Origin: Candidatus Nomurabacteria bacterium GW2011_GWC2_42_20 | GTDB taxonomy: Bacteria; Patescibacteriota; Minisyncoccia; Phycocordibacterales; UBA1550 | NCBI GenBank assembly: GCA_000998425.1 | Contig: LCDG01000006.1 | Coordinates: 1 to 55,376, forward strand | Length of the DNA stretch: 55,376 nt | Reading direction: 5' to 3' | Part shown: one piece after another, positions 1 through 55,376 of the stretch | Layout: every line of letters begins with the position of its first letter | How positions within the stretch are numbered: the first letter of the stretch is position 1 | Program-made: the position numbers and the translations under genes | The notes under the pieces: generated by a model | Database searches by the model: none | Told to the model about the DNA's origin: nothing | The model's input: only the letters and a program-made list of their open reading frames with translations

Positions 1-33
1 GGACGAGATGTCAGAATAGCAGAGGAGCTTAAG

Positions 34-915
34 GTGCCAATCATATATTTTGCTGCGCCTGTAATGAATTATTCTGGCACACCAATCGGTGTTGTCGTGG
101 CTCGGTATAATCCCGAAAGAACACAGAGATTATTTGATGAGTTTGCTGAAGAAGAAAGAAAAAAGGGGAAAGAGGGGTCCCAGTTTACTCTTACAGATAG
201 AGATGGGAATATTATTTTTTCCTCTGATCCATACTACAAAAACAAGATCTTGAAGGAAAAAATAGCTGAAACACCGTCTGTGCTAGCTGCGTCATCTGCA
301 GAAAGCGGTGTTATAGAAGAGATTGGTCAATTTTCTCAAGAGAAGGTAATCACAGTTTTTGTGAAAGAGAAGGGGACGGATGACTATGTTGGTAATGGGT
401 GGATTCTCTATTCATCGAGCGGTAAAGAAGGTGTTTATAAGCCAATAACTGATTTTAAAAATAAGGTTATTTTGCTTAGCATTCTATTTTTTGCAACAGC
501 AACACTGGTCGGATTTTTGTACAGTATCGGAATCACTAATTCGCTTAAAAAACTAGTTCAGGTCTCCGAAAAGGCAGCAGCGGGTGACCTTAGTGTCAGA
601 GCTGTTGTTGACTCAAATGACGAGCTTGGGTATCTAGCAAGTGTGTTTAATCAGATGCTTGGAAGTTTGGAAGAAGCAGAAGCAAGATTAAAAGATGTTA
701 ATACTAGTCTTGAACAGCGTGTTGAAGAGCGCATAAAAGAATTAAATGAAGCAAAAGCAGGTCTCGAAAAAACTGTCGAAAGCAGAACAGCAGAGTTAAA
801 AGAAAAAGTAGAACAGTTGGAAAAGTTCGAAATGATGACAGTGGGTCGCGAGCTTAAAATGAGGGAATTAAAAAAGGAAATAGATGAGCTTAAAGGGCAG
901 GCTTCACAGTCATAG
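34..915 (+). CDS. Membrane sensor-like protein (Cache-like extracytoplasmic domain, TM helix, HAMP, coiled-coil tail); 5' end probably lies outside the window
   Basis: TM segment ILLSILFFATATLVGFLYSIGI, then HAMP motif GDLSVRAVVDSNDELGYLASVFNQM; ends GRELKMRELKKEI with no kinase domain; frame is open back to position 1. Confidence 0.75.
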   Translation: MPIIYFAAPVMNYSGTPIGVVVARYNPERTQRLFDEFAEEERKKGKEGSQFTLTDRDGNIIFSSDPYYKNKILKEKIAETPSVLAASSAESGVIEEIGQFSQEKVITVFVKEKGTDDYVGNGWILYSSSGKEGVYKPITDFKNKVILLSILFFATATLVGFLYSIGITNSLKKLVQVSEKAAAGDLSVRAVVDSNDELGYLASVFNQMLGSLEEAEARLKDVNTSLEQRVEERIKELNEAKAGLEKTVESRTAELKEKVEQLEKFEMMTVGRELKMRELKKEIDELKGQASQS

Positions 916-922
916 AGTTAAA

Positions 923-984
923 AAATAATCATAAAAAAACACACAGCCACTCTAGGGTGGCTGTGTGTTTTTTTATGATTATTT
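923..984. terminator. Bidirectional intrinsic terminator with 28-bp perfect arms
   Basis: aaataatcataaaaaaacacacagccac / gtggctgtgtgtttttttatgattattt between convergent genes, A/T tracts on both sides. Confidence 0.9.
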
Positions 985-3003
985 AACGAGTTCGTAATCA
1001 ATACTCTTCTTTTCTAGGTCAACTGCTTTTACGCGTATCCTAATCTTGTCACCAAGTGTAAAGCGTTCATGAGATTGCTTGCCAACGATGCGATATTTTT
1101 CTCTCTCAAAAATATAGTAATCATTTCCTAGATCTGAAATACGAACAAGCCCTTCGCATTTCGTTTCGTCTTCTTCTACAAATACACCCCATTCTGCAAC
1201 CCCAGATATAGTGCCATCAAATTCCATACCGACACGTTCATTCATATACTCTGCTTGCTTAAACTTGATGGAAGCGCGCTCGGCGTCAGCGGCGAGCTTC
1301 TCCATTTCAGACGAGTGCACAGCAAGGCGTCTATATTCCTCCATTTCATCTTTACTGATTTTTTCATCTGCTAAAAAGTGCGCGAGTATGCGGTGTACCA
1401 TAACGTCTGGATATCTACGAATTGGAGAGGTGAAGTGCGTGTAGTGCTCGTAGGCGAGGCCGTAATGTCCAATATTATGTATTGAGTATATTGCCTTTGC
1501 CATTGTACGCACTGTCGCAGTATTGAGCATTTTTTCCTCGGGCTTTCCCTTTATTTGTTCAAGAAATTTATTGATATCTGTCGACGAAACACGACCTTCT
1601 TTAATAGGGAGTTTATAGCCAAGTCCTGCAACAAATTTTGCAAGCTCCATCAACCTCTCAGTTTTAGGCTCGTCGTGCACACGGTACACAAATAGGTCAT
1701 CTGCGTGATCAGGATGGGCGAGCCTTCCACTTAGGTCACCAAGTTTTGAAGATACAAATTCCGCAACTTTTTTATTTGCTAGAAGCATAAACATTTCTAC
1801 GAGCTTGTTTGTGTCCTGAAATGTTTTTGTATACACACGAATTGGTTTTTTGTTTTCATCGAGCTCAAAACGCACCTCCTCGTGTTCAAAAGAAATCGCC
1901 CCTTCTTCCTTGTCCTGTTTTACAAGCTTTTTTGCGATTAGGTTTAGAGTGTTGAGTTCATCATAAAAAAGCCCAGCACCATTATCGATGATCTCCTGTG
2001 CGTTTTCATATGTAAATCGTTTTGCACTGTTTATGATTCCGCGTCCAAACCATGAATCCTTAGCAACAACTTTTGTACTTGGGTTTGTTGCAGTATCTGG
2101 CGCAAATGTAAAGACAGCCGAAAAAACTAACTTATCTTCTTTTTCATTGAGCGAACACAGATCATTTGAAAGAACCTCTGGGAACATTGGTATTACGCGG
2201 TCTACAAGGTAGATAGATGTGGCGCGCACTCGGGCTTCCTCGTCTATCGCGCTGTGTGGCTTTACATATGCGGAGACGTCCGCAATATGCACACCAATCT
2301 CGATGTCACCGTTTGAAATCGTTTGTATGGAGATAGCATCATCGAAGTCTTTTGCATCTACTGGATCGATTGTAAAGGTTGTTACATTACGGAAATCACG
2401 ACGTTTTTTTGCCTCCTCTGCGATAAATGACGGAGCAGTTTTTTTGAGAGCCTCTGCCTCTTGGTGTATTTTTTCTGGAAGCTCTATCTTGAGCCCCTTA
2501 TCGAGAACAATCGCGCGGATCTCTGTTTCGTTATCTCCAGCTTGACCTAGCACTTCAATTATCTCTGCAGTTGGGTTTTTCTTTGGGTCGTTCCAGTCTA
2601 AAAGTCTCACAAGCGCTTTTTTCCCACGAAGCTTTTCACCGTGTGGTGGATTGGGGATTAAAAAATCGACATAAATCCGCGTGTCCTGAGGGATCAAAAA
2701 TGTCGCACCATTTTCTTCGTCTATTGTGCCAACGAATGTGATTTTGTTGCGCGCGAGAATCTCCACGACCTCGCCAGTTTGTTGCGCTACTTGTCCTCGT
2801 CCAAGACGTGAATCAGCTGATTCAGCATTTAAACGCACCTTCACGCGGTCACGCGGGAGTGCGGTATTGAGAAAACCAGCTTCAATTTTTATATCATTTT
2901 CACGGGTGCTGTCTTCCCCGACTGATACAAATCCGAAACCCTTTGCGGTCGTGGTAATAACGCCTTCAACGTACGGTGTTGTTGGGGTTTTGGGATGGTT
3001 CAT
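979..3003 (-). CDS. rnr: Ribonuclease R
   Basis: RNB catalytic motif TIDPVDAKDFDDA, HFTSPIRRYPD, C-terminal S1 domain; ATG at 3003 preferred over TTG at 3015. Confidence 0.95.
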   Translation of the reverse strand: MNHPKTPTTPYVEGVITTTAKGFGFVSVGEDSTRENDIKIEAGFLNTALPRDRVKVRLNAESADSRLGRGQVAQQTGEVVEILARNKITFVGTIDEENGATFLIPQDTRIYVDFLIPNPPHGEKLRGKKALVRLLDWNDPKKNPTAEIIEVLGQAGDNETEIRAIVLDKGLKIELPEKIHQEAEALKKTAPSFIAEEAKKRRDFRNVTTFTIDPVDAKDFDDAISIQTISNGDIEIGVHIADVSAYVKPHSAIDEEARVRATSIYLVDRVIPMFPEVLSNDLCSLNEKEDKLVFSAVFTFAPDTATNPSTKVVAKDSWFGRGIINSAKRFTYENAQEIIDNGAGLFYDELNTLNLIAKKLVKQDKEEGAISFEHEEVRFELDENKKPIRVYTKTFQDTNKLVEMFMLLANKKVAEFVSSKLGDLSGRLAHPDHADDLFVYRVHDEPKTERLMELAKFVAGLGYKLPIKEGRVSSTDINKFLEQIKGKPEEKMLNTATVRTMAKAIYSIHNIGHYGLAYEHYTHFTSPIRRYPDVMVHRILAHFLADEKISKDEMEEYRRLAVHSSEMEKLAADAERASIKFKQAEYMNERVGMEFDGTISGVAEWGVFVEEDETKCEGLVRISDLGNDYYIFEREKYRIVGKQSHERFTLGDKIRIRVKAVDLEKKSIDYELVK

Positions 3004-3035
3004 AATACTTTTCAAGATAGCATAAAATACAGTCC

Positions 3036-3064
3036 TTGACTACAACACAGCTTTTTGATAGGAT
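3036..3064 (+). promoter_or_regulatory. Sigma70-type promoter of rpsP (probably leaderless transcript)
   Basis: TTGACT-17 bp-TAGGAT, ATG follows 7 nt after the -10 box. Confidence 0.6.
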
Positions 3065-3071
3065 GTTTTTT

Positions 3072-3467
3072 ATGTTAGCAATTCGACTACAACGCGTTGG
3101 CCGCAAGAATGACCCATCATTCCGCGTCATCGTCGCAGATTCAAAGCTTAAGCCAAAAACTGGGAATGTTCTCGAGGTTCTTGGTTCATATAATGCTCGA
3201 ATGGGAAAACCTGTTATTAATATTGACCGTGCAAAGCATTGGATGTCAGTAGGCGCAAAGGCGTCGGGCACAGTGCACAACCTCCTTGTTGACCTAAAAG
3301 CAGTTACAGGCAAAAAGATTAACGTTTTGGGTAAAAAAACTCCAATTATAAAAGAGGCCAAAATAGAGGAAGTAAAAGCATCCACCCCTGCCGTAGAAAC
3401 CAAAGTGGAAGAAGTTTCAGCAGAAGCAGAAGCGTCTGAAACTCCAGTAGAAACTCCTGTTAGCTAG
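3072..3467 (+). CDS. rpsP: 30S ribosomal protein S16 with acidic C-terminal extension
   Basis: MLAIRLQRVGRKNDPSFRVIVADS...LEVLGSYN. Confidence 0.97.
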   Translation: MLAIRLQRVGRKNDPSFRVIVADSKLKPKTGNVLEVLGSYNARMGKPVINIDRAKHWMSVGAKASGTVHNLLVDLKAVTGKKINVLGKKTPIIKEAKIEEVKASTPAVETKVEEVSAEAEASETPVETPVS

Positions 3468-3500
3468 CCGTCAATAATTATTTTTACGAAGTGGTTTTCT

Positions 3501-3531
3501 AAAACACCGCACATAATCGTGTGGTGTTTTT
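3501..3531 (+). terminator. Intrinsic terminator after rpsP
   Basis: aaaacaccgcac-loop-gtgtggtgttttt hairpin with T tract. Confidence 0.65.
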
Positions 3532-3577
3532 GTTGTGATTGAAAATAAGTATCATGGCATGGTACAATGTAGGTGCT

Positions 3578-4783
3578 ATGGAACTTTCTTTTTTTAACAA
3601 GCGAAAACAAAATGAGGTACTTGCAGTACTTATTGACATTGGGTCAGCAAGTGTTGGCGCGTCGCTTGTAAAGATAGAGAAAGACAAAGCTCCACACATT
3701 CTTGCAAATGTTCGCGAGGATATTTCGTTCCAAGAAGTTCTTTCCTCCGCACGATTTCTTTTTGCTATGAATAATGCACTTGAGAAAGTTCTAAAGGAAA
3801 TACAAACAAGTATTGGTCAGATCGATTTGAATTTAGAACACAATAAAACCGTCTCGAATGTTTTTTGCACATTGTCATCACCTTGGTTCATTTTAAAAAC
3901 TCGCACCCTTGATATTGTGCGCGAAAAAGAATTCGATGTCACCGAGCGTGCAATAGAAGAATTTATCGATAAAGACATCGAGATTTTAAAGGATGAAATG
4001 AAGGAAATTCTGCCACCTAAAGATGTTAGAATCATCGAAAAGAAAATTCTTCAGATAAAATTGAATGGTTACGAGATAAAAAACCCATACAAGCAAAAAA
4101 CTGCGCGAGTTGAAATGTCTACAGCAATCGGCGTTTCCTCTGTGAAGGTCACAAAAAGTATCGAACGAAAGATAAATAATTTTTTTCACGTCAGCTCAAT
4201 CCATTTTGGGACGTTTCCCGTTGCTGCTTTTAGTGCCATAAGAGATATTTTCCCAATTGAAAAGAACTTCCTTTTTCTTGATATTACTGGCGAGTCGACA
4301 GATGTGTCTCTTGTTGAAAATGATCTGATTATCGGCACAATATCGTTTCCACTTGGTAAAAACTTCTTTATTCGTGCGATATCAACACGATTAAATACTA
4401 TTCATGAGGAGGCGATGACACTTTTTGTAATGTTTCTTAGGGGTGAACTTCATGATGAGCAATCTACTCAAATTGCAGGTACTATTGCGGATTCAGAAAA
4501 AGAGTGGCTAGCTCGTTTTGAAAAAGCAATTGCAACGATCGCACAAAAAGGTGTCTTGCCACATAAAATATTTTTTACGACTGATAGTGATGTTATGACT
4601 CTTTTTTCCGGTTTAATCAAGAAAGCAAAATCAGAGCTCTTGGCCGACGCATCGTTTGACCCCCAATACCTAGATCAACTCATTGTTTCAAAATTTGTTT
4701 CCTTCGGAGCTGGCGTGACACGCGACCCGTTTATCGTTGTGGAGGCATTGCTTGCTGAAAAGGTGCTTGGACAGCATATATAA
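3578..4783 (+). CDS. FtsA/PilM-like actin-fold protein, divergent
   Basis: Phosphate-1-like LIDIGSASV, phosphate-2-like FLDITGESTDVSLV, FPLGKNFFIRAIS. Confidence 0.65.
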   Translation: MELSFFNKRKQNEVLAVLIDIGSASVGASLVKIEKDKAPHILANVREDISFQEVLSSARFLFAMNNALEKVLKEIQTSIGQIDLNLEHNKTVSNVFCTLSSPWFILKTRTLDIVREKEFDVTERAIEEFIDKDIEILKDEMKEILPPKDVRIIEKKILQIKLNGYEIKNPYKQKTARVEMSTAIGVSSVKVTKSIERKINNFFHVSSIHFGTFPVAAFSAIRDIFPIEKNFLFLDITGESTDVSLVENDLIIGTISFPLGKNFFIRAISTRLNTIHEEAMTLFVMFLRGELHDEQSTQIAGTIADSEKEWLARFEKAIATIAQKGVLPHKIFFTTDSDVMTLFSGLIKKAKSELLADASFDPQYLDQLIVSKFVSFGAGVTRDPFIVVEALLAEKVLGQHI

Positions 4784-4787
4784 AACT

Positions 4788-6149
4788 ATGAATGACATTA
4801 TTCGAAAACAAATTAAGGACGTGATAGTGCCTCAAAGCAACGAAGTCATTCGCAGGCAGGCCAGCCTGCCTGATTCGTATGATGAGTTACCAAATGCCGA
4901 ACATGGTGACCGTATTGAAAAAAATCCATTTTTTGAGAAGACACGAAATAAAAAAGCACCACTCAAAAATACAAACAGTACCAAAAATACTGGTGGGCAT
5001 GGCGTATTTATAGCGTTATTATTTGTATTGATTATGGTTGCTGGGTTTTTTACGTTAAATTATTTTGCTTCTGCTAAGGTAGAAATAGAACCAACAGTAC
5101 TAAGCGCAAATATCGACCATGATTTTACTGCTAAATTATTGAATGAAGGCGGGGACACAGGCCTTGTTTTTAACAGACTTCCGTTTGTTGAGGAAAAATT
5201 AAAAGAAGTTCCAGCTACAATAGAGAAAAAGCTTCAAATAAAGGCTTCCGGGAAAGTAAAAATATTTAATGAATACAGCAAAGACAATCAGCGTCTTATC
5301 AAGAATACACGCCTTGAGGATGAAAAAACGCACAAAATTTACCGCATTGATCAGTCAGTTGTTGTCCCTGGAATGAAAGTCGTAAATGGGAAAAATGTAC
5401 CTGGCTCTGTAGAGGCTCTTGTGTACGCTGATGCAGCTGGCAAAGAATACAATATTACTGAACCAGCTGATTTTACGATTCCTGGTTTCAAAGGGGACCC
5501 TCGGTATGCAAAGTTTAAGGCAATGACAATTCCTGGTTCTCAAATTGTAGGGGGCTATAATGGTGTAGTAAACGTGCCATCAGACGAGGCTGTGAAGGTT
5601 GCTCAGGATGAGCTCAAGCAAGATCTCAAAAAGATTGTCGTTGAAAAAGCCCGGGCGCAGATCCCTGACGACATGTCATTATTCCCAGGAAGTATTGTAA
5701 TAAAATTCGAAGAGATACCTCAGGATTATACGTCAGAAGAGGATACGGCCAATGTTGTAATGCGCGCAACGGTTTCAGCATTCTTCATTGAGACAGCAAA
5801 GCTAACAAGTAGACTTATTGAAATTTTATTTCCAGAAAATAAAAATAATGCTTTTTTGATTCCAAATCTATCCTCAGTCGAATTTAAATTTATCGACCCA
5901 GTTGATAGTGTTGTACCTTCTGATATTTTAAATATTCGCTTCCACCTTTCTGGTGTAGTAAAATTTGTTGGGAAGATTGACACACAGAAGATTCAGAGCG
6001 AACTCGCTGGCAAGAGTAAAAAAGAATTTAGTCAAATTATTATTGAGCAAAATAATATTAGCAAAGCAGATGCCGTAATCCGTCCACCATGGAAGAATTT
6101 TTTTCCTAGTAATTCAGCAAAAATAAGCATAAAAATAATTACTAAATGA
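4788..6149 (+). CDS. Membrane-anchored protein with baseplate J/gp47-like domain
   Basis: Single TM (VFIALLFVLIMVAGFFTL), then ASGKVKIFN...TRL...VVVPG...VEALVYADAAGKEYNI pattern resembling Baseplate_J. Confidence 0.55.
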   Translation: MNDIIRKQIKDVIVPQSNEVIRRQASLPDSYDELPNAEHGDRIEKNPFFEKTRNKKAPLKNTNSTKNTGGHGVFIALLFVLIMVAGFFTLNYFASAKVEIEPTVLSANIDHDFTAKLLNEGGDTGLVFNRLPFVEEKLKEVPATIEKKLQIKASGKVKIFNEYSKDNQRLIKNTRLEDEKTHKIYRIDQSVVVPGMKVVNGKNVPGSVEALVYADAAGKEYNITEPADFTIPGFKGDPRYAKFKAMTIPGSQIVGGYNGVVNVPSDEAVKVAQDELKQDLKKIVVEKARAQIPDDMSLFPGSIVIKFEEIPQDYTSEEDTANVVMRATVSAFFIETAKLTSRLIEILFPENKNNAFLIPNLSSVEFKFIDPVDSVVPSDILNIRFHLSGVVKFVGKIDTQKIQSELAGKSKKEFSQIIIEQNNISKADAVIRPPWKNFFPSNSAKISIKIITK

Positions 6150-6196
6150 TTATAAGGGGCTGTGCCCAAAAGAATAACCAGTAATTATCTGCTATT

Positions 6197-6257
6197 TGTG
6201 GATAATTACTGCGTTGTTCTTTTGGAGGTTGACTGTATACAAAAATTTTGTTATTAT
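6197..6257 (+). promoter_or_regulatory. DnaA box (6197-6205) and sigma70 promoter of infA
   Basis: TGTGGATAA consensus DnaA box; TTGACT(6229)-17 bp-TATTAT(6252) with extended TG. Confidence 0.55.
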
Positions 6258-6269
6258 AAAAATTCACAA

Positions 6270-6485
6270 ATGGTAGAAATCGAAAAAGAAGAACTTGTAC
6301 AAGGGGAGGTTATCGAGGCGCTTCCGAGCGCTATGTTTCGAGTAGAATTTCCAGATGGGAAAATAATAATTTCATACCTTGCTGGTAAAATGCGCTTACA
6401 TCGCATCAAAGTGCTTATCGGTGATAAGGTTATGGTAAAATTAGACCCATACGGGGGGAAGGGGAGAATCATAAAGCGATTGTAA
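6270..6485 (+). CDS. infA: Translation initiation factor IF-1
   Basis: GEVIEALPSAMFRVE...AGKMRLHRIKVLIGDKV; ATG at 6270. Confidence 0.97.
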   Translation: MVEIEKEELVQGEVIEALPSAMFRVEFPDGKIIISYLAGKMRLHRIKVLIGDKVMVKLDPYGGKGRIIKRL

Positions 6486-6497
6486 CAGCACAAGGGC

Positions 6498-6526
6498 TTG
6501 CTTTTAATTTTTAAATGCGATATAAT
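6498..6526 (+). promoter_or_regulatory. Sigma70 promoter of rpmJ-rpsM-rpsK-rpsD
   Basis: TTGCTT-17 bp-TATAAT. Confidence 0.75.
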
Positions 6527-6540
6527 GCCCTCACTGTTTC

Positions 6541-6572
6541 CAAATCAGCTGATTTGCGGCTTGGCCGTAAAC
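6541..6572 (+). promoter_or_regulatory. Double-hairpin leader motif, copy 1 (putative r-protein operon leader)
   Basis: caaatc-agct-gatttg followed by cggc-ttg-gccg; homologous to 9730-9761. Confidence 0.55.
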
Positions 6573-6586
6573 CTAGCTGTCAGAAA

Positions 6587-6652
6587 GTTGCCGTAATTCT
6601 ATTGTGATTGTCCTTGTTTATTCAAAGAGAATCACAATAGAATTACGGCAAC
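6587..6652. repeat. 23-bp perfect inverted repeat in the rpmJ leader
   Basis: gttgccgtaattctattgtgatt (6587-6609) / aatcacaatagaattacggcaac (6630-6652). Confidence 0.9.
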
Positions 6653-6674
6653 AACTAAATCAGTATAATTTGTT

Positions 6675-6788
6675 ATGAAAGTACGAGCATCAGTAAAAAA
6701 AATCTGCGTGAAATGCAAAACGGTCAAGCGTGGTGACCGTATTCGTGTTATCTGCGAAAACCCACGACATAAACAGCGTCAAGGTTAA
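6675..6788 (+). CDS. rpmJ: 50S ribosomal protein L36 (not in the ORF track)
   Basis: Manual translation [37 protein letters not shown], zinc-binding CxxC..C..H form. Confidence 0.97.
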
Positions 6789-6815
6789 CAACATTTAAAT
6801 ATATAAAAAAGATTT

Positions 6816-7196
6816 ATGCGTATCCTAGGAGTTACAATACCAGATGAAAAAAGATTGGAGATAAGCCTTACCGCAGTGTACGGCATTGGTCGCCCGCGCG
6901 CAAAAAAGCTTCTTGATGAAGTAAACATAGAGCATGGCAAGCTAGCCAAGGACTTAACTCCAGATGATGAGGCAAAGATTCGTAAAATTATTGAGGGTCT
7001 CACACTAGAAGGCGATCTTAAACGTGAAATTTCAACAAACGTGAAGCGTTTGAAGGAAATTAAATCACATAGAGGATCACGTCACGCAAAGAAGCTCCCT
7101 GTACGCGGACAGCGTACAAAAACAAACTCACGCACAGTGCGTGGGAATAAGCGAACGACAATGGGATCAGGACGTCGTAAGGCTGACAAGAAGTAA
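6816..7196 (+). CDS. rpsM: 30S ribosomal protein S13
   Basis: LTAVYGIG, LPVRGQRTKTNSRT. Confidence 0.98.
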   Translation: MRILGVTIPDEKRLEISLTAVYGIGRPRAKKLLDEVNIEHGKLAKDLTPDDEAKIRKIIEGLTLEGDLKREISTNVKRLKEIKSHRGSRHAKKLPVRGQRTKTNSRTVRGNKRTTMGSGRRKADKK

Positions 7197-7205
7197 CATA
7201 ATATT

Positions 7206-7640
7206 ATGGGAAAAAAACGAATTATAAAAAAAGAAGGACAGAGCGTTGACCAGGGATTGGTATCTCGAGCTCTTTCGCGCACTGCAAAAAAGAAGCACGT
7301 AGAAGGCACTCTATATGTTCAATCTACATACAACAACACTAAGGTTCTTCTTGCAGACAAAGTCGGAAACGCACTTGTTTGGTCATCGTCTGGCTCACTC
7401 GGTTTCAAGGGCGCAAAAAAGGGTACACCATTTGCTGCAGCAAAAGTTGGCGAGCTTGTTGGAGAAAAAGCAGCAATGATCGGTATGAAGTCTGTCGATG
7501 TTGTAGTGAAGGGCGTTGGTGCTGGTCGCGAGAGTTCGATTCGTGCAGTGAATTCAAAGGGTATCGACATTTCATCGATTCGCGACGTAACACCTGTTCC
7601 ACACAATGGACCAAAGCCAAAGAAGCCACGTAGAATTTAA
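7206..7640 (+). CDS. rpsK: 30S ribosomal protein S11
   Basis: STYNNT, KKGTPFAA, DVTPVPHNG. Confidence 0.98.
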   Translation: MGKKRIIKKEGQSVDQGLVSRALSRTAKKKHVEGTLYVQSTYNNTKVLLADKVGNALVWSSSGSLGFKGAKKGTPFAAAKVGELVGEKAAMIGMKSVDVVVKGVGAGRESSIRAVNSKGIDISSIRDVTPVPHNGPKPKKPRRI

Positions 7641-7664
7641 ACCTAGAATACAATAATCACAATT

Positions 7665-8276
7665 ATGAGCAGAGTTACATGTAAAATTTGTCGTCGTCTC
7701 GGAGAGACCATTTGCGGACGTGAAAAGTGCGCGTTTAAGAAGCGCCCGTATCCACCAGGTAAGTTGATTTCTGAAAAGAAACACCGCTCAACTCAGACTG
7801 ATTACGGTCGCCAGCTTCGTGAGAAGCAAAAGGTTCGCCATACATATGGCGTGAGTGAAACGCAGTTTTCGAATTATGTAAAGGAAGCTTCAGGTAAGCA
7901 AGGAGTCAATCCAGCAGAGTATCTTTTTGAGGCTCTTGAGTCACGTTTAGATAACACAGTATTTCGTGCAGGGTTTGTGTCGTCACGAGCACTTTCTCGC
8001 CAGATTGTGTCTCATGGGCACGTTATGGTCAATGGTCGCCGAAGTAACATTGCATCACGCAGAATGAAAGTTGGAGACGTTATAACAATCCGTCCAGGGA
8101 GTATGAGTACAAAACTTTTTGACGGATTAGTAGAACGTTTAAAGGCTGCTACAGTGCCAACTTGGTTTAAAATTGATGGAGATAAGCTTACTGCAACACT
8201 ACAGGGTAAGCCAAAGCCTGGACAAGCAGAGATGTCATTTAATCTCACTTCAGTTATTGAATTTTACAGTCGTTAG
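7665..8276 (+). CDS. rpsD: 30S ribosomal protein S4
   Basis: QLREKQK, LESRLDNTVFRAG, VIEFYSR. Confidence 0.98.
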   Translation: MSRVTCKICRRLGETICGREKCAFKKRPYPPGKLISEKKHRSTQTDYGRQLREKQKVRHTYGVSETQFSNYVKEASGKQGVNPAEYLFEALESRLDNTVFRAGFVSSRALSRQIVSHGHVMVNGRRSNIASRRMKVGDVITIRPGSMSTKLFDGLVERLKAATVPTWFKIDGDKLTATLQGKPKPGQAEMSFNLTSVIEFYSR

Positions 8277-8307
8277 TAGTATCAGTGCCTGCGCCCAAGT
8301 ATCCAGT

Positions 8308-8336
8308 TTGCATTTATCAATGATTTAAGGTATAGT
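8308..8336 (+). promoter_or_regulatory. Internal sigma70 promoter upstream of rpoA
   Basis: TTGCAT-17 bp-TATAGT. Confidence 0.6.
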
Positions 8337-8366
8337 TTCATCGTCTAATTTACACCACACACCAAA

Positions 8367-9335
8367 ATGCTCGACTACAACATTACATTGCCATCGAAGC
8401 CAAAAGTTCTCTCTGAGGACGGTTTTAAGGGGAGTTACGAGATTGAAAGTCTTTATCCTGGATACGGTCACACTCTAGGTAACTCACTTCGTCGCATTAT
8501 TCTTTCATCACTTTTGGGTGCAGCAATCACCACAGTAAAGATTGATGGTGTTTCGCATGAATTTTCTACACTAAACGGTGTAAAGGAGGATGTTATTACA
8601 ATCCTTCTAAATCTAAAGAAAGTCCGCTTCAAGCTTTCTACAATGGATCCACAGACAATAACCCTTTCGGTTAAGGGTGCAAAAGATGTTACTGCAGGTG
8701 ATATTAAGGTTTCTGGCCAGGTGGAAGTTTTGAACGGAGATCAACATATTGCAACACTAACAGACAAGAACGCGTCACTCGATATTGAAATCGTTGTGGC
8801 AAAGGGCTTTGGGTACGTGTCAAAGGAGGTTCACCAGAAGGAAAAAGTCGATATTGGCACCATTGCTGTGGATGCGATTTTTACGCCAATTCGTCGTGTG
8901 AACTACGAAGTGGACAATATGCGTGTTGGCGACCGTACAGATTTTAATCGTTTGCGTATCACAGTAGAAACAGACGGCACAATCACTCCTCGTCGCGCAC
9001 TAGAGGCATCTATTGAAATTATGGTAAACCAACTCAAATCAGTTATTGGCTTCGTTGAGAAAGCAGAAGTAGAGGCAGAGGATACCTCAGATAAAAATGA
9101 GGAGAAACCTGCAAAAAGGGACACAGCTGACAATGATTTCCTAAAGACTCGTGTTGAGAACCTTGATTTGTCCACTCGCACAAACAATGCGCTTTCTAAC
9201 GCAAATATTCGCACAATAGGCGGTCTTGCGCGCAAAACAGAAGAAGACCTTCTTGAAATTGACGGTCTAGGGGACAAGGGTATTCAAGAGATCAAGCGCG
9301 CGCTTTCTGCTCACGACATAACTCTTAGGGCGTAA
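8367..9335 (+). CDS. rpoA: RNA polymerase subunit alpha
   Basis: GYGHTLGNSLRRIILSSL, alpha-CTD LDLSTRTNNAL. Confidence 0.98.
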   Translation: MLDYNITLPSKPKVLSEDGFKGSYEIESLYPGYGHTLGNSLRRIILSSLLGAAITTVKIDGVSHEFSTLNGVKEDVITILLNLKKVRFKLSTMDPQTITLSVKGAKDVTAGDIKVSGQVEVLNGDQHIATLTDKNASLDIEIVVAKGFGYVSKEVHQKEKVDIGTIAVDAIFTPIRRVNYEVDNMRVGDRTDFNRLRITVETDGTITPRRALEASIEIMVNQLKSVIGFVEKAEVEAEDTSDKNEEKPAKRDTADNDFLKTRVENLDLSTRTNNALSNANIRTIGGLARKTEEDLLEIDGLGDKGIQEIKRALSAHDITLRA

Positions 9336-9360
9336 TTAATTTGAAATAAACACCACTATC

Positions 9361-9723
9361 ATGAAACATCATAAGTCGATTCGAAAATTTGGACGAGATC
9401 ACGCAGGGCGTATTGCACTCCTTCGCTCCCTTGCTCTTTCTCTTATTAAAACAGAACATATAGAGACTACTGAGGCTAGGGCCAAAGAACTTCGTCCTTT
9501 TGTGGAGAAGCTTGTGACACGTGGTGTAATGGCAGACCTTGCGTCTCGTCGTCTCATTATTTCACGCCTCGGTGGTGTGTCTGGGGAGGACGGAGCAAAG
9601 AAGCTTATTGATGAAATCTCGCCCCGTTACAAAGAGCGTGCCGGTGGGTATACACGCATTTTGAAGCTTCCTCGCCGTCAGGGAGACGCATCAAAAATGG
9701 CTGTTATTGAATTCGTGAATTAG
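9361..9723 (+). CDS. rplQ: 50S ribosomal protein L17
   Basis: IETTEARAKELR, GGYTRILK, GDASKMAVIEFV. Confidence 0.98.
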   Translation: MKHHKSIRKFGRDHAGRIALLRSLALSLIKTEHIETTEARAKELRPFVEKLVTRGVMADLASRRLIISRLGGVSGEDGAKKLIDEISPRYKERAGGYTRILKLPRRQGDASKMAVIEFVN

Positions 9724-9729
9724 AAATTC

Positions 9730-9761
9730 TGAATCAGAAGATTCACGGCTTGGCCGCAGAC
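9730..9761 (+). promoter_or_regulatory. Double-hairpin leader motif, copy 2 (upstream of rplM-rpsI)
   Basis: tgaatc-agaa-gattca followed by cggc-ttg-gccg; compensatory changes relative to 6541-6572. Confidence 0.55.
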
Positions 9762-9795
9762 TCTCGGACATAAACAATTATTAAATATTACTATT

Positions 9796-10140
9796 ATGAC
9801 ATACAAAATCGACGCAAAAGGAAAATCCGTAGGACGTGTTGCCACCGAGGCGGCAAGTGTCCTCATGGGCAAGACTTCGCCAGCATTTCAAAAGCATATC
9901 GCTGCTGACGTTGAGGTTGTAATCGAAAATGCATCAAAGGCAACAATTGCTCCTTCGAAGCTTGGCGAGGTGCACTCAAAGACGTACTCTGGTTACCCAG
10001 GCGGACTTCGCGAGCGTACAATCGGGTATACTATTGAGAAGAAGGGTTATGCTGAAGTTTTTTTACGAGCAATTTCTCGTATGATCCCTCGCAATCGTTT
10101 GCATAAGATCCGTATGAAGAATTTAAAAGTTACAGAATAA
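9796..10140 (+). CDS. rplM: 50S ribosomal protein L13 (compact form)
   Basis: IDAKGKSVGRVAT, LMGK, YSGYPGGL; upstream of rpsI. Confidence 0.95.
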   Translation: MTYKIDAKGKSVGRVATEAASVLMGKTSPAFQKHIAADVEVVIENASKATIAPSKLGEVHSKTYSGYPGGLRERTIGYTIEKKGYAEVFLRAISRMIPRNRLHKIRMKNLKVTE

Positions 10141-10141
10141 T

Positions 10142-10606
10142 ATGACGACCAAAGATACTACAAAAGAAGAAGTAAAAGAGAAGGTTGTAAAGACTACTGC
10201 CGTAAAAAAAGCTGTTGCTCGTTATATTGAGGCAGTTGGTCGTCGCAAGACTTCAACCGCGCGTGTTCGTATTACAGAAGGCTCAAAAGAGTCTGTTATT
10301 GTAAACGACAAGGATGTTTCTACTTATTTTCCAACGCTTGAACTTCAAAAAATCGTTTCAGAGGCGATTGAAAAATCAAAAGTAGCCGGAAAGTTTGCTA
10401 TTACCGTGAAAGTTGTTGGTGGCGGAATTCACTCGCAAGCAGAAGCTCTTCGACATGGACTCTCTCGGGCACTTGTTACCTTTGATGAGGAGACAAGGAA
10501 GCGCTTGAAGAAACTTGGTTTCCTGAAGCGTGATCCACGCATGAAGGAGCGTCGCAAGTTTGGACTCAAAAAAGCACGTAAAGCCCCACAGTGGTCTAAA
10601 CGATAA
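10142..10606 (+). CDS. rpsI: 30S ribosomal protein S9
   Basis: GRRKTSTARV, RDPRMKERRKFGLKKARKAPQWSKR. Confidence 0.98.
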   Translation: MTTKDTTKEEVKEKVVKTTAVKKAVARYIEAVGRRKTSTARVRITEGSKESVIVNDKDVSTYFPTLELQKIVSEAIEKSKVAGKFAITVKVVGGGIHSQAEALRHGLSRALVTFDEETRKRLKKLGFLKRDPRMKERRKFGLKKARKAPQWSKR

Positions 10607-10685
10607 TTATTAAATAAAAACAATGGGGGGCGATTACATAATGTAGTTTCCTCTCTTTTGTTTAATATGGTAGAATCAAATTTCT

Positions 10686-11318
10686 ATGGTAGACAATAAA
10701 CACGATATGAAAAATGATGAAATAGCCGAGGATGCACCTCAGGGGGTGTCACTTGACACAAATGATGATGATATGTATATTGACCCCGTGCAGTTTGAGA
10801 GTGAAGAGGATTTGGAGAATCCTGTGCTTGCAATGAAAAAACTCCGCGAGAAACTCAAGACATGTGAGAAGGAAAAGAAAGAGTATCTCGATGGATGGCA
10901 GAGGATGCGCGCGGACTTTGCAAATATAAAAAGGGATGAGGAGACTCGGCGCGGAGAGATGATAAAATTTGCATCGGAAGGCCTCGTTGAGGATCTTCTT
11001 CCAGTGCTCGATAGTTTCTCAATGGCCTTTGGAAACAAGGAAGCATGGGAAAAGGTAGATGCAAACTGGCGTAAAGGTGTTGAATATATTTACGCTCAAA
11101 TGTACTCTGTTCTTGAGTCGCGAGGGCTCACTGAGGTAGGAAAGGTGGGAGAGCCTGTTGACCCGAGAACCCATGTAGCGGTAGAGGAAGTTTCAGCGAC
11201 ATCAGAAAAGGATTTAAATACAGTTTCAGAAGTAATACAGAAGGGGTATCGCCTGCACAATAAAGTGATTCGCCCCGCAAAAGTGAAATCATTTGGCGGT
11301 ATTGAAAAGCAGAAATAA
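10686..11318 (+). CDS. grpE: Nucleotide exchange factor GrpE
   Basis: RMRADFAN, LLPVLDS, QKGYRLHNKVIRPAKV; upstream of dnaK. Confidence 0.96.
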   Translation: MVDNKHDMKNDEIAEDAPQGVSLDTNDDDMYIDPVQFESEEDLENPVLAMKKLREKLKTCEKEKKEYLDGWQRMRADFANIKRDEETRRGEMIKFASEGLVEDLLPVLDSFSMAFGNKEAWEKVDANWRKGVEYIYAQMYSVLESRGLTEVGKVGEPVDPRTHVAVEEVSATSEKDLNTVSEVIQKGYRLHNKVIRPAKVKSFGGIEKQK

Positions 11319-11433
11319 AGTCGACTAATCGCTAGGTTACGAACTAGTAAGTTCGTGTTTCGGACATAAAAATTACTAAATTCACAGCTTGGACACATTA
11401 ATAGCCTCACTAACATAATCATACTAAACTAAT

Positions 11434-13329
11434 ATGGCAAAAATTTTAGGAATTGACTTGGGTACAACAAACAGCGCGGTTGCTATCATTGAGGGTGGTG
11501 AACCACGTATCGTTGAAAATATCGAAGGAGCACGCACAACACCATCTATCGTGGCAGTTTCAAAAAGTGGTGAACGCTTGGTGGGGCTTCTCGCAAAGCG
11601 CCAGGCTGTTACAAACCCACAGAATACGCTTTTTGGTATCAAACGTATGATTGGGCACACTTATGAAGATGAGGGTGTTCAGCGTGACAAAAAAACAGCT
11701 CCATTCGGAATAGAAAAATCTCCAACAGGTGGTGTTCTTGTGAAAATGGGTGATCGTCAGTATCGACCTGAGGAGATTTCTGCGATGGTACTTCAAAAGC
11801 TCAAGGCTGACGCGGAAGCAAAGCTTGGTGAGAAAATCACAGAAGCCGTTATTACTGTACCTGCGTATTTCAATGATTCACAGCGTCAGGCAACAAAGGA
11901 TGCTGGGCAGATTGCTGGTTTTGATGTTAAACGCATTATAAACGAACCAACGGCAGCAGCTCTTGCGTACGGTTTTAATAAAAAGAAGGATGAAAAAATA
12001 GTGGTCTACGACTTTGGTGGTGGCACCTTTGATGTGTCCGTACTCGAGGTTGGTGGCGATGTTATAGAGGTGAAGTCGACTGACGGTGATGTGCACATGG
12101 GCGGGGAAGACATTGACCAGAAGATTATTAAGCACATTGCGAGCGAGTTTAAGAAGGAGTCTGGTATCGATGTTTCTACAGACGTGATGGCTCTACAGCG
12201 CTTGAAGGAGGCGGCAGAAAAAGCAAAGCACGAGCTTTCTACAACAACAGAGGCCGAAATAAATATTCCTTTCATCACTTCAGGCTCAGACGGTCCAAAG
12301 CATCTCTTGCTCAAACTCTCTCGCGCAACTCTTGACGATCTTGCTCGCGAGTATATCGAAAAATCAATCGAAATCACAAAACGCGCAATCGCCGCATCAC
12401 CTTTCAAAAAAGAAGATATAAACGAAATCATTATGGTTGGTGGACAGACTCGCATGCCAGCTATTGTGAACGCTGTAAAGGAGCTCTTTGGTAAGGAGCC
12501 AAACCGTTCAATCAACCCAGACGAAGTGGTTGCTATTGGAGCTGCGATTCAGGCAGGAATCCTCCAAGGGGATGTAAAGGACGTACTTCTTCTTGATGTT
12601 ATTCCACTTTCTCTTGGAATCGAAACATTCGGTAATGTCGCAACAAAGCTTATTGAAAAGAATACAACAATTCCTGCATCACGTTCTCAGGTTTTCTCTA
12701 CTGCAGCAGACAATCAAACTTCGGTAGAAATTCACGTTGTTCAAGGCGAGCGCCCAATGGCTGCAGACAATAAATCCCTCGGTCGTTTTATCTTGGATGG
12801 TATTCCTCCAGCACACCGCGGTATGCCACAAGTAGAGGTTTCATTTGATGTTGACGCAAACGGAATTCTTCAGGTAAAAGCAAAAGAAAAAACTACCGGG
12901 AAAGAGCAATCAATTCGCATTGAAGCAAGCTCTGGGCTATCAAAAGATGATATTGCGCGTATGCAAAAAGAAGCGGAGATGAACGCGGAAGAAGATGCAA
13001 AGAAGCGCGAAAGTGCAGAGACAAAGAATATGCTTGAGCAGATGATTTACACTGCTGAAAAGGCGCTTCGTGATAATGGCGATAAGGTTCCCGCTGAAAT
13101 GAAGACAGCAGTTGAGAGTAAGATTGCTACTGCAAAAACAGCAAGCGCAGGATCTGATATTGAAGCTATGAAGAAGGCGTCTACAGAGCTTTCAGAAGAA
13201 CTTTCAAAAATTGGAGAGGAAATGATGAAAAGCGCAGAAGGTGCAAAAGCAGAAAGCACACCAGAAAATACGGGTAGTACAGAAGAAAAAGTACACGACG
13301 CAGAGTACAAGGAGGGAGAGGAGAAATAG
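11434..13329 (+). CDS. dnaK: Chaperone DnaK (Hsp70)
   Basis: [25 protein letters not shown]. Confidence 0.99.
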
Positions 13330-13406
13330 AATATCGAATATAGAATATAGAATATAGAATGGGTGCAGAATTTGCATTCATTCAATATTCAATATTCAAC
13401 ATTCTA
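13327..13406. repeat. 7-bp tandem repeats in inverted arrangement between dnaK and dnaJ
   Basis: ~5x tagaata (13327-13361) facing ~4x attcaat (13380-13406). Confidence 0.8.
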
Positions 13407-13409
13407 CCC

Positions 13410-14465
13410 ATGAAAGACTATTACAAAACACTCGGTGTTCAAAAAAGCGCCTCACAGGACGAAATTAAAAAAGCGTTCCGTAAGCTCGCGCACCAACATC
13501 ACCCAGACAAGGGTGGCGATGCAGAAAAATTCAAAGAAGCAAGCGAGGCGTACCAGATTCTCTCTGATGAAAAAAAGAGAAAGGAGTATGACACATACGG
13601 TTCAGCAGGTCCTGGTCATGGTTTTGGAGGAGGTCAAGGAGGCTTTGACGCTTCTGGTTTCCAGGGTGGTCATGGTTTTGAAGGGGTAGACTTAAACGAC
13701 ATATTCGGAGATTTTTTTGGAGGTGGACGTAGGGAGCAAGCCCGACGTGGGCGTGATATTTCTGTCGATTTGGAGATCTCATTTTCTGAAGCAGTTTTTG
13801 GAGTTGAGCACAAGGTTCGTATTACAAAAACCTCAGCGTGCGATGTATGTCACGGCAGTGGCGCAAAACCTAATACAAAAACAAAGGAATGTGCAACATG
13901 TAAAGGTAAGGGCCGTATTCAGGAATCAGTACGTACTATTCTAGGTAATTTTGCCCAAGAGCGTGAATGTAGCGCATGTAATGGTTCTGGTAAAATCCCC
14001 GAAGAAAAATGCGTATCATGTAAGGGGGCTGGTGTGCTTCGCAAGGAAGAGCAGATTACGATTCGCGTACCTGCCGGCATTCAAAACGGAGAAACGGTGC
14101 GTCTAACAGGCGCTGGTGAAGCTATCAAAAATGGGAAGGCAGGTGATCTGTATGTGAGGATTCATGTTTCCGAGCACAAGGTTTTTAAGCGTGATGGATA
14201 CAATCTTGTTATGTCCCTAGTAGTAAGGCTCACAGATGCTATCCTAGGAGCGGAGTACCCAGTGCATACTCTTGACGGAGAAATTAAGCTCAAGATACCT
14301 AAAGGTGTTTCTTCTGGCGAAATTTTGCGTGTTCGTGAAAAGGGAATCCCCATTGACTCGAGGCGTCGTGGAGACCTGCTTATCAAGCTCGAAGTAAAAA
14401 CCCCAACAAAGCTTTCTCGTAAAGCCGAGAAACTTATTGAAGAATTACGCGGAGAGGGTGTATAA
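13410..14465 (+). CDS. dnaJ: Chaperone DnaJ
   Basis: J domain with HPD, G/F-rich region, four CxxCxGxG repeats; ATG at 13410. Confidence 0.98.
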
Positions 14466-14474
14466 TTGCACAGT

Positions 14475-15167
14475 ATGAATTTTTTCGCTATTACACCATT
14501 TTTACTGCAAACAATTGTATATCCACCAATGTGGATAGCCCTACATTTTTTTGCAAAAATTCGTGTGTATGGAATGAATAACCTCCACGGCTATAAACAT
14601 GGCATGATTTTTGCTGTAAATCACGCAAGTGAATTTGACCCTATCCTTATTCCAGCGACACTTAAACCGTTTTCGTCATTAATGCCGATGTTTTATCTCG
14701 CGCGCGAAAGAGCATTTTATGAAAAAAAGGGATTTATTAAGTTTTTTTATGGCGGCACTTTTTTTAAGCTTTGGGGTGCATATCCCGTTACTGTTGGAAC
14801 AGGGGATTACGAAGAAGCTCTCAAGCACCACATCAAAATCCTTGAACGCGGGAAGAGCGTGTGTATATTCCCAGAGGGGGGTAAAACGCGCGATGGGCAC
14901 ATTGGAGAGGGTAAGCCGGGGGTAGCGTATCTTCTTTGGCGCACGGGACGCCCGTTAGTCCCTGTAGCCATCCATGGTCATCATGGGATGGGCCCAAGTG
15001 ATTTTTTTGGCCGCACTCACTCAATATCTATTTCATACGGTAAACCAATTACACGTGAAGACCTTTTTGGTAATAATTGTGATCGTGTTCAGCCAACGCG
15101 TGAGGAACTTAAATCAGCTACCAGTGTTATAATGGCTCATATTAGAGCTATGTATAGAAGGATATAA
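14475..15167 (+). CDS. 1-acyl-sn-glycerol-3-phosphate acyltransferase family (PlsC-like)
   Basis: NHASEFD (HX4D) and IFPEGG motifs. Confidence 0.85.
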   Translation: MNFFAITPFLLQTIVYPPMWIALHFFAKIRVYGMNNLHGYKHGMIFAVNHASEFDPILIPATLKPFSSLMPMFYLARERAFYEKKGFIKFFYGGTFFKLWGAYPVTVGTGDYEEALKHHIKILERGKSVCIFPEGGKTRDGHIGEGKPGVAYLLWRTGRPLVPVAIHGHHGMGPSDFFGRTHSISISYGKPITREDLFGNNCDRVQPTREELKSATSVIMAHIRAMYRRI

Positions 15168-15170
15168 TTA

Positions 15171-15224
15171 GTACCCAAAATAAAAATCGCCTTCTTAAAA
15201 GGAGGCGATTTTTATTTTGGGTAC
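15171..15224. terminator. Bidirectional terminator with 22-bp perfect arms
   Basis: gtacccaaaataaaaatcgcct / aggcgatttttattttgggtac between convergent genes. Confidence 0.9.
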
Positions 15225-15239
15225 GTGTCCTTTTAAAGA

Positions 15240-15437
15240 CTATACACGTTCTACGTTTACTGCGCTCATTCCCTTAGGAGAGTCCTCAGTTTCAAAAGTA
15301 ACCTCATCACCCTCGCGAACATCATCAAATGATACGCCTACGAGTGAGTTAGCATGGAAGAAAAGATCCTTCTCCATACCTTCTGCTGTGATAAAACCAA
15401 AACCTTTGTCAGTAACCTTCTTAATTATTCCTTTCAT
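15240..15437 (-). CDS. Cold-shock protein (CspA family)
   Basis: RNP-1 KGFGFI and RNP-2 LFFH motifs, 65 aa. Confidence 0.95.
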
Positions 15438-15543
15438 AAAATTTATTTATTTAACCTACTAATATACAAAATATAGCGACAGACTACCAGTGTGTGAAAA
15501 TCGACATCTTCCTACAACCTATTCCTACTACTTTTGTGCAAAC

Positions 15544-15572
15544 AGTTTAGCATACCTAAATATAAAAGTCAA
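15544..15572 (-). promoter_or_regulatory. Sigma70 promoter of the csp gene, giving a ~100-nt 5' UTR
   Basis: Minus strand TTGACT-17 bp-TAAACT with extended TG. Confidence 0.6.
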
Positions 15573-15678
15573 GCTTGAAGATAGTGATAGTAAGAGTATC
15601 ATTGAAGTAAGACTTTAGCAATATAATACTGCCTGAAGCCTAATCATTACTCGTTCTTAATTATTTTATTAATAAAAT

Positions 15679-16095
15679 ATGGCTATCATAAAATGGGAAC
15701 CGTTTATAGATGTCGAGCGATTTTTTGAGGATTTTCCCGTGTCGTCATTAAAGGAGATCGGAACAGATTTGGCTGTTGATGTATACGATGAGGGGAGCAA
15801 TATTATTGCAAAGATGAATGTGCCTGGTGTTGACCCTGAGAAAATTAATGTAACAGTAGAAGACAACATGTTACGTGTTTCTGGCGCTCACGAGGAGGAA
15901 AAAGAAGAGAAGAAGAAACATTACTACCACAAAGAGATTAGAAAAGGTTCATTCGAGAGAGTCGTCTCGCTTCCGCAATTAGTTCTTAAGGATAAAGTTT
16001 TTGCAGAATACAAAAATGGCACATTGTTCATCACTCTTCCAAAAGCAAACGGCGAGGAGTCCTCGCATAAAGTTCAGGTTCAAGTAAAGAAATAA
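15679..16095 (+). CDS. Small heat-shock protein Hsp20/alpha-crystallin
   Basis: AVDVYD, VPGVDPEKINVTV, GSFERVVSLP, AEYKNGTLFITLPK. Confidence 0.95.
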   Translation: MAIIKWEPFIDVERFFEDFPVSSLKEIGTDLAVDVYDEGSNIIAKMNVPGVDPEKINVTVEDNMLRVSGAHEEEKEEKKKHYYHKEIRKGSFERVVSLPQLVLKDKVFAEYKNGTLFITLPKANGEESSHKVQVQVKK

Positions 16096-16096
16096 T

Positions 16097-16243
16097 ATGG
16101 GAAATAAAATAATTGTAGGCAAGGGTGGTGCTCCAAAAGGAGGGCAAAGAGGCAATCAGATGTACGGAGCACATAGCCTTTCAGCTGAACAAAAAAATGC
16201 AGCAATCAAGCCCGATAAAAAGAAAAAGAAATCAAATATATAG
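16097..16243 (+). CDS. Small basic protein, 48 aa (not in the ORF track)
   Basis: MGNKIIVGKGGAPKGGQRGNQMYGAHSLSAEQKNAAIKPDKKKKKSNI*; starts 1 nt after the hsp20 stop and ends just before a terminator. Confidence 0.55.
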   Translation: MGNKIIVGKGGAPKGGQRGNQMYGAHSLSAEQKNAAIKPDKKKKKSNI

Positions 16244-16256
16244 ATTATAAAACCAT

Positions 16257-16296
16257 CAATACAAAAAGCGCTCAACTTTGAGCGCTTTTTGTATTG
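16257..16296. terminator. Bidirectional terminator
   Basis: caatacaaaaagcgctcaa / ttgagcgctttttgtattg, 19-bp arms. Confidence 0.9.
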
Positions 16297-16456
16297 CTAG
16301 GCTCATTATCGCCAACAAGTTCAGAAGCTTGACCTGGCTAGTATTAAAAGCTAGCTCTAATTTAGCGTGTTATTTGAGCTATTTCTATTGAAATAGCTAC
16401 AACTCTGATGGCCCCCTGCTTGCAAACCGCTACGGCACAGCACATGTTCCACGAAC

Positions 16457-17350
16457 TCAATAGTTTATTCCTTGTTCGTAATGTTTTAATATCGCCTTAA
16501 TCCCGGCAAGATTTCTTTCCCACTCGACAGTCTCGTGAGTTTTGAGCTCAACAGTAATCGCTGGGATGTTTATTGAAGCAAGCCATCCTTCTACGTCACC
16601 GGAAACCTCATATGCGTCAAATGTTTTGATAGCCTTGTATCCAGACGCTTGGGAATACACATTCATAATATCGAGTGTTTTTGGAAGAATCCCATCCTCG
16701 CACTCTGATGCGTATACGGCGTTCGCTTTGCTGTGCCAGAAAATAGCGCCAGCGGGAGCGTATGTGGAAACAAAGTCTCGAATGGCCACAGCTTCTGGTT
16801 CCGAAAATGCACTTACCCCTGCGCTCACTACCTTGCTTTTCCAGGTGCTCTCCGGTTTCCATTTGCAGTCAAAATTTCGATTTATGTCCACCTCGTGCGC
16901 ATTGAAGCGCCCTGTTCCGTTTACTTGTTCTAGGGTTGGCACATCGCCGATTGCAAAGCGACCCTCTTTTTTGATTACACGGTATACGCCGTCTGGATTT
17001 GCAGAGGGAATCACGGCAACTGTTATATTTTTAGGAATTACGTCGAGATTTTCCTTTAGATAATCCATGAATTGATACAATAAAACCACGCTGTTCCATT
17101 CGTAACCGCCATGAATTCCCCCGACAAACATAAGGTGAGTTGGTCCCGCTCCGTACATGTATGCATCAATGTTTCTTCCTTCTACGGATTTGCCGATTAC
17201 CTTATGGACTGGGTAGGAAACAGCTGGTTCTCTCTGCGGTTCTGGTGTGATCTTTTCGCTTTGACTCGTTAGGATGAGTATGCCAATCGCGACGAGCACC
17301 ATAATAACACCAAGGATTGCAACGGTATTTTTTACACGGCGGTTCTTCAT
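16457..17350 (-). CDS. Membrane-anchored M14 zinc carboxypeptidase (MpaA-like), catalytic residues intact
   Basis: GKSVEGR, GGIHGGYE, NPDG, RFNAHEVDINRNF, FWHS, ITVEL; N-terminal TM. Confidence 0.85.
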   Translation of the reverse strand: MKNRRVKNTVAILGVIMVLVAIGILILTSQSEKITPEPQREPAVSYPVHKVIGKSVEGRNIDAYMYGAGPTHLMFVGGIHGGYEWNSVVLLYQFMDYLKENLDVIPKNITVAVIPSANPDGVYRVIKKEGRFAIGDVPTLEQVNGTGRFNAHEVDINRNFDCKWKPESTWKSKVVSAGVSAFSEPEAVAIRDFVSTYAPAGAIFWHSKANAVYASECEDGILPKTLDIMNVYSQASGYKAIKTFDAYEVSGDVEGWLASINIPAITVELKTHETVEWERNLAGIKAILKHYEQGINY

Positions 17351-18267
17351 TACTTAGCGTAGTGCTTCAGAAGTGCTTCAATACCTGCGAGGTTTTTTGT
17401 CCATTCAGTGTCTTGATGTGTGGTTAGGAGCACACTGATTGCAGGGATATTTTTCTTTGCTAGCCAGTTTACCATGTCACCTGTCAGTTTGTAGAAGTCG
17501 TAACTTTCATAGGCTGGGTATCCTGAAGCTGTAGCGTATGTAGTAGTAAGGGTCATCGTTTCAGGGAGAATTCCATTGTGGCAGCTTGAGGAAAACACTC
17601 CGCCTGCCGAGCTATACCAAACGACAACGCCCGACGGGTTATGCGCCTCGACATAGTTTTTGAATGCAATGCTTTCTGTCTCAGAAAATGCCTTGCTTCC
17701 ACCGCTCACTGGCGTGGTCATCCAAACACCTTTTGTTTGCCAATCACAATCAAAGTTACGGCTGAGGTCAACATTGTTCGCGTTGAAGCGACCGGATATT
17801 ACTATTTCGTCTGAAGTTGATACATCCTCCCTTGTGAAGCGACCTTCCTTGCCAACAACTTTTATAAGACCATCTGGATTAAGAACAGGAATGACGGTAA
17901 CCTTTACACCTTCAGGAACAACGGCAGGATTTGCCGTTAGATGATCCATCAGCTGGTAGGCAAGGAGGACTGTGTTCCATTCGTAACCACCGTGAGTGCC
18001 CCCAACAAACAACAATTCTTTTGCGCCGGTGCCGAAGTGGTATGCGGGGATAGGTCGATTTTCAACAGAAATACCAATAACAGTTTTTGTGGTGTCCACA
18101 GTTTTGGTAGTGTCGACAGGTTTTGTCGGTTCTGCTTCTGCGGTGGTCGGGGTAGTAACAGGTGCGTCTACCGCAGGAACTGGAGCTACACCTCTATTTT
18201 GGATAAAAAAGTACACACCTACCCCAATAAGTACAATGACCACTAATGCAATAATTGTTTTTTTCAT
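17350..18267 (-). CDS. Membrane-anchored M14 carboxypeptidase paralog, probably inactive
   Basis: GGTHGGYE, NPDG, DLSRNF present, but WYSS replaces WHS and ISVLL replaces ITVEL; ATG at 18267 lies 7 nt after TGgTAAAAT. Confidence 0.8.
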   Translation of the reverse strand: MKKTIIALVVIVLIGVGVYFFIQNRGVAPVPAVDAPVTTPTTAEAEPTKPVDTTKTVDTTKTVIGISVENRPIPAYHFGTGAKELLFVGGTHGGYEWNTVLLAYQLMDHLTANPAVVPEGVKVTVIPVLNPDGLIKVVGKEGRFTREDVSTSDEIVISGRFNANNVDLSRNFDCDWQTKGVWMTTPVSGGSKAFSETESIAFKNYVEAHNPSGVVVWYSSAGGVFSSSCHNGILPETMTLTTTYATASGYPAYESYDFYKLTGDMVNWLAKKNIPAISVLLTTHQDTEWTKNLAGIEALLKHYAK

Positions 18268-18434
18268 AACATCTATTTTACCATAGATAAAGAAATGCAA
18301 GTAGTTCGGCTACGCTGGTAGGCCCATGGTATTAATTTGCTAATTCAGCACCGCCAATCTGGCTCGATCCTGCGTACACGCGGTGCAAGCCAAAATAAAA
18401 AACACACCACGATGGTGCACGCCTTTTGTTTTGA

Positions 18435-18449
18435 TGCTCCGCGGGTAGG
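18435..18449. repeat. att core, distal copy (duplicated tRNA-Asn 3' end)
   Basis: tgctccgcgggtagg identical to 25182-25196. Confidence 0.92.
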
Positions 18450-18668
18450 CCCAAGGCATGAACTTGCTAGTTTAGGATCGCCCCTTCGGGTCGACACTAT
18501 CTTAGACTCAAAGAAACAAAAAAGCCCCAACGCATTAGCGTCAGGGACTATTTTGTTTCTGGCTCACTTTAGTCGACGACTTTAGAACTGTTAATTGGTT
18601 GGAAGAGTATCCGTTCCCAGAAACAGATTTAAGGGAATTAAAAGAATTACTAATAGCCTAACGTATTT

Positions 18669-19256
18669 TTATGCTTTTACTCCAGCTCGTGCGGGGAACT
18701 CATATATAAATTTCAAAAGCATTTCTAGGAAGGTCATTATCTCCTCTGCATCTTCTTTTTTCTTAATGACTATTTCATGATTTGCTTCGTTTCCGTGAGA
18801 ACGAATTTTATCAACCCATTCTTTGCTGTTAGGCGGAGCATAGTGGTTGTCTACAAGATAATTAACATACTCAAGGAACGACAACCCTTCCTTTGCGCCC
18901 TGAGCAACACCAATGTGCATCAAAAGTTTTCTTCCGGTTAACACAGCAGAGGAGTATGCTCCATGACTTGTCGATTCTCTAATTTCTGACCAAATAGTCT
19001 CTATTTCAGTTGGCAAGTTTTTCACAACGTTTCCCAATGAGACTCCTGGAACTTGAGTACCAGTTTCGAGATCAAAAAAAGTCGGACGTTTACAAAATGG
19101 GCATATTTGAATAAGGCCATCGATAGCCCCATTGTCATTTCTTTGATGAAACCAGCCTTTTTCCGAACCGATATCTTTCCCGCAAGCCGAATAACCACAT
19201 GTGTAGTTTTTTGCTGTCATTTCTACTACGTTCTGCCAATTTTTTTGTGCCTGCAT
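18669..19256 (-). CDS. DUF4145-domain protein (HEPN-like) with N-terminal zinc ribbon
   Basis: CGYSAC...CPFC; SAVLTGRKLLM...IRSHGNEANH...FLEMLLKFIYEFP. Confidence 0.8.
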   Translation of the reverse strand: MQAQKNWQNVVEMTAKNYTCGYSACGKDIGSEKGWFHQRNDNGAIDGLIQICPFCKRPTFFDLETGTQVPGVSLGNVVKNLPTEIETIWSEIRESTSHGAYSSAVLTGRKLLMHIGVAQGAKEGLSFLEYVNYLVDNHYAPPNSKEWVDKIRSHGNEANHEIVIKKKEDAEEIMTFLEMLLKFIYEFPARAGVKA

Positions 19257-19319
19257 TTCTTACTTATACCACAGAATATAGTGTTTTGGAATTAAGGGGT
19301 TTAGGTGTAGTGTGAAAAT

Positions 19320-19742
19320 ATGGACCCCCAAAATACACGCCCTTGGTATCAAAAGAAGCGATACCTGATCCCGGTTGGAGTAGTTGTCTTGATGACCTTG
19401 TCAGATGGCAGTAATACACCACAGAATCAGCCTACACAAGGGGTAACTCCTGCGACATACCAAACAGAGGTGCATGCGAATACGACCTCGCAAAGTCCAC
19501 AACCGCCTGCTTCTTCCGAAAGTATTACGCAGAAAAGCGTCGTTCCGTCTACGTATACTAGCCCAGGGTTATCAAATGATAATTACTATACAAACAGCGC
19601 GGGGAACGAAGTACATTCTCCCGCTTATTCAAATACAGTTCCAGATGGAGCTTCTGCTCAGTGTCGTGATGGCACGTACAGTTTTAGTCAGTCACGGCGT
19701 GGCACTTGCTCGCATCATGGTGGTGTCTCTGTGTGGTTATAG
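19320..19742 (+). CDS. DUF3761-domain surface protein
   Basis: PWYQKK + hydrophobic anchor, P/T/S-rich linker, ASAQCRDGTYSFSQSRRGTCSHHGGV. Confidence 0.85.
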   Translation: MDPQNTRPWYQKKRYLIPVGVVVLMTLSDGSNTPQNQPTQGVTPATYQTEVHANTTSQSPQPPASSESITQKSVVPSTYTSPGLSNDNYYTNSAGNEVHSPAYSNTVPDGASAQCRDGTYSFSQSRRGTCSHHGGVSVWL

Positions 19743-19747
19743 TTAAA

Positions 19748-20368
19748 CTATTCTTTCTGGTCATCTGGTAATCCTATTCGAGAAAGATAATTTGAAAATC
19801 TTTGAGATAGGCGCTCCCTATATAATTCACGTAAAGACCCAAGATAGGACTTGTGATAGTTCATCACAAGTGCCTCTAGTGGAATGGTATGAAAACGTTT
19901 AAAATCGATGATCATTTCGGGGAAAATTCGAGACGCATCATCTCCAAAGGCACTGAGATAGTGATATCTATGGTATCTTTCATTTAGAATTAGATGTTTA
20001 AGGGCGCTGGCTTGTCCCTTTTTCCCGTCAAAGTCGTTCATTTTTCTTTCCTCAATATGTTGACCCTCTAAAAACTTTTCATGAGGATATGCTGGGCAGA
20101 CAAGAATTGTATCTAATATCTTATCATCACTTTTTTTAGACAGAGCTTCATCTGTCCCTATTGCATCCAGCTGCAAGTTCTTCTTTAGTTGGTTATAGTG
20201 TTGAGAAAGATCACATGCCTGTGTTAAAACAACTGCGTATGGGAATGGGAACTGAATGAGAAGATCGCCATCATCTGAAGGTATCTTATACGAAAAAGAG
20301 AGGTCTCGAAAAATGTCACCTTGGCTAATCTCTGTATTTTTTGACTGAATGTAATGTTGAGATTCCAT
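19748..20368 (-). CDS. Hypothetical protein with MazF/PemK-like motif pattern (candidate toxin)
   Basis: QGDIF...AVVLTQACDL...ILVCP...IIDFKRFHTIP...YLGSL...RLSQRFSNYLSRIGLP; ATG at 20368 (TTG 20395 alternative); fold assignment is inference. Confidence 0.5.
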   Translation of the reverse strand: MESQHYIQSKNTEISQGDIFRDLSFSYKIPSDDGDLLIQFPFPYAVVLTQACDLSQHYNQLKKNLQLDAIGTDEALSKKSDDKILDTILVCPAYPHEKFLEGQHIEERKMNDFDGKKGQASALKHLILNERYHRYHYLSAFGDDASRIFPEMIIDFKRFHTIPLEALVMNYHKSYLGSLRELYRERLSQRFSNYLSRIGLPDDQKE

Positions 20369-20531
20369 TTGTGGATCTAATAACCGTTCTAACAATTTTT
20401 GATGATGGATACTGAATAGAATCTACCACAAATACCTCGTTTTTGGATACAGCTTCCTCTTTATAGGAACCAGTATTGATTATAAAGCTGTCATTTTCGT
20501 AGGATACTGTATTGTTAGTTTTTTTGTTCAT
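20325..20531 (-). CDS. Small 68-aa protein (candidate antitoxin)
   Basis: ATG 1 nt after the upstream stop; 3' end overlaps the start of the next gene. Confidence 0.55.
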   Translation of the reverse strand: MNKKTNNTVSYENDSFIINTGSYKEEAVSKNEVFVVDSIQYPSSKIVRTVIRSTNGISTLHSVKKYRD

Positions 20532-20532
20532 T

Positions 20533-21303
20533 TTATTTTTTCGACATTAGCTTTCTTAGCTCTGGCTTAATACTCATTTCAAATAGGTCCTGAATGAACA
20601 CATTGTAATTTCTCACTGTTTCAGCAATAACGTCTTCAGATGACAATGGGAATCTCGAGAAGCAATCATAGTCGAGAATAAACTCCTTCCTAGTGTTTTC
20701 GTTTGGGTGGTCTTGGTTCCATATACCATATCTGAACCTTAGGTCAGCTTCGTCGTATTTAAGATCAAGTTGAGTCATTGCTCGCGAAATCATCTTCTTA
20801 GTTTTTCCTCCAAATTTTACGGCACCGAGTAGGTTCTCTGCGATATAGTCAGACCAATTAAAGTTAGTCTTTATGAAATTTAAATCAACTCGATTGATGT
20901 AGCGCAAGCCCAATCTGTTGATTGTTGTAATATCAAATGTGCCTACAAAATCACGAATAACAGTATCGCAATCTTTCATCAATTCATTTTTGTCCTTGTA
21001 ACTTCTGTCTCCATACTCGATGATTATGAAATCACCCGAAATTGTCAATTTCTTTTTTCTTGTGGCGCTGAGGAATTCCCACACTTTAACGCTACTTGTA
21101 TCATTTTGAACAGAGTTCTTTTTAAGATCAAATTCCAATTTCCCCTTGATTGCATCTTTTTGTTCTTGAAAAGGGAAATCGCCTTTTATTTTTGTTGAAA
21201 ATGAAGATAAGTTTTTCAGCTCTATTTGCTCAAAGTCGAGCCTCAAAACAACCTTATCAAGAAAATTTTGTTTATAACTTGCCTTGTTTTTCTTCGTGTT
21301 CAT
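20533..21303 (-). CDS. TIGR04255-family protein
   Basis: YKQNFLDKVVLRLDF N-terminus, hallmark INRLGLRYINRV, FILDYDCF, LFEMSI C-terminal helix. Confidence 0.8.
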   Translation of the reverse strand: MNTKKNKASYKQNFLDKVVLRLDFEQIELKNLSSFSTKIKGDFPFQEQKDAIKGKLEFDLKKNSVQNDTSSVKVWEFLSATRKKKLTISGDFIIIEYGDRSYKDKNELMKDCDTVIRDFVGTFDITTINRLGLRYINRVDLNFIKTNFNWSDYIAENLLGAVKFGGKTKKMISRAMTQLDLKYDEADLRFRYGIWNQDHPNENTRKEFILDYDCFSRFPLSSEDVIAETVRNYNVFIQDLFEMSIKPELRKLMSKK

Positions 21304-21464
21304 ATCGTTGTGACCAGTATAACAGATTTATTATATAGTAGGCATCATTCCGTTGCTGTTTGCTTGTTACTATTGCATAAAATGGTGTAAAAATCTAGGT
21401 ATAACAAAAGTTATCCTTCCTACTTACAAGGCCATGTTGCAGCGATGTCTATCGTAGAAAGTTA

Positions 21465-21752
21465 CTATAAGCTGTCGTTTTTTAGTGAATGTTCTTCCTC
21501 AAGGGCTGTGATTGCCAATTTTTGGATTTTATTTTTTTCGTTCGTAATGTGTTTAATGTGTGCCTTTTCCTTAAAATGTTGTACAGCTACAGAAAGAAAG
21601 GATACCCCAAGAATTATACCGGTCAATAAGTAAAGTACATTTTGAACATTCAAAAAAAGATTGCCAGCATAATTCCACAGAAGAAGTGAGCCACCAAAAA
21701 GGATAACTAAAACAAATACACCCTCGAAGTCTTTATTGCTGTTTTTATTCAT
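21465..21752 (-). CDS. Small two-TM membrane protein, 95 aa
   Basis: GVFVLVILFGGSLLLW and VLYLLTGIILGVSFLSVAV, followed by a charged tail; ATG at 21752. Confidence 0.65.
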   Translation of the reverse strand: MNKNSNKDFEGVFVLVILFGGSLLLWNYAGNLFLNVQNVLYLLTGIILGVSFLSVAVQHFKEKAHIKHITNEKNKIQKLAITALEEEHSLKNDSL

Positions 21753-21776
21753 AAGTTTTGCGGGATTATATATTTG

Positions 21777-21900
21777 TGGCAAACAAAAAGCCCACCACAT
21801 GGTCAACGGCCGAAACCGTTCATATCGGTTTCCCGATATGGCCCGCAAAGACAACCCCATATGATGGGTTCTTTATGTCTTTGCGGGACTTCTTTTGCCA
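21777..21900 (-). ncRNA. Putative structured cloverleaf RNA (architecture reminiscent of phage c4/CI RNAs)
   Basis: Closing stem UGGCAAA/UUUGCCA enclosing a 12-bp hairpin, CAUAUCGG-GAAA-CCGAUAUG and AACGGU-UUCG-GCCGUU; tetraloops and G-U pairs indicate the minus strand. Confidence 0.65.
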
Positions 21901-21972
21901 TGCCGCCGATTTCTCGATGGTTTAGGCTACTTCTCTATTCAGTTGTGGTAAAATTGTAGCACAGAGCTGACT

Positions 21973-22722
21973 ATGTTTAAAGGACTTAAAAACGGAAAGA
22001 AGAAGGCATATGAGATTTATGATCGAGCGTGTTGGCGTGAGGGATTCAACGATGACCTCGCTGCTTTTAGGGGGAAATACGAAATTCCGAAACTAGATGA
22101 GGAGAAACAAAATAAAAAGGATATTGAAGATTTGCTTTTGAAGTATTTTGTATCAGCGATGGACAATCTGCACTCAATGCCTGTTGCAGGTGATGCAGAC
22201 AAGGGTCCAGGGCCACAATATCTTAAGGACCGAATCATGTTTCTCAACAAATATGGCTTTCCATCCGTTTCTTTTGGGGATGCAATGGACGCAATTTTAC
22301 TCGAAGAGGTGCCTGCATACCAACCATTCGAAGTGTCTGCTGTTTCGGAAGTTACCTTGTTGGAAAATGCTGGGGCGCAACTTTGTCTACAGGTTGACGC
22401 TCTTGCAAGTAGAGATGAGACTCTCGAATATATAAGAAAAAACTGGGGTGCTATGCAAAAACTTCTTCTCGGGATGGTCCACAAAAGAAAGAGGGTCAAG
22501 ACGAGGGGCAACAGAGATCGAGACAAGCTTATCTATGATTACTATACATACTATAAAAAGCATCCCAAAGAATGGAAAGGTGCACACGCGTACCCTTTGC
22601 AAGCTGTCATTCAAAAACTTCTTGAAGATGGGTACCCTAGATTAAACATAGAAGCAATCAACCAGTCTTATCGAAGGGAAAAGAAACGCAGAGTGAAAGT
22701 CGGGCGTAAACAGACTGGTTAA
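21973..22722 (+). CDS. Hypothetical protein, basic C-terminus, possibly DNA-binding
   Basis: 249-aa ORF preceded by TGgTAAAAT (21946-21954); no family recognised. Confidence 0.6.
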   Translation: MFKGLKNGKKKAYEIYDRACWREGFNDDLAAFRGKYEIPKLDEEKQNKKDIEDLLLKYFVSAMDNLHSMPVAGDADKGPGPQYLKDRIMFLNKYGFPSVSFGDAMDAILLEEVPAYQPFEVSAVSEVTLLENAGAQLCLQVDALASRDETLEYIRKNWGAMQKLLLGMVHKRKRVKTRGNRDRDKLIYDYYTYYKKHPKEWKGAHAYPLQAVIQKLLEDGYPRLNIEAINQSYRREKKRRVKVGRKQTG

Positions 22723-22784
22723 GTGTCTCTAATTTCTCGCTTGTTTTTAAAGATACTGTGATCATACCAATCACGGTATTTTTT

Positions 22785-22958
22785 ATGTCTGAGCTGGTCA
22801 AAACAAACGAAAACATTTTAGATCGAGATATTGTCTCGTTCTTTGATTTGCTTGCTCGTTTTGATTATGAGGACAAACAAAAAGAAGGGTCGTTGTTCAA
22901 TTCTGGCTCCTCAGTCTCAGCTCCTGAGGGGTCGGAATTGGACAAAGATAATAAATAA
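22785..22958 (+). CDS. Small hypothetical protein of the mobile element
   Basis: 57 aa with helix IVSFFDLLARFDYED; stop 4 nt before the rep-like ATG. Confidence 0.5.
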   Translation: MSELVKTNENILDRDIVSFFDLLARFDYEDKQKEGSLFNSGSSVSAPEGSELDKDNK

Positions 22959-22962
22959 AATC

Positions 22963-23469
22963 ATGACAGAGCTGAAAGATGGACACTGGTTCGCAGTTGA
23001 TAATAAATTTATTGATTCTTATGCGTCTCATTTTAGCCCTGCTACAATTGCAGTATATGTTGCTATCTTGAGGTTTAGATTTGGTAGTACAGATAGGGCC
23101 CGCATCTCGCAGGATTCTTTATCTAAAAAACTGGGAATTAGCCGAGAAGCTGTTGGTAGAGTTTTAAAAACTTTAGTTGCTCATTCTCTTTTGCGGGTTG
23201 AGAAAATTAAACGGAATAACGGTACATGGTCTTACAATGAATATCTTGTAATTGATGAGAAGTACTGGCTTCCACCATGTGACCCTATATCACACGGGGT
23301 CGAATTAAGACCATGTGATATTTGTGCAAAAAACCATGAGACCTATCATCACACTAAAAAGACTAAATACAAAAAGACTAATAAATATAGGAATGATTTC
23401 CTTTTGGAAAACAGAAGAGAACTCGCTGCTGGCTTCAAAATGGGCAAAAGGAACACTGGTTATGGATAA
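22963..23469 (+). CDS. Helix-turn-helix replication-initiator-like protein
   Basis: WFAVDN...IAVYVAI...ISQDSLSKKLGISREAVGRVLKTLV...NEY winged-HTH pattern, followed by an iteron-bearing linker. Confidence 0.7.
   Translation: MTELKDGHWFAVDNKFIDSYASHFSPATIAVYVAILRFRFGSTDRARISQDSLSKKLGISREAVGRVLKTLVAHSLLRVEKIKRNNGTWSYNEYLVIDEKYWLPPCDPISHGVELRPCDICAKNHETYHHTKKTKYKKTNKYRNDFLLENRRELAAGFKMGKRNTGYG
23274..23381. repeat. Iteron-like repeats plus A-rich repeats (putative replication origin)
   Basis: accatgtga at 23274 and 23310, accatgaga at 23333; aaaaagactaa at 23356 and 23371. Confidence 0.6.
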
Positions 23470-23644
23470 ACGTAAGTGCTGGCAAAGGTTTGCATTTTGT
23501 AACATACCGTGGCATTTATCGGAGGGATGTTGTGTTAGCAAATGTTAGCTTTTCCTAGGGGGGGGTAGTTTGTTGGCAAAGGTTGACATTTTTAATGAGT
23601 GTACCGTTTTTAGAAAAGGTTATTTTAAGTTAAAATATAAACAT

Positions 23645-25195
23645 ATGAAATCTATAATTTATTGCCGTGTCTCATCTCGAGAGCAAGAAGAAACAGGATA
23701 TTCGTTGGAATCTCAGGAGAAGTTTTTGAAAGAATACGCGGATAAGCAAGCTTTTGCTATAGCAAAAGCTTATAAGGTCACCGAGTCAGCAAGTAAATGG
23801 CAAATTCGCACAACCCTAAAGGAGATGCTTGAATATGCGGAGGAAAACAATATCAATGTTATTCTCGTTGAAAAGATTGACCGCTTAACTCGTAGTCTCA
23901 AGGATGCGGCAATTGTTAATGATTGGGTTCACCAAAGAGGTGAACGAGAGGTTCATTTTACTAAAGAGAATTTTGTTCTAAGTAAAAATACCCGGTCTCA
24001 CGAAAACTTGGTTTGGGATATGAAAGTTGCCATCGCTCGTTTCTATACGAACAATCTCTCAGAAGAAGTAAGGAAGGGCCAGAAGGAAAAAATTGCACAA
24101 GGATGGCTTCCAACAAAGCCTCCACTTGGGTACAAGACGGTTGGAGAAAAAGGTCACAAGATTCATGTTGTTGATGAGGATAAAGCGCCCTTTATTAAAA
24201 AAGCATTTGAACTTTATGCAACCGGCAACTTCTCTCTTTTGTCATTGCGCGAAAAACTTTATACCGATGGCTTGCGCACGCGAGTGGGAGCAAAGCTTTC
24301 AAAGAGTCGCCTTGAGGATATTCTGAGGGACCCATTTTACTGCGGTTCTATGCGATGGAATGATGTCGTGTATCAACACGGAAGACATGAGCCCCTTGTC
24401 TCAAAGGATCTCTTTGAGAAGGTTCAGTATTCTCTAACCCGCAAAAGTGCGCCACACTATCGACGACATCTCTTTCAATTCAGCAAGATGATTAACTGTG
24501 GCGAGTGTAATGGTACCGTGAGCGCGGAAATGCAAAAAGGTTATGTGTACTATTCGTGCAAGCATGCCCGAGGATGCAATCAAAAAGGGATGACACGAGA
24601 AGAGAAAATCGAGAATGCCATTATCGGGGTATTCAAGATTTTTGAGAGCATGACGGAGGAAGAGGCTCAGGAAATTTACCGTAGAATTAGAGAGGACCAC
24701 AAAGCAGAGGCTGACTACAAGGAAAGCGCCATTAAGACCCTTAACGACCGTTACAGCTCACTACAGAGGCGTTTAGATATACTTTACGATGATCGTTTGG
24801 CAGAGAAAATAAGCCAGGAGCGCTGGCAAGGTAAACAGGATGAGATGGTACGTGAACAAACCGAGATACAGGCTCAAATCGCTAAAATTAAGCGCGAGGA
24901 GACGAAGTATTTTGAAGTGTATATAAACATTCTTGACCTAGCGCGTCGTGCTCGAGAAATTTATGAAAAGCGAACACCGGAAGAGAAACGACTTTTAATT
25001 TCGCATCTTTTTTCGAACCTCGTCTTAAAAGACAAAGAAGCTAGTTATTTATTGAAGAAACCAGTCGAGCTGTTCGCAAAAAGAGTCCAAGAGAAGATTG
25101 ACTCTCAAAAGAAGTTCGAACTCGAGAAAAGCGTTGGTAATAAAAGAAAAAACAGGGCTTTTGACCCTGCTTCTTCACCTTTGCTCCGCGGGTAG
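23645..25195 (+). CDS. Large serine recombinase (resolvase + recombinase + zinc ribbon + coiled coil)
   Basis: YCRVSSREQ catalytic Ser, EKIDRLTR, PPLGY, CGECNG...YYSC; ATG at 23645; stop codon lies in the att core. Confidence 0.95.
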   Translation: MKSIIYCRVSSREQEETGYSLESQEKFLKEYADKQAFAIAKAYKVTESASKWQIRTTLKEMLEYAEENNINVILVEKIDRLTRSLKDAAIVNDWVHQRGEREVHFTKENFVLSKNTRSHENLVWDMKVAIARFYTNNLSEEVRKGQKEKIAQGWLPTKPPLGYKTVGEKGHKIHVVDEDKAPFIKKAFELYATGNFSLLSLREKLYTDGLRTRVGAKLSKSRLEDILRDPFYCGSMRWNDVVYQHGRHEPLVSKDLFEKVQYSLTRKSAPHYRRHLFQFSKMINCGECNGTVSAEMQKGYVYYSCKHARGCNQKGMTREEKIENAIIGVFKIFESMTEEEAQEIYRRIREDHKAEADYKESAIKTLNDRYSSLQRRLDILYDDRLAEKISQERWQGKQDEMVREQTEIQAQIAKIKREETKYFEVYINILDLARRAREIYEKRTPEEKRLLISHLFSNLVLKDKEASYLLKKPVELFAKRVQEKIDSQKKFELEKSVGNKRKNRAFDPASSPLLRG

Positions 25196-25255
25196 GGATC
25201 GAACCTACGACCAAGCGATTAACAGTCGCTTGCTCTACCACTGAGCTACCGCGGA
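25184..25255 (-). tRNA. tRNA-Asn (GTT), CCA not encoded
   Basis: TCCGCGGTAGCTCAGTGGTAGAGCAAGCGACTGTTAATCGCTTGGTCGTAGGTTCGATCCCTACCCGCGGAG folds as a cloverleaf. Confidence 0.97.
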
Positions 25256-25275
25256 ATTTTTAATTGTGTATCCTT

Positions 25276-25354
25276 GAACCTCAAACCTTCGTAACTCCAT
25301 CCGACTGTTAAACAGTCGCTTGGCTAATTTCTATTGTCACTGACCCACTGCGGA
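25276..25354 (-). pseudogene. Degenerate tRNA-Asn-like copy directly upstream of the tRNA
   Basis: TCCGCAGTGGGTCAGTG...TAGA...CAAGCGACTGTT aligns with the tRNA 5' half; AGGTTC also retained. Confidence 0.55.
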
Positions 25355-25449
25355 ATACAAAAAGTATCATACCAAAACTTGGGGAAATTGCAAAATTTTG
25401 ATATGATGCAAGCTTCCAAATCTATATTAAAATACAATCTTAATAAATT

Positions 25450-26883
25450 ATGAAAAAAACAAAAATCGTCGCTACGATAGGGCCAGCATCTGAGAGGGAG
25501 GAGATGCTGACAAGTCTTATAAAGGCAGGAATGAATGTTTGTCGTTTAAATTTTTCCCACGGGTCGCATGATGAGCATGCTGTGCGATTAAAAAATATTC
25601 GTACAGTGGCAGCAAGGCTAAATACACCGATTGCAATATTGCAGGATCTTTCTGGTCCAAAGATACGTATTGGCGATTTTTACCAAGAGCGTGTGATGCT
25701 AAAAAAAGGTAGTATTTTTACACTTACCACAAGGTCATGTATAGGAGATGAAGCTCACGCCTTTGTGAACTACAAGACTTTGCCAAAAGAAATCAAAAAA
25801 GGTGATTCAATACTTCTCGATGACGGTAAAAAAAGACTTGAGGTTCTCGGTGTAAAAGGGGATGAGATCAAGTGCCGCGTTATTGTTGGAGGGGAAACAA
25901 AGGGTCGTCGAGGTGTAAACCTTCCGGGTGTTGCGCTTAAAATTAGTTGTCTTACATCTAAGGATAAAAAAGATGTTATTTTTGGTATTGAAAACAAGGT
26001 TGACTACGTAGCGCTTTCGTTTGTGCGTCGGGCATCTGATATTCGTGAACTTCGCGCAATTCTTAGCAAGGCGAAATCAACTGCAATGATTATTGCAAAG
26101 ATTGAGACTGAGGAGGCTATTGATAACATAGATGCCATTATCGCTGAGGCAGACGGTGTAATGGTGGCGCGCGGGGATCTTGCTGTAGAGGTGCCAGCAG
26201 AGCAGGTCCCATTACTACAAAAAATGATGATAGAAAAATGCAACATTGCAGGCAAACCTATTATTGTTGCAACACAGATGATGGAGTCGATGATAAAGAG
26301 CCCTGTGCCAACACGAGCTGAGGTTTCCGATGTTGCAAACTCAATTTTAGATGGTGCAGATGCAGTAATGCTTTCAGAGGAGAGCGCGCTCGGTGAATAC
26401 CCAGTGGAAACAGTCTCGATGATGACACGCATCGCTATTAATGTGGAAAAAAAATATCCACACCACGAAGCTCTTTATGGAGATATTCTTACTTCTAAAG
26501 TAAACGCTAATGGCGAATACAAAAATGTAGCTGATTCAACCACGTTTGCAACCGTGAGCACTGCATCAAATGTTGGTGCTGTGGCAATAATAGCACTGAC
26601 TGAGTCTGGTTTTACTCCCCGAATGATCTCGCGATACCGTCCAATGCAGCCAATTATTGCTATGAGTGCGCGACGGCATGTAGTCGAGCAACTCGCGCTT
26701 TCGTTTGGTTGCTTCCCAGTCCTTGCAGAAAAATTAACGACAATAGAGGATGTTATAAAAGAAGTTCGTTCATTTGTAACTTCCCACAAATTTGCAAAAA
26801 AGGGAGATCGGGTGGTAATTGCCGCAGGAGTCCCTTTTGGGCGAACTGGTGGCACAAACATGCTTTTAGTAGAAGTTATATAA
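25450..26883 (+). CDS. pyk: Pyruvate kinase
   Basis: TKIVATIGPAS, RLNFSHG, IIAKIE, MVARGDL, DGADAVMLSEES. Confidence 0.98.
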   Translation: MKKTKIVATIGPASEREEMLTSLIKAGMNVCRLNFSHGSHDEHAVRLKNIRTVAARLNTPIAILQDLSGPKIRIGDFYQERVMLKKGSIFTLTTRSCIGDEAHAFVNYKTLPKEIKKGDSILLDDGKKRLEVLGVKGDEIKCRVIVGGETKGRRGVNLPGVALKISCLTSKDKKDVIFGIENKVDYVALSFVRRASDIRELRAILSKAKSTAMIIAKIETEEAIDNIDAIIAEADGVMVARGDLAVEVPAEQVPLLQKMMIEKCNIAGKPIIVATQMMESMIKSPVPTRAEVSDVANSILDGADAVMLSEESALGEYPVETVSMMTRIAINVEKKYPHHEALYGDILTSKVNANGEYKNVADSTTFATVSTASNVGAVAIIALTESGFTPRMISRYRPMQPIIAMSARRHVVEQLALSFGCFPVLAEKLTTIEDVIKEVRSFVTSHKFAKKGDRVVIAAGVPFGRTGGTNMLLVEVI

Positions 26884-26886
26884 ATT

Positions 26887-27108
26887 ATGTATATTCGCGT
26901 GCGCGTCTATGCTGGCGCTAAAAAGGAAATATTTGAAACGCATTCCAGTGATTCCTTTTTGATTTCAGTAAAGGAGCCAGCAGAGGGCAATCGCGCAAAT
27001 ACGCGGGTACTTGAGATTGTGGCAAGACATTTTGAGATAGAACCTAAGCAAATTCGCATTATTTCTGGGCATCATGCTCCAGGGAAAATATTATCGATAC
27101 CAGATTAG
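26887..27108 (+). CDS. DUF167 (YggU-like) protein
   Basis: VKEPAEGNRAN...IRIISG motif. Confidence 0.85.
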   Translation: MYIRVRVYAGAKKEIFETHSSDSFLISVKEPAEGNRANTRVLEIVARHFEIEPKQIRIISGHHAPGKILSIPD

Positions 27109-27170
27109 CAGTATATGAACTATAATCCCTTCACTTGCCTTCCTTGTTTGTGGAATGATATACTGTGTTT

Positions 27171-27542
27171 ATGAATATCAAAATTACAACAACAAATATT
27201 GAGCTTACGTCTGCAATTGAGTCATATGTAGATGAGAAGATGAGAAGTGTAGAAAAGTTTGCAATTCCGCACGAGAATGAAGAGCCGGTTGTAAGTGTTG
27301 AGATTGGAAAGACAACCAACCATCATCAGTCAGGAGATGTATTTCGAGCGGATGTGAACATGAAAGTTCGTGGAAAGCATTTTCGTGCAACATCAGAAAA
27401 AGATGACCTCTATGCGGCAATAGACGATATGCGCAATGAGCTCGTTCGTGAACTTTCTTCCCATAAGGAGAAGACGCGTACACTTGTGCGCAGAGGGGCA
27501 GGGATGATCAAAAATATGCTTCGATTTGGACGCGAGAAGTAA
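27171..27542 (+). CDS. hpf: Ribosome hibernation factor (HPF/RaiA family)
   Basis: NIELTSAIESYVDEK, DDLYAAID; promoter TTGCCT-18 bp-TATACT ends 6 nt before ATG. Confidence 0.9.
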   Translation: MNIKITTTNIELTSAIESYVDEKMRSVEKFAIPHENEEPVVSVEIGKTTNHHQSGDVFRADVNMKVRGKHFRATSEKDDLYAAIDDMRNELVRELSSHKEKTRTLVRRGAGMIKNMLRFGREK

Positions 27543-27568
27543 TACTAATAATTAATAGCGATAAAATT

Positions 27569-28198
27569 ATGAGTACACAAAATTATATTCTTACTGCTAT
27601 TGCGGTATCAGTTATCATTTTAATTGTGTGGATTAGTGGAGCAGAGAAAATACAACCAAAAGCGACAACGGAACCAGTTGCAACAGAAAATATAATAGAA
27701 ATAACCCCAGAAACAAATATGACAACAGTAATAATGACAACCAACCAAGGAGCGATCACACTAGAGCTTTTTGCCGAAACAAAACCAAAGACCGTGGAGA
27801 ATTTTGTGAAGCTTGCGAACGATGGATTTTACAATGGCACGCGTTTTCACCGTGTTATCAAAGGATTCATGATTCAAGGCGGAGACCCGCTTTCAAGGGA
27901 TGTTGCGAATCAGCCGAGATGGGGAACTGGCGGACCTGGTTATCAATTTGAAGATGAAATTGGTAATGATAATAAGAATGTAATTGGAACAATTTCAATG
28001 GCGAACTCAGGTCCAAATACAAACGGTAGTCAATTTTTTATCAACACCGCAAATAACAATTTCCTAGACACAAAGCACACAGTTTTTGGGAAAGTTGTCG
28101 CAGGAATGGATGTTGTATCAGCAATCGAGAACAACAAGACTGGTCAGAATGACCGCCCAATTGAGGATATGATTATTGAGAAGGTAGAATTGAAGTAA
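27569..28198 (+). CDS. Cyclophilin-type peptidyl-prolyl isomerase with N-terminal anchor
   Basis: FHRVIKGFMIQGGDP, MANSGPNTNGSQFFI, HTVFGKV. Confidence 0.95.
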   Translation: MSTQNYILTAIAVSVIILIVWISGAEKIQPKATTEPVATENIIEITPETNMTTVIMTTNQGAITLELFAETKPKTVENFVKLANDGFYNGTRFHRVIKGFMIQGGDPLSRDVANQPRWGTGGPGYQFEDEIGNDNKNVIGTISMANSGPNTNGSQFFINTANNNFLDTKHTVFGKVVAGMDVVSAIENNKTGQNDRPIEDMIIEKVELK

Positions 28199-28243
28199 AA
28201 CAAAAGACCGACACAAATTTGTGTCGGTCTTTTGTTTTACTTC
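28192..28243. terminator. Bidirectional terminator forming a 52-bp spacer-less palindrome
   Basis: gaagtaaaacaaaagaccgacacaaa|tttgtgtcggtcttttgttttacttc; includes both convergent stop codons. Confidence 0.9.
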
Positions 28244-29106
28244 TGACCTCTCAAAAAATCCTCATACGCCATTTCCTTCCTTCCTTCTGGTATTACACGG
28301 TCAATTACAAGAATCCCATTATCTAGGTGAGCCTCAGTAACAACAACACGAGTGTCTCGCCCATTTCGATTGGTTAAAAAGTATGCTCTTGGCCATGTGT
28401 CAAACGCGCGAATTTTTCGAAACATGCGCGTAGAATCGTCATCGAGATAGATTTGTCCGCTACCGCTCGTCATTTTTTTTGTGTATGTTGCATTATCATG
28501 ATCCTGTTCTACAGACTTGATGACACCAGACACCCAAAGGGGGATTGTTCTAACAAGAAGTTTACCTCCAAGCGTACCAAGTATTTCCTCAAGTTCTGCA
28601 CCTTTTGGTGGCCAGTTTGGCACTGTAATTTTTTCTTGTGCAACAATAGGGCCGTGGTCAATCTCATCGTCAATAAGCATAATAGTGACACCAGCTTCGT
28701 GTGGCAACCCGACAGGAGTGTCTTCTAAGATTGCTGATTGTATTGGCGATGCACCCCGTAGTTTTGGTAGAAGTGATGGGTGCACATTGAGTGTGCCGTG
28801 TTTTGGCAAGTCGAGAATCGTACGAGGAACGATTTTCCCATATGATGCAATTATAAATAGCTGACATCCGTAGGCTGACAGACGGCCTATAAATTCAGAA
28901 TCCAGCTTTTCTGGTTCAAGTGTTGGTATATTGTGTGTATCTGCCCAAACTCCTACTTCACTTTTTGTGACCTCGAGCCCCCGCCCTTTTTCTCTTGGCG
29001 GTGCAGTAACAATAAGAGAGGGGAGCAACCCTTCCTGTGCCATTTCGTCAAGTATAATTACTGAAATGCGTGACGTGCCCCAAAATGCAATACGTGTATT
29101 ATTCAT
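28237..29106 (-). CDS. fmt: Methionyl-tRNA formyltransferase
   Basis: ASYGKI, LNVHPSLLPKLRGASPIQ, DHGPI. Confidence 0.96.
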   Translation of the reverse strand: MNNTRIAFWGTSRISVIILDEMAQEGLLPSLIVTAPPREKGRGLEVTKSEVGVWADTHNIPTLEPEKLDSEFIGRLSAYGCQLFIIASYGKIVPRTILDLPKHGTLNVHPSLLPKLRGASPIQSAILEDTPVGLPHEAGVTIMLIDDEIDHGPIVAQEKITVPNWPPKGAELEEILGTLGGKLLVRTIPLWVSGVIKSVEQDHDNATYTKKMTSGSGQIYLDDDSTRMFRKIRAFDTWPRAYFLTNRNGRDTRVVVTEAHLDNGILVIDRVIPEGRKEMAYEDFLRGQK

Positions 29107-29698
29107 GATTATTTCGTGCCCCCTCAAGTCTTATTTTTTGCTCCTCTGCGGTTATTTTTTCTACATTGCGAGCGGAATCAATAAAAAGAGTGCCGTTCAA
29201 ATGATCTGTCTCGTGTTGAAATATTTGCGCTAGAAGCCCGCTTCCTCCCCATGTAAATACCTTGCCGTTTTCATCGTACGCGCGCACGGTTGCCTTTTCT
29301 GCGCGTGAGACCTCTCCATACAACCAACGTACCGAAAGGCATCCTTCTGGCATCCAAACTTTTTTTCGAGAGAGCTTAATGATGACAGGGTTTATGAAGA
29401 CCATGTTAGATCTCTTAATTTTTGGGCTATCGTGTGTATGCAATGAGTCCAGTTCATTGCGATCATCCTCGTCCTCTTCGTCGTCCGCATATTCAAACGC
29501 TCTATGGGATACTATAAATATACGCAAAGGAATGCCAATTTGTGGTGCTGCAATCGCAACACCATCCAGCTCCTTTTCCATGGCCGTTACCATGTCCCCC
29601 AATATCTTTTTGAGGCGTGGGGAAGAAAAATCCTTTGGATTTACTGGCTCAGCTTTTTCCCTAAGAATCGGATCTTCTTTTTGAACGATCATGACCAT
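29099..29698 (-). CDS. def: Peptide deformylase with acidic insertion
   Basis: GVAIAAPQIG, EGCLS, QHETDHLNG. Confidence 0.97.
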   Translation of the reverse strand: MVMIVQKEDPILREKAEPVNPKDFSSPRLKKILGDMVTAMEKELDGVAIAAPQIGIPLRIFIVSHRAFEYADDEEDEDDRNELDSLHTHDSPKIKRSNMVFINPVIIKLSRKKVWMPEGCLSVRWLYGEVSRAEKATVRAYDENGKVFTWGGSGLLAQIFQHETDHLNGTLFIDSARNVEKITAEEQKIRLEGARNNHE

Positions 29699-29737
29699 AA
29701 TTCCTGAAGCATACACTATTTTAATTTCTTTTTAAAG

Positions 29738-29797
29738 AATTCTAGAGTGACTGCTTATACGGTACTATAGTACCGTATAAGCAGTCACTCTAGAATT
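29738..29797. repeat. 60-bp perfect palindrome without spacer
   Basis: aattctagagtgactgcttatacggtacta|tagtaccgtataagcagtcactctagaatt. Confidence 0.95.
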
Positions 29798-31734
29798 TAC
29801 AGCAAATGGTCTGGGTTTATTTCAATGGTGAATTGCATGGGAAGCGATCGTAGCTTGGACAGAAGGTCCTGGTTTGGCCAGTTGTCTTCCGCAAGTTTTA
29901 TAATCATATGCATGCGGAAGACATTTTTTGGCTCACGTGCCATTGTTCCAGGCACGATTGGTGCATACTTTCCCAAAAAAAATTTAAGGCGCTCCATTTC
30001 TGAGGCTATTTCATCGCGTTTGCTACGCAGGGTTATTTTTATAATTGTTCCAAATGGTGGATAAGAAAATATTTTTCTAGTAGCAAGTTCGTTTTTTGTG
30101 AATTGTAATATACTACCAGAAAGCGCTTGCTCAAAAATGCTCACATCATCAGAGCGAGTTTGAATTAGTAATGACCCAATTGTTTTTTCACGAAGTGCGA
30201 GGATGAGAGCAAAAATGCGCTCAGGCATGCGAATATCTGGTATAGCAAATAGGGAGTCAACGGATACGATAGCGGTATTATCTATCGTACCAAGTAGCGG
30301 GATAGCCATTGGTGTCGCAACAAGTATGCCTCCAGTAGACTTTTGGAATTGTTCAATTATTTTTTTTGCTTGCGAACGAGTTTTTGCTCTGTCACCATCC
30401 AGGATAAATAATGGTGTTGTTGGAGAAAGTTTTAAAACTTCATCGCTGATGCGGTCTATGCCAATACCAACACCTTGAAGTTTCCACCCGCCACAATTTG
30501 GACATGTTTCATTGACATTGTTTTCAGGAATACGTGTGAACCCGCATCCATGACAGACGAACAACTGCGTTACTTGGTTTGCTGACGATTCCTTTTTGTG
30601 AATTACGAGCGGAGCGTCACATTCTGGGCATTTGACGAGAGTGCCACAGTCTCCGCATGTTGTTACAGGAGCGAGTCCTTTTCTTGCACACAGAAGGAGT
30701 ACTTTTTCGTTACGCACGCCCGCGTTTCGAAGAAGTTCTTTGAGTTCACTGCTTAGTAAAACCATTTCTCGACGACCAGTGCTTTCTCTTAATGATTTTT
30801 CTTCTTTACGCGGGTCTATCAGTATAGTTTTTGTGTTTCTGTTTGCTTCCTGACGAGCATATTGTGCGATACGAATAAATTCACCAATCACACCACTGGT
30901 AACCCTTTCATATGTCTCAGGGCGTAGTATTGGCGCCCCAATAATGAGCGTGCTCATAGAAGCTCTCGCGTATTCCTCTATAAACCCTCGCAAATCAGTT
31001 GGCGTTCGAGACGGCATTTTCCATGCATTGGAGTGCTCTTCTTCTAGAATGATTGTATTAAAATATCGCGGGAGGCTAAGATATTGTGTGGTTCCAACAA
31101 CAAGAATCGCATGTCTTTCAGATAGAGCGTTTTCCCACCTTTCAAAGACGCGCTTTTTGGTTAAGCTGCTGTGAAAAGTAAATGTATAGTTTTCAATACC
31201 TCGCTCAAGTTCTTTTGATATACGCAAAACATCGTCTTCTGTTGGAACGCAAATATAGATCGATTCGTGTCTAATGAACGCCTCACGAACAAGCCTGCGA
31301 TATGCCTCGAGGCGCATTTGCGTGGTTTCTTGAATTGCATTAATCTCGAAACTGCCAGCAGTTTTGTTTATTTTAGGTTCATTAAGCGTTCCATTAATGT
31401 GAGCATCCAATATTATTTTTGGTGTGAGAGAAAGAAGCACTTCTCCAAACTTTTGAGCTGTTGCGTTTGCAGTTTCTTCTACAGCTTTTAGAAATGATGG
31501 TAACCAAATACGACGTGGATGAGCGCGTGTTATTTTTCTTATTGCATAATCAGATGATTTTAGTGACGTTTTTGCGTCAGATACTTCTCTTGATTCGAGT
31601 ACAATGGCCGGGACCTCACGTGTGCGTATTGGAGCGATGATTACCATTCCAGCGGGAATTGGCTCTTTTGAAAAATATGTAAGTGAGCCTTGTAGTGCGC
31701 CACGAACGATTGGAGCAACGGTAATTATTTGCAT
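29797..31734 (-). CDS. priA: Primosomal protein N' (PriA), helicase motifs degenerate
   Basis: N-terminal 3'-binding-domain pattern, EEEH, RKG + four CxxC pairs, GIGIDRI, IQT, YPPF; no Walker A. Confidence 0.85.
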   Translation of the reverse strand: MQIITVAPIVRGALQGSLTYFSKEPIPAGMVIIAPIRTREVPAIVLESREVSDAKTSLKSSDYAIRKITRAHPRRIWLPSFLKAVEETANATAQKFGEVLLSLTPKIILDAHINGTLNEPKINKTAGSFEINAIQETTQMRLEAYRRLVREAFIRHESIYICVPTEDDVLRISKELERGIENYTFTFHSSLTKKRVFERWENALSERHAILVVGTTQYLSLPRYFNTIILEEEHSNAWKMPSRTPTDLRGFIEEYARASMSTLIIGAPILRPETYERVTSGVIGEFIRIAQYARQEANRNTKTILIDPRKEEKSLRESTGRREMVLLSSELKELLRNAGVRNEKVLLLCARKGLAPVTTCGDCGTLVKCPECDAPLVIHKKESSANQVTQLFVCHGCGFTRIPENNVNETCPNCGGWKLQGVGIGIDRISDEVLKLSPTTPLFILDGDRAKTRSQAKKIIEQFQKSTGGILVATPMAIPLLGTIDNTAIVSVDSLFAIPDIRMPERIFALILALREKTIGSLLIQTRSDDVSIFEQALSGSILQFTKNELATRKIFSYPPFGTIIKITLRSKRDEIASEMERLKFFLGKYAPIVPGTMAREPKNVFRMHMIIKLAEDNWPNQDLLSKLRSLPMQFTIEINPDHLL

Positions 31735-31853
31735 CTGTTCATGATAATAGAAAAAGCTAAAAATATAAAATTTGTGTCGTATGTTGTATTACCACATAAA
31801 GTATTCGTTTGGTCAAAACGACCACAACGTAGTAGTATACGAGGTACATCTCT

Positions 31854-33152
31854 ATGAGCAACACATTTGTTATTAAAGGTTTTGGTGGTGAGCGAAAGCT
31901 ACACGGTAAAGTGTCTATTACTGGCGCAAAAAATGCGGCACTAAAGGCCATTGCGTCAACAGTTCTTTTTCGCGACACTGTTACTCTTACCAATATTCCT
32001 GAAATCAATGACACATTCCGCATGTTCGACCTACTAAAAGACATGGGGGCAGATGTTGTGAATTTAAAACACGGAGTGTATACAGTTTTAATCCCTCGTG
32101 GTTTTGCGACAGAGCTTTCTCCTGGGATTGCAAAACGTATGCGTTCATCCATAGTGCTCACTGGCCCTGTCTTAGCGCGTTATGGAAAGGTTTCCTTCCC
32201 GCATCCTGGCGGTTGTGTTATTGGCGCGCGACCACTCGATTTGTTTGTAGATGGTTTTGAAAAAATGGGAGCAAAAGTATCAGTAAAAGATGACTCATAT
32301 GTTGTTGAGGCAAAGGATGGTCTTAAAGGAGCGGAGTTTTTTCTTAAAAATCAAAGCGTTACAGTTACAGAAACCTTTATGATGGCTGGAGTATTAGCAA
32401 GTGGAAGTACTATTATAAAAAATGCCGCAATGGAACCAGAGATCGCTGATCTCGCACAATTTTTAAATAAATGCGGTGCAAAGATTATTGGAGCTGGCAC
32501 GCCAACAATAATCATCAAGGGAGGGAAGCTTTTGGCCGGAGCCAGGAAGCCGTACAAAACAATGCCAGATCGCATAGAAGCGGGAAGTTTCCTTGTTCTC
32601 GGAGCATTGGCTTCGCGAGAGCTTCATATTACAAATTGCAACCCGGCACACCTAGAATCTCCAATAGAGCTCCTTCGCAGCGCTGGTGTCAGCATAGAAA
32701 CAAAAAAAACTGAAATAATAGTGCGCGCGCCATCGAAGCTTCGCGCCGTTGATGTTAAAACACATGAGTACCCAGGCTTCCCAACAGATTTGCAGGCGCC
32801 AATGACAGTACTTCTTACTCAGGCAGAAGGTGAGAGTAAAGTATTTGAGACTATTTTTGAGGGGCGCTTAAACTATACGGAATCACTTTCTGCTATGGGA
32901 GCGTCTATTACAATGATGGATCCTCATAGAGTGCTTGTGCGTGGGAAGTCAGAGCTACGTGGACGAAAGCTTACGAGCCCAGATCTCCGTGCGGGACTTG
33001 CATTCGTTATTGCAGCCGTTGTTGCAAAAGGGGAGTCTGTCATCCATAATGTGGATACGACGATAGACAGAGGATATGAAGATATCGAAAATCGTTTGCG
33101 TGCCATTGGTGTAGAAATAGAACGAGCTCAAGTATTATCTGAAAGCGTATAA
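31854..33152 (+). CDS. murA: UDP-N-acetylglucosamine 1-carboxyvinyltransferase
   Basis: GAKNAAL, PGGCVIGARP (catalytic Cys), YPGFPTDLQ, DLRAG, IDRGYE. Confidence 0.98.
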   Translation: MSNTFVIKGFGGERKLHGKVSITGAKNAALKAIASTVLFRDTVTLTNIPEINDTFRMFDLLKDMGADVVNLKHGVYTVLIPRGFATELSPGIAKRMRSSIVLTGPVLARYGKVSFPHPGGCVIGARPLDLFVDGFEKMGAKVSVKDDSYVVEAKDGLKGAEFFLKNQSVTVTETFMMAGVLASGSTIIKNAAMEPEIADLAQFLNKCGAKIIGAGTPTIIIKGGKLLAGARKPYKTMPDRIEAGSFLVLGALASRELHITNCNPAHLESPIELLRSAGVSIETKKTEIIVRAPSKLRAVDVKTHEYPGFPTDLQAPMTVLLTQAEGESKVFETIFEGRLNYTESLSAMGASITMMDPHRVLVRGKSELRGRKLTSPDLRAGLAFVIAAVVAKGESVIHNVDTTIDRGYEDIENRLRAIGVEIERAQVLSESV

Positions 33153-33154
33153 TT

Positions 33155-34168
33155 ATGGGAATTTTTGTAACAAAAATAGGTATAGATCTCGGCACAGCAA
33201 ATACACTCGTGTATATTCCTGGTAAGGGTATTGTTCTCAATGAACCGTCTGTTGTTGCTGTTGACCAGCAAACAAATCGCATTATGGCTGTTGGTCTCGA
33301 AGCAAAACAAATGATCGGTCGCACCCCAGACAACATTGTCGCATATCGTCCCATGAAGGATGGTGTTATTGCTGACTATCGTGTGACCGAGGCCATGATT
33401 CGATACTATATGAGCAAGGCGCTTGGTAAGTGGAATATTTTGAAACCTGAAGTAATGGTATCTGTTCCTGCAGGCGTGTCGTCGACAGAACGTCGTGCAG
33501 TTATTGAAGCTACCATCAAGGCAGGAGCAAAAAATGTGTATGTGGTAAAGGAACCCATCCTTGCGGCAATAGGTGCAGGCATCCCAATTTATGAAGCGCG
33601 TGGACATATGGTTGTTGATATTGGTGGTGGCACGACAGATGTTGCGGTGATATCTTTAGGCGGAATTGTTGCTTCAACATCAGTTAAGTGCGCAGGAAAT
33701 AAAATAGATCATGCGATTGCCGATTACATTAAAAAAACATTCAATCTAGCTATTGGTGACCGCACCGCAGAGGAGATAAAGGTTCGTATTGGGTCGGCTG
33801 TGTCAATGGACGACGAGCTTTTATTGACTATCAAGGGTCGTGATTATGTTACTGGTTTGCCACGCACAGCTCAGGTGACGACCAATGAAATAGTAAAGGC
33901 AATTGATCGAGAACTTCGTGAGATTGTCCGCGCTATTAAGGATGTGTTACAGGAGACCCCGCCAGAGCTTTCTGCTGATATTATTGATCAAGGTATAATT
34001 ATGACAGGTGGTTCGTCGCAGCTTCGAAATTTACCTGAGCTGGTAGTCCGTCGCACTGGTGTGAAGGCAGTTCTTGCAGAGGATGCTCTTTATTGTGTGG
34101 TAAAAGGTACAGGGATTGCCCTAGAACATTTGGATACATACAAGAAAAGCATCCTCGCCAAAAAATAG
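33155..34168 (+). CDS. mreB: Rod shape-determining protein MreB/Mbl, paralog 1
   Basis: GIDLGTANT, NEPSVVA, DIGGGTTD, TPPELSADI. Confidence 0.93.
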   Translation: MGIFVTKIGIDLGTANTLVYIPGKGIVLNEPSVVAVDQQTNRIMAVGLEAKQMIGRTPDNIVAYRPMKDGVIADYRVTEAMIRYYMSKALGKWNILKPEVMVSVPAGVSSTERRAVIEATIKAGAKNVYVVKEPILAAIGAGIPIYEARGHMVVDIGGGTTDVAVISLGGIVASTSVKCAGNKIDHAIADYIKKTFNLAIGDRTAEEIKVRIGSAVSMDDELLLTIKGRDYVTGLPRTAQVTTNEIVKAIDRELREIVRAIKDVLQETPPELSADIIDQGIIMTGGSSQLRNLPELVVRRTGVKAVLAEDALYCVVKGTGIALEHLDTYKKSILAKK

Positions 34169-34184
34169 TTTAGCTCGCTATGAG

Positions 34185-34889
34185 GTGAATGCTATGGATT
34201 ATATTTTTGAAAACTATAAAAAAACTGGATACCTGCACCACGCGCATGTGATTGAAGGTGCATACGATATTGTTGTTCCTGCTATTACAGTCGCCATAGC
34301 AAAACATTTGAATATAGATGCGCAAGGCAATCCAGATTTTGTTGTTCAACACTACGAGTCATTTGGTGTTGATGAAGCACGCTCTCTCAAAGCCGCGCAG
34401 GCACGCTCTGGCTTCGGCTCTTCTCGCAAAATTTTTGTTATTGGCACGAATTCTTTTACGCGCGAGGCTCAAAACGCACTTTTGAAAACATTTGAAGAAC
34501 CGACCGCAGGCACGCACTTTTTTATCATTCTTCCGCGCGCTGAAACTCTTCTGCCAACACTGCTCTCTCGCGTACTTGTAGTTTCTGGGAAGATAGAGTA
34601 TGAGGATGACGCAAAAGCACTGGCTGAAAAATTTATTGATGCTAGTCTAGAAGAGCGTTTTGCAATGGCAAAAAAACTTGCCGAGAAGAAAGCAGGTGAA
34701 ACTGTTGACCGCGAGCTATTTCGCCGTATGCTTGACCACATAGAGCGTATTTTATATACAAGAACAGCAGGCGAACGTGATGATTCAACAGCCAGTGTTT
34801 TTCGCGAAATCTTTCAAGCAAAGACTTATCTTGCAGACCGTGGCTCGTCACCAAAAATGCTTCTTGAGCATCTAGCTGTGATATTGTAG
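34185..34889 (+). CDS. holB: DNA polymerase III delta-prime-like subunit, shortened
   Basis: LHHA, NPDF, EAQNALLKTFEEP, LLPTLLSR. Confidence 0.8.
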   Translation: MNAMDYIFENYKKTGYLHHAHVIEGAYDIVVPAITVAIAKHLNIDAQGNPDFVVQHYESFGVDEARSLKAAQARSGFGSSRKIFVIGTNSFTREAQNALLKTFEEPTAGTHFFIILPRAETLLPTLLSRVLVVSGKIEYEDDAKALAEKFIDASLEERFAMAKKLAEKKAGETVDRELFRRMLDHIERILYTRTAGERDDSTASVFREIFQAKTYLADRGSSPKMLLEHLAVIL

Positions 34890-34941
34890 TCATGTTGCAA
34901 GTATTGAATTAGGCGCTATTTCTTGCTAGACTATCGCACAT

Positions 34942-35463
34942 ATGACATACGATTTTTCGGGATTCAAAAAGAAGATGGGGGATGTGGCCGAGCACTTGAG
35001 TAAAGAGCTTTCCGCTATCCACACTGGACGCGCATCGAGCGCGATTCTTGACGGGATTTTCATTGAGTCGTACGGTGCACATTTGGCTGTGCAACACGTG
35101 GCTACTATTGCCAACGAAGATGCGCGTACGCTTAGAATAGTTCCTTGGGAGAAAGCAAATGGCAAAGAGATAGAGAAGGCGATTAATGCGGCAAACCTCG
35201 GTATTTCAGTTTCTACAGATGATTCAGGGCTTCGTATTTTTTTCCCACCGCTTACGACAGAGCGTCGTATAGCATTTACAAAGATCGTGCGTGATAAGGT
35301 TGAGGATGCACGTGTGACAGTAAAGGGTGATCGTGAGAAAACAAAGAACGATATCATTGAAACAGAGCGCGATGGCGATATGAGCGAGGATGAAAAGACT
35401 CGCGCGCTTGAGGATTTGCAAAAGCTTGTAGATGAAGCAAATGGAGAGATCTTAGGCGAGTAG
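34942..35463 (+). CDS. frr: Ribosome recycling factor, C-terminal helix shortened
   Basis: IHTGRAS, IEKAI, PPLTTERR, MSEDE; 173 aa. Confidence 0.93.
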   Translation: MTYDFSGFKKKMGDVAEHLSKELSAIHTGRASSAILDGIFIESYGAHLAVQHVATIANEDARTLRIVPWEKANGKEIEKAINAANLGISVSTDDSGLRIFFPPLTTERRIAFTKIVRDKVEDARVTVKGDREKTKNDIIETERDGDMSEDEKTRALEDLQKLVDEANGEILGE

Positions 35464-35532
35464 AAGCCACATATTTCAAATGAGCAGTTATTGTATAGTC
35501 GGAACCTAGGACGACAAGCACTGTCAATACCA

Positions 35533-36621
35533 ATGTCTATAATTTTATTCATCATCATATTAGCAGCATTGATCCTTGTGCACGAGCTTGGTCATTTTAT
35601 TGCTGCAAAACGCGCAGGTGTGCGAGTAGATGAATTCGGCCTCGGTTTCCCACCACGCCTTTTTCAGAAGAAAATAGGGGAGACGGTGTATTCTATAAAT
35701 GCTTTTCCTATTGGAGGATTTGTAAAGATTTTTGGAGAGGATCCAAACGAGGAATCATTAAGAGGTATAGACTCACCACGCAGTTTGTCCCACAAGAAAC
35801 GATATGTGCAGGCGTGGATTATTTCTGCTGGAGTTGTTTTTAATCTGCTTTTTGCGTGGTTGCTTATTAGTTTGGGCTTTATGGTCGGGCTTCCTCATTC
35901 TGTGGATGACACTAAGTACGGCGCTCGCGTACAAAATCCTGGTCTTACAATTACACAGGTATTACCATCATCCCCTGCGCAGGAAGCAGGCCTTAAAGGT
36001 GGTGACATTATTGTAAATATTGATTCCGGGTCAGACAGCATCACAAATCCTGGGATAGATGCTACTCAAGAGTTCATATCTACGCATAATGATATAAACA
36101 TTACTTACCTTCGTGGTGCAGAAGCCAAAACAATTGCGCTACAAAGCGAAGAAGGGATTGTGGACGGTCGTCGCGCAATAGGTATCTCGATGGATATTAC
36201 AGGTATTCTTAAGCTTCCGATTCATGAAGCATTTTTCGCAGGACTTTTTACTACCTCAGAAATGACATATGCGATGGCGATAGGTATCTTTGATTTTTTA
36301 AAAAATATATTCATAGGACAGGCAGATTTTCAGGATGTAGCTGGTCCCGTTGGTATTGTTGGAATCGTTAGTGATGCTGGGGCGCTAGGTTTTATACATC
36401 TAATCTCACTTACAGCAGTTATTTCGATAAATCTAGCAATAATAAATTTATTACCGTTCCCTGCGCTTGATGGGGGGCGTCTGTTCTTCCTTCTCATAGA
36501 GGCAATCAAACGGTCACCAATAAAACCTGAAGTCGCAAATATCGCAAACGGAATTGGGTTTATTGTCCTAATTGCAGTTATGGTTGCCGTAACATTCCAC
36601 GATATTGCAAAACTGATTTAG
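35533..36621 (+). CDS. rseP: RseP-like M50 intramembrane protease with PDZ domain
   Basis: HELGH, AGVVFN, SPAQEAGLKGGD, NLLPFPALDGGR. Confidence 0.92.
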   Translation: MSIILFIIILAALILVHELGHFIAAKRAGVRVDEFGLGFPPRLFQKKIGETVYSINAFPIGGFVKIFGEDPNEESLRGIDSPRSLSHKKRYVQAWIISAGVVFNLLFAWLLISLGFMVGLPHSVDDTKYGARVQNPGLTITQVLPSSPAQEAGLKGGDIIVNIDSGSDSITNPGIDATQEFISTHNDINITYLRGAEAKTIALQSEEGIVDGRRAIGISMDITGILKLPIHEAFFAGLFTTSEMTYAMAIGIFDFLKNIFIGQADFQDVAGPVGIVGIVSDAGALGFIHLISLTAVISINLAIINLLPFPALDGGRLFFLLIEAIKRSPIKPEVANIANGIGFIVLIAVMVAVTFHDIAKLI

Positions 36622-36629
36622 GTTAATAA

Positions 36630-36659
36630 AAAACAGGAAGCAAAAATGCTTCCTGTTTT
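36630..36659. terminator. Bidirectional terminator
   Basis: aaaacaggaagca / tgcttcctgtttt. Confidence 0.85.
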
Positions 36660-36669
36660 AACTTGCATC

Positions 36670-37188
36670 CTACTGCTTGTTTGACAATAGTCGCTGGAGT
36701 TTCGAAAAGGCTAGCATTTCAGCCTGCCCACCCTTTGGCGCCATTCGTGCAACCCTGATGAGCTCCTCGACGTTGCTACCCGCAATCTCTACTTCAAGTG
36801 TAGATATCTGCTCTTGCTGAATTGGTACAAATTTTGCCGCGAGGCTACCTTCAAGTGTTAATTTGCTAGCCCAAGCAAGTTGTTCGAATGTCTTAGAGTT
36901 CAGAACTTCCTGTAATGAAAATAATTCCCATTCGCTAAGCCGAGGTTTAACTTCTTCTTTTGAAGGATCCTTGCCACTTTTTGTTATCTTGCGATAAACA
37001 TCAAAAAATTCTTTTGTCGCGCGTTCAAGCTCACGCGTTTTTTGCAGTGATTCTGTATACGTTTCCGCCACGTTTGTTGGTGCATGCTTTTCCTCGGCAG
37101 CATTCCTTGATTTAAATGTTATACACAGTAGACTAAACCAAGCAACAAAAGCTAGAACCAAGGCAACAATAACAATGGCGTTGTTCAT
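36670..37188 (-). CDS. Hypothetical membrane-anchored protein (ORFan)
   Basis: N-terminal TM; own promoter TTGACT-17 bp-TAAAAT (37224-37252) and SD AAGAGGAG. Confidence 0.7.
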   Translation of the reverse strand: MNNAIVIVALVLAFVAWFSLLCITFKSRNAAEEKHAPTNVAETYTESLQKTRELERATKEFFDVYRKITKSGKDPSKEEVKPRLSEWELFSLQEVLNSKTFEQLAWASKLTLEGSLAAKFVPIQQEQISTLEVEIAGSNVEELIRVARMAPKGGQAEMLAFSKLQRLLSNKQ

Positions 37189-37296
37189 CTCAATCTCCTC
37201 TTAATTTAGAAAGAACTCGAACAATTTTAGCATAAATAATACAAAAAGTCAACCAATTTGGTGCTGTATGCTTTTTAATGTAAGATACAAACATAT

Positions 37297-38550
37297 ATGC
37301 GACAGTCTCAACTTTTTACCAAAACACAAAAGGAAGCTCCTGCTGATGAGGTGGCAAAGAATGCGAAGCTCCTTATTCGAGCTGGTTTTGTAGACAAGCT
37401 ACAAGCTGGTGTGTATACATATTTACCACTCGGTCTTCGTGTGTTAAAAAACATTGAAAACATTATTAGAGAGGAAATGAACAGCGTTGGCGGACAGGAA
37501 ATTTTAATGCCCTCGCTTCAGCCAAAAGAAAATTGGCAAACGACAGGACGATGGGACACGATGGACGATTTGTATAAAGTGATAGATATCTCTGGCAGAG
37601 AAAATGCTCTCGGTCCAACACATGAAGAAATCGTTGTGCCTCTTGTGAAGCAGTTCATCTCATCATACCGCGATCTACCTTTTGCCACATATCAATTTCA
37701 AAATAAGTTTCGAATGGAGCTTCGCGCAAAATCTGGGATCCTGCGTGGCCGTGAGTTCATCATGAAGGACATGTATTCGTTTCATCGCAACGAGACAGAC
37801 ATGATTGCCTATTATGAAAAGATGAAAGGCGTATATGCGAATGTCTTTGAGCGAGTTGGTATAGGCGCAACAACGTTTTTGACATTTGCATCAGGTGGGA
37901 GTTTCTCAAAATATTCGCATGAGTTTCAGACAATCACGAGCGCAGGAGAAGATACAATCTATATTTGTGACAAATGTCGCGTTGCTGTGAACAATGAGAT
38001 TATTGAGGACCAAAAACACGCATGCCCAGAGTGTGGCGGAAAGAATCTGCGTGCAGAAACGTCAGTAGAGGTAGGTAACATTTTTGAGCTCAAAACGAGG
38101 TTTTCTGCCCCATTCAACCTTTCATACAAAGACGAGGATGGTAAAGATCAGTCTGTTGTTATGGGGTGTTATGGTATTGGGCTTGGTCGTGTTCTCGGTA
38201 CTGTGGTAGAAGTGCTAGGAGACGAAAAAGGGCTCGTATGGCCAGACGCAATTTCACCATTTGGCGTACATATTGTGGAGCTTGGAGGTTCTGGCGATGA
38301 TATCGTTCGCAAGGAATCACAAAAGCTGTATGATGAACTCATAAGTAAAGGAATAGAAGTGCTTTGGGACGATCGTGATTTACGCGCTGGTGAAAAGTTT
38401 GCAGAGAGCGATCTGATCGGCATCCCGCTTCGTGTGGTAGTATCTTCAAAAACCATCGCGAGTGAAAGCTTTGAAATAAAAAATCGCGCAACCGGGGAAG
38501 TTTCTCTGGTTGGCAAAGATGAGCTAATGGCAATGTGTAAAGCGAAATAA
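37297..38550 (+). CDS. proS: Proline--tRNA ligase (short form without INS editing domain)
   Basis: LGPTHEE, RGREFIMKDMYSF, VEVGNIFEL, MGCYGIG, anticodon-binding domain. Confidence 0.96.
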   Translation: MRQSQLFTKTQKEAPADEVAKNAKLLIRAGFVDKLQAGVYTYLPLGLRVLKNIENIIREEMNSVGGQEILMPSLQPKENWQTTGRWDTMDDLYKVIDISGRENALGPTHEEIVVPLVKQFISSYRDLPFATYQFQNKFRMELRAKSGILRGREFIMKDMYSFHRNETDMIAYYEKMKGVYANVFERVGIGATTFLTFASGGSFSKYSHEFQTITSAGEDTIYICDKCRVAVNNEIIEDQKHACPECGGKNLRAETSVEVGNIFELKTRFSAPFNLSYKDEDGKDQSVVMGCYGIGLGRVLGTVVEVLGDEKGLVWPDAISPFGVHIVELGGSGDDIVRKESQKLYDELISKGIEVLWDDRDLRAGEKFAESDLIGIPLRVVVSSKTIASESFEIKNRATGEVSLVGKDELMAMCKAK

Positions 38551-38555
38551 CTATT

Positions 38556-39605
38556 ATGTTTGATAAATTTTACCAACTTTTTTCTAATGATATCGGCATC
38601 GACCTCGGTACCGCAAATACCCTTGTATATCTGCGTGATCACGGAATCGTTATCAACGAGCCGTCTGTTGTTGCTGTAAATCAAAAGACAGGACAGGTGG
38701 TCGCGCTTGGCACGCAGGCGAAGCAAATGCTTGGCCGTACGCCTGGACACGTGGTCGCTATACGTCCTCTTGTTGATGGAGTTATTTCAAACTTCGAGGT
38801 TACAGAAGAAATGCTATCGTATCTCATTAGTAAGGCAAACAAAATTAGCAAAAAAACAGTGCGCCCAAGGGTGGTTATCGGTGTGCCTTCTGGGATTACG
38901 ACTGTTGAGGTTCGCGCAGTCTATGATGCGGCAAAAAATGCAGGAGCACGTGAAGTACACATAGTAGAGGAACCAATGGCAGCAGCAATTGGAATCAAGC
39001 TCCCAGTAAAAGACCCTATAGGCAATATGATAATCGATATTGGCGGTGGCACCACTGATATCGCAGTCATTTCTCTTGGTGGCATTGTTAGGTCTAAAAA
39101 CTTGCACATCGCAGGAGACCGCCTGAACAACGATATCATAAGCTATATTCGCGATGAATTTCGTGTGCTCGTTGGTGAGCGTACAGCTGAGAGTGTAAAG
39201 ATTGCTATCGGGTCGGCAAAGAAAGGCGCCAGTCCAATGGAAGCAGTGGTTCGTGGGCGAGACCTTGTGACAGGGCTTCCGCGTGAAGTTGTTGTTACTG
39301 ATACTGATATTCGAGAGGCGATGAGCGGGTCTATTGCAGGCCTCGTTGACGCAGTAAAAGAAGTTATTGAGACTACTCCACCTGAAGTCTTGTCAGATGT
39401 AATGAGCCGTGGAATTATACTCGTTGGTGGAGGCGCGCTTATTCGAGGGCTTGACGAATTATTGTCGCAGACTCTCCATGTACCTGTATATATTTCAAAC
39501 GACCCATTGACAGCCGTGGCTCGTGGAGCAGGCATTATTCTTGAGGATATGGACAATTTCAGAGAGGTCCTCATCGAACACGAAAATGATATACCACCGC
39601 AGTAA
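38556..39605 (+). CDS. mreB: Rod shape-determining protein MreB, paralog 2
   Basis: GIDLGTANT, EEPMAAAIG, DIGGGTTD; followed by mreC. Confidence 0.96.
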   Translation: MFDKFYQLFSNDIGIDLGTANTLVYLRDHGIVINEPSVVAVNQKTGQVVALGTQAKQMLGRTPGHVVAIRPLVDGVISNFEVTEEMLSYLISKANKISKKTVRPRVVIGVPSGITTVEVRAVYDAAKNAGAREVHIVEEPMAAAIGIKLPVKDPIGNMIIDIGGGTTDIAVISLGGIVRSKNLHIAGDRLNNDIISYIRDEFRVLVGERTAESVKIAIGSAKKGASPMEAVVRGRDLVTGLPREVVVTDTDIREAMSGSIAGLVDAVKEVIETTPPEVLSDVMSRGIILVGGGALIRGLDELLSQTLHVPVYISNDPLTAVARGAGIILEDMDNFREVLIEHENDIPPQ

Positions 39606-40383
39606 ACAAGGTAACGTATTTTCGAATAGAAAAAATATTATTCTTAGTATTTTTATAGCTGTGAGTATTTTTTTTCTATTATATTCTCCTGTTCGGAAAG
39701 TTCTTACGCAAAGTGTGCACAATGTCGCCATCGTGGTGTGGGAGATTGGGAGTTCTGTCTCTGGTGCATTGGATTCATTTGTAACTAATTTTAAAACAAA
39801 GGACTCTCTTGTGAAGGAGAACGACATACTTAATGAGGCGCTCTCGATTATGTCAGCACAGGTGCTTGATAGAAATCTGCTTGTTGAAAGAGTGGCAAGA
39901 CTTGAAGAAGCACTAGGGCGTTCTAGTGGTGATAATCGTGTTGTAGCAAAGGTCTTGGTTGGGCCAGGACGCTCACCGTATGACACGCTTGTTATTGACG
40001 CGGGAACTGAAAATGGAGTAAAGGTTGGAGATCTGGTTTCATATGCGGGCTCTGGCGTTATTGGAGAAATTATTGAGGCTGCTTCTTCTTCTGCAAAGAT
40101 AAAAATTTATTCGTCATATGGCGACGAGCAGCTTGTTATCGTTGGGGCGCAACACCTTCCCGTGACAGCCTATGGGCGTGGAATGGGTAACTTTGAAGCA
40201 ATGGTTCCGCAGGATAGCTCTGTAGTTATTGGCGATACTGTTGTTACAAAAGAAAATCTTATTCTTGGAGCAGTTACATTTATTGAGGAAGAACCAGCAA
40301 ATCCTTTCAAGCGTATTTTTTTTCGTGTACCATTCAATATCACAGAAATCAACCTAGTTGAGGTAATAAAGATTAAGGGCTAA
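39586..40383 (+). CDS. mreC: Rod shape-determining protein MreC
   Basis: TM + coiled coil + LVIDAGTENGVKVGD beta domain; position after mreB. Confidence 0.9.
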   Translation: MIYHRSKQGNVFSNRKNIILSIFIAVSIFFLLYSPVRKVLTQSVHNVAIVVWEIGSSVSGALDSFVTNFKTKDSLVKENDILNEALSIMSAQVLDRNLLVERVARLEEALGRSSGDNRVVAKVLVGPGRSPYDTLVIDAGTENGVKVGDLVSYAGSGVIGEIIEAASSSAKIKIYSSYGDEQLVIVGAQHLPVTAYGRGMGNFEAMVPQDSSVVIGDTVVTKENLILGAVTFIEEEPANPFKRIFFRVPFNITEINLVEVIKIKG

Positions 40384-40401
40384 AATTGCAACATTTTACA
40401 A

Positions 40402-40650
40402 ATGAAAAAACGTATCATTTTTGATTTAATTCTTTTCTTTGCCATTTTTTATTTGCCATGGTGGGTCATTGCTATTTTGGCATTTATTGGCGCTTTTTTG
40501 TGGCCAATGTATTATGAAATAATCGCATTTGGAGTCCTTATAGATGTATTGTATGGCGCAAATTCATCTACTTTCGGTGGACTGGCTGGCGTTCTTACCG
40601 CGGTCGCAATACTATTTGCAGCATCATATGCAAGGAAAGCAGTTCGATAA
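40402..40650 (+). CDS. Small membrane protein at the mreD position
   Basis: 82-aa hydrophobic ORF with FGVLIDVLYG, between mreC and PBP2. Confidence 0.6.
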   Translation: MKKRIIFDLILFFAIFYLPWWVIAILAFIGAFLWPMYYEIIAFGVLIDVLYGANSSTFGGLAGVLTAVAILFAASYARKAVR

Positions 40651-40667
40651 ACATAGAGCTGACCCAT

Positions 40668-42410
40668 ATGTCAAAAAGAATTTCACAGAAATATTTAAAG
40701 CAACTATCTCGAGATATTAACCCAGACGAGATTTTTCTAGATTCAAAAAATTTGCCAGGCTTTGATAAATATCAATTTGAGGGACGTATTGAAAAACCAA
40801 TAAGCCATATTTCAATTTGGGGAGTATTCTTCTCTTTTCTATTGATCATATTTATTTTTTTAGCAAAGGTGACGATCCTGCAGGTTGTGCAGGGTGAAGA
40901 ATTTTTGAAAAAGAGTGAAAACAACAGACTCAGTCATACTCCATTGTTTGCGATGCGAGGGGTTATATATGACCGCAATAAAACACCTCTCGCGTGGAAC
41001 TCTTTTGACGATGAAGAAGCTCGCACAGCGCTTATTGCATCTGAAACGAGTACAACAACTGAAAAAATGCCGTTCCCACATCGTTCATATGTTACCTCCT
41101 CTGGCTTTGGCCACTTGCTTGGTTATGTGAGCTATCCAAAGCGTGATAGTCGCGGGTACTATTATCAGGAATTATTTGTCGGTAAGGATGGTATCGAGGA
41201 GTATTATAATGAAATGCTTTCTGGAGAGAATGGGTTTCAAATTATTGAAACAGACGCACTTGGCAACAGTAAGGAGGGAAGTATTGTCGAGAGCCCAAAA
41301 AACGGAACGGAGCTTACCTTGAGCATAGATTCACGCGTGCAAGAAAAGTTGTATGCAACTATTCGCGATACCTCAAACAATTTTGGCTACATGGCAGGGG
41401 CAGGCGCTATTATTGATGTCGAGAACGGTGAGCTTTTGGCTATGACGAGTTATCCAGAATATGAAAGCTCTACACTGTCTGAGGGGAAGAATAAGAAGCT
41501 TATTCAAAGCTACAACCTAGATAAGCGCGCTGTATTTCTTGACCGTGCTGTATCCGGAGTATATACCCCAGGTTCTATTATTAAACCATTTATGGCAATA
41601 GCGGCACTTGCAGAAGGCGTCATTACCCCAGAAAAACAAATTCTAAGTACTGGGTCTATTTCAATTCAAAACCCATATTATCCAAACATAAAATCAGTAT
41701 TTAATGACTGGAAGGCGCACGGGTTGGTTGATATGTGGCGCGCCATCGCAGTGTCATCCGACGTGTACTTTTATGCTATCGGAGGAGGTTATGAGGACCA
41801 AAAAGGTATTGGCATTGCAAATATTGAAAAATATGCCCGCATGTTTGGTTTTGGGGAATTGACAGGGATAGACATTACAGATGAGAAATCTGGAACAATT
41901 CCAAACCCAGAATGGAAAGCAAAAATGTTTGAAGACGGTGTCTGGCGGTTGGGTAACACATATCACACAGTCATTGGGCAGTACGGTTTTCAGACTACAT
42001 TATTGCAAGCTCTTCGCGCTGTGGCAGGTATTGCAAATGATGGGACACTTGTTACACCACATTTATTAAAAGATCCCACTCAGGAAGTCTCAACTTCAAA
42101 AATCCCAATTTTGCAACAACATCTTCAGGTTGCGCGCGAAGGAATGCGCCAAGGGGTAACAAGCGGTACCGTAACAGGGCTCGGCGTTGGGTATGTGAGT
42201 GTCGCAGGGAAGACAGGCACCGCTGAAATAGACGCTGGTAAAAAATACATCAATTCGTGGGTCGTTGGTTTTTTCCCATACGAAAAACCACGTTATGCAT
42301 TTGCAATTGTGATGGAGAGAGGCCCGCATGACAATACTATTGGTGGCGTGTATGTAATGCGCCAAATGTTTGATTGGATGAACCAGAATACTCCAGAATA
42401 TATAAAATAA
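40668..42410 (+). CDS. mrdA: Penicillin-binding protein 2 (class B)
   Basis: RGVIYDRN, SIIK (SxxK), SSDVYFY, KTGTAE. Confidence 0.92.
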   Translation: MSKRISQKYLKQLSRDINPDEIFLDSKNLPGFDKYQFEGRIEKPISHISIWGVFFSFLLIIFIFLAKVTILQVVQGEEFLKKSENNRLSHTPLFAMRGVIYDRNKTPLAWNSFDDEEARTALIASETSTTTEKMPFPHRSYVTSSGFGHLLGYVSYPKRDSRGYYYQELFVGKDGIEEYYNEMLSGENGFQIIETDALGNSKEGSIVESPKNGTELTLSIDSRVQEKLYATIRDTSNNFGYMAGAGAIIDVENGELLAMTSYPEYESSTLSEGKNKKLIQSYNLDKRAVFLDRAVSGVYTPGSIIKPFMAIAALAEGVITPEKQILSTGSISIQNPYYPNIKSVFNDWKAHGLVDMWRAIAVSSDVYFYAIGGGYEDQKGIGIANIEKYARMFGFGELTGIDITDEKSGTIPNPEWKAKMFEDGVWRLGNTYHTVIGQYGFQTTLLQALRAVAGIANDGTLVTPHLLKDPTQEVSTSKIPILQQHLQVAREGMRQGVTSGTVTGLGVGYVSVAGKTGTAEIDAGKKYINSWVVGFFPYEKPRYAFAIVMERGPHDNTIGGVYVMRQMFDWMNQNTPEYIK

Positions 42411-42490
42411 TCAGCTGTTCCTGGCTTTTTCAGTAGCTTCATGATAGTTTTAAGTTTGGTTTTTTGTTAATTATTTAGGAGGGTAGAATT

Positions 42491-42955
42491 ATGGACGCAA
42501 GCGAGGTTTTAACTCCGCAAATAAAGAATGATTTGCTTGAAAAGCTGTGTTTTGGCTTTAGTGTTTTGCATGCAAGACAGGTTATTGGCTACACCGAGGA
42601 GTCATCAAAGTTGCTCAAATTACTGATTGACGGCGAGTACATTGAGTCGAAACTCGTCTCAGAGGCAATCCATAATCGTCTTTTGGAGCTAGGGTGTGCA
42701 ATGCAGATAATGCATCTGCGCACTGGGACATTTCCTGACCATCTTGGTTCAAACGAAGTCTTTGGCTACGCATTGAAACATGGGAAGGTGCATCCGGCTG
42801 ACGTCACATTTGATCATGGGGAGACGGCAGAGGAGTATATCCTCGAATCCGACGGACTCCTCGAAGCTGTTTTTGATCAATTGCTTTCATACAAGCGTCC
42901 AGCAGAGCCTTTGTTTTCGAGCAAAGGTGGTGTGTGTTGCGGCACTTGCTGTTAA
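42491..42955 (+). CDS. Hypothetical protein with C-terminal CCGTCC (ORFan)
   Basis: 154-aa ORF with SD AGGAGG and downstream terminator. Confidence 0.65.
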   Translation: MDASEVLTPQIKNDLLEKLCFGFSVLHARQVIGYTEESSKLLKLLIDGEYIESKLVSEAIHNRLLELGCAMQIMHLRTGTFPDHLGSNEVFGYALKHGKVHPADVTFDHGETAEEYILESDGLLEAVFDQLLSYKRPAEPLFSSKGGVCCGTCC

Positions 42956-42983
42956 TTGTAAGCATCCTTTTATTTTTCACTTT

Positions 42984-43017
42984 AAAACACTCATGGCTCC
43001 TCCATGAGTGTTTTTTT
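42984..43017 (+). terminator. Intrinsic terminator
   Basis: aaaacactcatgg / ccatgagtgttttttt. Confidence 0.85.
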
Positions 43018-43044
43018 ATTGTATAAACAGAAAAAAATTTAGAA

Positions 43045-43073
43045 TTGACTTTTAACCTATAAACCGATAGAAT
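43045..43073 (+). promoter_or_regulatory. Sigma70 promoter of greA (probably leaderless)
   Basis: TTGACT-17 bp-TAGAAT, ATG 7 nt downstream. Confidence 0.7.
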
Positions 43074-43080
43074 ACGATAT

Positions 43081-43548
43081 ATGTCAGAAGAAAAAGAATA
43101 CTTAAGCAAAGAGAAATTTGAAGAATTAACCAAGGAGCTTGATTACTTAAAAAGCGTTCGCCGTAAGGAGATTGCTGAGCAACTTGAGTTTGCAAAGGGG
43201 CTCGGGGACCTTTCAGAAAACGCAGAATACCACGAAGCTCGCCAAAATCAAGCGGAAGCGGAAGAGCGTGTTGCAAAGCTTGAACAAATGATTAAGCATG
43301 CTGTTATCACCGAGAAGCACAAAGGTGGGGCGGTCACGATTGGGTCAACAGCTGTGATTCTTCGCGAAGGAGAAAAAGCTGAGCGTAGATATCAGATCGT
43401 AGGCTCTGAAGAGGCAAACACAAAGGAGGGTAAAATCTCAAACAAGTCGCCACTCGGGGAGGCTCTCATGGGGAAGAACAAGGGGGACAAGGTTACGTAC
43501 GAAACACCTATGGGTGTAGTTTCCTGCACTGTAGTAACTGTCGAATAG
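43081..43548 (+). CDS. greA: Transcription elongation factor GreA
   Basis: GDLSENAEYH, ISNKSPLGEALMG. Confidence 0.97.
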   Translation: MSEEKEYLSKEKFEELTKELDYLKSVRRKEIAEQLEFAKGLGDLSENAEYHEARQNQAEAEERVAKLEQMIKHAVITEKHKGGAVTIGSTAVILREGEKAERRYQIVGSEEANTKEGKISNKSPLGEALMGKNKGDKVTYETPMGVVSCTVVTVE

Positions 43549-43705
43549 GAATCGGTCAACACATATCCATAAAGCCGGAAGTCAAAAAGCAGAATGCATC
43601 TTCATTAGCACCTACTTTAGACTTTCGAATCAGTAGACGGGTCACCAGAGCCGTGTCGGGACACGCGTCCTGGACGTAGACACTTTTAACATATCACTTA
43701 TTTTT

Positions 43706-45178
43706 ATGGCATCATTAGAGGAAATTCGCGCAGAGCGATTGAGAAAGATTGAGCTTCTAAAAGAAAAAGGGATAAACCCTTATCCTATCGCGACAAAGCG
43801 TTCTATTTCTGTTGCCGATGCACTTTCTTCGTTCACTAAACTCTCTAGAGAAAATAAAAAAATTACGCTCGCCGGTCGTGTAATGGCAATTCGTGGGCAG
43901 GGGGCTCTTGTCTTTTTTAATTTGCGCGACAGTGAGTCTGTTATTCAAGGCTTTCTAAAGCGAGATGATATGGATGAAGATCTATTTTCATTGTTTCAGG
44001 ACACTATTGATATAGGGGATTTCATTGAATGTACTGGAACTCTATTTATGACCAAGCGAAAGGAGAGAACTTTGCTTGTAAAAAGTTGGAAGATTCTTTC
44101 AAAAAGTTTGCGACCGCTTCCAGATAAGTGGCATGGACTTCAGGATGTTGAAGAGCGTTTTCGTAAGCGTTATTTAGATATGCTTATGTCCGATGAGGTG
44201 CGCGCGCGTTTTGTGCTCCGTTCAAAAATCATTACAGAGACCCGCTCTTTTTTAAATGACGCTGGCTATCTTGAAGTAGAAACCCCGCTTCTGCAATCCC
44301 TTGCTGGGGGCGCGCTAGCGGAGCCATTCAAAACACATCACAATGCTCTTGATATTGATTTAAATCTCCGTATAGCCCCAGAGCTATATTTGAAAAAGCT
44401 TTTAGTTGGCGGTTTCCCTCGTGTGTACGAGCTTGGACGCAATTTTCGTAATGAGGGCATCGATATGACTCATAACCCAGAGTTCACGATGCTAGAGTTT
44501 TATGCCGCATACGAAACTGCTGCATCCCAAATGGCTTTCGTGGAAAAGATGATAAAGACACTTGTAAAAAATGTTCTCAGGGGAACGAAAATAAAATCTG
44601 GAGAAGACGTTATCGATGTGTCAAAAAAATTCACGGTTACCTCATTTCTTGACCTGTTCAAGCGTTACGCATCGATAGAAAACCCAGAGACGATGTCTCA
44701 CGAAGACTGGAAGCTATCTGCTGAGCGTTTTGGTGTACATGTAGAGCCACACGATGCCGTTGAAAAAATAATGGACAATGTTTATAAAAAGGCTTGTCGT
44801 CCAAGGATAATTCAGCCAACATTTATTGTTGACTATCCTGCAGGATTTTCGCCGTTTGCAAAAAAGCAGGAATCAAATACAGCATTTATCGACCGATTTC
44901 AACTTGTTATCGCTGGCGTAGAAATGGTGAATGCATTCTCAGAGCTAAATGATCCACTAGAGCAAAAGATTCGCTACGAAGAGCAAGATAAGAAGAAAAA
45001 AGGGGGAGAGGGAGATGTGTCACCCTCAGACGAGGACTACCTGGAAGCTATAGAGTACGGGCTTCCACCTGCTGGTGGAGTTGGTATCGGTATTGATCGC
45101 TTAGCAATGATTTTCTCAGATACACGCAATATACGCGAGGTCGTACTCTTCCCGACAATGAGACCTCAGTTGGACTAA
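43706..45178 (+). CDS. lysS: Lysine--tRNA ligase (class II)
   Basis: RFRKRYLD, LRIAPELYLK, FRNEGID, HNPEFTMLEFY, GIGIDRL. Confidence 0.98.
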   Translation: MASLEEIRAERLRKIELLKEKGINPYPIATKRSISVADALSSFTKLSRENKKITLAGRVMAIRGQGALVFFNLRDSESVIQGFLKRDDMDEDLFSLFQDTIDIGDFIECTGTLFMTKRKERTLLVKSWKILSKSLRPLPDKWHGLQDVEERFRKRYLDMLMSDEVRARFVLRSKIITETRSFLNDAGYLEVETPLLQSLAGGALAEPFKTHHNALDIDLNLRIAPELYLKKLLVGGFPRVYELGRNFRNEGIDMTHNPEFTMLEFYAAYETAASQMAFVEKMIKTLVKNVLRGTKIKSGEDVIDVSKKFTVTSFLDLFKRYASIENPETMSHEDWKLSAERFGVHVEPHDAVEKIMDNVYKKACRPRIIQPTFIVDYPAGFSPFAKKQESNTAFIDRFQLVIAGVEMVNAFSELNDPLEQKIRYEEQDKKKKGGEGDVSPSDEDYLEAIEYGLPPAGGVGIGIDRLAMIFSDTRNIREVVLFPTMRPQLD

Positions 45179-45244
45179 AGTCTTGCAGAAATCTGTATTC
45201 TGTGATATAAATCAAATTAGATAACTTTTAAGAGGAGTTGTGTG

Positions 45245-45502
45245 ATGACAAATTACTACAATTTGCGTGATGTTCTTCATGAGTACTATCCACTTGTTCA
45301 TGATGTTAGGCATCTGATGGTGTTGCATAATGAGCTTGTCGTTGAAATAAAAAAAGCTCAAAGCACATTTGAGTCAACTTACCAGAATGTGCCACTTTCA
45401 GCGTTTCATTGGGAAAAGATTCATCCTTCAGTGAGGATTCATTACGATATTTTGAAAAAGGGGATTGATGAACATTATGGTGTTTCAATTTCTGAGGTAT
45501 AA
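45245..45502 (+). CDS. Hypothetical protein (ORFan)
   Basis: Promoter TTGCAG-17 bp-TATAAA (45183-45211), SD AAGAGGAG, downstream terminator. Confidence 0.6.
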   Translation: MTNYYNLRDVLHEYYPLVHDVRHLMVLHNELVVEIKKAQSTFESTYQNVPLSAFHWEKIHPSVRIHYDILKKGIDEHYGVSISEV

Positions 45503-45528
45503 TCAGTGTTACGAAGTCTTAAAACACC

Positions 45529-45562
45529 AAAGCACTATTCGCTAAGCGAATGGTGCTTTTTT
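45529..45562 (+). terminator. Intrinsic terminator
   Basis: aaagcactattcgct / agcgaatggtgctttttt. Confidence 0.8.
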
Positions 45563-45649
45563 CTTGTTATATTCCTTTCTGTACGTCTAAAATGTGGACA
45601 TTTTAGACGCGATTTTTTCTTTTGTCGGGCAAAAGAAAAAATCGGCGCC

Positions 45650-45726
45650 TGTGGATAACTATCGATATTTTGTGTTGTATGGTGGGATAAAGTGTAATAT
45701 AATGTAGTTAAGTGGGAGAAAGTGGC
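45650..45726 (+). promoter_or_regulatory. DnaA box and MraZ-binding repeats upstream of the dcw operon
   Basis: TGTGGATAA at 45650; GTGGG-like units at 10-bp period (45672, 45682, 45692, 45712, 45722). Confidence 0.8.
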
Positions 45727-45764
45727 GAATTAGAAATTCGGCAAAGATCTCACTAAAAAATATC

Positions 45765-46199
45765 ATGCTCATAGGCGAACACACCCACACCCTAGATCCA
45801 AAGAAGCGCCTCGCTCTTCCAGTAAAGTTCCGTAAGGAGCTAGGCAAAAAAGTTGTCATCACGCACGGACTCGACAACTGTCTCTTTGTGTACCCAATGA
45901 AGGAGTGGCAGAAGGTTGCAGAGCGCTTGGCTTCGCTCCCTATGGGTCAAGCTGACACTCGTGGCTTCGGACGTTTTATGCTCGCTGGCGCAGTTGAAAC
46001 AGACGTGGATAGCATTGGTCGTATCCTTGTTCCAGATTTTTTAAAGGAGTTTGCGGATCTAAAGACTCAGGTCGCAGTTGTTGGTGTGTCTACTCGCGTA
46101 GAGCTCTGGGATGAAAAGGTGTGGCGTGAGTACAAAGCGCGTATCCAAAAGGGCGCTGACGCTCTTGCTGAAAAGCTTGGAGAGATTGGCGTAATTTAG
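45765..46199 (+). CDS. mraZ: Transcriptional regulator MraZ
   Basis: LDPKKRLALP and DSIGRILVP repeats. Confidence 0.97.
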   Translation: MLIGEHTHTLDPKKRLALPVKFRKELGKKVVITHGLDNCLFVYPMKEWQKVAERLASLPMGQADTRGFGRFMLAGAVETDVDSIGRILVPDFLKEFADLKTQVAVVGVSTRVELWDEKVWREYKARIQKGADALAEKLGEIGVI

Positions 46200-46200
46200 T

Positions 46201-47088
46201 ATGGATAGCCACATCTCAGTTCTTTTACAGGAGGGAACAGAAGGGCTAGCGCTCACAGAAGGCAAAACTGTCTTTGAGGGAACAGTTGGCCTCGGCGGGC
46301 ACAGTCGTGTTCTTTGCGAAAAAATAGGAAAGGTGGGTCTATTTATTGGAACCGATGCTGATGCAGAGTCGCTCAAAATCGCAGAAGATCGCCTAAAGGA
46401 TCTTCCATGTAAAAAAATTTTTGTGTGCGATAACTTTCGCAACATTAAAAATATCCTCAAGCAAGCAGGGGTGGAAAATGTCGATGCTATTTTGCTCGAT
46501 ATCGGTCTTTCCAACCGTCAGCTTGAAAAGACACCACGAGGGTTCTCCTTTATGCGGGATGAACCGCTATTGATGACTTTCAGTTCATCTGGCGAGGGTC
46601 TCACAGCAAGAGAAATCGTAAACGAGTGGGCAGAGGAAAGTATCGCGGACATTATTTATGGTTATGGCGAGGAAAGGTACGCCAGACGCATCGCAAAAGG
46701 AATTGTTGAGGCGCGAAAAGAAAAGCCGATAGAAACATCAGGGCAACTCGCAGATATTGTGAAGAACTGCGTGCCAAAGTTTGGTTTTAGCAAGATTAAC
46801 CCCGCAACAAAGACGTTTCAAGCACTCCGCATTGCGGTAAATGACGAGCTTGGCGCGCTTCGCGAGGGGCTAGCAGGAGGTTTTGAATGTCTTGCAGATG
46901 GAGGCAGAATGGCAGTGATCTCATTTCATAGTCTTGAGGACCGCATAGTAAAGGAATTTTTCAAACAAAAAGCTCGCGAAGGGTTAGCAATTATCGCTAC
47001 AAAAAAGCCAATAGTGCCAAGCGACACTGAAATAAAGGAAAACCCAAAATCAAGAAGCGCAAAATTAAGAATCATAATTAAAAATTAA
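46201..47088 (+). CDS. rsmH: 16S rRNA m4C1402 methyltransferase
   Basis: HISVLL, GLGGHS, FQALRIAVNDEL, ISFHSLEDRIVK, SRSAKLR. Confidence 0.97.
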   Translation: MDSHISVLLQEGTEGLALTEGKTVFEGTVGLGGHSRVLCEKIGKVGLFIGTDADAESLKIAEDRLKDLPCKKIFVCDNFRNIKNILKQAGVENVDAILLDIGLSNRQLEKTPRGFSFMRDEPLLMTFSSSGEGLTAREIVNEWAEESIADIIYGYGEERYARRIAKGIVEARKEKPIETSGQLADIVKNCVPKFGFSKINPATKTFQALRIAVNDELGALREGLAGGFECLADGGRMAVISFHSLEDRIVKEFFKQKAREGLAIIATKKPIVPSDTEIKENPKSRSAKLRIIIKN

Positions 47089-47089
47089 C

Positions 47090-47422
47090 ATGACCACAAA
47101 AACACTCGATCTAAACAATATAGAAAGAAAAATCTTCTGGGTGTTAGCAGCACTCATTGGTATAGTTATTGCATTCTATTTGTACTCGGTCGCAACGCTC
47201 ACTATTGCCGTTGTGGATCGGAATAATATAAACCAAGCGTCAAATGAGCTCACAAGTATATCAAGTGCGCTTGAATCTGAATATCTTACATATGCAAATT
47301 CTATTACGCTTGCGTATGCTCAAGAACTTGGTTTCAAAGAGGTAAAAGCGATGTTTGTCGATTCATCTACTCCTATCAATGGTACTGGTGATGTCAAGGC
47401 AAAAATTTCTATGGCACGATAG
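47090..47422 (+). CDS. FtsL-like cell division protein
   Basis: TM + short coiled coil + AQELGF; located between rsmH and ftsI. Confidence 0.65.
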   Translation: MTTKTLDLNNIERKIFWVLAALIGIVIAFYLYSVATLTIAVVDRNNINQASNELTSISSALESEYLTYANSITLAYAQELGFKEVKAMFVDSSTPINGTGDVKAKISMAR

Positions 47423-47424
47423 CG

Positions 47425-49140
47425 ATGAAGCAACAACAACTTCACAATGTATGGTTTTTGAACATAGGGGTGCTTTTGATAGCACTCCTTTTAATTACAA
47501 AGCTTGGGTATATACAAATTGCAAGGGGGGAGTATTACCAGGATCTTGCTGAGGCAAAATACAAGATTTCAGCAACAGGAAAATTTAACAGAGGAACTAT
47601 TTTTTTTGAAGAAAGAACTGGAAGAAGGATTTCCGGAGCAACGGTAGTTGCAGATTACACTCTCGCTGTCGACCCAACCAAAATTACTAATAGCGTATTG
47701 CTTGCAGATAAGCTCCTTTCTTTTGTGAAGTTTGACCGTGATGACTTCATAGCGCGAGCAGGACGTAAGGGTGACAAGTATGAAGAAGTTGCAAAACATC
47801 TATCCGAAAAAGAGGTTGAATGGATTCGTGCACTTGGAGAAAAAGGTGTAATTTTGATAAAAGATAATAAACGTTTCTATCCTGGAGGTAGGGTCGCCGC
47901 GCAGGTGCTTGGATTTGTAGGGTCTGATGGCAGTGATAGTGTGTTACAAATAGGTCGATACGGGCTAGAGCGTTATTACAATGAGCCGTTGACACGCACT
48001 AGTACAAGTGATGCCTCAAGATTTTTTGCCGATCTTTTTTTGAAACCAGGCGCAGCTATACTTTTTGATAGAGGTCGCGAAGGTGACCTTGTCACGACAA
48101 TAGAACCTACGGTGCAGGGGTTTCTTGAGCGTACATTAGAGGACGATGTTTTAAAAAAATATAATGCTGATGGCGCTGGCGGTATTATTATGGATCCAAA
48201 AACTGGAGCAATTTATGCCATGGCGACCATGCCAACATTTAATCTAAATAATTTTTCTAAAGAAAAAGATCCAAGCGTTTTTTCAAATCCACTTGTAGAT
48301 GGTGTGTATGAAATGGGTTCCATTATCAAACCACTTACATTGGCAGCAGGGATAGATGCTGGCGTAATTACAGCAAGCACAACATATGATGACAAAGGGT
48401 TCCGCATTATAAACACAAAGAGAATAGCTAATTACGATGGTAAGGCGCGTGGCGTTGTGCCGATGCAGGAGATATTGAATCAGTCGTTGAACACTGGGAC
48501 AATGTTTGTGATGGAGCGCCTCGGTAAAGACAGATTTAGGGAATATTTCAAATCGTTTGGGCTCGGGGAGGAGACTGGTATTGATCTCCCAAATGAAGGC
48601 GTGGGGGATATTCGAAATCTGGAGAGTCCACGCGACATAGAGTATGCAACGGCATCGTTTGGACAAGGTATATCATCAACACCGATAGCAACAATACGCG
48701 CACTCGCATCGCTTGCAAACGGTGGAGTACTTGTGACCCCGCATGTGGTCAAGCGCACAGAATACAGCATTGGGCCATCGCGGGATTTTGTTCCAACTGA
48801 GAAGCGGCGCGTGATAAAAAAGGAGACCTCAGAAGAGATATCGAGAATGCTTACAGTTGTTGTAGACAAAGCATTGGTGGGTGGAACACTCAAGATGGAA
48901 CATTACAGCATTGCTGCAAAAACAGGTACAGCGCAACTCGTTGAGGACGGTAGTTATTCAAAAACAGAATACCTACACACGTTCTTTGGGTATTTCCCAT
49001 CCAATGATCCAAAATTTATCATATTTCTTACTTTAAAAAACCCGCATGGTGAAGCATATGCATCACATACGCTTTCTCTGCCATTTATGCAAATAACAAA
49101 ATTTTTGCTAAACTATTATGAAATACCGCCAGACAGATAA
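47425..49140 (+). CDS. ftsI: Cell-division class B PBP (FtsI/PBP3-like)
   Basis: YEMGSIIK, SLNTG, KTGTAQ; dcw position. Confidence 0.88.
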   Translation: MKQQQLHNVWFLNIGVLLIALLLITKLGYIQIARGEYYQDLAEAKYKISATGKFNRGTIFFEERTGRRISGATVVADYTLAVDPTKITNSVLLADKLLSFVKFDRDDFIARAGRKGDKYEEVAKHLSEKEVEWIRALGEKGVILIKDNKRFYPGGRVAAQVLGFVGSDGSDSVLQIGRYGLERYYNEPLTRTSTSDASRFFADLFLKPGAAILFDRGREGDLVTTIEPTVQGFLERTLEDDVLKKYNADGAGGIIMDPKTGAIYAMATMPTFNLNNFSKEKDPSVFSNPLVDGVYEMGSIIKPLTLAAGIDAGVITASTTYDDKGFRIINTKRIANYDGKARGVVPMQEILNQSLNTGTMFVMERLGKDRFREYFKSFGLGEETGIDLPNEGVGDIRNLESPRDIEYATASFGQGISSTPIATIRALASLANGGVLVTPHVVKRTEYSIGPSRDFVPTEKRRVIKKETSEEISRMLTVVVDKALVGGTLKMEHYSIAAKTGTAQLVEDGSYSKTEYLHTFFGYFPSNDPKFIIFLTLKNPHGEAYASHTLSLPFMQITKFLLNYYEIPPDR

Positions 49141-49146
49141 ATTATT

Positions 49147-50439
49147 ATGAAAACATTTATACGACACATCATCACTATTATTCTTGAAGCAGAAGCAAGG
49201 CTTGTTATTAGAAAATATAAACCTAAAATTATTGCTGTAACGGGAAGCGTTGGCAAGACATCCACAAAAGACGCAATTTTCGCAGTGGTTGGGGAGGCGC
49301 TTGTGGCTCGCAAAAGCGTAAAGAGTTTCAATAGCGAAATCGGACTCCCTCTTACAATTTTAAATTGCGAAAATGGATGGTCAAACCCAGCACTTTGGAT
49401 AAAAAACATTATAAAGGGACTTATTCTTATTACTACACGTATGCACTACCCAAAGTGGCTAGTGCTTGAGCTAGGGGCTAGTATGCCGGGCGATATTGAA
49501 CGCGCAACTCTTTTGGTGGTGCCTGATATCGCTGTCGTTACGCGTTTTGGAGATGTCCCTGTGCATGTGGAGTTTTTTAAATCACCAGACGAGCTTTTTG
49601 AAGAAAAAACAAAATTGGTAAAGGCCCTCCGTAATACCGGCGTTCTTATTGTGAATGCTGATGACGAACGAGTCCTTGCTCTACGTGAAAAAACAAAAGC
49701 AAAATCACTCACTTACGGATTAAATGCTGGCACAATGTTTAGAGCAACAAACATTCAGACGGCGTACGAGGCTGGCGTACCTGTTGGAACTACATTTAAG
49801 CTTGAATATGACGGCAACGTGTTTCCTGTCGATATGCGTGGTGTTCTTGGGAGTCAACCCGTTTATAGCGCTCTTGCGGCGATAGCAACTGGCGCATATT
49901 TGAAGCTTAACATCGTAGATATGATAGGGCGATTGTCTCTTCATATAAGCCCGCCTGGACGCATGAGAGTGCTTCCAGGACTCAAGGGATCTGCAATCAT
50001 TGACGATACATACAATGCGTCTCCAGTAGCAGCAGAGGCTGCTGTGGAAACTCTCAAGAGTATAAAGACAAAGGGGAAACGAATAGCAGTTTTGGGAGAC
50101 ATGCTCGAGCTTGGGAAATTTACAATAGAAGAGCACAAGAAGCTTGGCAAACAAGCTGGAAGTTTCGCAGACCTCGTTATTGCTGTTGGCCCTCGCGCTC
50201 AATATATAGCGGAGGGCGCGCTCGATAGCGATATGAGCGAAAAAAATATTATTCAGTTTGATGACTCACATTTGGCGGGAAAGTATTTAGAGAGTATTTT
50301 GAGTAATGGGGATATTGTTCTTGTGAAGGGTTCACAAGGTATGCGAATGGAACGAACAGTGGAAGAAATAATGGCAGAACCAGAGCGCGCCAGCGATCTA
50401 CTTGTCCGCCAAGAGGAAGAATGGAAAGTAAGGGCGTAA
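49147..50439 (+). CDS. murF: UDP-MurNAc-tripeptide--D-Ala-D-Ala ligase
   Basis: VTGSVGKTSTK, NSEIGLPLT, DDTYNASP, LGDMLELG, LVKGSQ. Confidence 0.95.
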   Translation: MKTFIRHIITIILEAEARLVIRKYKPKIIAVTGSVGKTSTKDAIFAVVGEALVARKSVKSFNSEIGLPLTILNCENGWSNPALWIKNIIKGLILITTRMHYPKWLVLELGASMPGDIERATLLVVPDIAVVTRFGDVPVHVEFFKSPDELFEEKTKLVKALRNTGVLIVNADDERVLALREKTKAKSLTYGLNAGTMFRATNIQTAYEAGVPVGTTFKLEYDGNVFPVDMRGVLGSQPVYSALAAIATGAYLKLNIVDMIGRLSLHISPPGRMRVLPGLKGSAIIDDTYNASPVAAEAAVETLKSIKTKGKRIAVLGDMLELGKFTIEEHKKLGKQAGSFADLVIAVGPRAQYIAEGALDSDMSEKNIIQFDDSHLAGKYLESILSNGDIVLVKGSQGMRMERTVEEIMAEPERASDLLVRQEEEWKVRA

Positions 50440-50555
50440 ATGACCCCACACATTTCCAGATAGTGCTTCGTTGCAGAAACAGCAAAAACGTGCTATGATA
50501 TGTTGTGTCAAAGAAAGCGCCATCAGGCGCTTTGGCATTGGTTTATGTTGCAAAT

Positions 50556-50627
50556 GGCTCTATCGTCTAGTGGTTAGGACGAAAGCTTCTCAAGCTTTAA
50601 ACCGGAGTTCGATTCTCCGTAGAGTCA
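50556..50627 (+). tRNA. tRNA-Glu (CTC), CCA not encoded
   Basis: GGCTCTATCGTCTAGTGGTTAGGACGAAAGCTTCTCAAGCTTTAAACCGGAGTTCGATTCTCCGTAGAGTCA cloverleaf. Confidence 0.96.
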
Positions 50628-50743
50628 CACATAAGTACCTCATAGTCATGTAATTATATTAATGACACTCGCACTTGATTCTGTGGAACAGAAGGCGTAG
50701 GCTATAGGTAGGTTAAGTAGTTATTTAAAAAGGGGAGGCTGTC

Positions 50744-51229
50744 ATGAATACCGATCTTTTTGTGTTGCAGCATCATTGTTTGGGGTATGTGCTGCTCATG
50801 TCTCAGGTGGTGGAGGGTTTGGATTGCGTGCTTGATGATGGACTGCTGCCACCATATTACCAAGGAGTATTTCAAAAAGCAGCGCTCCTTTGTGATGAGA
50901 TTGTGCGTGATGGGCACAAAATACCATATAGCATAGCAGTTGATGGAATATGTGATGCTACAATTTGGTTTTCCTTTTTATCCAAATGCCACCCAGAAAT
51001 TTATGAGTATTTTACAACATACGAAGATGTTGTCGGAGTCTCTGAAACTCTCAAGTATTTGGGGAGGGACGATTCATCATCGTATGCGTACTCTGTGGAA
51101 TGGATTCTCACAGTGCAACAATTTTTTGTATCGCTGTGGGTCGCCGTGGCCGGCGAGTGCGCAAAGGAAGGTATTATTGTTGATATAAACCCTGCTGTGT
51201 TTCCAGAAACAAGCCTGCGTCTTCAGTAG
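50744..51229 (+). CDS. Hypothetical acidic protein (ORFan)
   Basis: Promoter TTGATT-17 bp-TAGGCT (50675-50703), SD AGGGGAGG. Confidence 0.6.
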   Translation: MNTDLFVLQHHCLGYVLLMSQVVEGLDCVLDDGLLPPYYQGVFQKAALLCDEIVRDGHKIPYSIAVDGICDATIWFSFLSKCHPEIYEYFTTYEDVVGVSETLKYLGRDDSSSYAYSVEWILTVQQFFVSLWVAVAGECAKEGIIVDINPAVFPETSLRLQ

Positions 51230-51315
51230 AGGTAATTATTTTGATCATCCACAATGTGTAAGCGTTGTGGGTGATTTTGTTTTTTACACAACATGTTATG
51301 CTGTACTTACTTTTT

Positions 51316-51948
51316 ATGAAAATATTTTCACACAGAGGATGGGCGGCAGGCGAGCACGAGAATACAATTTTCGCATTCAAGAAATCTGTTGAAGAGGGGA
51401 TTGGTGGTGTAGAATTTGACGTTCGTTACGGCGCTGATGGCAAAACTGTTGTCTGCGCGCACGACCCTGTTTCATGCAGTACTGCGGTAACTCTTGATGA
51501 AGTATTACAGTATTTGGAGCCAATAAAATTGGAACTACTAATCGAGCTAAAGGAGTATTCTGAAGAGTTTTATAAAGATGTTGTGTGCCTTGTTCGCAAG
51601 CATTGCCTTACAAACAGAACAACGATCTTTGGTTTCCCGTCAGAGGCTAAGTTTTTTCCATGGGGGAGTAGACAGGACGTTAAATTAGGAATTATAGCTC
51701 CATACCCACAGGATATAAAAAGATATGTTGAAATGTATGAACCAAACATGGTGCTAATGGGCTGGGGAAATAAAAAGGAGCGGTTGAAGTTTAAACTTGC
51801 GTGGTCAGTATTATCTCTATCAAAAACCTTTTCAAGGTATTCTCAAATAAAATTTGTAATTGGCGTCGCATATGGAAGTGATGATAAAAAATGGCTTTCC
51901 AGACAGCGGGGACTCTATGGTATAACGGCAGATATGCCAATTATTTAA
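51316..51948 (+). CDS. Glycerophosphodiester phosphodiesterase family protein
   Basis: SHRG, ENTIFAF, VEFDV, CAHD, IELK. Confidence 0.88.
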   Translation: MKIFSHRGWAAGEHENTIFAFKKSVEEGIGGVEFDVRYGADGKTVVCAHDPVSCSTAVTLDEVLQYLEPIKLELLIELKEYSEEFYKDVVCLVRKHCLTNRTTIFGFPSEAKFFPWGSRQDVKLGIIAPYPQDIKRYVEMYEPNMVLMGWGNKKERLKFKLAWSVLSLSKTFSRYSQIKFVIGVAYGSDDKKWLSRQRGLYGITADMPII

Positions 51949-51958
51949 ATAAAACCGT

Positions 51959-51987
51959 AAAGGCTCGCTACACCAGGCGAGCCTTTT
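51959..51987 (+). terminator. Intrinsic terminator
   Basis: aaaggctcgc / gcgagcctttt. Confidence 0.75.
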
Positions 51988-52024
51988 AATTTTATATGTC
52001 CGAATTTTCTGATAGAATGAGGAA

Positions 52025-52741
52025 ATGAGAGAGTCTACAAAACAACTTCGAAAGGTCGCAATTTTTGATATTGACGGAACAATTTTTCGCTCATCGCTCC
52101 TGATAGAGCTTGTGGAAGTCCTAATAGAAATGGGGATTTTCCCAGTTTCAGCGCGCGCGGACTATGAAAAAGAAAAAGTGCGTTGGCTTGATCGTAAAGG
52201 GGACTATGAGGCATATATTATGGCTGTTGTTGCCGTATTTATGAAGAATATTAAAGGTGTACCATATAGCGAATTTATGCGTGCATCAGAATTTGTTGTT
52301 GCGCGATATCGCCATCGCACCTATGTATTTACTGAAAACCTCATCAAGGAACTAAAAAAGGACGGGTATTTTTTGCTTGCAATCTCGCAGTCACCAAAAG
52401 GGACACTCGATCTTTTTTGCAGAGATATCGGATTTGATAAGACGTATGGCAGGCTATACGAGACTGGACCAACTGATTGTTTAACTGGAAATATTTTAGA
52501 CGAACACTTGATCGCAAATAAAGCTACTATTGTGCGTCGGGCATGCGAAAAGGATGGGTTAACACTTGAAGGCTCAGTTGGTGTGGGTGACACAGAGGGT
52601 GATATATCGTTTTTAGAGCTTGTCGAGAGACCGATTTGTTTCAACCCAAATCAGAAACTTTCTCGGTATGCAAAACGTATGGATTGGGAAATAGTTGTTG
52701 AGCGTAAAGATGTGATTTATGAACTTAATAAAATAAACTAA
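52025..52741 (+). CDS. HAD-IB family hydrolase (SerB-like)
   Basis: FDIDGT, ISQS, K, GDTEGD, NP motifs. Confidence 0.9.
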   Translation: MRESTKQLRKVAIFDIDGTIFRSSLLIELVEVLIEMGIFPVSARADYEKEKVRWLDRKGDYEAYIMAVVAVFMKNIKGVPYSEFMRASEFVVARYRHRTYVFTENLIKELKKDGYFLLAISQSPKGTLDLFCRDIGFDKTYGRLYETGPTDCLTGNILDEHLIANKATIVRRACEKDGLTLEGSVGVGDTEGDISFLELVERPICFNPNQKLSRYAKRMDWEIVVERKDVIYELNKIN

Positions 52742-52745
52742 AATT

Positions 52746-53003
52746 ATGGGACGAATAAACAAAATTAAAAATGAGGGGGAGAGGATTACAAGCGAGGTAC
52801 GTGACCGCTCGATGACATATATTGCTGGAGGTCTCGGTATCGTTGTTGGTCTCGCATGGAACGAGGCAATCAAATCGCTCATAGACTATTTTTATCCTGC
52901 TTCTGGAGCAAACTCGATTTCTGCAAAGTTTATATATGCAATTATTATTACGACTGTCGTGGTACTTGTAACAATGTACATCGTACGGCCTCCAAAGATG
53001 TAG
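52746..53003 (+). CDS. DUF5654-like small membrane protein
   Basis: GLGIVVGLAWNEAIK...FIYAIIIT. Confidence 0.75.
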   Translation: MGRINKIKNEGERITSEVRDRSMTYIAGGLGIVVGLAWNEAIKSLIDYFYPASGANSISAKFIYAIIITTVVVLVTMYIVRPPKM

Positions 53004-53079
53004 CAGGATTTTGCATAAAATTTGTAAAATTTAAAAATCTATGAGATATTGCAAATAGATTGTTCTTAAGGAGAAAATC

Positions 53080-53319
53080 GTGGAGAAAATATTGAATGAT
53101 GCTTTGGATTACATCATTAACATTCTGGTACTCATTGTGCTTGCGCTTGTATCTGTGGTAATATATCTTTTTTTTATCACAGAGGATTTGAGGCAGAAGC
53201 TATGGCGCGAATTGATCATCCTTGTTTTTGGATACGGTGGTGATATTGTCGATGCAGTATCAGCTGGTGTTCGTGGACTTTTTGATCCTGATTATGCGCG
53301 CGAGGTATTGAATTGTTAA
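53080..53319 (+). CDS. Hypothetical membrane protein (ORFan)
   Basis: GTG start after AAGGAG; TM segment; terminator downstream. Confidence 0.55.
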   Translation: MEKILNDALDYIINILVLIVLALVSVVIYLFFITEDLRQKLWRELIILVFGYGGDIVDAVSAGVRGLFDPDYAREVLNC

Positions 53320-53332
53320 GGTTGTTATTTCC

Positions 53333-53364
53333 AAAAAGCCGCTCTGTGTACAGAGCGGCTTTTT
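53333..53364. terminator. Bidirectional terminator
   Basis: aaaaagccgctctgt / acagagcggcttttt. Confidence 0.9.
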
Positions 53365-54288
53365 CTATGAAACAAGTGTTGATATCGGTATTTCTAATGC
53401 TTCAAATGCAGCATTTTTTGTAATAGTGCCATCATTGAACATTAAAAAATAGGGAAGTCCCAACGATCCAAGACGAGAAACTGCCTCATTTTTTGTAAGG
53501 AGTATCGCAAGCGACGCCTCAGTGTCTGCCTGCTCGCATGTCTCTGCGACAACGGTCGCGCTCATTATTTCAGAAGGCGATTCCATTGTCTTCATGTTTA
53601 CAAGGTGATGCCACTTTTTGCCATCCTGGTCACCATACGTTTGGTAGGTTCCAGATGTCGCCACCCCAGCGTTTTGTACTCCAAGGGCTGCTACAATAGC
53701 CCCAGTGCTGCGTGGGTCCTGAATAGCAATGTTCCATGACTTACCATCCTTAAATGCCCCTTTTGTCAAAATATCACCACCAGCATTGATCATGAATCCA
53801 TGTGTGCGTATGTCGATAATTTCTAAAACTGCATTCCCCGCCATATCAATTGCCATACCTTTTACAATACACGCTGGTTCAAGAATCTGCCCTGGAGCAA
53901 GTCGGACTAGAAGCTCTCGGTCGTTAAAGGCAAGGTCGCGATATGTTGGCTGTGGAGCACGCATAGTAAAATGCTCTGGTAACCCATACCCATAGGATGC
54001 AAGAATTCCTCCAACTGATGGATCAAATACACCATTTGTTTCTGATGCTAGCGCGACACATCTTTTAAGCACCTGAAAAAGCTCGACAGACACCTTGTGC
54101 CAGGCTCCGTTGCTAGTATTTAACCCCATGAGCTCGCTTTCTGGTTTGAAGCGACTAAAGCGGAAGTCATACTCACTAAATACACACTCAGCTTTTCTTA
54201 GTACATCATCTGCTTGCTCAGAGGAAACCCCGACCATTGTAATATGGACTGGGATTCCCATTGAGTGAAACACGCGATGCTCTGTCAT
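53365..54288 (-). CDS. apbE: FAD:protein FMN transferase
   Basis: FSRFKPESEL, GVFDPSV, VKGMAID, INAGGDI, ATSGTY, WHHLVN. Confidence 0.9.
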   Translation of the reverse strand: MTEHRVFHSMGIPVHITMVGVSSEQADDVLRKAECVFSEYDFRFSRFKPESELMGLNTSNGAWHKVSVELFQVLKRCVALASETNGVFDPSVGGILASYGYGLPEHFTMRAPQPTYRDLAFNDRELLVRLAPGQILEPACIVKGMAIDMAGNAVLEIIDIRTHGFMINAGGDILTKGAFKDGKSWNIAIQDPRSTGAIVAALGVQNAGVATSGTYQTYGDQDGKKWHHLVNMKTMESPSEIMSATVVAETCEQADTEASLAILLTKNEAVSRLGSLGLPYFLMFNDGTITKNAAFEALEIPISTLVS

Positions 54289-54294
54289 AAATAG

Positions 54295-55332
54295 TTAGTC
54301 GTCCCAATCCTCGTCATCGTCTTCATCCCAATCGTCGTGGGCATCATCATAGTCGTCATCATGATATGTACGTGAAATTGTTGGTTTTGTATTTTGTGTT
54401 TGAGTAGTCCTTGTTGTATTTATCACAGGAGTAGCGACAGTCCCCTGAGCGCTAGCTTTTGCAATAGCGCTCTCCAAAGATGACTTGAATGCAATACTTG
54501 CGTATGTTGCTCCAGACACACCTTGTATATTTGCTCCGCCAGCTTTTAAGGCTTGGTCTATTAGAAAAGGTTTCGCCTCTACAGATGGCGGCGAGTTTGG
54601 AACCTGAGGCATCGCAACCGCAGTAATCTTTCCATTAGTAAAAGTAACAGATGCTACCGCATTTCCCCATGGTGTTTGGTATGCAGCACCTGTAAAGGTG
54701 CCAGAAACACTTCCCGACGGAGCGGTAATAGTCTGTGTCGCTGTGGTCTGCCTTGTGGTCGGCGATGCTGTCCTTGATGTTGGTCTTAATGCTGATGTGA
54801 CAGCGGTATCAATGCCTGCTGCTGCAAATGTATCAGATGATGCTGACGTTGTTGGCGCTACAGGTGCTCCTTGTGCTGCTGCAACAGCAAGTGCGCTTTC
54901 AAGAGATGCTACAAATGCGCGACTTGTAATAGTTGCTCCAGAGACACCCTGGATATCCGCAGATCCGCTCCTAAGCACCTGGTCGATAAGATATGGCTCT
55001 GCGTACACAGATGGTGGCGAGTCTGGTAGCGTGGCAATCTCAACAGCGACTATTTTCCCATCCTTGACCTTTATTGCTGTTGCAAGAGGTCCCCATGGTG
55101 TCTGATAACCCTTTCCTTTTGCAGCAATGGTTGTTTGACCAGCTACTGTTTGCCTGGTCATTGATGCAGTCGTACTGTCTACAGACTCATCGTCACTACC
55201 TCTTGGTGTCGTAGCTAGGGTAGGGGTGTCGCCTTGTTTAGCGCGCTGAATCCCTAGAATAACCACCAAAACAGAAACACTCGTGAAAAAGTACACAAAG
55301 AATTTTTGTAGATTTTTTTGGAAGGATGCCAT
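54295..55332 (-). CDS. Membrane-anchored protein with two FMN-binding (flavinylation) domains and an acidic tail
   Basis: Two repeats YQTPWG...GKI...IQGVSGAT..S.AF..SLESA; N-terminal TM; adjacent to apbE. Confidence 0.88.
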   Translation of the reverse strand: MASFQKNLQKFFVYFFTSVSVLVVILGIQRAKQGDTPTLATTPRGSDDESVDSTTASMTRQTVAGQTTIAAKGKGYQTPWGPLATAIKVKDGKIVAVEIATLPDSPPSVYAEPYLIDQVLRSGSADIQGVSGATITSRAFVASLESALAVAAAQGAPVAPTTSASSDTFAAAGIDTAVTSALRPTSRTASPTTRQTTATQTITAPSGSVSGTFTGAAYQTPWGNAVASVTFTNGKITAVAMPQVPNSPPSVEAKPFLIDQALKAGGANIQGVSGATYASIAFKSSLESAIAKASAQGTVATPVINTTRTTQTQNTKPTISRTYHDDDYDDAHDDWDEDDDEDWDD

Positions 55333-55376
55333 AGTAGTTATTAGTATTGCGTTATAATTTTTAGCCTTTTCATCGT

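Follow-up and report, generated by a model that had tools for sequence, protein, structure and literature searches.

A widespread three-gene cassette joining a TIGR04255 protein to a predicted MazF-fold protein, probably a novel type of toxin-antitoxin or antiviral module

The minus strand of the window (the whole stretch of DNA analysed, 55,376 nucleotides from Candidatus Nomurabacteria bacterium GW2011_GWC2_42_20) holds a three-gene cassette that is widespread but unstudied and that, by analogy with known systems, probably represents a novel type of toxin-antitoxin or antiviral module. We read its genes, here called g1, g2 and g3, as one co-inherited module of the toxin-antitoxin or abortive-infection type that travels as cargo of a small integrative element, and we hold this reading with moderate confidence. 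The genes are arranged as follows:

20533 to 21303, minus strand: g1, 256 aa, ATG start; TIGR04255 family with a predicted duplicated TBP-like alpha/beta fold; gene 1 of the cassette
20325 to 20531, minus strand: g2, an ORF for a 68-aa peptide, ATG start; middle gene
19748 to 20368, minus strand: g3, 206 aa from the ATG at 20368; predicted MazF/Kid/CcdB-type barrel; presumed effector or toxin

The three ORFs lie within positions 19748-21303 and follow each other tightly: one base separates the stop codon TAA of g1 from the ATG of g2, and g2 overlaps g3 by 44 nt, a spacing from which we predict that the genes are translationally coupled. The initial annotation had described three coupled minus-strand genes with this gap and this overlap, and both the ORF list and a letter-by-letter reading of the junctions bear the description out. 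The g3 frame is also open to a TTG at 20395 (19748-20395), but the ATG at 20368 appears to be the more likely start, because the product beginning there is a database protein (P0001) and agrees with the N-termini of the homologues. Of four sequencing runs, those that contain the cassette cover it with contigs that show no differences. Promoters and terminators were scanned for in positions 19200-22100, with counts no higher than in shuffled sequences.

Related loci were collected through g3 alone, which yielded 80. In 78 of them, g1 is the immediate upstream neighbour on the same strand, giving the order g1, small ORF, g3; the arrangement is far beyond chance. Both remaining loci keep a C-terminal remnant of g1, one being cut by a contig end (L036) and the other truncated (L078). 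The synteny of g1 with g3 is obligate, and a small ORF occupies the gap between them in 76 of the 78 loci; a check on the conservation of the three-gene order, which the initial annotation had called for, thus came out in its favour. Judged from the record titles, 25 loci are archaeal and 55 bacterial, and the cultivated carriers include Duganella flavida and Methylocystis iwaonis. TIGR04255 was detected above its cut-off in 32 of 401 Pseudomonadota genomes. For the window's phylum the figure was 5 of 401 genomes, all outside the window's own order. g3 was absent from the 50,697 phage records searched and occurred in only one of the 72,556 plasmids searched. On a Methylocystis plasmid, the cassette adjoins a recombinase and a gene annotated as 'abortive infection family protein'. 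The distribution of the cassette is sporadic and mobile.

Within the window, the cassette sits on an integrated element of about 6.76 kb whose parts are:

18435 to 18449, no strand: 15-nt direct repeat TGCTCCGCGGGTAGG, distal copy; bounds the element on one side
18308 to 18345: degenerate extra copy of the repeat plus flank
25183 to 25255, minus strand: tRNA-Asn (GTT), whose 3' end carries the other exact copy of the 15-nt repeat (25182-25196)
23570 to 25195, plus strand: large serine recombinase (Resolvase E 1.4e-24, Recombinase 3.8e-16, Zn_ribbon_recom 1.8e-7)

The element is mobile, and the exact repeats, the tRNA-Asn and the internal recombinase agree with the view, already taken in the initial annotation, that the cassette is cargo on a tRNA-integrated element. 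A contig joint from 18477 to 25192, which skips 6714 bases, was considered as an empty site and discounted because its short side comprises 21 letters and it lies off the repeat edges.

The protein g1 matches the NCBIfam HMM TIGR04255.1 with an E-value of 6.2e-29 and 101.5 bits (curated cut-off 30 bits) over profile positions 2-251 of 252, and the match was confirmed on the genome. The stretch RLGLRYIN, cited earlier as the family hallmark in g1, corresponds to the most conserved strand of the family. No match to g1 was obtained in Pfam or PHROGs, in PADLOC at E up to 1, or in a PDB sequence-profile search with the g1 alignment (0 matches at E up to 1). The AF2 model (pLDDT 93.1, pTM 0.88) runs twice through the topology S1-H1-S2-S3-S4-S5-H2, and both halves fit the TBP-type order. 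TBPs headed the Foldseek matches in the PDB (E-values from 1.7e-4 upwards, prob reaching 1.00), with low TM values of 0.2-0.3 and an rmsd of about 12 Å, and in BFVD the best match reached E 1.6e-7 with a TM of 0.45/0.55, viral TBPs being among the matches. The models point to a duplicated TBP-like fold for g1 and not to a SecB-like one. The proposal that g1 resembles SecB, or PsbP/Mog1, had to be abandoned, as TBPs were the best fold matches; SecB was absent among the Foldseek PDB matches listed (ranks 1-49), as was the PsbP/Mog1 fold. No fused forms of g1 were found among 8000 long candidates, which is weak evidence. In the literature searched, TIGR04255 was not named anywhere, and no paper joined MazF, conflict systems and TBP.

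The model of g3 (AF2, pLDDT 90.2, pTM 0.86) shows an SH3-like barrel with a C-terminal helix, as in CcdB and MazF. All 28 Foldseek PDB matches listed for it (ranks to 50, additional chains of the same entries left aside) are MazF, MoxT, YdcE, Kid or CcdB; an identity with ToxN/AbiQ was rejected, these being absent among the matches listed. The E-values are modest (3.4e-3 to 6e-2, prob 0.90-1.00), and the TM values are 0.46-0.66 by target and only 0.31-0.38 by query. We thus describe g3 as a predicted barrel of the MazF/Kid/CcdB type that carries two helical insertions and whose C-terminal helix is strongly conserved. The motifs QGDI, YAVVLTQ, ILVCPAY, IIDFKRFHTIP and SYLGSL fall on predicted strands and the terminal helix, and every motif quoted in support of a MazF/PemK order was found, in that order. 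The assignment as MazF/PemK-like holds for the modelled fold, with its insertions, but not for membership of the PemK family by sequence. g3 has no match to the PF02452 (PemK_toxin) profile or to any other Pfam profile at E up to 1, and none in NCBIfam, PADLOC or PHROGs; hhalign of its profile with the canonical PemK of the L098 locus gave a probability of 0.1%; and a PDB sequence-profile search with the g3 alignment returned no MazF and nothing relevant.

The catalytic residues of MazF are an Arg in the β1-β2 loop and a Thr/Ser after β3. In g3, AVVL is preceded by FPFPY, in line with the earlier remark that an Arg is missing there, and the β3 strand ends VCPAY. An alignment of 30 g3 sequences contains no invariant or nearly invariant column between I19 and Q50. 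As the β1-β2 loop, the site of catalysis in MazF, is without a conserved residue in the g3 family, homology does not imply nuclease activity for g3. The family has invariant residues of its own that differ from those of MazF, among them C52, D53 and H136, and H104 is nearly invariant. We found 281 homologues of g3, and the family comprises 2358 clusters at 50% identity, all unnamed. The search for fused forms gave one weak match among 6483 long candidates, which again is weak evidence. A few database forms of g3 (245-269 aa) have N-terminal extensions; in P0237 an in-frame g2-like motif is present, and the others look like upstream mis-starts.

The 68-aa ORF between the two was to be checked for coding, and the codon comparisons and the open frames across loci answer this in the affirmative. 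The dN/dS ratio is 0.15-0.55 in 14 of 15 g2 gene pairs, and in 62 of 78 loci a sense frame runs through the whole gap without a stop (antisense, 18 of 78; expectation from shuffles, 4.3). Judged from these sequence comparisons, the g2 gene is under purifying selection and behaves as a coding gene; on the Methylocystis plasmid, the equivalent ORF is annotated by PGAP. The N-terminal part of g2 is variable, of low complexity and hydrophilic, and its C-terminal part forms a basic/hydrophobic strand motif (QYPSSKIVRTVIRS...HSVKKYRD). Conservation among g2-type peptides is confined to the C-terminal ~20 residues; the last 20 contain 26% K+R and 12% D+E, and Cys is rare throughout (0.3% of residues). 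Searches of Pfam, NCBIfam, PADLOC and PHROGs gave no family match to g2, and no DNA-binding domain was found in Pfam or NCBIfam. The peptide has neither the N-terminal DNA-binding dimerisation domain nor the acidic tail of MazE/PemI-type antitoxins. Complex predictions of g1, g3 and g2, with g2 as the partner, gave ipSAE values of 0.01 and 0.00, the fold of the partner itself being uncertain.

TIGR04255 proteins also form the first gene of several different three-gene cassettes. In L098, a 95-aa ORF begins 2 nt behind the TIGR04255 gene, and next comes an overlapping gene for a canonical PemK toxin (PF02452, E 1.1e-18). The third gene of L084 has a weak HEPN likeness (E 0.0058, short of the cut-off). 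Since TIGR04255 heads cassettes that end in PemK or in a weakly HEPN-like protein, the comparison suggests that it is a modular accessory or sensor protein whose effectors can be swapped. A distant relative of g3 (hhalign probability 85.8%, E 5.4e-6) is the third gene in six Pseudomonadota loci, and in L091 TIGR04255 is followed by two genes with weak matches to PDC-M32A and PDC-M32B, in this order (E 0.015 and 0.022). A kinship with g3 was rejected for the third genes of four further loci, called type D (L100, L105, L110 and L114; hhalign probabilities 8.5% and 1.0%). These share with g3 only a VVxSQxCD-like motif.

The cassette as a whole matches nothing in PADLOC-DB v2.0.0 (2023), Pfam or PHROGs, and in NCBIfam only the bare name TIGR04255, so that its description as a candidate undescribed system survives comparison with these catalogues. 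Several known systems resemble it in part. The predicted core of g3, an SH3-like barrel with a terminal helix, is that of MazF, PemK, Kid and CcdB; as in MazE/PemI/Kis-type pairs, a small gene, here g2, stands just upstream and appears translationally coupled; and a true PemK takes the position of g3 in the sister TIGR04255 cassette. However, g3 is about twice as large as MazF/PemK, has helical insertions, shows no match at the sequence level and conserves other residues than those of the β1-β2 loop. g2 differs from MazE-type antitoxins in having no DNA-binding fold and a basic instead of an acidic tail, and, unlike MazEF-type pairs, the cassette has an obligate third gene, g1.

Tripartite toxin-antitoxin-chaperone (TAC) systems such as HigBA-SecB of M. 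tuberculosis and CmdTAC are described as likewise combining three genes including a putative toxin, a short middle protein of low structure with a conserved C-terminal element (here g2) and an accessory protein common to cassettes with different toxins. The accessory protein g1, in contrast, is TBP-like by model and not SecB-like; the order here is accessory, small protein, putative toxin; and no chaperone-addiction element, the C-terminal part of TAC antitoxins to which the third protein binds, is recognisable in the cassette. The C-terminal end of g2-type peptides is conserved.

RnlA and LsoA, of the anti-phage toxin-antitoxin systems RnlAB and LsoAB, likewise combine TBP-like domains with a toxin fold of the metal-independent RNase type. 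According to PMC8266594, the HEPN RNase of RnlA depends on its TBP-like domains to bind the substrate, with TBP1 required, and TBP-like folds typically bind nucleic acid. There, TBP-like and HEPN parts share one chain, whereas here g1 is separate and stands beside the MazF-fold g3. No sequence relation between RnlA and g1 was found in the PDB profile search (E up to 1). According to PMC13069673, type II Gabija (Liu-DS1), a validated anti-phage system, has as its effector GajC, a MazF-like domain that a helical insertion interrupts and whose β1-β2 loop is required. The likeness to g3 is drawn from this description of GajC; the corresponding loop is variable in the g3 family, and GajC works with GajB, a UvrD-type helicase, of which the cassette has no counterpart. 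The putative phage defence candidate PDC-M32 of PADLOC is weakly matched by genes of L091, whereas none of the window's g1, g2 and g3 hits a PADLOC model (E up to 1).

From these analogies we infer the roles of toxin, antitoxin and chaperone or sensor and a part in phage defence, and with them toxicity, the binding among the three proteins, the substrate and the trigger. As the effector, g3 would use its predicted MazF/CcdB-fold barrel with the two helical insertions to act most likely on nucleic acid, an RNA nuclease being our first guess, through its own invariant residues and not through the Arg and Thr of MazF. The short g2 protein would be mostly disordered and fast-evolving, and its conserved C-terminal strand motif is a likely docking element that may keep g3 inactive, as do the tails of MazE, Kis and CcdA. 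g1 could be a nucleic-acid- or ligand-binding sensor or a substrate-presenting subunit, comparable to the TBP-like domains that serve the HEPN RNase of RnlA, or else it could stabilise g2. If g2 were lost or titrated, because a phage infects the cell or the element disappears, g3 would be freed and growth would stop.

Other readings of the same genes were weighed against this module. A pure addiction module, with a toxin, a labile neutraliser and a helper, would stabilise its carrier elements and plasmids through post-segregational killing and have no part in phage defence, which we consider unlikely. It would suit an element that holds little besides the recombinase, a replication-initiator-like wHTH protein and cargo, as well as the plasmid copy next to a recombinase and five CPR loci (L004, L006, L012, L027 and L080) with a related serine recombinase 1-2 kb from the cassette, four of which also contain a tRNA (L027 was not in the tRNA scan). 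Many copies, however, lie among ordinary chromosomal genes and have no mobile-element gene as nearest neighbour. The 141 nearest-neighbour ORFs include 4 integrases, 2 resolvases and 2 transposases (raw counts without a background control), in keeping with a mobile distribution; many are housekeeping genes (ribosomal protein L3, LysRS, NadA), which weighs against the module proposed above. Restriction and other defence models, from a scan likewise without a background control, also occur among these neighbours and speak against addiction alone. Addiction and phage defence are in any case not mutually exclusive.

The absence of the MazF loop residues from g3, its different invariant set and its long conserved C-terminal helix would also fit a protein that is not a toxin, a MazF-fold binder or processor of nucleic acid that, together with the TBP-like binder g1 and a small adaptor, regulates or maintains mobile DNA, for instance in transcription, replication or RNA processing; we regard this as quite improbable. 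The nucleic-acid binding noted above as typical of TBP-like folds (PMC8266594) agrees with such a role, as does a structured LOOT RNA 500 nt upstream of the cassette on the same strand, with further LOOT RNAs near the cassettes of L004, L005 and L006. These were, however, 3 of the 15 CPR loci scanned (the scan covered CPR loci only), and since position and strand of the RNA vary relative to the cassette, it tracks the carrier element and not the cassette. The canonical PemK in the place of g3 in a sister cassette also argues against this reading, as do the scattered occurrence of the cassette and the rapid evolution of its middle gene, both typical of conflict systems. A small hypervariable peptide gene between two conserved genes might, finally, encode a precursor that g1 and/or g3 processes or modifies, the invariant C52, D53 and H136 and the nearly invariant H104 of g3 forming a protease- or transferase-like site, but peptide maturation is very improbable: no transporter, immunity gene or known RiPP enzyme is present in the cassette or recurrent among its neighbours, the variable part of g2 is hydrophilic, of low complexity and poor in Cys, and the predicted fold of g3 is that of MazF toxins.

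Beyond the toxin-antitoxin or abortive-infection-type module itself, we put forward, as a possible but doubtful generalisation, that TIGR04255 proteins are TBP-like sensors of nucleic acids or small ligands that define a large and so far overlooked class of conflict systems, modular and built of three genes, in both bacteria and archaea. A fast-evolving middle protein would link the sensor to interchangeable effectors that arrest growth (the MazF-fold family newly described here, canonical PemK, HEPN-like and PDC-M32-like proteins), and the MazF-fold effector would have a new active site made of invariant Asp, Cys, His, Arg and Lys residues. Effector swapping of this kind is a modularity that earlier led to new defence systems.

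If the module is what we propose, TIGR04255, a family present in 32 of 401 Pseudomonadota genomes and 5 of 401 genomes of the window's phylum, would gain a function, and so would a MazF-fold family that has no name and comprises over 2000 clusters at 50% identity. The cassette would add a tripartite toxin-type architecture in which the accessory protein is TBP-like instead of SecB-like and common to cassettes with different effectors. The case also shows candidate phyla radiation (CPR) bacteria whose genomes measure 0.7 Mb to take up such modules via very small tRNA-integrating elements.

The initial annotation had described three coupled minus-strand genes in the window, and ORF calls together with letter-by-letter inspection of the junctions confirmed this arrangement, with coordinates, spacing and overlap all exact. 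The three genes are:

20533-21303, minus strand: g1, an ORF of 256 aa for a TIGR04255 protein
20325-20531, minus strand: g2, an ORF of 68 aa
19748-20395, minus strand: g3, an ORF beginning at TTG, or of 206 aa from the ATG at 20368

It is the version starting at the ATG that has a database entry (P0001) and an N-terminus in register with homologues. Along the minus strand, a single base separates the TAA stop of g1 from the ATG of g2, and g2 and g3 overlap by 44 nt.

Scanning one genome per species with g3 patterns confirmed 152 relatives, and the analysis went on with the top 80: by record title, 25 archaeal and 55 bacterial loci, 13 of the latter from the candidate phyla radiation (CPR, Patescibacteria). 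A g1 homologue, detected by tblastn with the g1 of the window, lies directly upstream of g3 on the same strand in 78 of these 80 loci, and a profile search revealed a C-terminal remnant of g1 in the other two (L036 and L078). The g1 of L036 is cut by the contig end. Most loci have a gap of ~150-250 nt between g1 and g3 (L015 has 367 nt and L056 509 nt), and in 76 of 78 this gap contains an ORF of 47-115 aa on the same strand; no small ORF was found there in L019 and L069, and it is doubtful in a few loci, e.g. L034, L055 and L079. The three-gene order is thus conserved, as had been anticipated. At L078 (4690-5531, plus strand) g3 is intact, and all that precedes it is a fragment of g1, its final ~30 residues (E 3.6e-6); to judge from that match, this copy has decayed or been rearranged, and g3 has outlasted a full g1.

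Across the central g1-g3 gap, the sense frame is fully open in 62 of the 78 loci and a frame of the antisense strand in 18; mononucleotide shuffles of the gap gave an open frame in a mean of 4.3 loci (maximum 9). The 16 loci lacking an open sense frame are mostly those whose sampled gap ran into g3. Small-ORF dN/dS was 0.15-0.55 in 14 of 15 pairs of related loci picked by eye, and 1.39 in the pair L044/L053. On a Methylocystis iwaonis plasmid, the counterpart of g2 is annotated by PGAP as a 70-aa ORF. Because of the recurrence of the ORF, its open sense frame, the dN/dS values (<0.6 in all but one pair) and the PGAP annotation, the small middle gene is, on sequence grounds, real and coding, in line with the earlier view of the 68-aa ORF as a genuine gene.

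Peptides of the g2 type are variable in their N-terminal two-thirds (37% S/T/N/Q/G/P), and their last 20 residues comprise 26% K+R and 29% hydrophobic residues. C-terminal motif classes include ...Y..RK.....YVxKQD, ...VEYEIKD and ...KPRRVIIKAKISHD; the alignment of the first class consists of 23 rows chosen for likeness, so that its conservation arises partly by selection. The g2 of the window belongs to this first class (F...QYPSSKIVRTVIRS) and ends in a 15-residue tail with the last letters KKYRD. In one database relative of g3, P0237 (245 aa), the QGD strand is preceded by an in-frame N-terminal extension whose last part, ARLIRHFKLSK, resembles the g2 motif; the protein is a natural fusion of g2 and g3 or else the product of a frameshifted assembly.

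Neither g2 nor g3 matched an entry of Pfam, NCBIfam, PADLOC or PHROG. Of 419 candidates from a word-indexed search, 281 qualified as g3 relatives (E up to 1e-3); the 120 listed of these 281 are all without Pfam domain, and the named ones are called 'hypothetical'. When a profile of 30 relatives was run against 1.84 billion representatives, 2358 clusters were obtained at E up to 1e-3, of which 1105 remained with the limit set to 1e-10 and 332 with 1e-30, and judged by these searches g3 is a large unnamed family. Its invariant residues are Q16, D18, Q50, C52, D53, D82, G102, R134, H136, D155-F156-K157, E185, Q189-R190-F191 and R197-P201, with H104, K83 and P92 nearly invariant.

The AlphaFold model of g3, built on a 30-sequence alignment, reached a pLDDT of 90.2 and a pTM of 0.86. 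The Foldseek PDB matches listed were all MazF, MoxT, YdcE (EndoA), Kid or CcdB chains, with probabilities of 0.90-1.00 and TM scores by target of 0.46-0.66 against the MazF/Kid/CcdB structures. E-values were only 3.4e-3 to 6e-2, and TM scores by query (0.31-0.38) were low because the MazF core makes up about half of g3, the remainder being helices inserted after strands 2 and 3 (H51-77 and H96-128). The MazF motif order noted earlier (QGDI, YAVVLTQ, ILVCPAY, IIDFKRFHTIP, SYLGSL and the terminal helix) sits on the predicted strands and helix. Membership of g3 in PemK by sequence was ruled out, with Pfam empty and an hhalign probability of 0.1% against real PemK, and a PDB profile search with the g3 alignment found no MazF. 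The b1-b2 loop is the active-site loop of MazF (PMC13069673). Members of the g3 family differ in the length and sequence of this loop, and no position between I19 and Q50 is conserved. Judging from the alignment, g3 therefore cannot use the catalytic residues of MazF. As modeled, g3 is MazF-shaped and not a MazF family member: of the initial MazF/PemK-like assignment, the fold was retained (Foldseek), and sequence membership (Pfam, hhalign) and the active-site loop were not.

In NCBIfam, g1 matched nearly the full TIGR04255 profile, scoring 101.5 bits where the cut-off is 30 (E 6.2e-29), and Pfam, PADLOC and PHROG searches were without match; the term 'TIGR04255' was absent from the literature searched. 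The AlphaFold model (pLDDT 93.1, pTM 0.88) has a predicted secondary structure of strand-helix-strand-strand-strand-strand-helix, twice over. Its best PDB matches were TATA-binding proteins (TBPs; E from 1.7e-4, probability up to 1.00), with TM scores of just 0.2-0.3 and an rmsd of about 12 Å, and AdoMetDC and RepDE ranked lower. Among viral structures the top match was an unnamed protein (E 1.6e-7, TM 0.45/0.55), followed further down by several viral TBPs. The predicted fold is likely a duplicated TBP-like one and is not settled. With TBPs as the best PDB matches and neither a SecB nor a PsbP/Mog1 fold among the matches listed, the proposed analogy to SecB chaperones was not borne out. In the alignment used for g1 (39 of the 70 full-length homologues from the loci and the window's own copy), conservation peaks mainly in the second repeat, the most conserved residues being R130, G132, L133, R134, Y135, N137, G193, N196, P200, F208, L210, D211, D213, F241, E242 and R250. 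The whole g1 model also aligns with a protein-atlas cluster (91 members, 436 aa; TM 0.79 by query) in which 99% carry AAA_17 and 81% AAA_18; phylum is known for two members, both Bacteroidota. This cluster may represent a TIGR04255-like domain fused to a P-loop kinase-like domain.

Of 401 genomes sampled from the phylum of the window, 5 have a TIGR04255 hit over the cut-off and 7 a hit with E up to 1e-3; the window's own order is not represented among them. Over-cut-off hits occurred in 32 of 401 genomes of Duganella's phylum and in 0 of 14 control genomes. As to the four other over-cut-off hits in the window's phylum, L082 and L085 have the small ORF and g3, and L083 and L084 have TIGR04255 without them. 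Among 30 Pseudomonadota TIGR04255 loci, the g3 profile was strong only in the seed locus L089 and weak in L097 and L101. ORFs 3' of TIGR04255 usually overlap it or sit within a few bases, and the following partner classes are mechanical ORF chains in small numbers:

Class (a), L097, L101, L106, L109, L112: 108-129-aa protein and 190-208-aa 'QGD...SNxCD' protein
Class (b), L091, L099, L104, L107, L108: ~165-aa protein and 93-149-aa protein
Class (c), L092, L093, L096: ~229-aa protein after a gap
Class (d), L100, L110, L114: HTH-like protein and ~275-aa protein
Class (e), window's phylum, L084 630-2226 (minus strand) and L083 2-1437 (plus strand): TIGR04255, 161-187-aa protein, ~125-aa protein
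Class (f), Pseudomonadota, L098 1483-2858 (plus strand): TIGR04255, 2-nt gap, 95-aa ORF, overlapping PemK toxin

The third protein of class (a) is a distant g3 relative (hhalign probability 85.8%, E 5.4e-6); for L111, also of this class, the third-gene ORF, of 232 aa, is the only one of the chain among the ORFs listed. The downstream pair in L091 weakly matches PDC-M32A and then PDC-M32B (E 0.015 and 0.022), both untested PADLOC candidates. The ~275-aa protein of class (d) was rejected as a g3 relative, the likeness being one motif only, and the ~125-aa protein of L084 shows a weak, sub-cut-off likeness to HEPN (PF05168, E 0.0058). The third gene of L098 is a canonical PemK/MazF toxin (PF02452, E 1.1e-18), and by this domain match L098 independently puts a bona fide MazF-family toxin in the position of g3. 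Taken as a set, these cassettes keep their first gene, vary in the middle one and exchange the third, a pattern typical of conflict systems.

The element that carries the cassette is 6.76 kb long, and its two ends are marked by identical copies of a 15-nt repeat (18435-18449 and 25182-25196). The latter copy is the 3' end of tRNA-Asn, and with a recombinase inside, the element is tRNA-integrated, as proposed initially. Features on it include:

Large serine recombinase (domain search)
Replication-initiator-like wHTH protein (PHROG search)
18669-19256, minus strand: DUF4145 protein (PF13643, E 2.7e-8; phrog_1305, E 5.5e-20)
19320-19742, plus strand: DUF3761 protein (E 2.8e-24)
21805-21928, minus strand: LOOT RNA, full length (Rfam RF03000, 83.5 bits, E 4e-15), about 500 nt upstream of g1

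The DUF4145 protein also resembles PADLOC PD-T7-4 weakly (E 3.4e-4), and by its matches the gene is a second defence-flavoured cargo. The DUF3761 gene, whose product is of low complexity in its N-terminal half, is flanked by the DUF4145 gene and g3, both of which run on the other strand. A degenerate second repeat-plus-flank (38 similar nt, 18308-18345 versus 18435-18472, 127 nt apart) resembles a scar left by a previous integration into the tRNA-Asn site. One contig of sequencing run X5 joins 18477 to 25192, skipping 6714 bases; its short side has only 21 letters and the joint lies off the repeat edges. The genome (679 kb, 17 contigs, 92.6% complete) holds a single TIGR04255 copy; sampled genomes of the phylum span 0.5-1.2 Mb, a range that fits a CPR bacterium.

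Of 15 CPR loci scanned, three have a LOOT RNA in the vicinity of the cassette, with its position and strand varying, and the window's genome has two copies in total:

L004 5800-5924, minus strand: LOOT RNA
L005 2638-2761, minus strand: LOOT RNA
L006 3814-3931, minus strand: LOOT RNA
G000:C7:11299-11417 (window's own genome), plus strand: LOOT RNA

Serine recombinases akin to that of the window lie near the cassette in L004, L006, L012, L027 and L080, and the tRNA scan, which covered these loci except L027, found tRNAs within all four. In L004 and L006, LOOT RNA thus shares the locus with both a tRNA and a related serine recombinase, and the small integrative elements of CPR bacteria that use a serine recombinase may include LOOT among their components. 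In runs X8, X10 and X11 the bin containing the LOOT RNA (21755-22031) shows a 3-6-fold rise in summed contig depth; the RNA is therefore common to other genomes in these samples.

Of 273 neighbouring ORFs computed, the 141 nearest were scanned and the 132 second-nearest left out. Pfam matches included Phage_integrase (4), Resolvase (2), DDE transposase (2), EcoRI (1) and Type ISP (1), and many neighbours were housekeeping singletons; PADLOC gave mad2 in 3 and single restriction, PDC-S14/S18, SoFic, CapP and DpdF matches. These mobile and defence genes, counted without background control or per-member count, are suggestive. On the Methylocystis plasmid, a recombinase and a gene annotated as 'abortive infection family protein' precede the cassette. 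Relatives of g3 were found in 1 of 72,556 plasmids and, at E up to 1e-3, in none of 50,697 phage records; one atlas cluster of g3 relatives has some members labelled Uroviricota.

The cassette has no entry in PADLOC v2.0.0, where g1, g2 and g3 are all without match, and no description in the literature searched, in keeping with the expectation that it was uncatalogued. The initial interpretation as a MazF-like toxin, an antitoxin and a SecB-like chaperone/sensor is thus partly supported: it holds for fold, synteny and absence from the catalogue and not for the SecB likeness of g1 and the MazF catalytic loop in g3, and phage defence would be a putative role.

We read the cassette as a module of the toxin-antitoxin or abortive-infection type and give this reading an even chance. 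The reasons are that g3 has a toxin-type fold, that a sister cassette bears PemK, that the small gene is coupled and that the distribution is sporadic and mobile, besides the precedents of RnlA, GajC and TAC systems. In RnlA, the HEPN RNase requires the TBP-like domains in order to bind its substrate (PMC8266594), GajC has a helix-split MazF-like domain required for type II Gabija defence (PMC13069673), and TAC systems provide a precedent for a tripartite module. The invariant residues of g3 differ from those of MazF, and the rival explanations for the cassette are that it serves addiction purely, has a non-toxic nucleic-acid function or takes part in peptide maturation. As a toxin-antitoxin or abortive-infection module, g3 would be a growth-arresting effector probably acting on RNA, g2 a labile neutraliser docking via its conserved C-terminal strand, and g1 a TBP-like third component that would sense or present nucleic acid or stabilise g2. 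On this reading the cassette would be a tripartite toxin-type module, a known kind, with new component families.

Follow-up and report, generated by a model that had tools for sequence, protein, structure and literature searches.

The window, that is, the whole stretch of DNA analyzed here, covers 55,376 nucleotides from the genome of a Candidatus Nomurabacteria bacterium. The host belongs to the CPR and has a genome of 0.68 Mb (678,769 bases in 17 contigs, 92.6% complete); DNA runs that contain the stretch derive from groundwater, soil and wastewater metagenomes, and none of the runs listed for 21460-21990 is an RNA run. Within the window lies an integrated island, and the second of its two flanking repeats overlaps the 3' end of a tRNA-Asn gene (25184-25255, minus strand). 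The island carries, on its minus strand, a structured RNA that is identified below as LOOT, and the neighboring genes are listed by their orientation relative to this RNA:

18435..25196, no strand: integrated island of 6.8 kb, bounded by perfect 15-bp direct repeats at 18435-18449 and 25182-25196.
23570-25195, divergent from LOOT: large serine recombinase with Resolvase, Recombinase and Zn_ribbon_recom domains.
22831-23469, divergent from LOOT: winged-helix protein, weakly like phage replication initiators.
21973-22722, divergent from LOOT: orphan gene of 249 aa.
21465..21752, minus strand: first cargo gene, a 95-aa protein with two hydrophobic segments.
20533-21303, LOOT strand: TIGR04255-family gene (NCBIfam match).
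After the TIGR04255-family gene, LOOT strand: orphan gene of 215 aa.
Beyond an opposite-strand DUF3761 gene, LOOT strand: DUF4145 gene.

The two hydrophobic segments of the 95-aa protein, seen with a Kyte-Doolittle window, agree with the preliminary description of this DNA, in which the open reading frame was taken as a protein with two transmembrane segments. The protein has no family match in Pfam, NCBIfam, PADLOC or PHROGs, and an atlas search gave no score above 0.84, which is the chance level.

The region that precedes this gene is strongly structured. On the minus strand, 21740-21960 folds at -70.1 kcal/mol, compared with -49.5 +/- 4.2 kcal/mol for shuffled sequences (z -4.9), and none of 200 shuffles was as good. 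The preliminary description had proposed a comparison with Rfam, and this comparison (cmscan) identifies the RNA as LOOT (RF03000) at 21805-21928, minus strand, with 83.5 bits against a gathering score of 46.4 and an E value of 2.5e-14. The whole model is covered (positions 1-121 of 121), a profile search of the genome gave the same match, and LOOT is the sole non-tRNA Rfam match across the whole window. All consensus LOOT helices are present, namely outer and inner P1, outer and inner P2, P3 with its GAAA loop, and P4; four of the inner P2 pairs and four of the P1 pairs are flagged as non-standard by cmscan, and the minimum free energy (MFE) fold gives the same four domains. A permissive Rfam scan of 21400-22100, with E values up to 10, returned chance-level extras only and no match to the C4 family (RF01695). 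The flagged RNA is a full-length LOOT, already catalogued and not a new RNA, and no feature sets the window copy apart from the rest of its family. LOOT RNA was described from uncultivated, metagenome-derived bacteria. The motif originates from the survey of Weinberg et al. 2017 (PMC5737381), in whose main text the word 'LOOT' appears solely as an author name in the references. Rfam types the family as 'Gene; sRNA'. It is pictured in the Rfam 14 paper, in a figure legend (PMC7779021), and a passage of another paper credits it with approximately 43 base pairs in six helices and 28 cross-covariations (PMC7657543). In a full-text literature search LOOT RNA was named nowhere beyond PMC5737381, PMC7779021 and PMC7657543, the last of which also exists as a preprint.

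The locus extends past the Rfam model at both ends and can be read, part by part, as follows:

21953..21981, minus strand: promoter-like site (TTTAAA, 17-nt spacer, TG-extended TACAAT) from a consensus scan, a presumed promoter.
21936..21946, minus strand: conserved 5' motif ACAACTGAATA, outside the Rfam model and a few nt before its start.
21897..21927, minus strand: P1, with an outer 3 bp, an internal loop (CUAAAC / CAU) and an inner hairpin (MFE fold, Rfam alignment).
21876..21887, minus strand: P2 5' arm CCCGCAAAGACA, which with the U at 21888 contains the first 9-mer.
21856..21875, minus strand: P2 apex, forming a local 5-bp hairpin or the 5' strand of helix H (duplex with the tail).
21842..21853, minus strand: P2 3' arm UGUCUUUGCGGG, with two candidate partners (pairing energies, constrained MFE).
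21821..21840, minus strand: P3, an 8-bp hairpin with a GAAA loop (Rfam alignment, folds, sub-alignment).
21805..21820, minus strand: P4, a 6-bp hairpin with a UUCG loop (Rfam alignment, folds, sub-alignment).
21783..21803, minus strand: 3' tail, a GC-rich core and a U-run, the 3' strand of helix H, outside the Rfam model.
21775..21784, minus strand: anti-tail, which may form a local hairpin with the tail core (MFE) and contains the 3' arm of the closing stem discussed below.
21757..21765, minus strand: arm copy UCCCGCAAA, which repeats part of the P2 5' arm and stops 4 nt short of the start codon (exact 9-mer match).

The preliminary description had placed a cloverleaf RNA at 21752-21900. The hairpins inside that interval are real: the 12-bp stem lies exactly as described, with arms at 21887-21876 and 21853-21842, and the GAAA-capped (21840-21821) and UUCG-capped (21820-21805) hairpins are both present, all on the minus strand. 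The extent was misjudged, as P1 (21927-21897) was missed and the conserved RNA unit spans about 21946 to 21783 on the minus strand. Contigs from four DNA runs give a similar picture, since those that carry other LOOT copies match at about 21784-21946 and diverge beyond, with 5' ends of the matching part near 21927-21947; at the arm copy they offer no variants that could be used. The cloverleaf itself was built on a closing stem, UGGCAAA/UUUGCCA (21900-21894 / 21783-21777), which can form at -9.0 kcal/mol but is not conserved. In 64 relatives the equivalent stem has a median of -4.2 against -4.0 when taken from other loci, and -8 or better is reached in 3/64 relatives against 4.9% of controls; moreover, its 5' arm uses three bases of the conserved 3' strand of P1. 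As the stem is at chance level in the relatives, the RNA is not a cloverleaf.

In order to read the locus against its relatives we used two sets. LOOT is present in 20/60 relatives and 41/151 genomes of the order, in 30/151 genomes of the phylum and in 0/14 control genomes. The discovery set holds 68 LOOT loci in 46 genomes of the same genus and order, of which 64 fold into the four domains; the replication set comes from other classes of the phylum and holds 41 loci in 30 genomes, 39 of them parsed, as two (L094 and L113) are not four-domain folds and were dropped from the count. Two further matches, one at a contig end (G069:C53:17-126, 32.4 bits) and one of 29.8 bits (G251:C2:45747-45825), were left out of the loci. 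Related genomes among the loci are not independent of each other. A 66-sequence MAFFT alignment was too loose at the variable arms for pair counting, so that each locus was parsed separately and pairs were counted in a 13-sequence sub-alignment, which represents one LOOT type and has structures derived from one of its own rows. Inspected by eye and uncounted, most of the 68 upstream stretches show the ACAACTGAATA motif, which probably marks the 5' end of the RNA, and most LOOT loci have an extended -10 (TGnTAnAAT-like) at the same place ahead of them. The pairs of P1 covary in sub-alignment A2.

One feature outside the Rfam model is a long-range pairing. The apex of P2 (~20 nt) pairs with the 3' tail in 103/103 parsed loci (64 + 39), the A-rich 5' part of the apex facing the U-run of the tail. 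The median energy of apex and tail from the same locus is -25.85 kcal/mol in the 64 loci and -24.5 kcal/mol in the 39 loci, against -13.0 kcal/mol for non-self combinations, and in sub-alignment A2 the 18 pairs of this helix H are 99.1% paired, with 7 that change on both sides. An anti-tail-like element beats the 5% level of non-self pairs in 24/64 and 10/39 loci; by that non-self measure the anti-tail of the window is weak (-9.1). The pairings of the window itself have the following energies:

Apex with tail: -23.7 kcal/mol.
P2, 5' arm with 3' arm: -21.0 kcal/mol.
3' arm with copy: -13.2 kcal/mol.
Tail with anti-tail: -12.8 kcal/mol.

Without constraints, the MFE structure of the window leader has P2 closed and the start open (-69.2 kcal/mol). 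With the 5' arm made unavailable, the MFE structure has the 3' arm on the copy and the start closed (-60.4 kcal/mol), and when apex and tail are forced together the leader folds at -58.0 kcal/mol, a value to which the crossing pairing of 3' arm and copy is not yet added. These alternative pairings resemble those of an expression platform, and the Rfam scans match the window RNA to no known riboswitch family.

The second feature is the repeated 9-mer, which the preliminary description had reported correctly: UCCCGCAAA lies at 21888-21880 and again at 21765-21757 on the minus strand, 4 nt ahead of the ATG (21752-21750) of the 95-codon open reading frame. The 9-mer occurs 3 times in the genome and ~5 occurrences are expected by chance. 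Taken alone it is not rare, so its significance rests on the relatives. There, the longest exact match was sought between the P2 5' arm (plus 2 nt) and the region from +21 to +120 past the Rfam end, and the chance control compared each arm with the downstream regions of loci with an unrelated arm. A copy of at least 9 nt is found in 32/64 parsed loci of the discovery set and in 6/3774 control pairs (0.16%). Copy length is bimodal among these 64, with 32 loci at 9-13 nt and 32 at 7 nt or less. The four unparsed loci were examined by hand, which gave copies of 15 and 10 nt in L040 and L044 and none in L021 and L068, for a total of 34/68. In the replication set a copy is present in 8/39 loci, against 2/1398 in the control, and one more locus has an 8-mer 2 nt before its ATG; joined, the two sets hold the copy in 42/107 loci (34/68 + 8/39).

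The place of the copy is fixed. In 30/32 loci its end falls within -1 to +7 nt relative to the start codon; the outliers are L032, where an in-frame ATG overlaps the copy, and L042, which has no convincing open reading frame. The copy also overlaps an in-frame ATG in L093. What is copied is the A-rich lead together with 9-13 nt from the proximal side of the arm, and the distal end diverges. The 32 positive loci come from 28/46 genomes and hold 19 distinct arm sequences, and with each of these the three-part match of 5' arm, 3' arm and copy changes together. This bears out the earlier view that the 3' arm has two alternative partners, the second of which lies on a translation start. Covariation is also seen in the 13-sequence sub-alignment: 3' arm and copy pair in 95.3% of the cells, a share that drops to 37-56% once the partner is shifted by 1-3 columns, 5/10 pairs change on both sides, and the covariation score is 0.283 against 0.106 for shuffled alignments, with 0/500 shuffles as high. 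LOOT elements of the window's apex type, CCCAUCAU (assigned by eye), rarely have a copy, and the 9-nt match of the window is among the shortest. The second LOOT of the same genome (contig C7, 11299-11417, 62.3 bits) has, at a distance of ~1.8 kb, a divergent 541-aa gene with 24.5% identity to the window recombinase (E 8e-25); this LOOT has its own, different P2 stem, and a 9-mer copy of that arm stands 2 nt before the ATG of a 69-aa membrane-type open reading frame.

One possible explanation of the match in the window is a chance repeat confined to this locus, as some five such 9-mers are expected in the genome and the LOOT type concerned seldom has a copy. Yet only the 0.16% of unrelated pairs given above share 9 nt in the 100-nt zone, the window copy stands 4 nt before its ATG as copies do in other positive loci, and the second LOOT repeats the arrangement with another sequence. 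The comparative data already make a chance repeat unlikely, and we give this explanation hardly any credence.

Another explanation is that the matches are direct repeats of 9-15 bp at the DNA level, the scar or the substrate of an insertion, a cassette exchange or a deletion, with no signal in the RNA. The match is indeed an identity between two DNA stretches, and the locus belongs to a mobile island that encodes a serine recombinase and whose cargo is swapped. A wobble test is uninformative between pairing and identity: of 40 positions at which copy and arm differ, 6 still pair with the 3' arm and 34 fail, mostly at the distal end, and as the copy is identical to the 5' arm and the differences are mostly unpaired, RNA pairing and DNA identity are not separable by this test. 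Other observations fit the DNA explanation poorly. One of the two repeats is part of a conserved RNA helix and finds its complement in the opposite strand there, the sequence varies from locus to locus, which is unlike a recombinase site, and the distance to the start codon is fixed whereas the distance to the RNA varies from +32 to +62. In four DNA runs no contig joins across both repeats, a weak point as contigs hide rare variants. We consider a DNA-level origin very unlikely.

The genes that follow LOOT differ from locus to locus. A co-oriented open reading frame of at least 60 aa starts within 130 nt in 65/68 loci. These first genes are diverse, and in the relatives they reach lengths of 380 aa or more. 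The library scans covered the genes of the window; recognized by eye among the first genes are HNH-like, methylase-like and GIY-YIG-like proteins, small membrane proteins with two segments, peptides like those of superinfection immunity, and proteins that are secreted or anchored. One arm class, shared by 8 loci, precedes several different first genes, which indicates that the copy goes with the RNA module rather than with the gene. Upstream of LOOT there is no constant protein partner, the largest family being present at 14/109 loci. The co-oriented genes, together with the promoter-like site and the conserved 5' motif just upstream, suggest that LOOT is the 5' leader of the island's cargo operon, next to its promoter.

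An alternative is that LOOT is a free-standing small RNA which is unrelated to the next gene, the arm copy being a tolerated by-product without regulatory effect. This would agree with the type that Rfam assigns to the family and with the lack of conservation of the upstream neighbor noted above, and the copy-less loci (34/68 and 31/39) keep every other feature. It does not account for the co-oriented open reading frame within 130 nt in nearly all loci of the discovery set, for a copy that is bimodal in length and fixed in place at the start codon, or for its being kept ahead of different cargo genes, and we judge it to be distinctly unlikely. The copy-less loci are nevertheless instructive. 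In the 32 of them that were parsed in the discovery set, pairing between the 3' arm and the start region stays at the chance level (median -5.65 vs -4.6), and the whole RNA pairs with the start region at -12.6 vs -12.5, with exceptions only where the start abuts the tail. The copy is absent in half of the close relatives and in about four fifths of the distant ones. As many loci have neither the copy nor a substitute pairing, a gate on translation is not the core function of LOOT.

A more serious rival is a trans-acting RNA of immunity or incompatibility. Here most transcripts would end at the U-run as a stable LOOT RNA of ~165 nt, and its exposed 3' arm would pair with the start region of read-through or incoming transcripts of the same 'address', in the manner of P4 CI, of P1 c4, or of IsrK, where the short form targets the long form of the same RNA. 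The tail helix, with the U-run behind it, resembles a terminator, and LOOT occupies the divergent control region of a mobile island, with replication and recombinase genes as its neighbors. The arms are highly diverse (the 19 classes in 32 loci), copies in the same genome differ in their arm in 33/34 pairs, as orthogonal addresses would, and such systems are described for P4 CI and IsrK in one paper (PMC4825925) and for P1 c4 in another (PMC8198154). On the other hand, arm sharing within genomes (1/34 pairs) is not below that between genomes (58/5219, 1.1%), so that there is no positive sign of selection for orthogonality. In three tested genomes whose LOOT has no copy in cis, a genome-wide search with 11 nt of the arm gave self matches only (3/3). 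The extra matches of the 9-mer in the window genome are at chance level, and the sole start-proximal one is inside an ABC-ATPase gene. The intramolecular 5' arm would, in addition, compete with any target in trans. We regard a role in trans as somewhat improbable; it would be compatible with the action in cis to which we now return.

Beyond the Rfam model and its 'sRNA' label, the loci thus hold a promoter-like site with a conserved 5' motif, a 3' tail as partner of the apex, frequently an anti-tail, and, in part of the loci, the arm copy. A mechanism that fits these parts, and towards which we lean with slightly better than even confidence, is that LOOT acts as a 5' leader that switches between folds and whose 3' arm, once freed, shuts the translation start of the first cargo gene. 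In the first fold, which is the Rfam fold P1-P4, the 12-bp P2 stem would hold the 3' arm, and the start of the 95-aa gene would be free. In the second fold, the 3' tail would capture the P2 apex in a helix of ~20 bp that ends in the U-run. A loop of ~24 nt should be unable to form 20 bp with the tail as long as the 12-bp stem beneath it stays closed, so that P2 would have to open; the freed 3' arm could then take the copy 4 nt before the AUG, and the landing site of the ribosome would be closed. Helix H together with the U-run may also stop transcription. The complementarities on which this mechanism is built are present and co-vary in the relatives, whereas the mutual exclusion of the two folds, which of them is 'on', and the effect on ribosomes are what we infer from them. 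Against the mechanism speak the unconstrained MFE structure of the leader, in which the start is open, the many loci that have no copy, and the short match of the window, whose apex type seldom has one. The idea of a gate on translation, which the preliminary description had raised, gains comparative support across the family; its specific tie to a toxic small membrane protein does not, as the gated genes are diverse.

A wider reading, which we offer tentatively and think possible rather than probable, is that LOOT is a portable, address-coded switch. An 'address' of 9-15 nt would be present in triplicate, once in each of the two arms of P2 and once at the start region of the gene, and a conserved sensor fold could thereby be wired to any cargo; the exchange between apex and tail would set both read-through and ribosome access, and different islands, having different addresses, would not cross-talk. 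If this were true, an orphan family would gain a function, and CPR mobile elements would have their first described class of riboregulators.

LOOT has been in Rfam without a function since the 2017 survey, and the comparative data turn it into a leader model that can be tested. The model consists of two exclusive long helices and, in a large share of the loci, a variable triple match that ends on the start codon of a swappable cargo, and the cargo genes behind LOOT include some of defence or membrane type. Should the model hold, it would show gene control on the mobile islands of tiny host-dependent bacteria and a translational gate that is naturally modular. If it is wrong, the window adds simply another copy of a known RNA family.

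Several known systems can be compared with LOOT. The preliminary description had named the logic of type I toxin-antitoxin systems, which implies a constant small hydrophobic toxin; the target in the window is the 95-aa protein with its two hydrophobic segments, but no such constant target is seen in the relatives, where the gated genes are diverse and as long as 380 aa or more. The same description had pointed to P4 CI and P1 c4, and here the layout fits: as in P4 CI (seqA, seqB, seqC) and P1/P7 c4, LOOT has an antisense segment with complementary sites on both sides, in the leader of an operon of a mobile element. P4 CI is cut from its precursor by RNase P. According to PMC4825925, it is cut from a precursor, pairs with seqA and seqC, which lie up- and downstream on one transcript, and acts by premature transcription termination. 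In LOOT, unlike P4 CI, the downstream site sits on the start codon region. For P1, PMC8198154 presents c4 RNA as an antisense repressor that is required for full repression of icd and ant. The likeness to the C4 family (P1 c4, P4 CI, IsrK) is one of layout only, as a covariance-model match is absent at E values up to 10. IsrK, from the Salmonella prophage Gifsy-1, has a short terminated RNA and a long read-through mRNA, and alternative pairings within the leader control the ribosome-binding site of the latter (PMC4825925); its short form differs from what we propose in that it activates translation in trans, and it has no sequence relation to LOOT. By analogy, LOOT would work like the group of P4 CI, P1 c4 and IsrK and is not a member of it.

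Translational riboswitches, in their expression platforms, and type I toxin mRNAs under fold-back control, hok among them, combine an anti-sequestor, a sequestor and a ribosome-binding region, and LOOT shows the same three-part logic. It differs from hok-like type I systems in that the genes it would gate are not one toxin family, and from riboswitches in that these sequester a constant Shine-Dalgarno sequence, whereas LOOT would sequester an arbitrary 'address' of 9-15 nt that varies by locus.

In LOOT loci where the arm copy (the repeat of the 5' arm of P2 near the start codon of the downstream gene) is missing, other possible links to the start codon can be seen. In seven such copy-less loci (L022, L054, L006, L033, L013, L031 and L050) the next gene begins 23-39 nt past the end of the Rfam model, and its start region lies within or just past the tail, the stretch that follows the model end. 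The helix formed by the P2 apex and the tail would itself mask the start of the next gene in these seven loci; in L022 and L054 this helix reaches -26 to -32 kcal/mol over the start region. Another arrangement is found in L009 (genome G036, contig C20), where it is the core of the P2 apex, and not the 5' arm, that is copied in the start region, ~30-50 nt past the LOOT end, and therefore the tail could pair with the start region. This apex-core copy would be a second route to couple the switch to a start codon. In L007, L025 and L026 an ordinary hairpin with a U-run behind it separates the tail from the next ATG, which suggests from the sequence a separate terminator downstream of LOOT in some copy-less loci.

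On the other side of the RNA, in window 21936-21958 and in the 75 nt ahead of L001-L068 (the 68 loci of the same genus and order), inspection by eye shows an extended -10 in front of most LOOT copies, together with the motif ACAACTGAATA. Many of these loci have a short palindrome there, with the -10 as its right half; the two halves covary between loci, for example TAGCA...TGCTA or TACCA...TGGTA, and a 'CAGCGATA'-like word is found repeatedly farther upstream. The palindrome and this word could act as an operator or form a hairpin upstream.

The window LOOT is part of an island of 6.8 kb, which is integrated at the 3' end of tRNA-Asn and flanked by a perfect direct repeat. A repeat search of the window gave the following features:

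18308-18322, third copy of the island-end repeat, 80% identical
18435-18449 and 25182-25196, perfect 15-bp direct repeat at the island ends
23477-23592, three 22-nt direct repeats, 73-100% alike

The third copy sits 127 bp beyond the left repeat, outside the island, and may be a leftover of an earlier insertion. The 22-nt repeats span the 100 nt ahead of the serine recombinase gene together with its start, and could serve as binding sites.

An apparent duplication of a LOOT element is seen in one other genome. Only in G192 do two LOOT copies (L073 and L102) have one arm in common; each has the arm copy 3-4 nt before the ATG, followed by identical first codons. Because the arm, the copy position and the first codons are shared, the pair looks like a duplicated element.

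The genome of the window has a second LOOT, in locus L002, on another contig:

Contig C7 7858-11880, surroundings of the second LOOT (locus L002 spans 9799-12917)

Its layout matches that of the window LOOT: a divergent gene encodes a 541-aa recombinase-like protein, 24.5% identical to the window's recombinase, and a 69-aa membrane-type ORF follows; 2 nt ahead of its ATG stands a copy of this LOOT's own arm.
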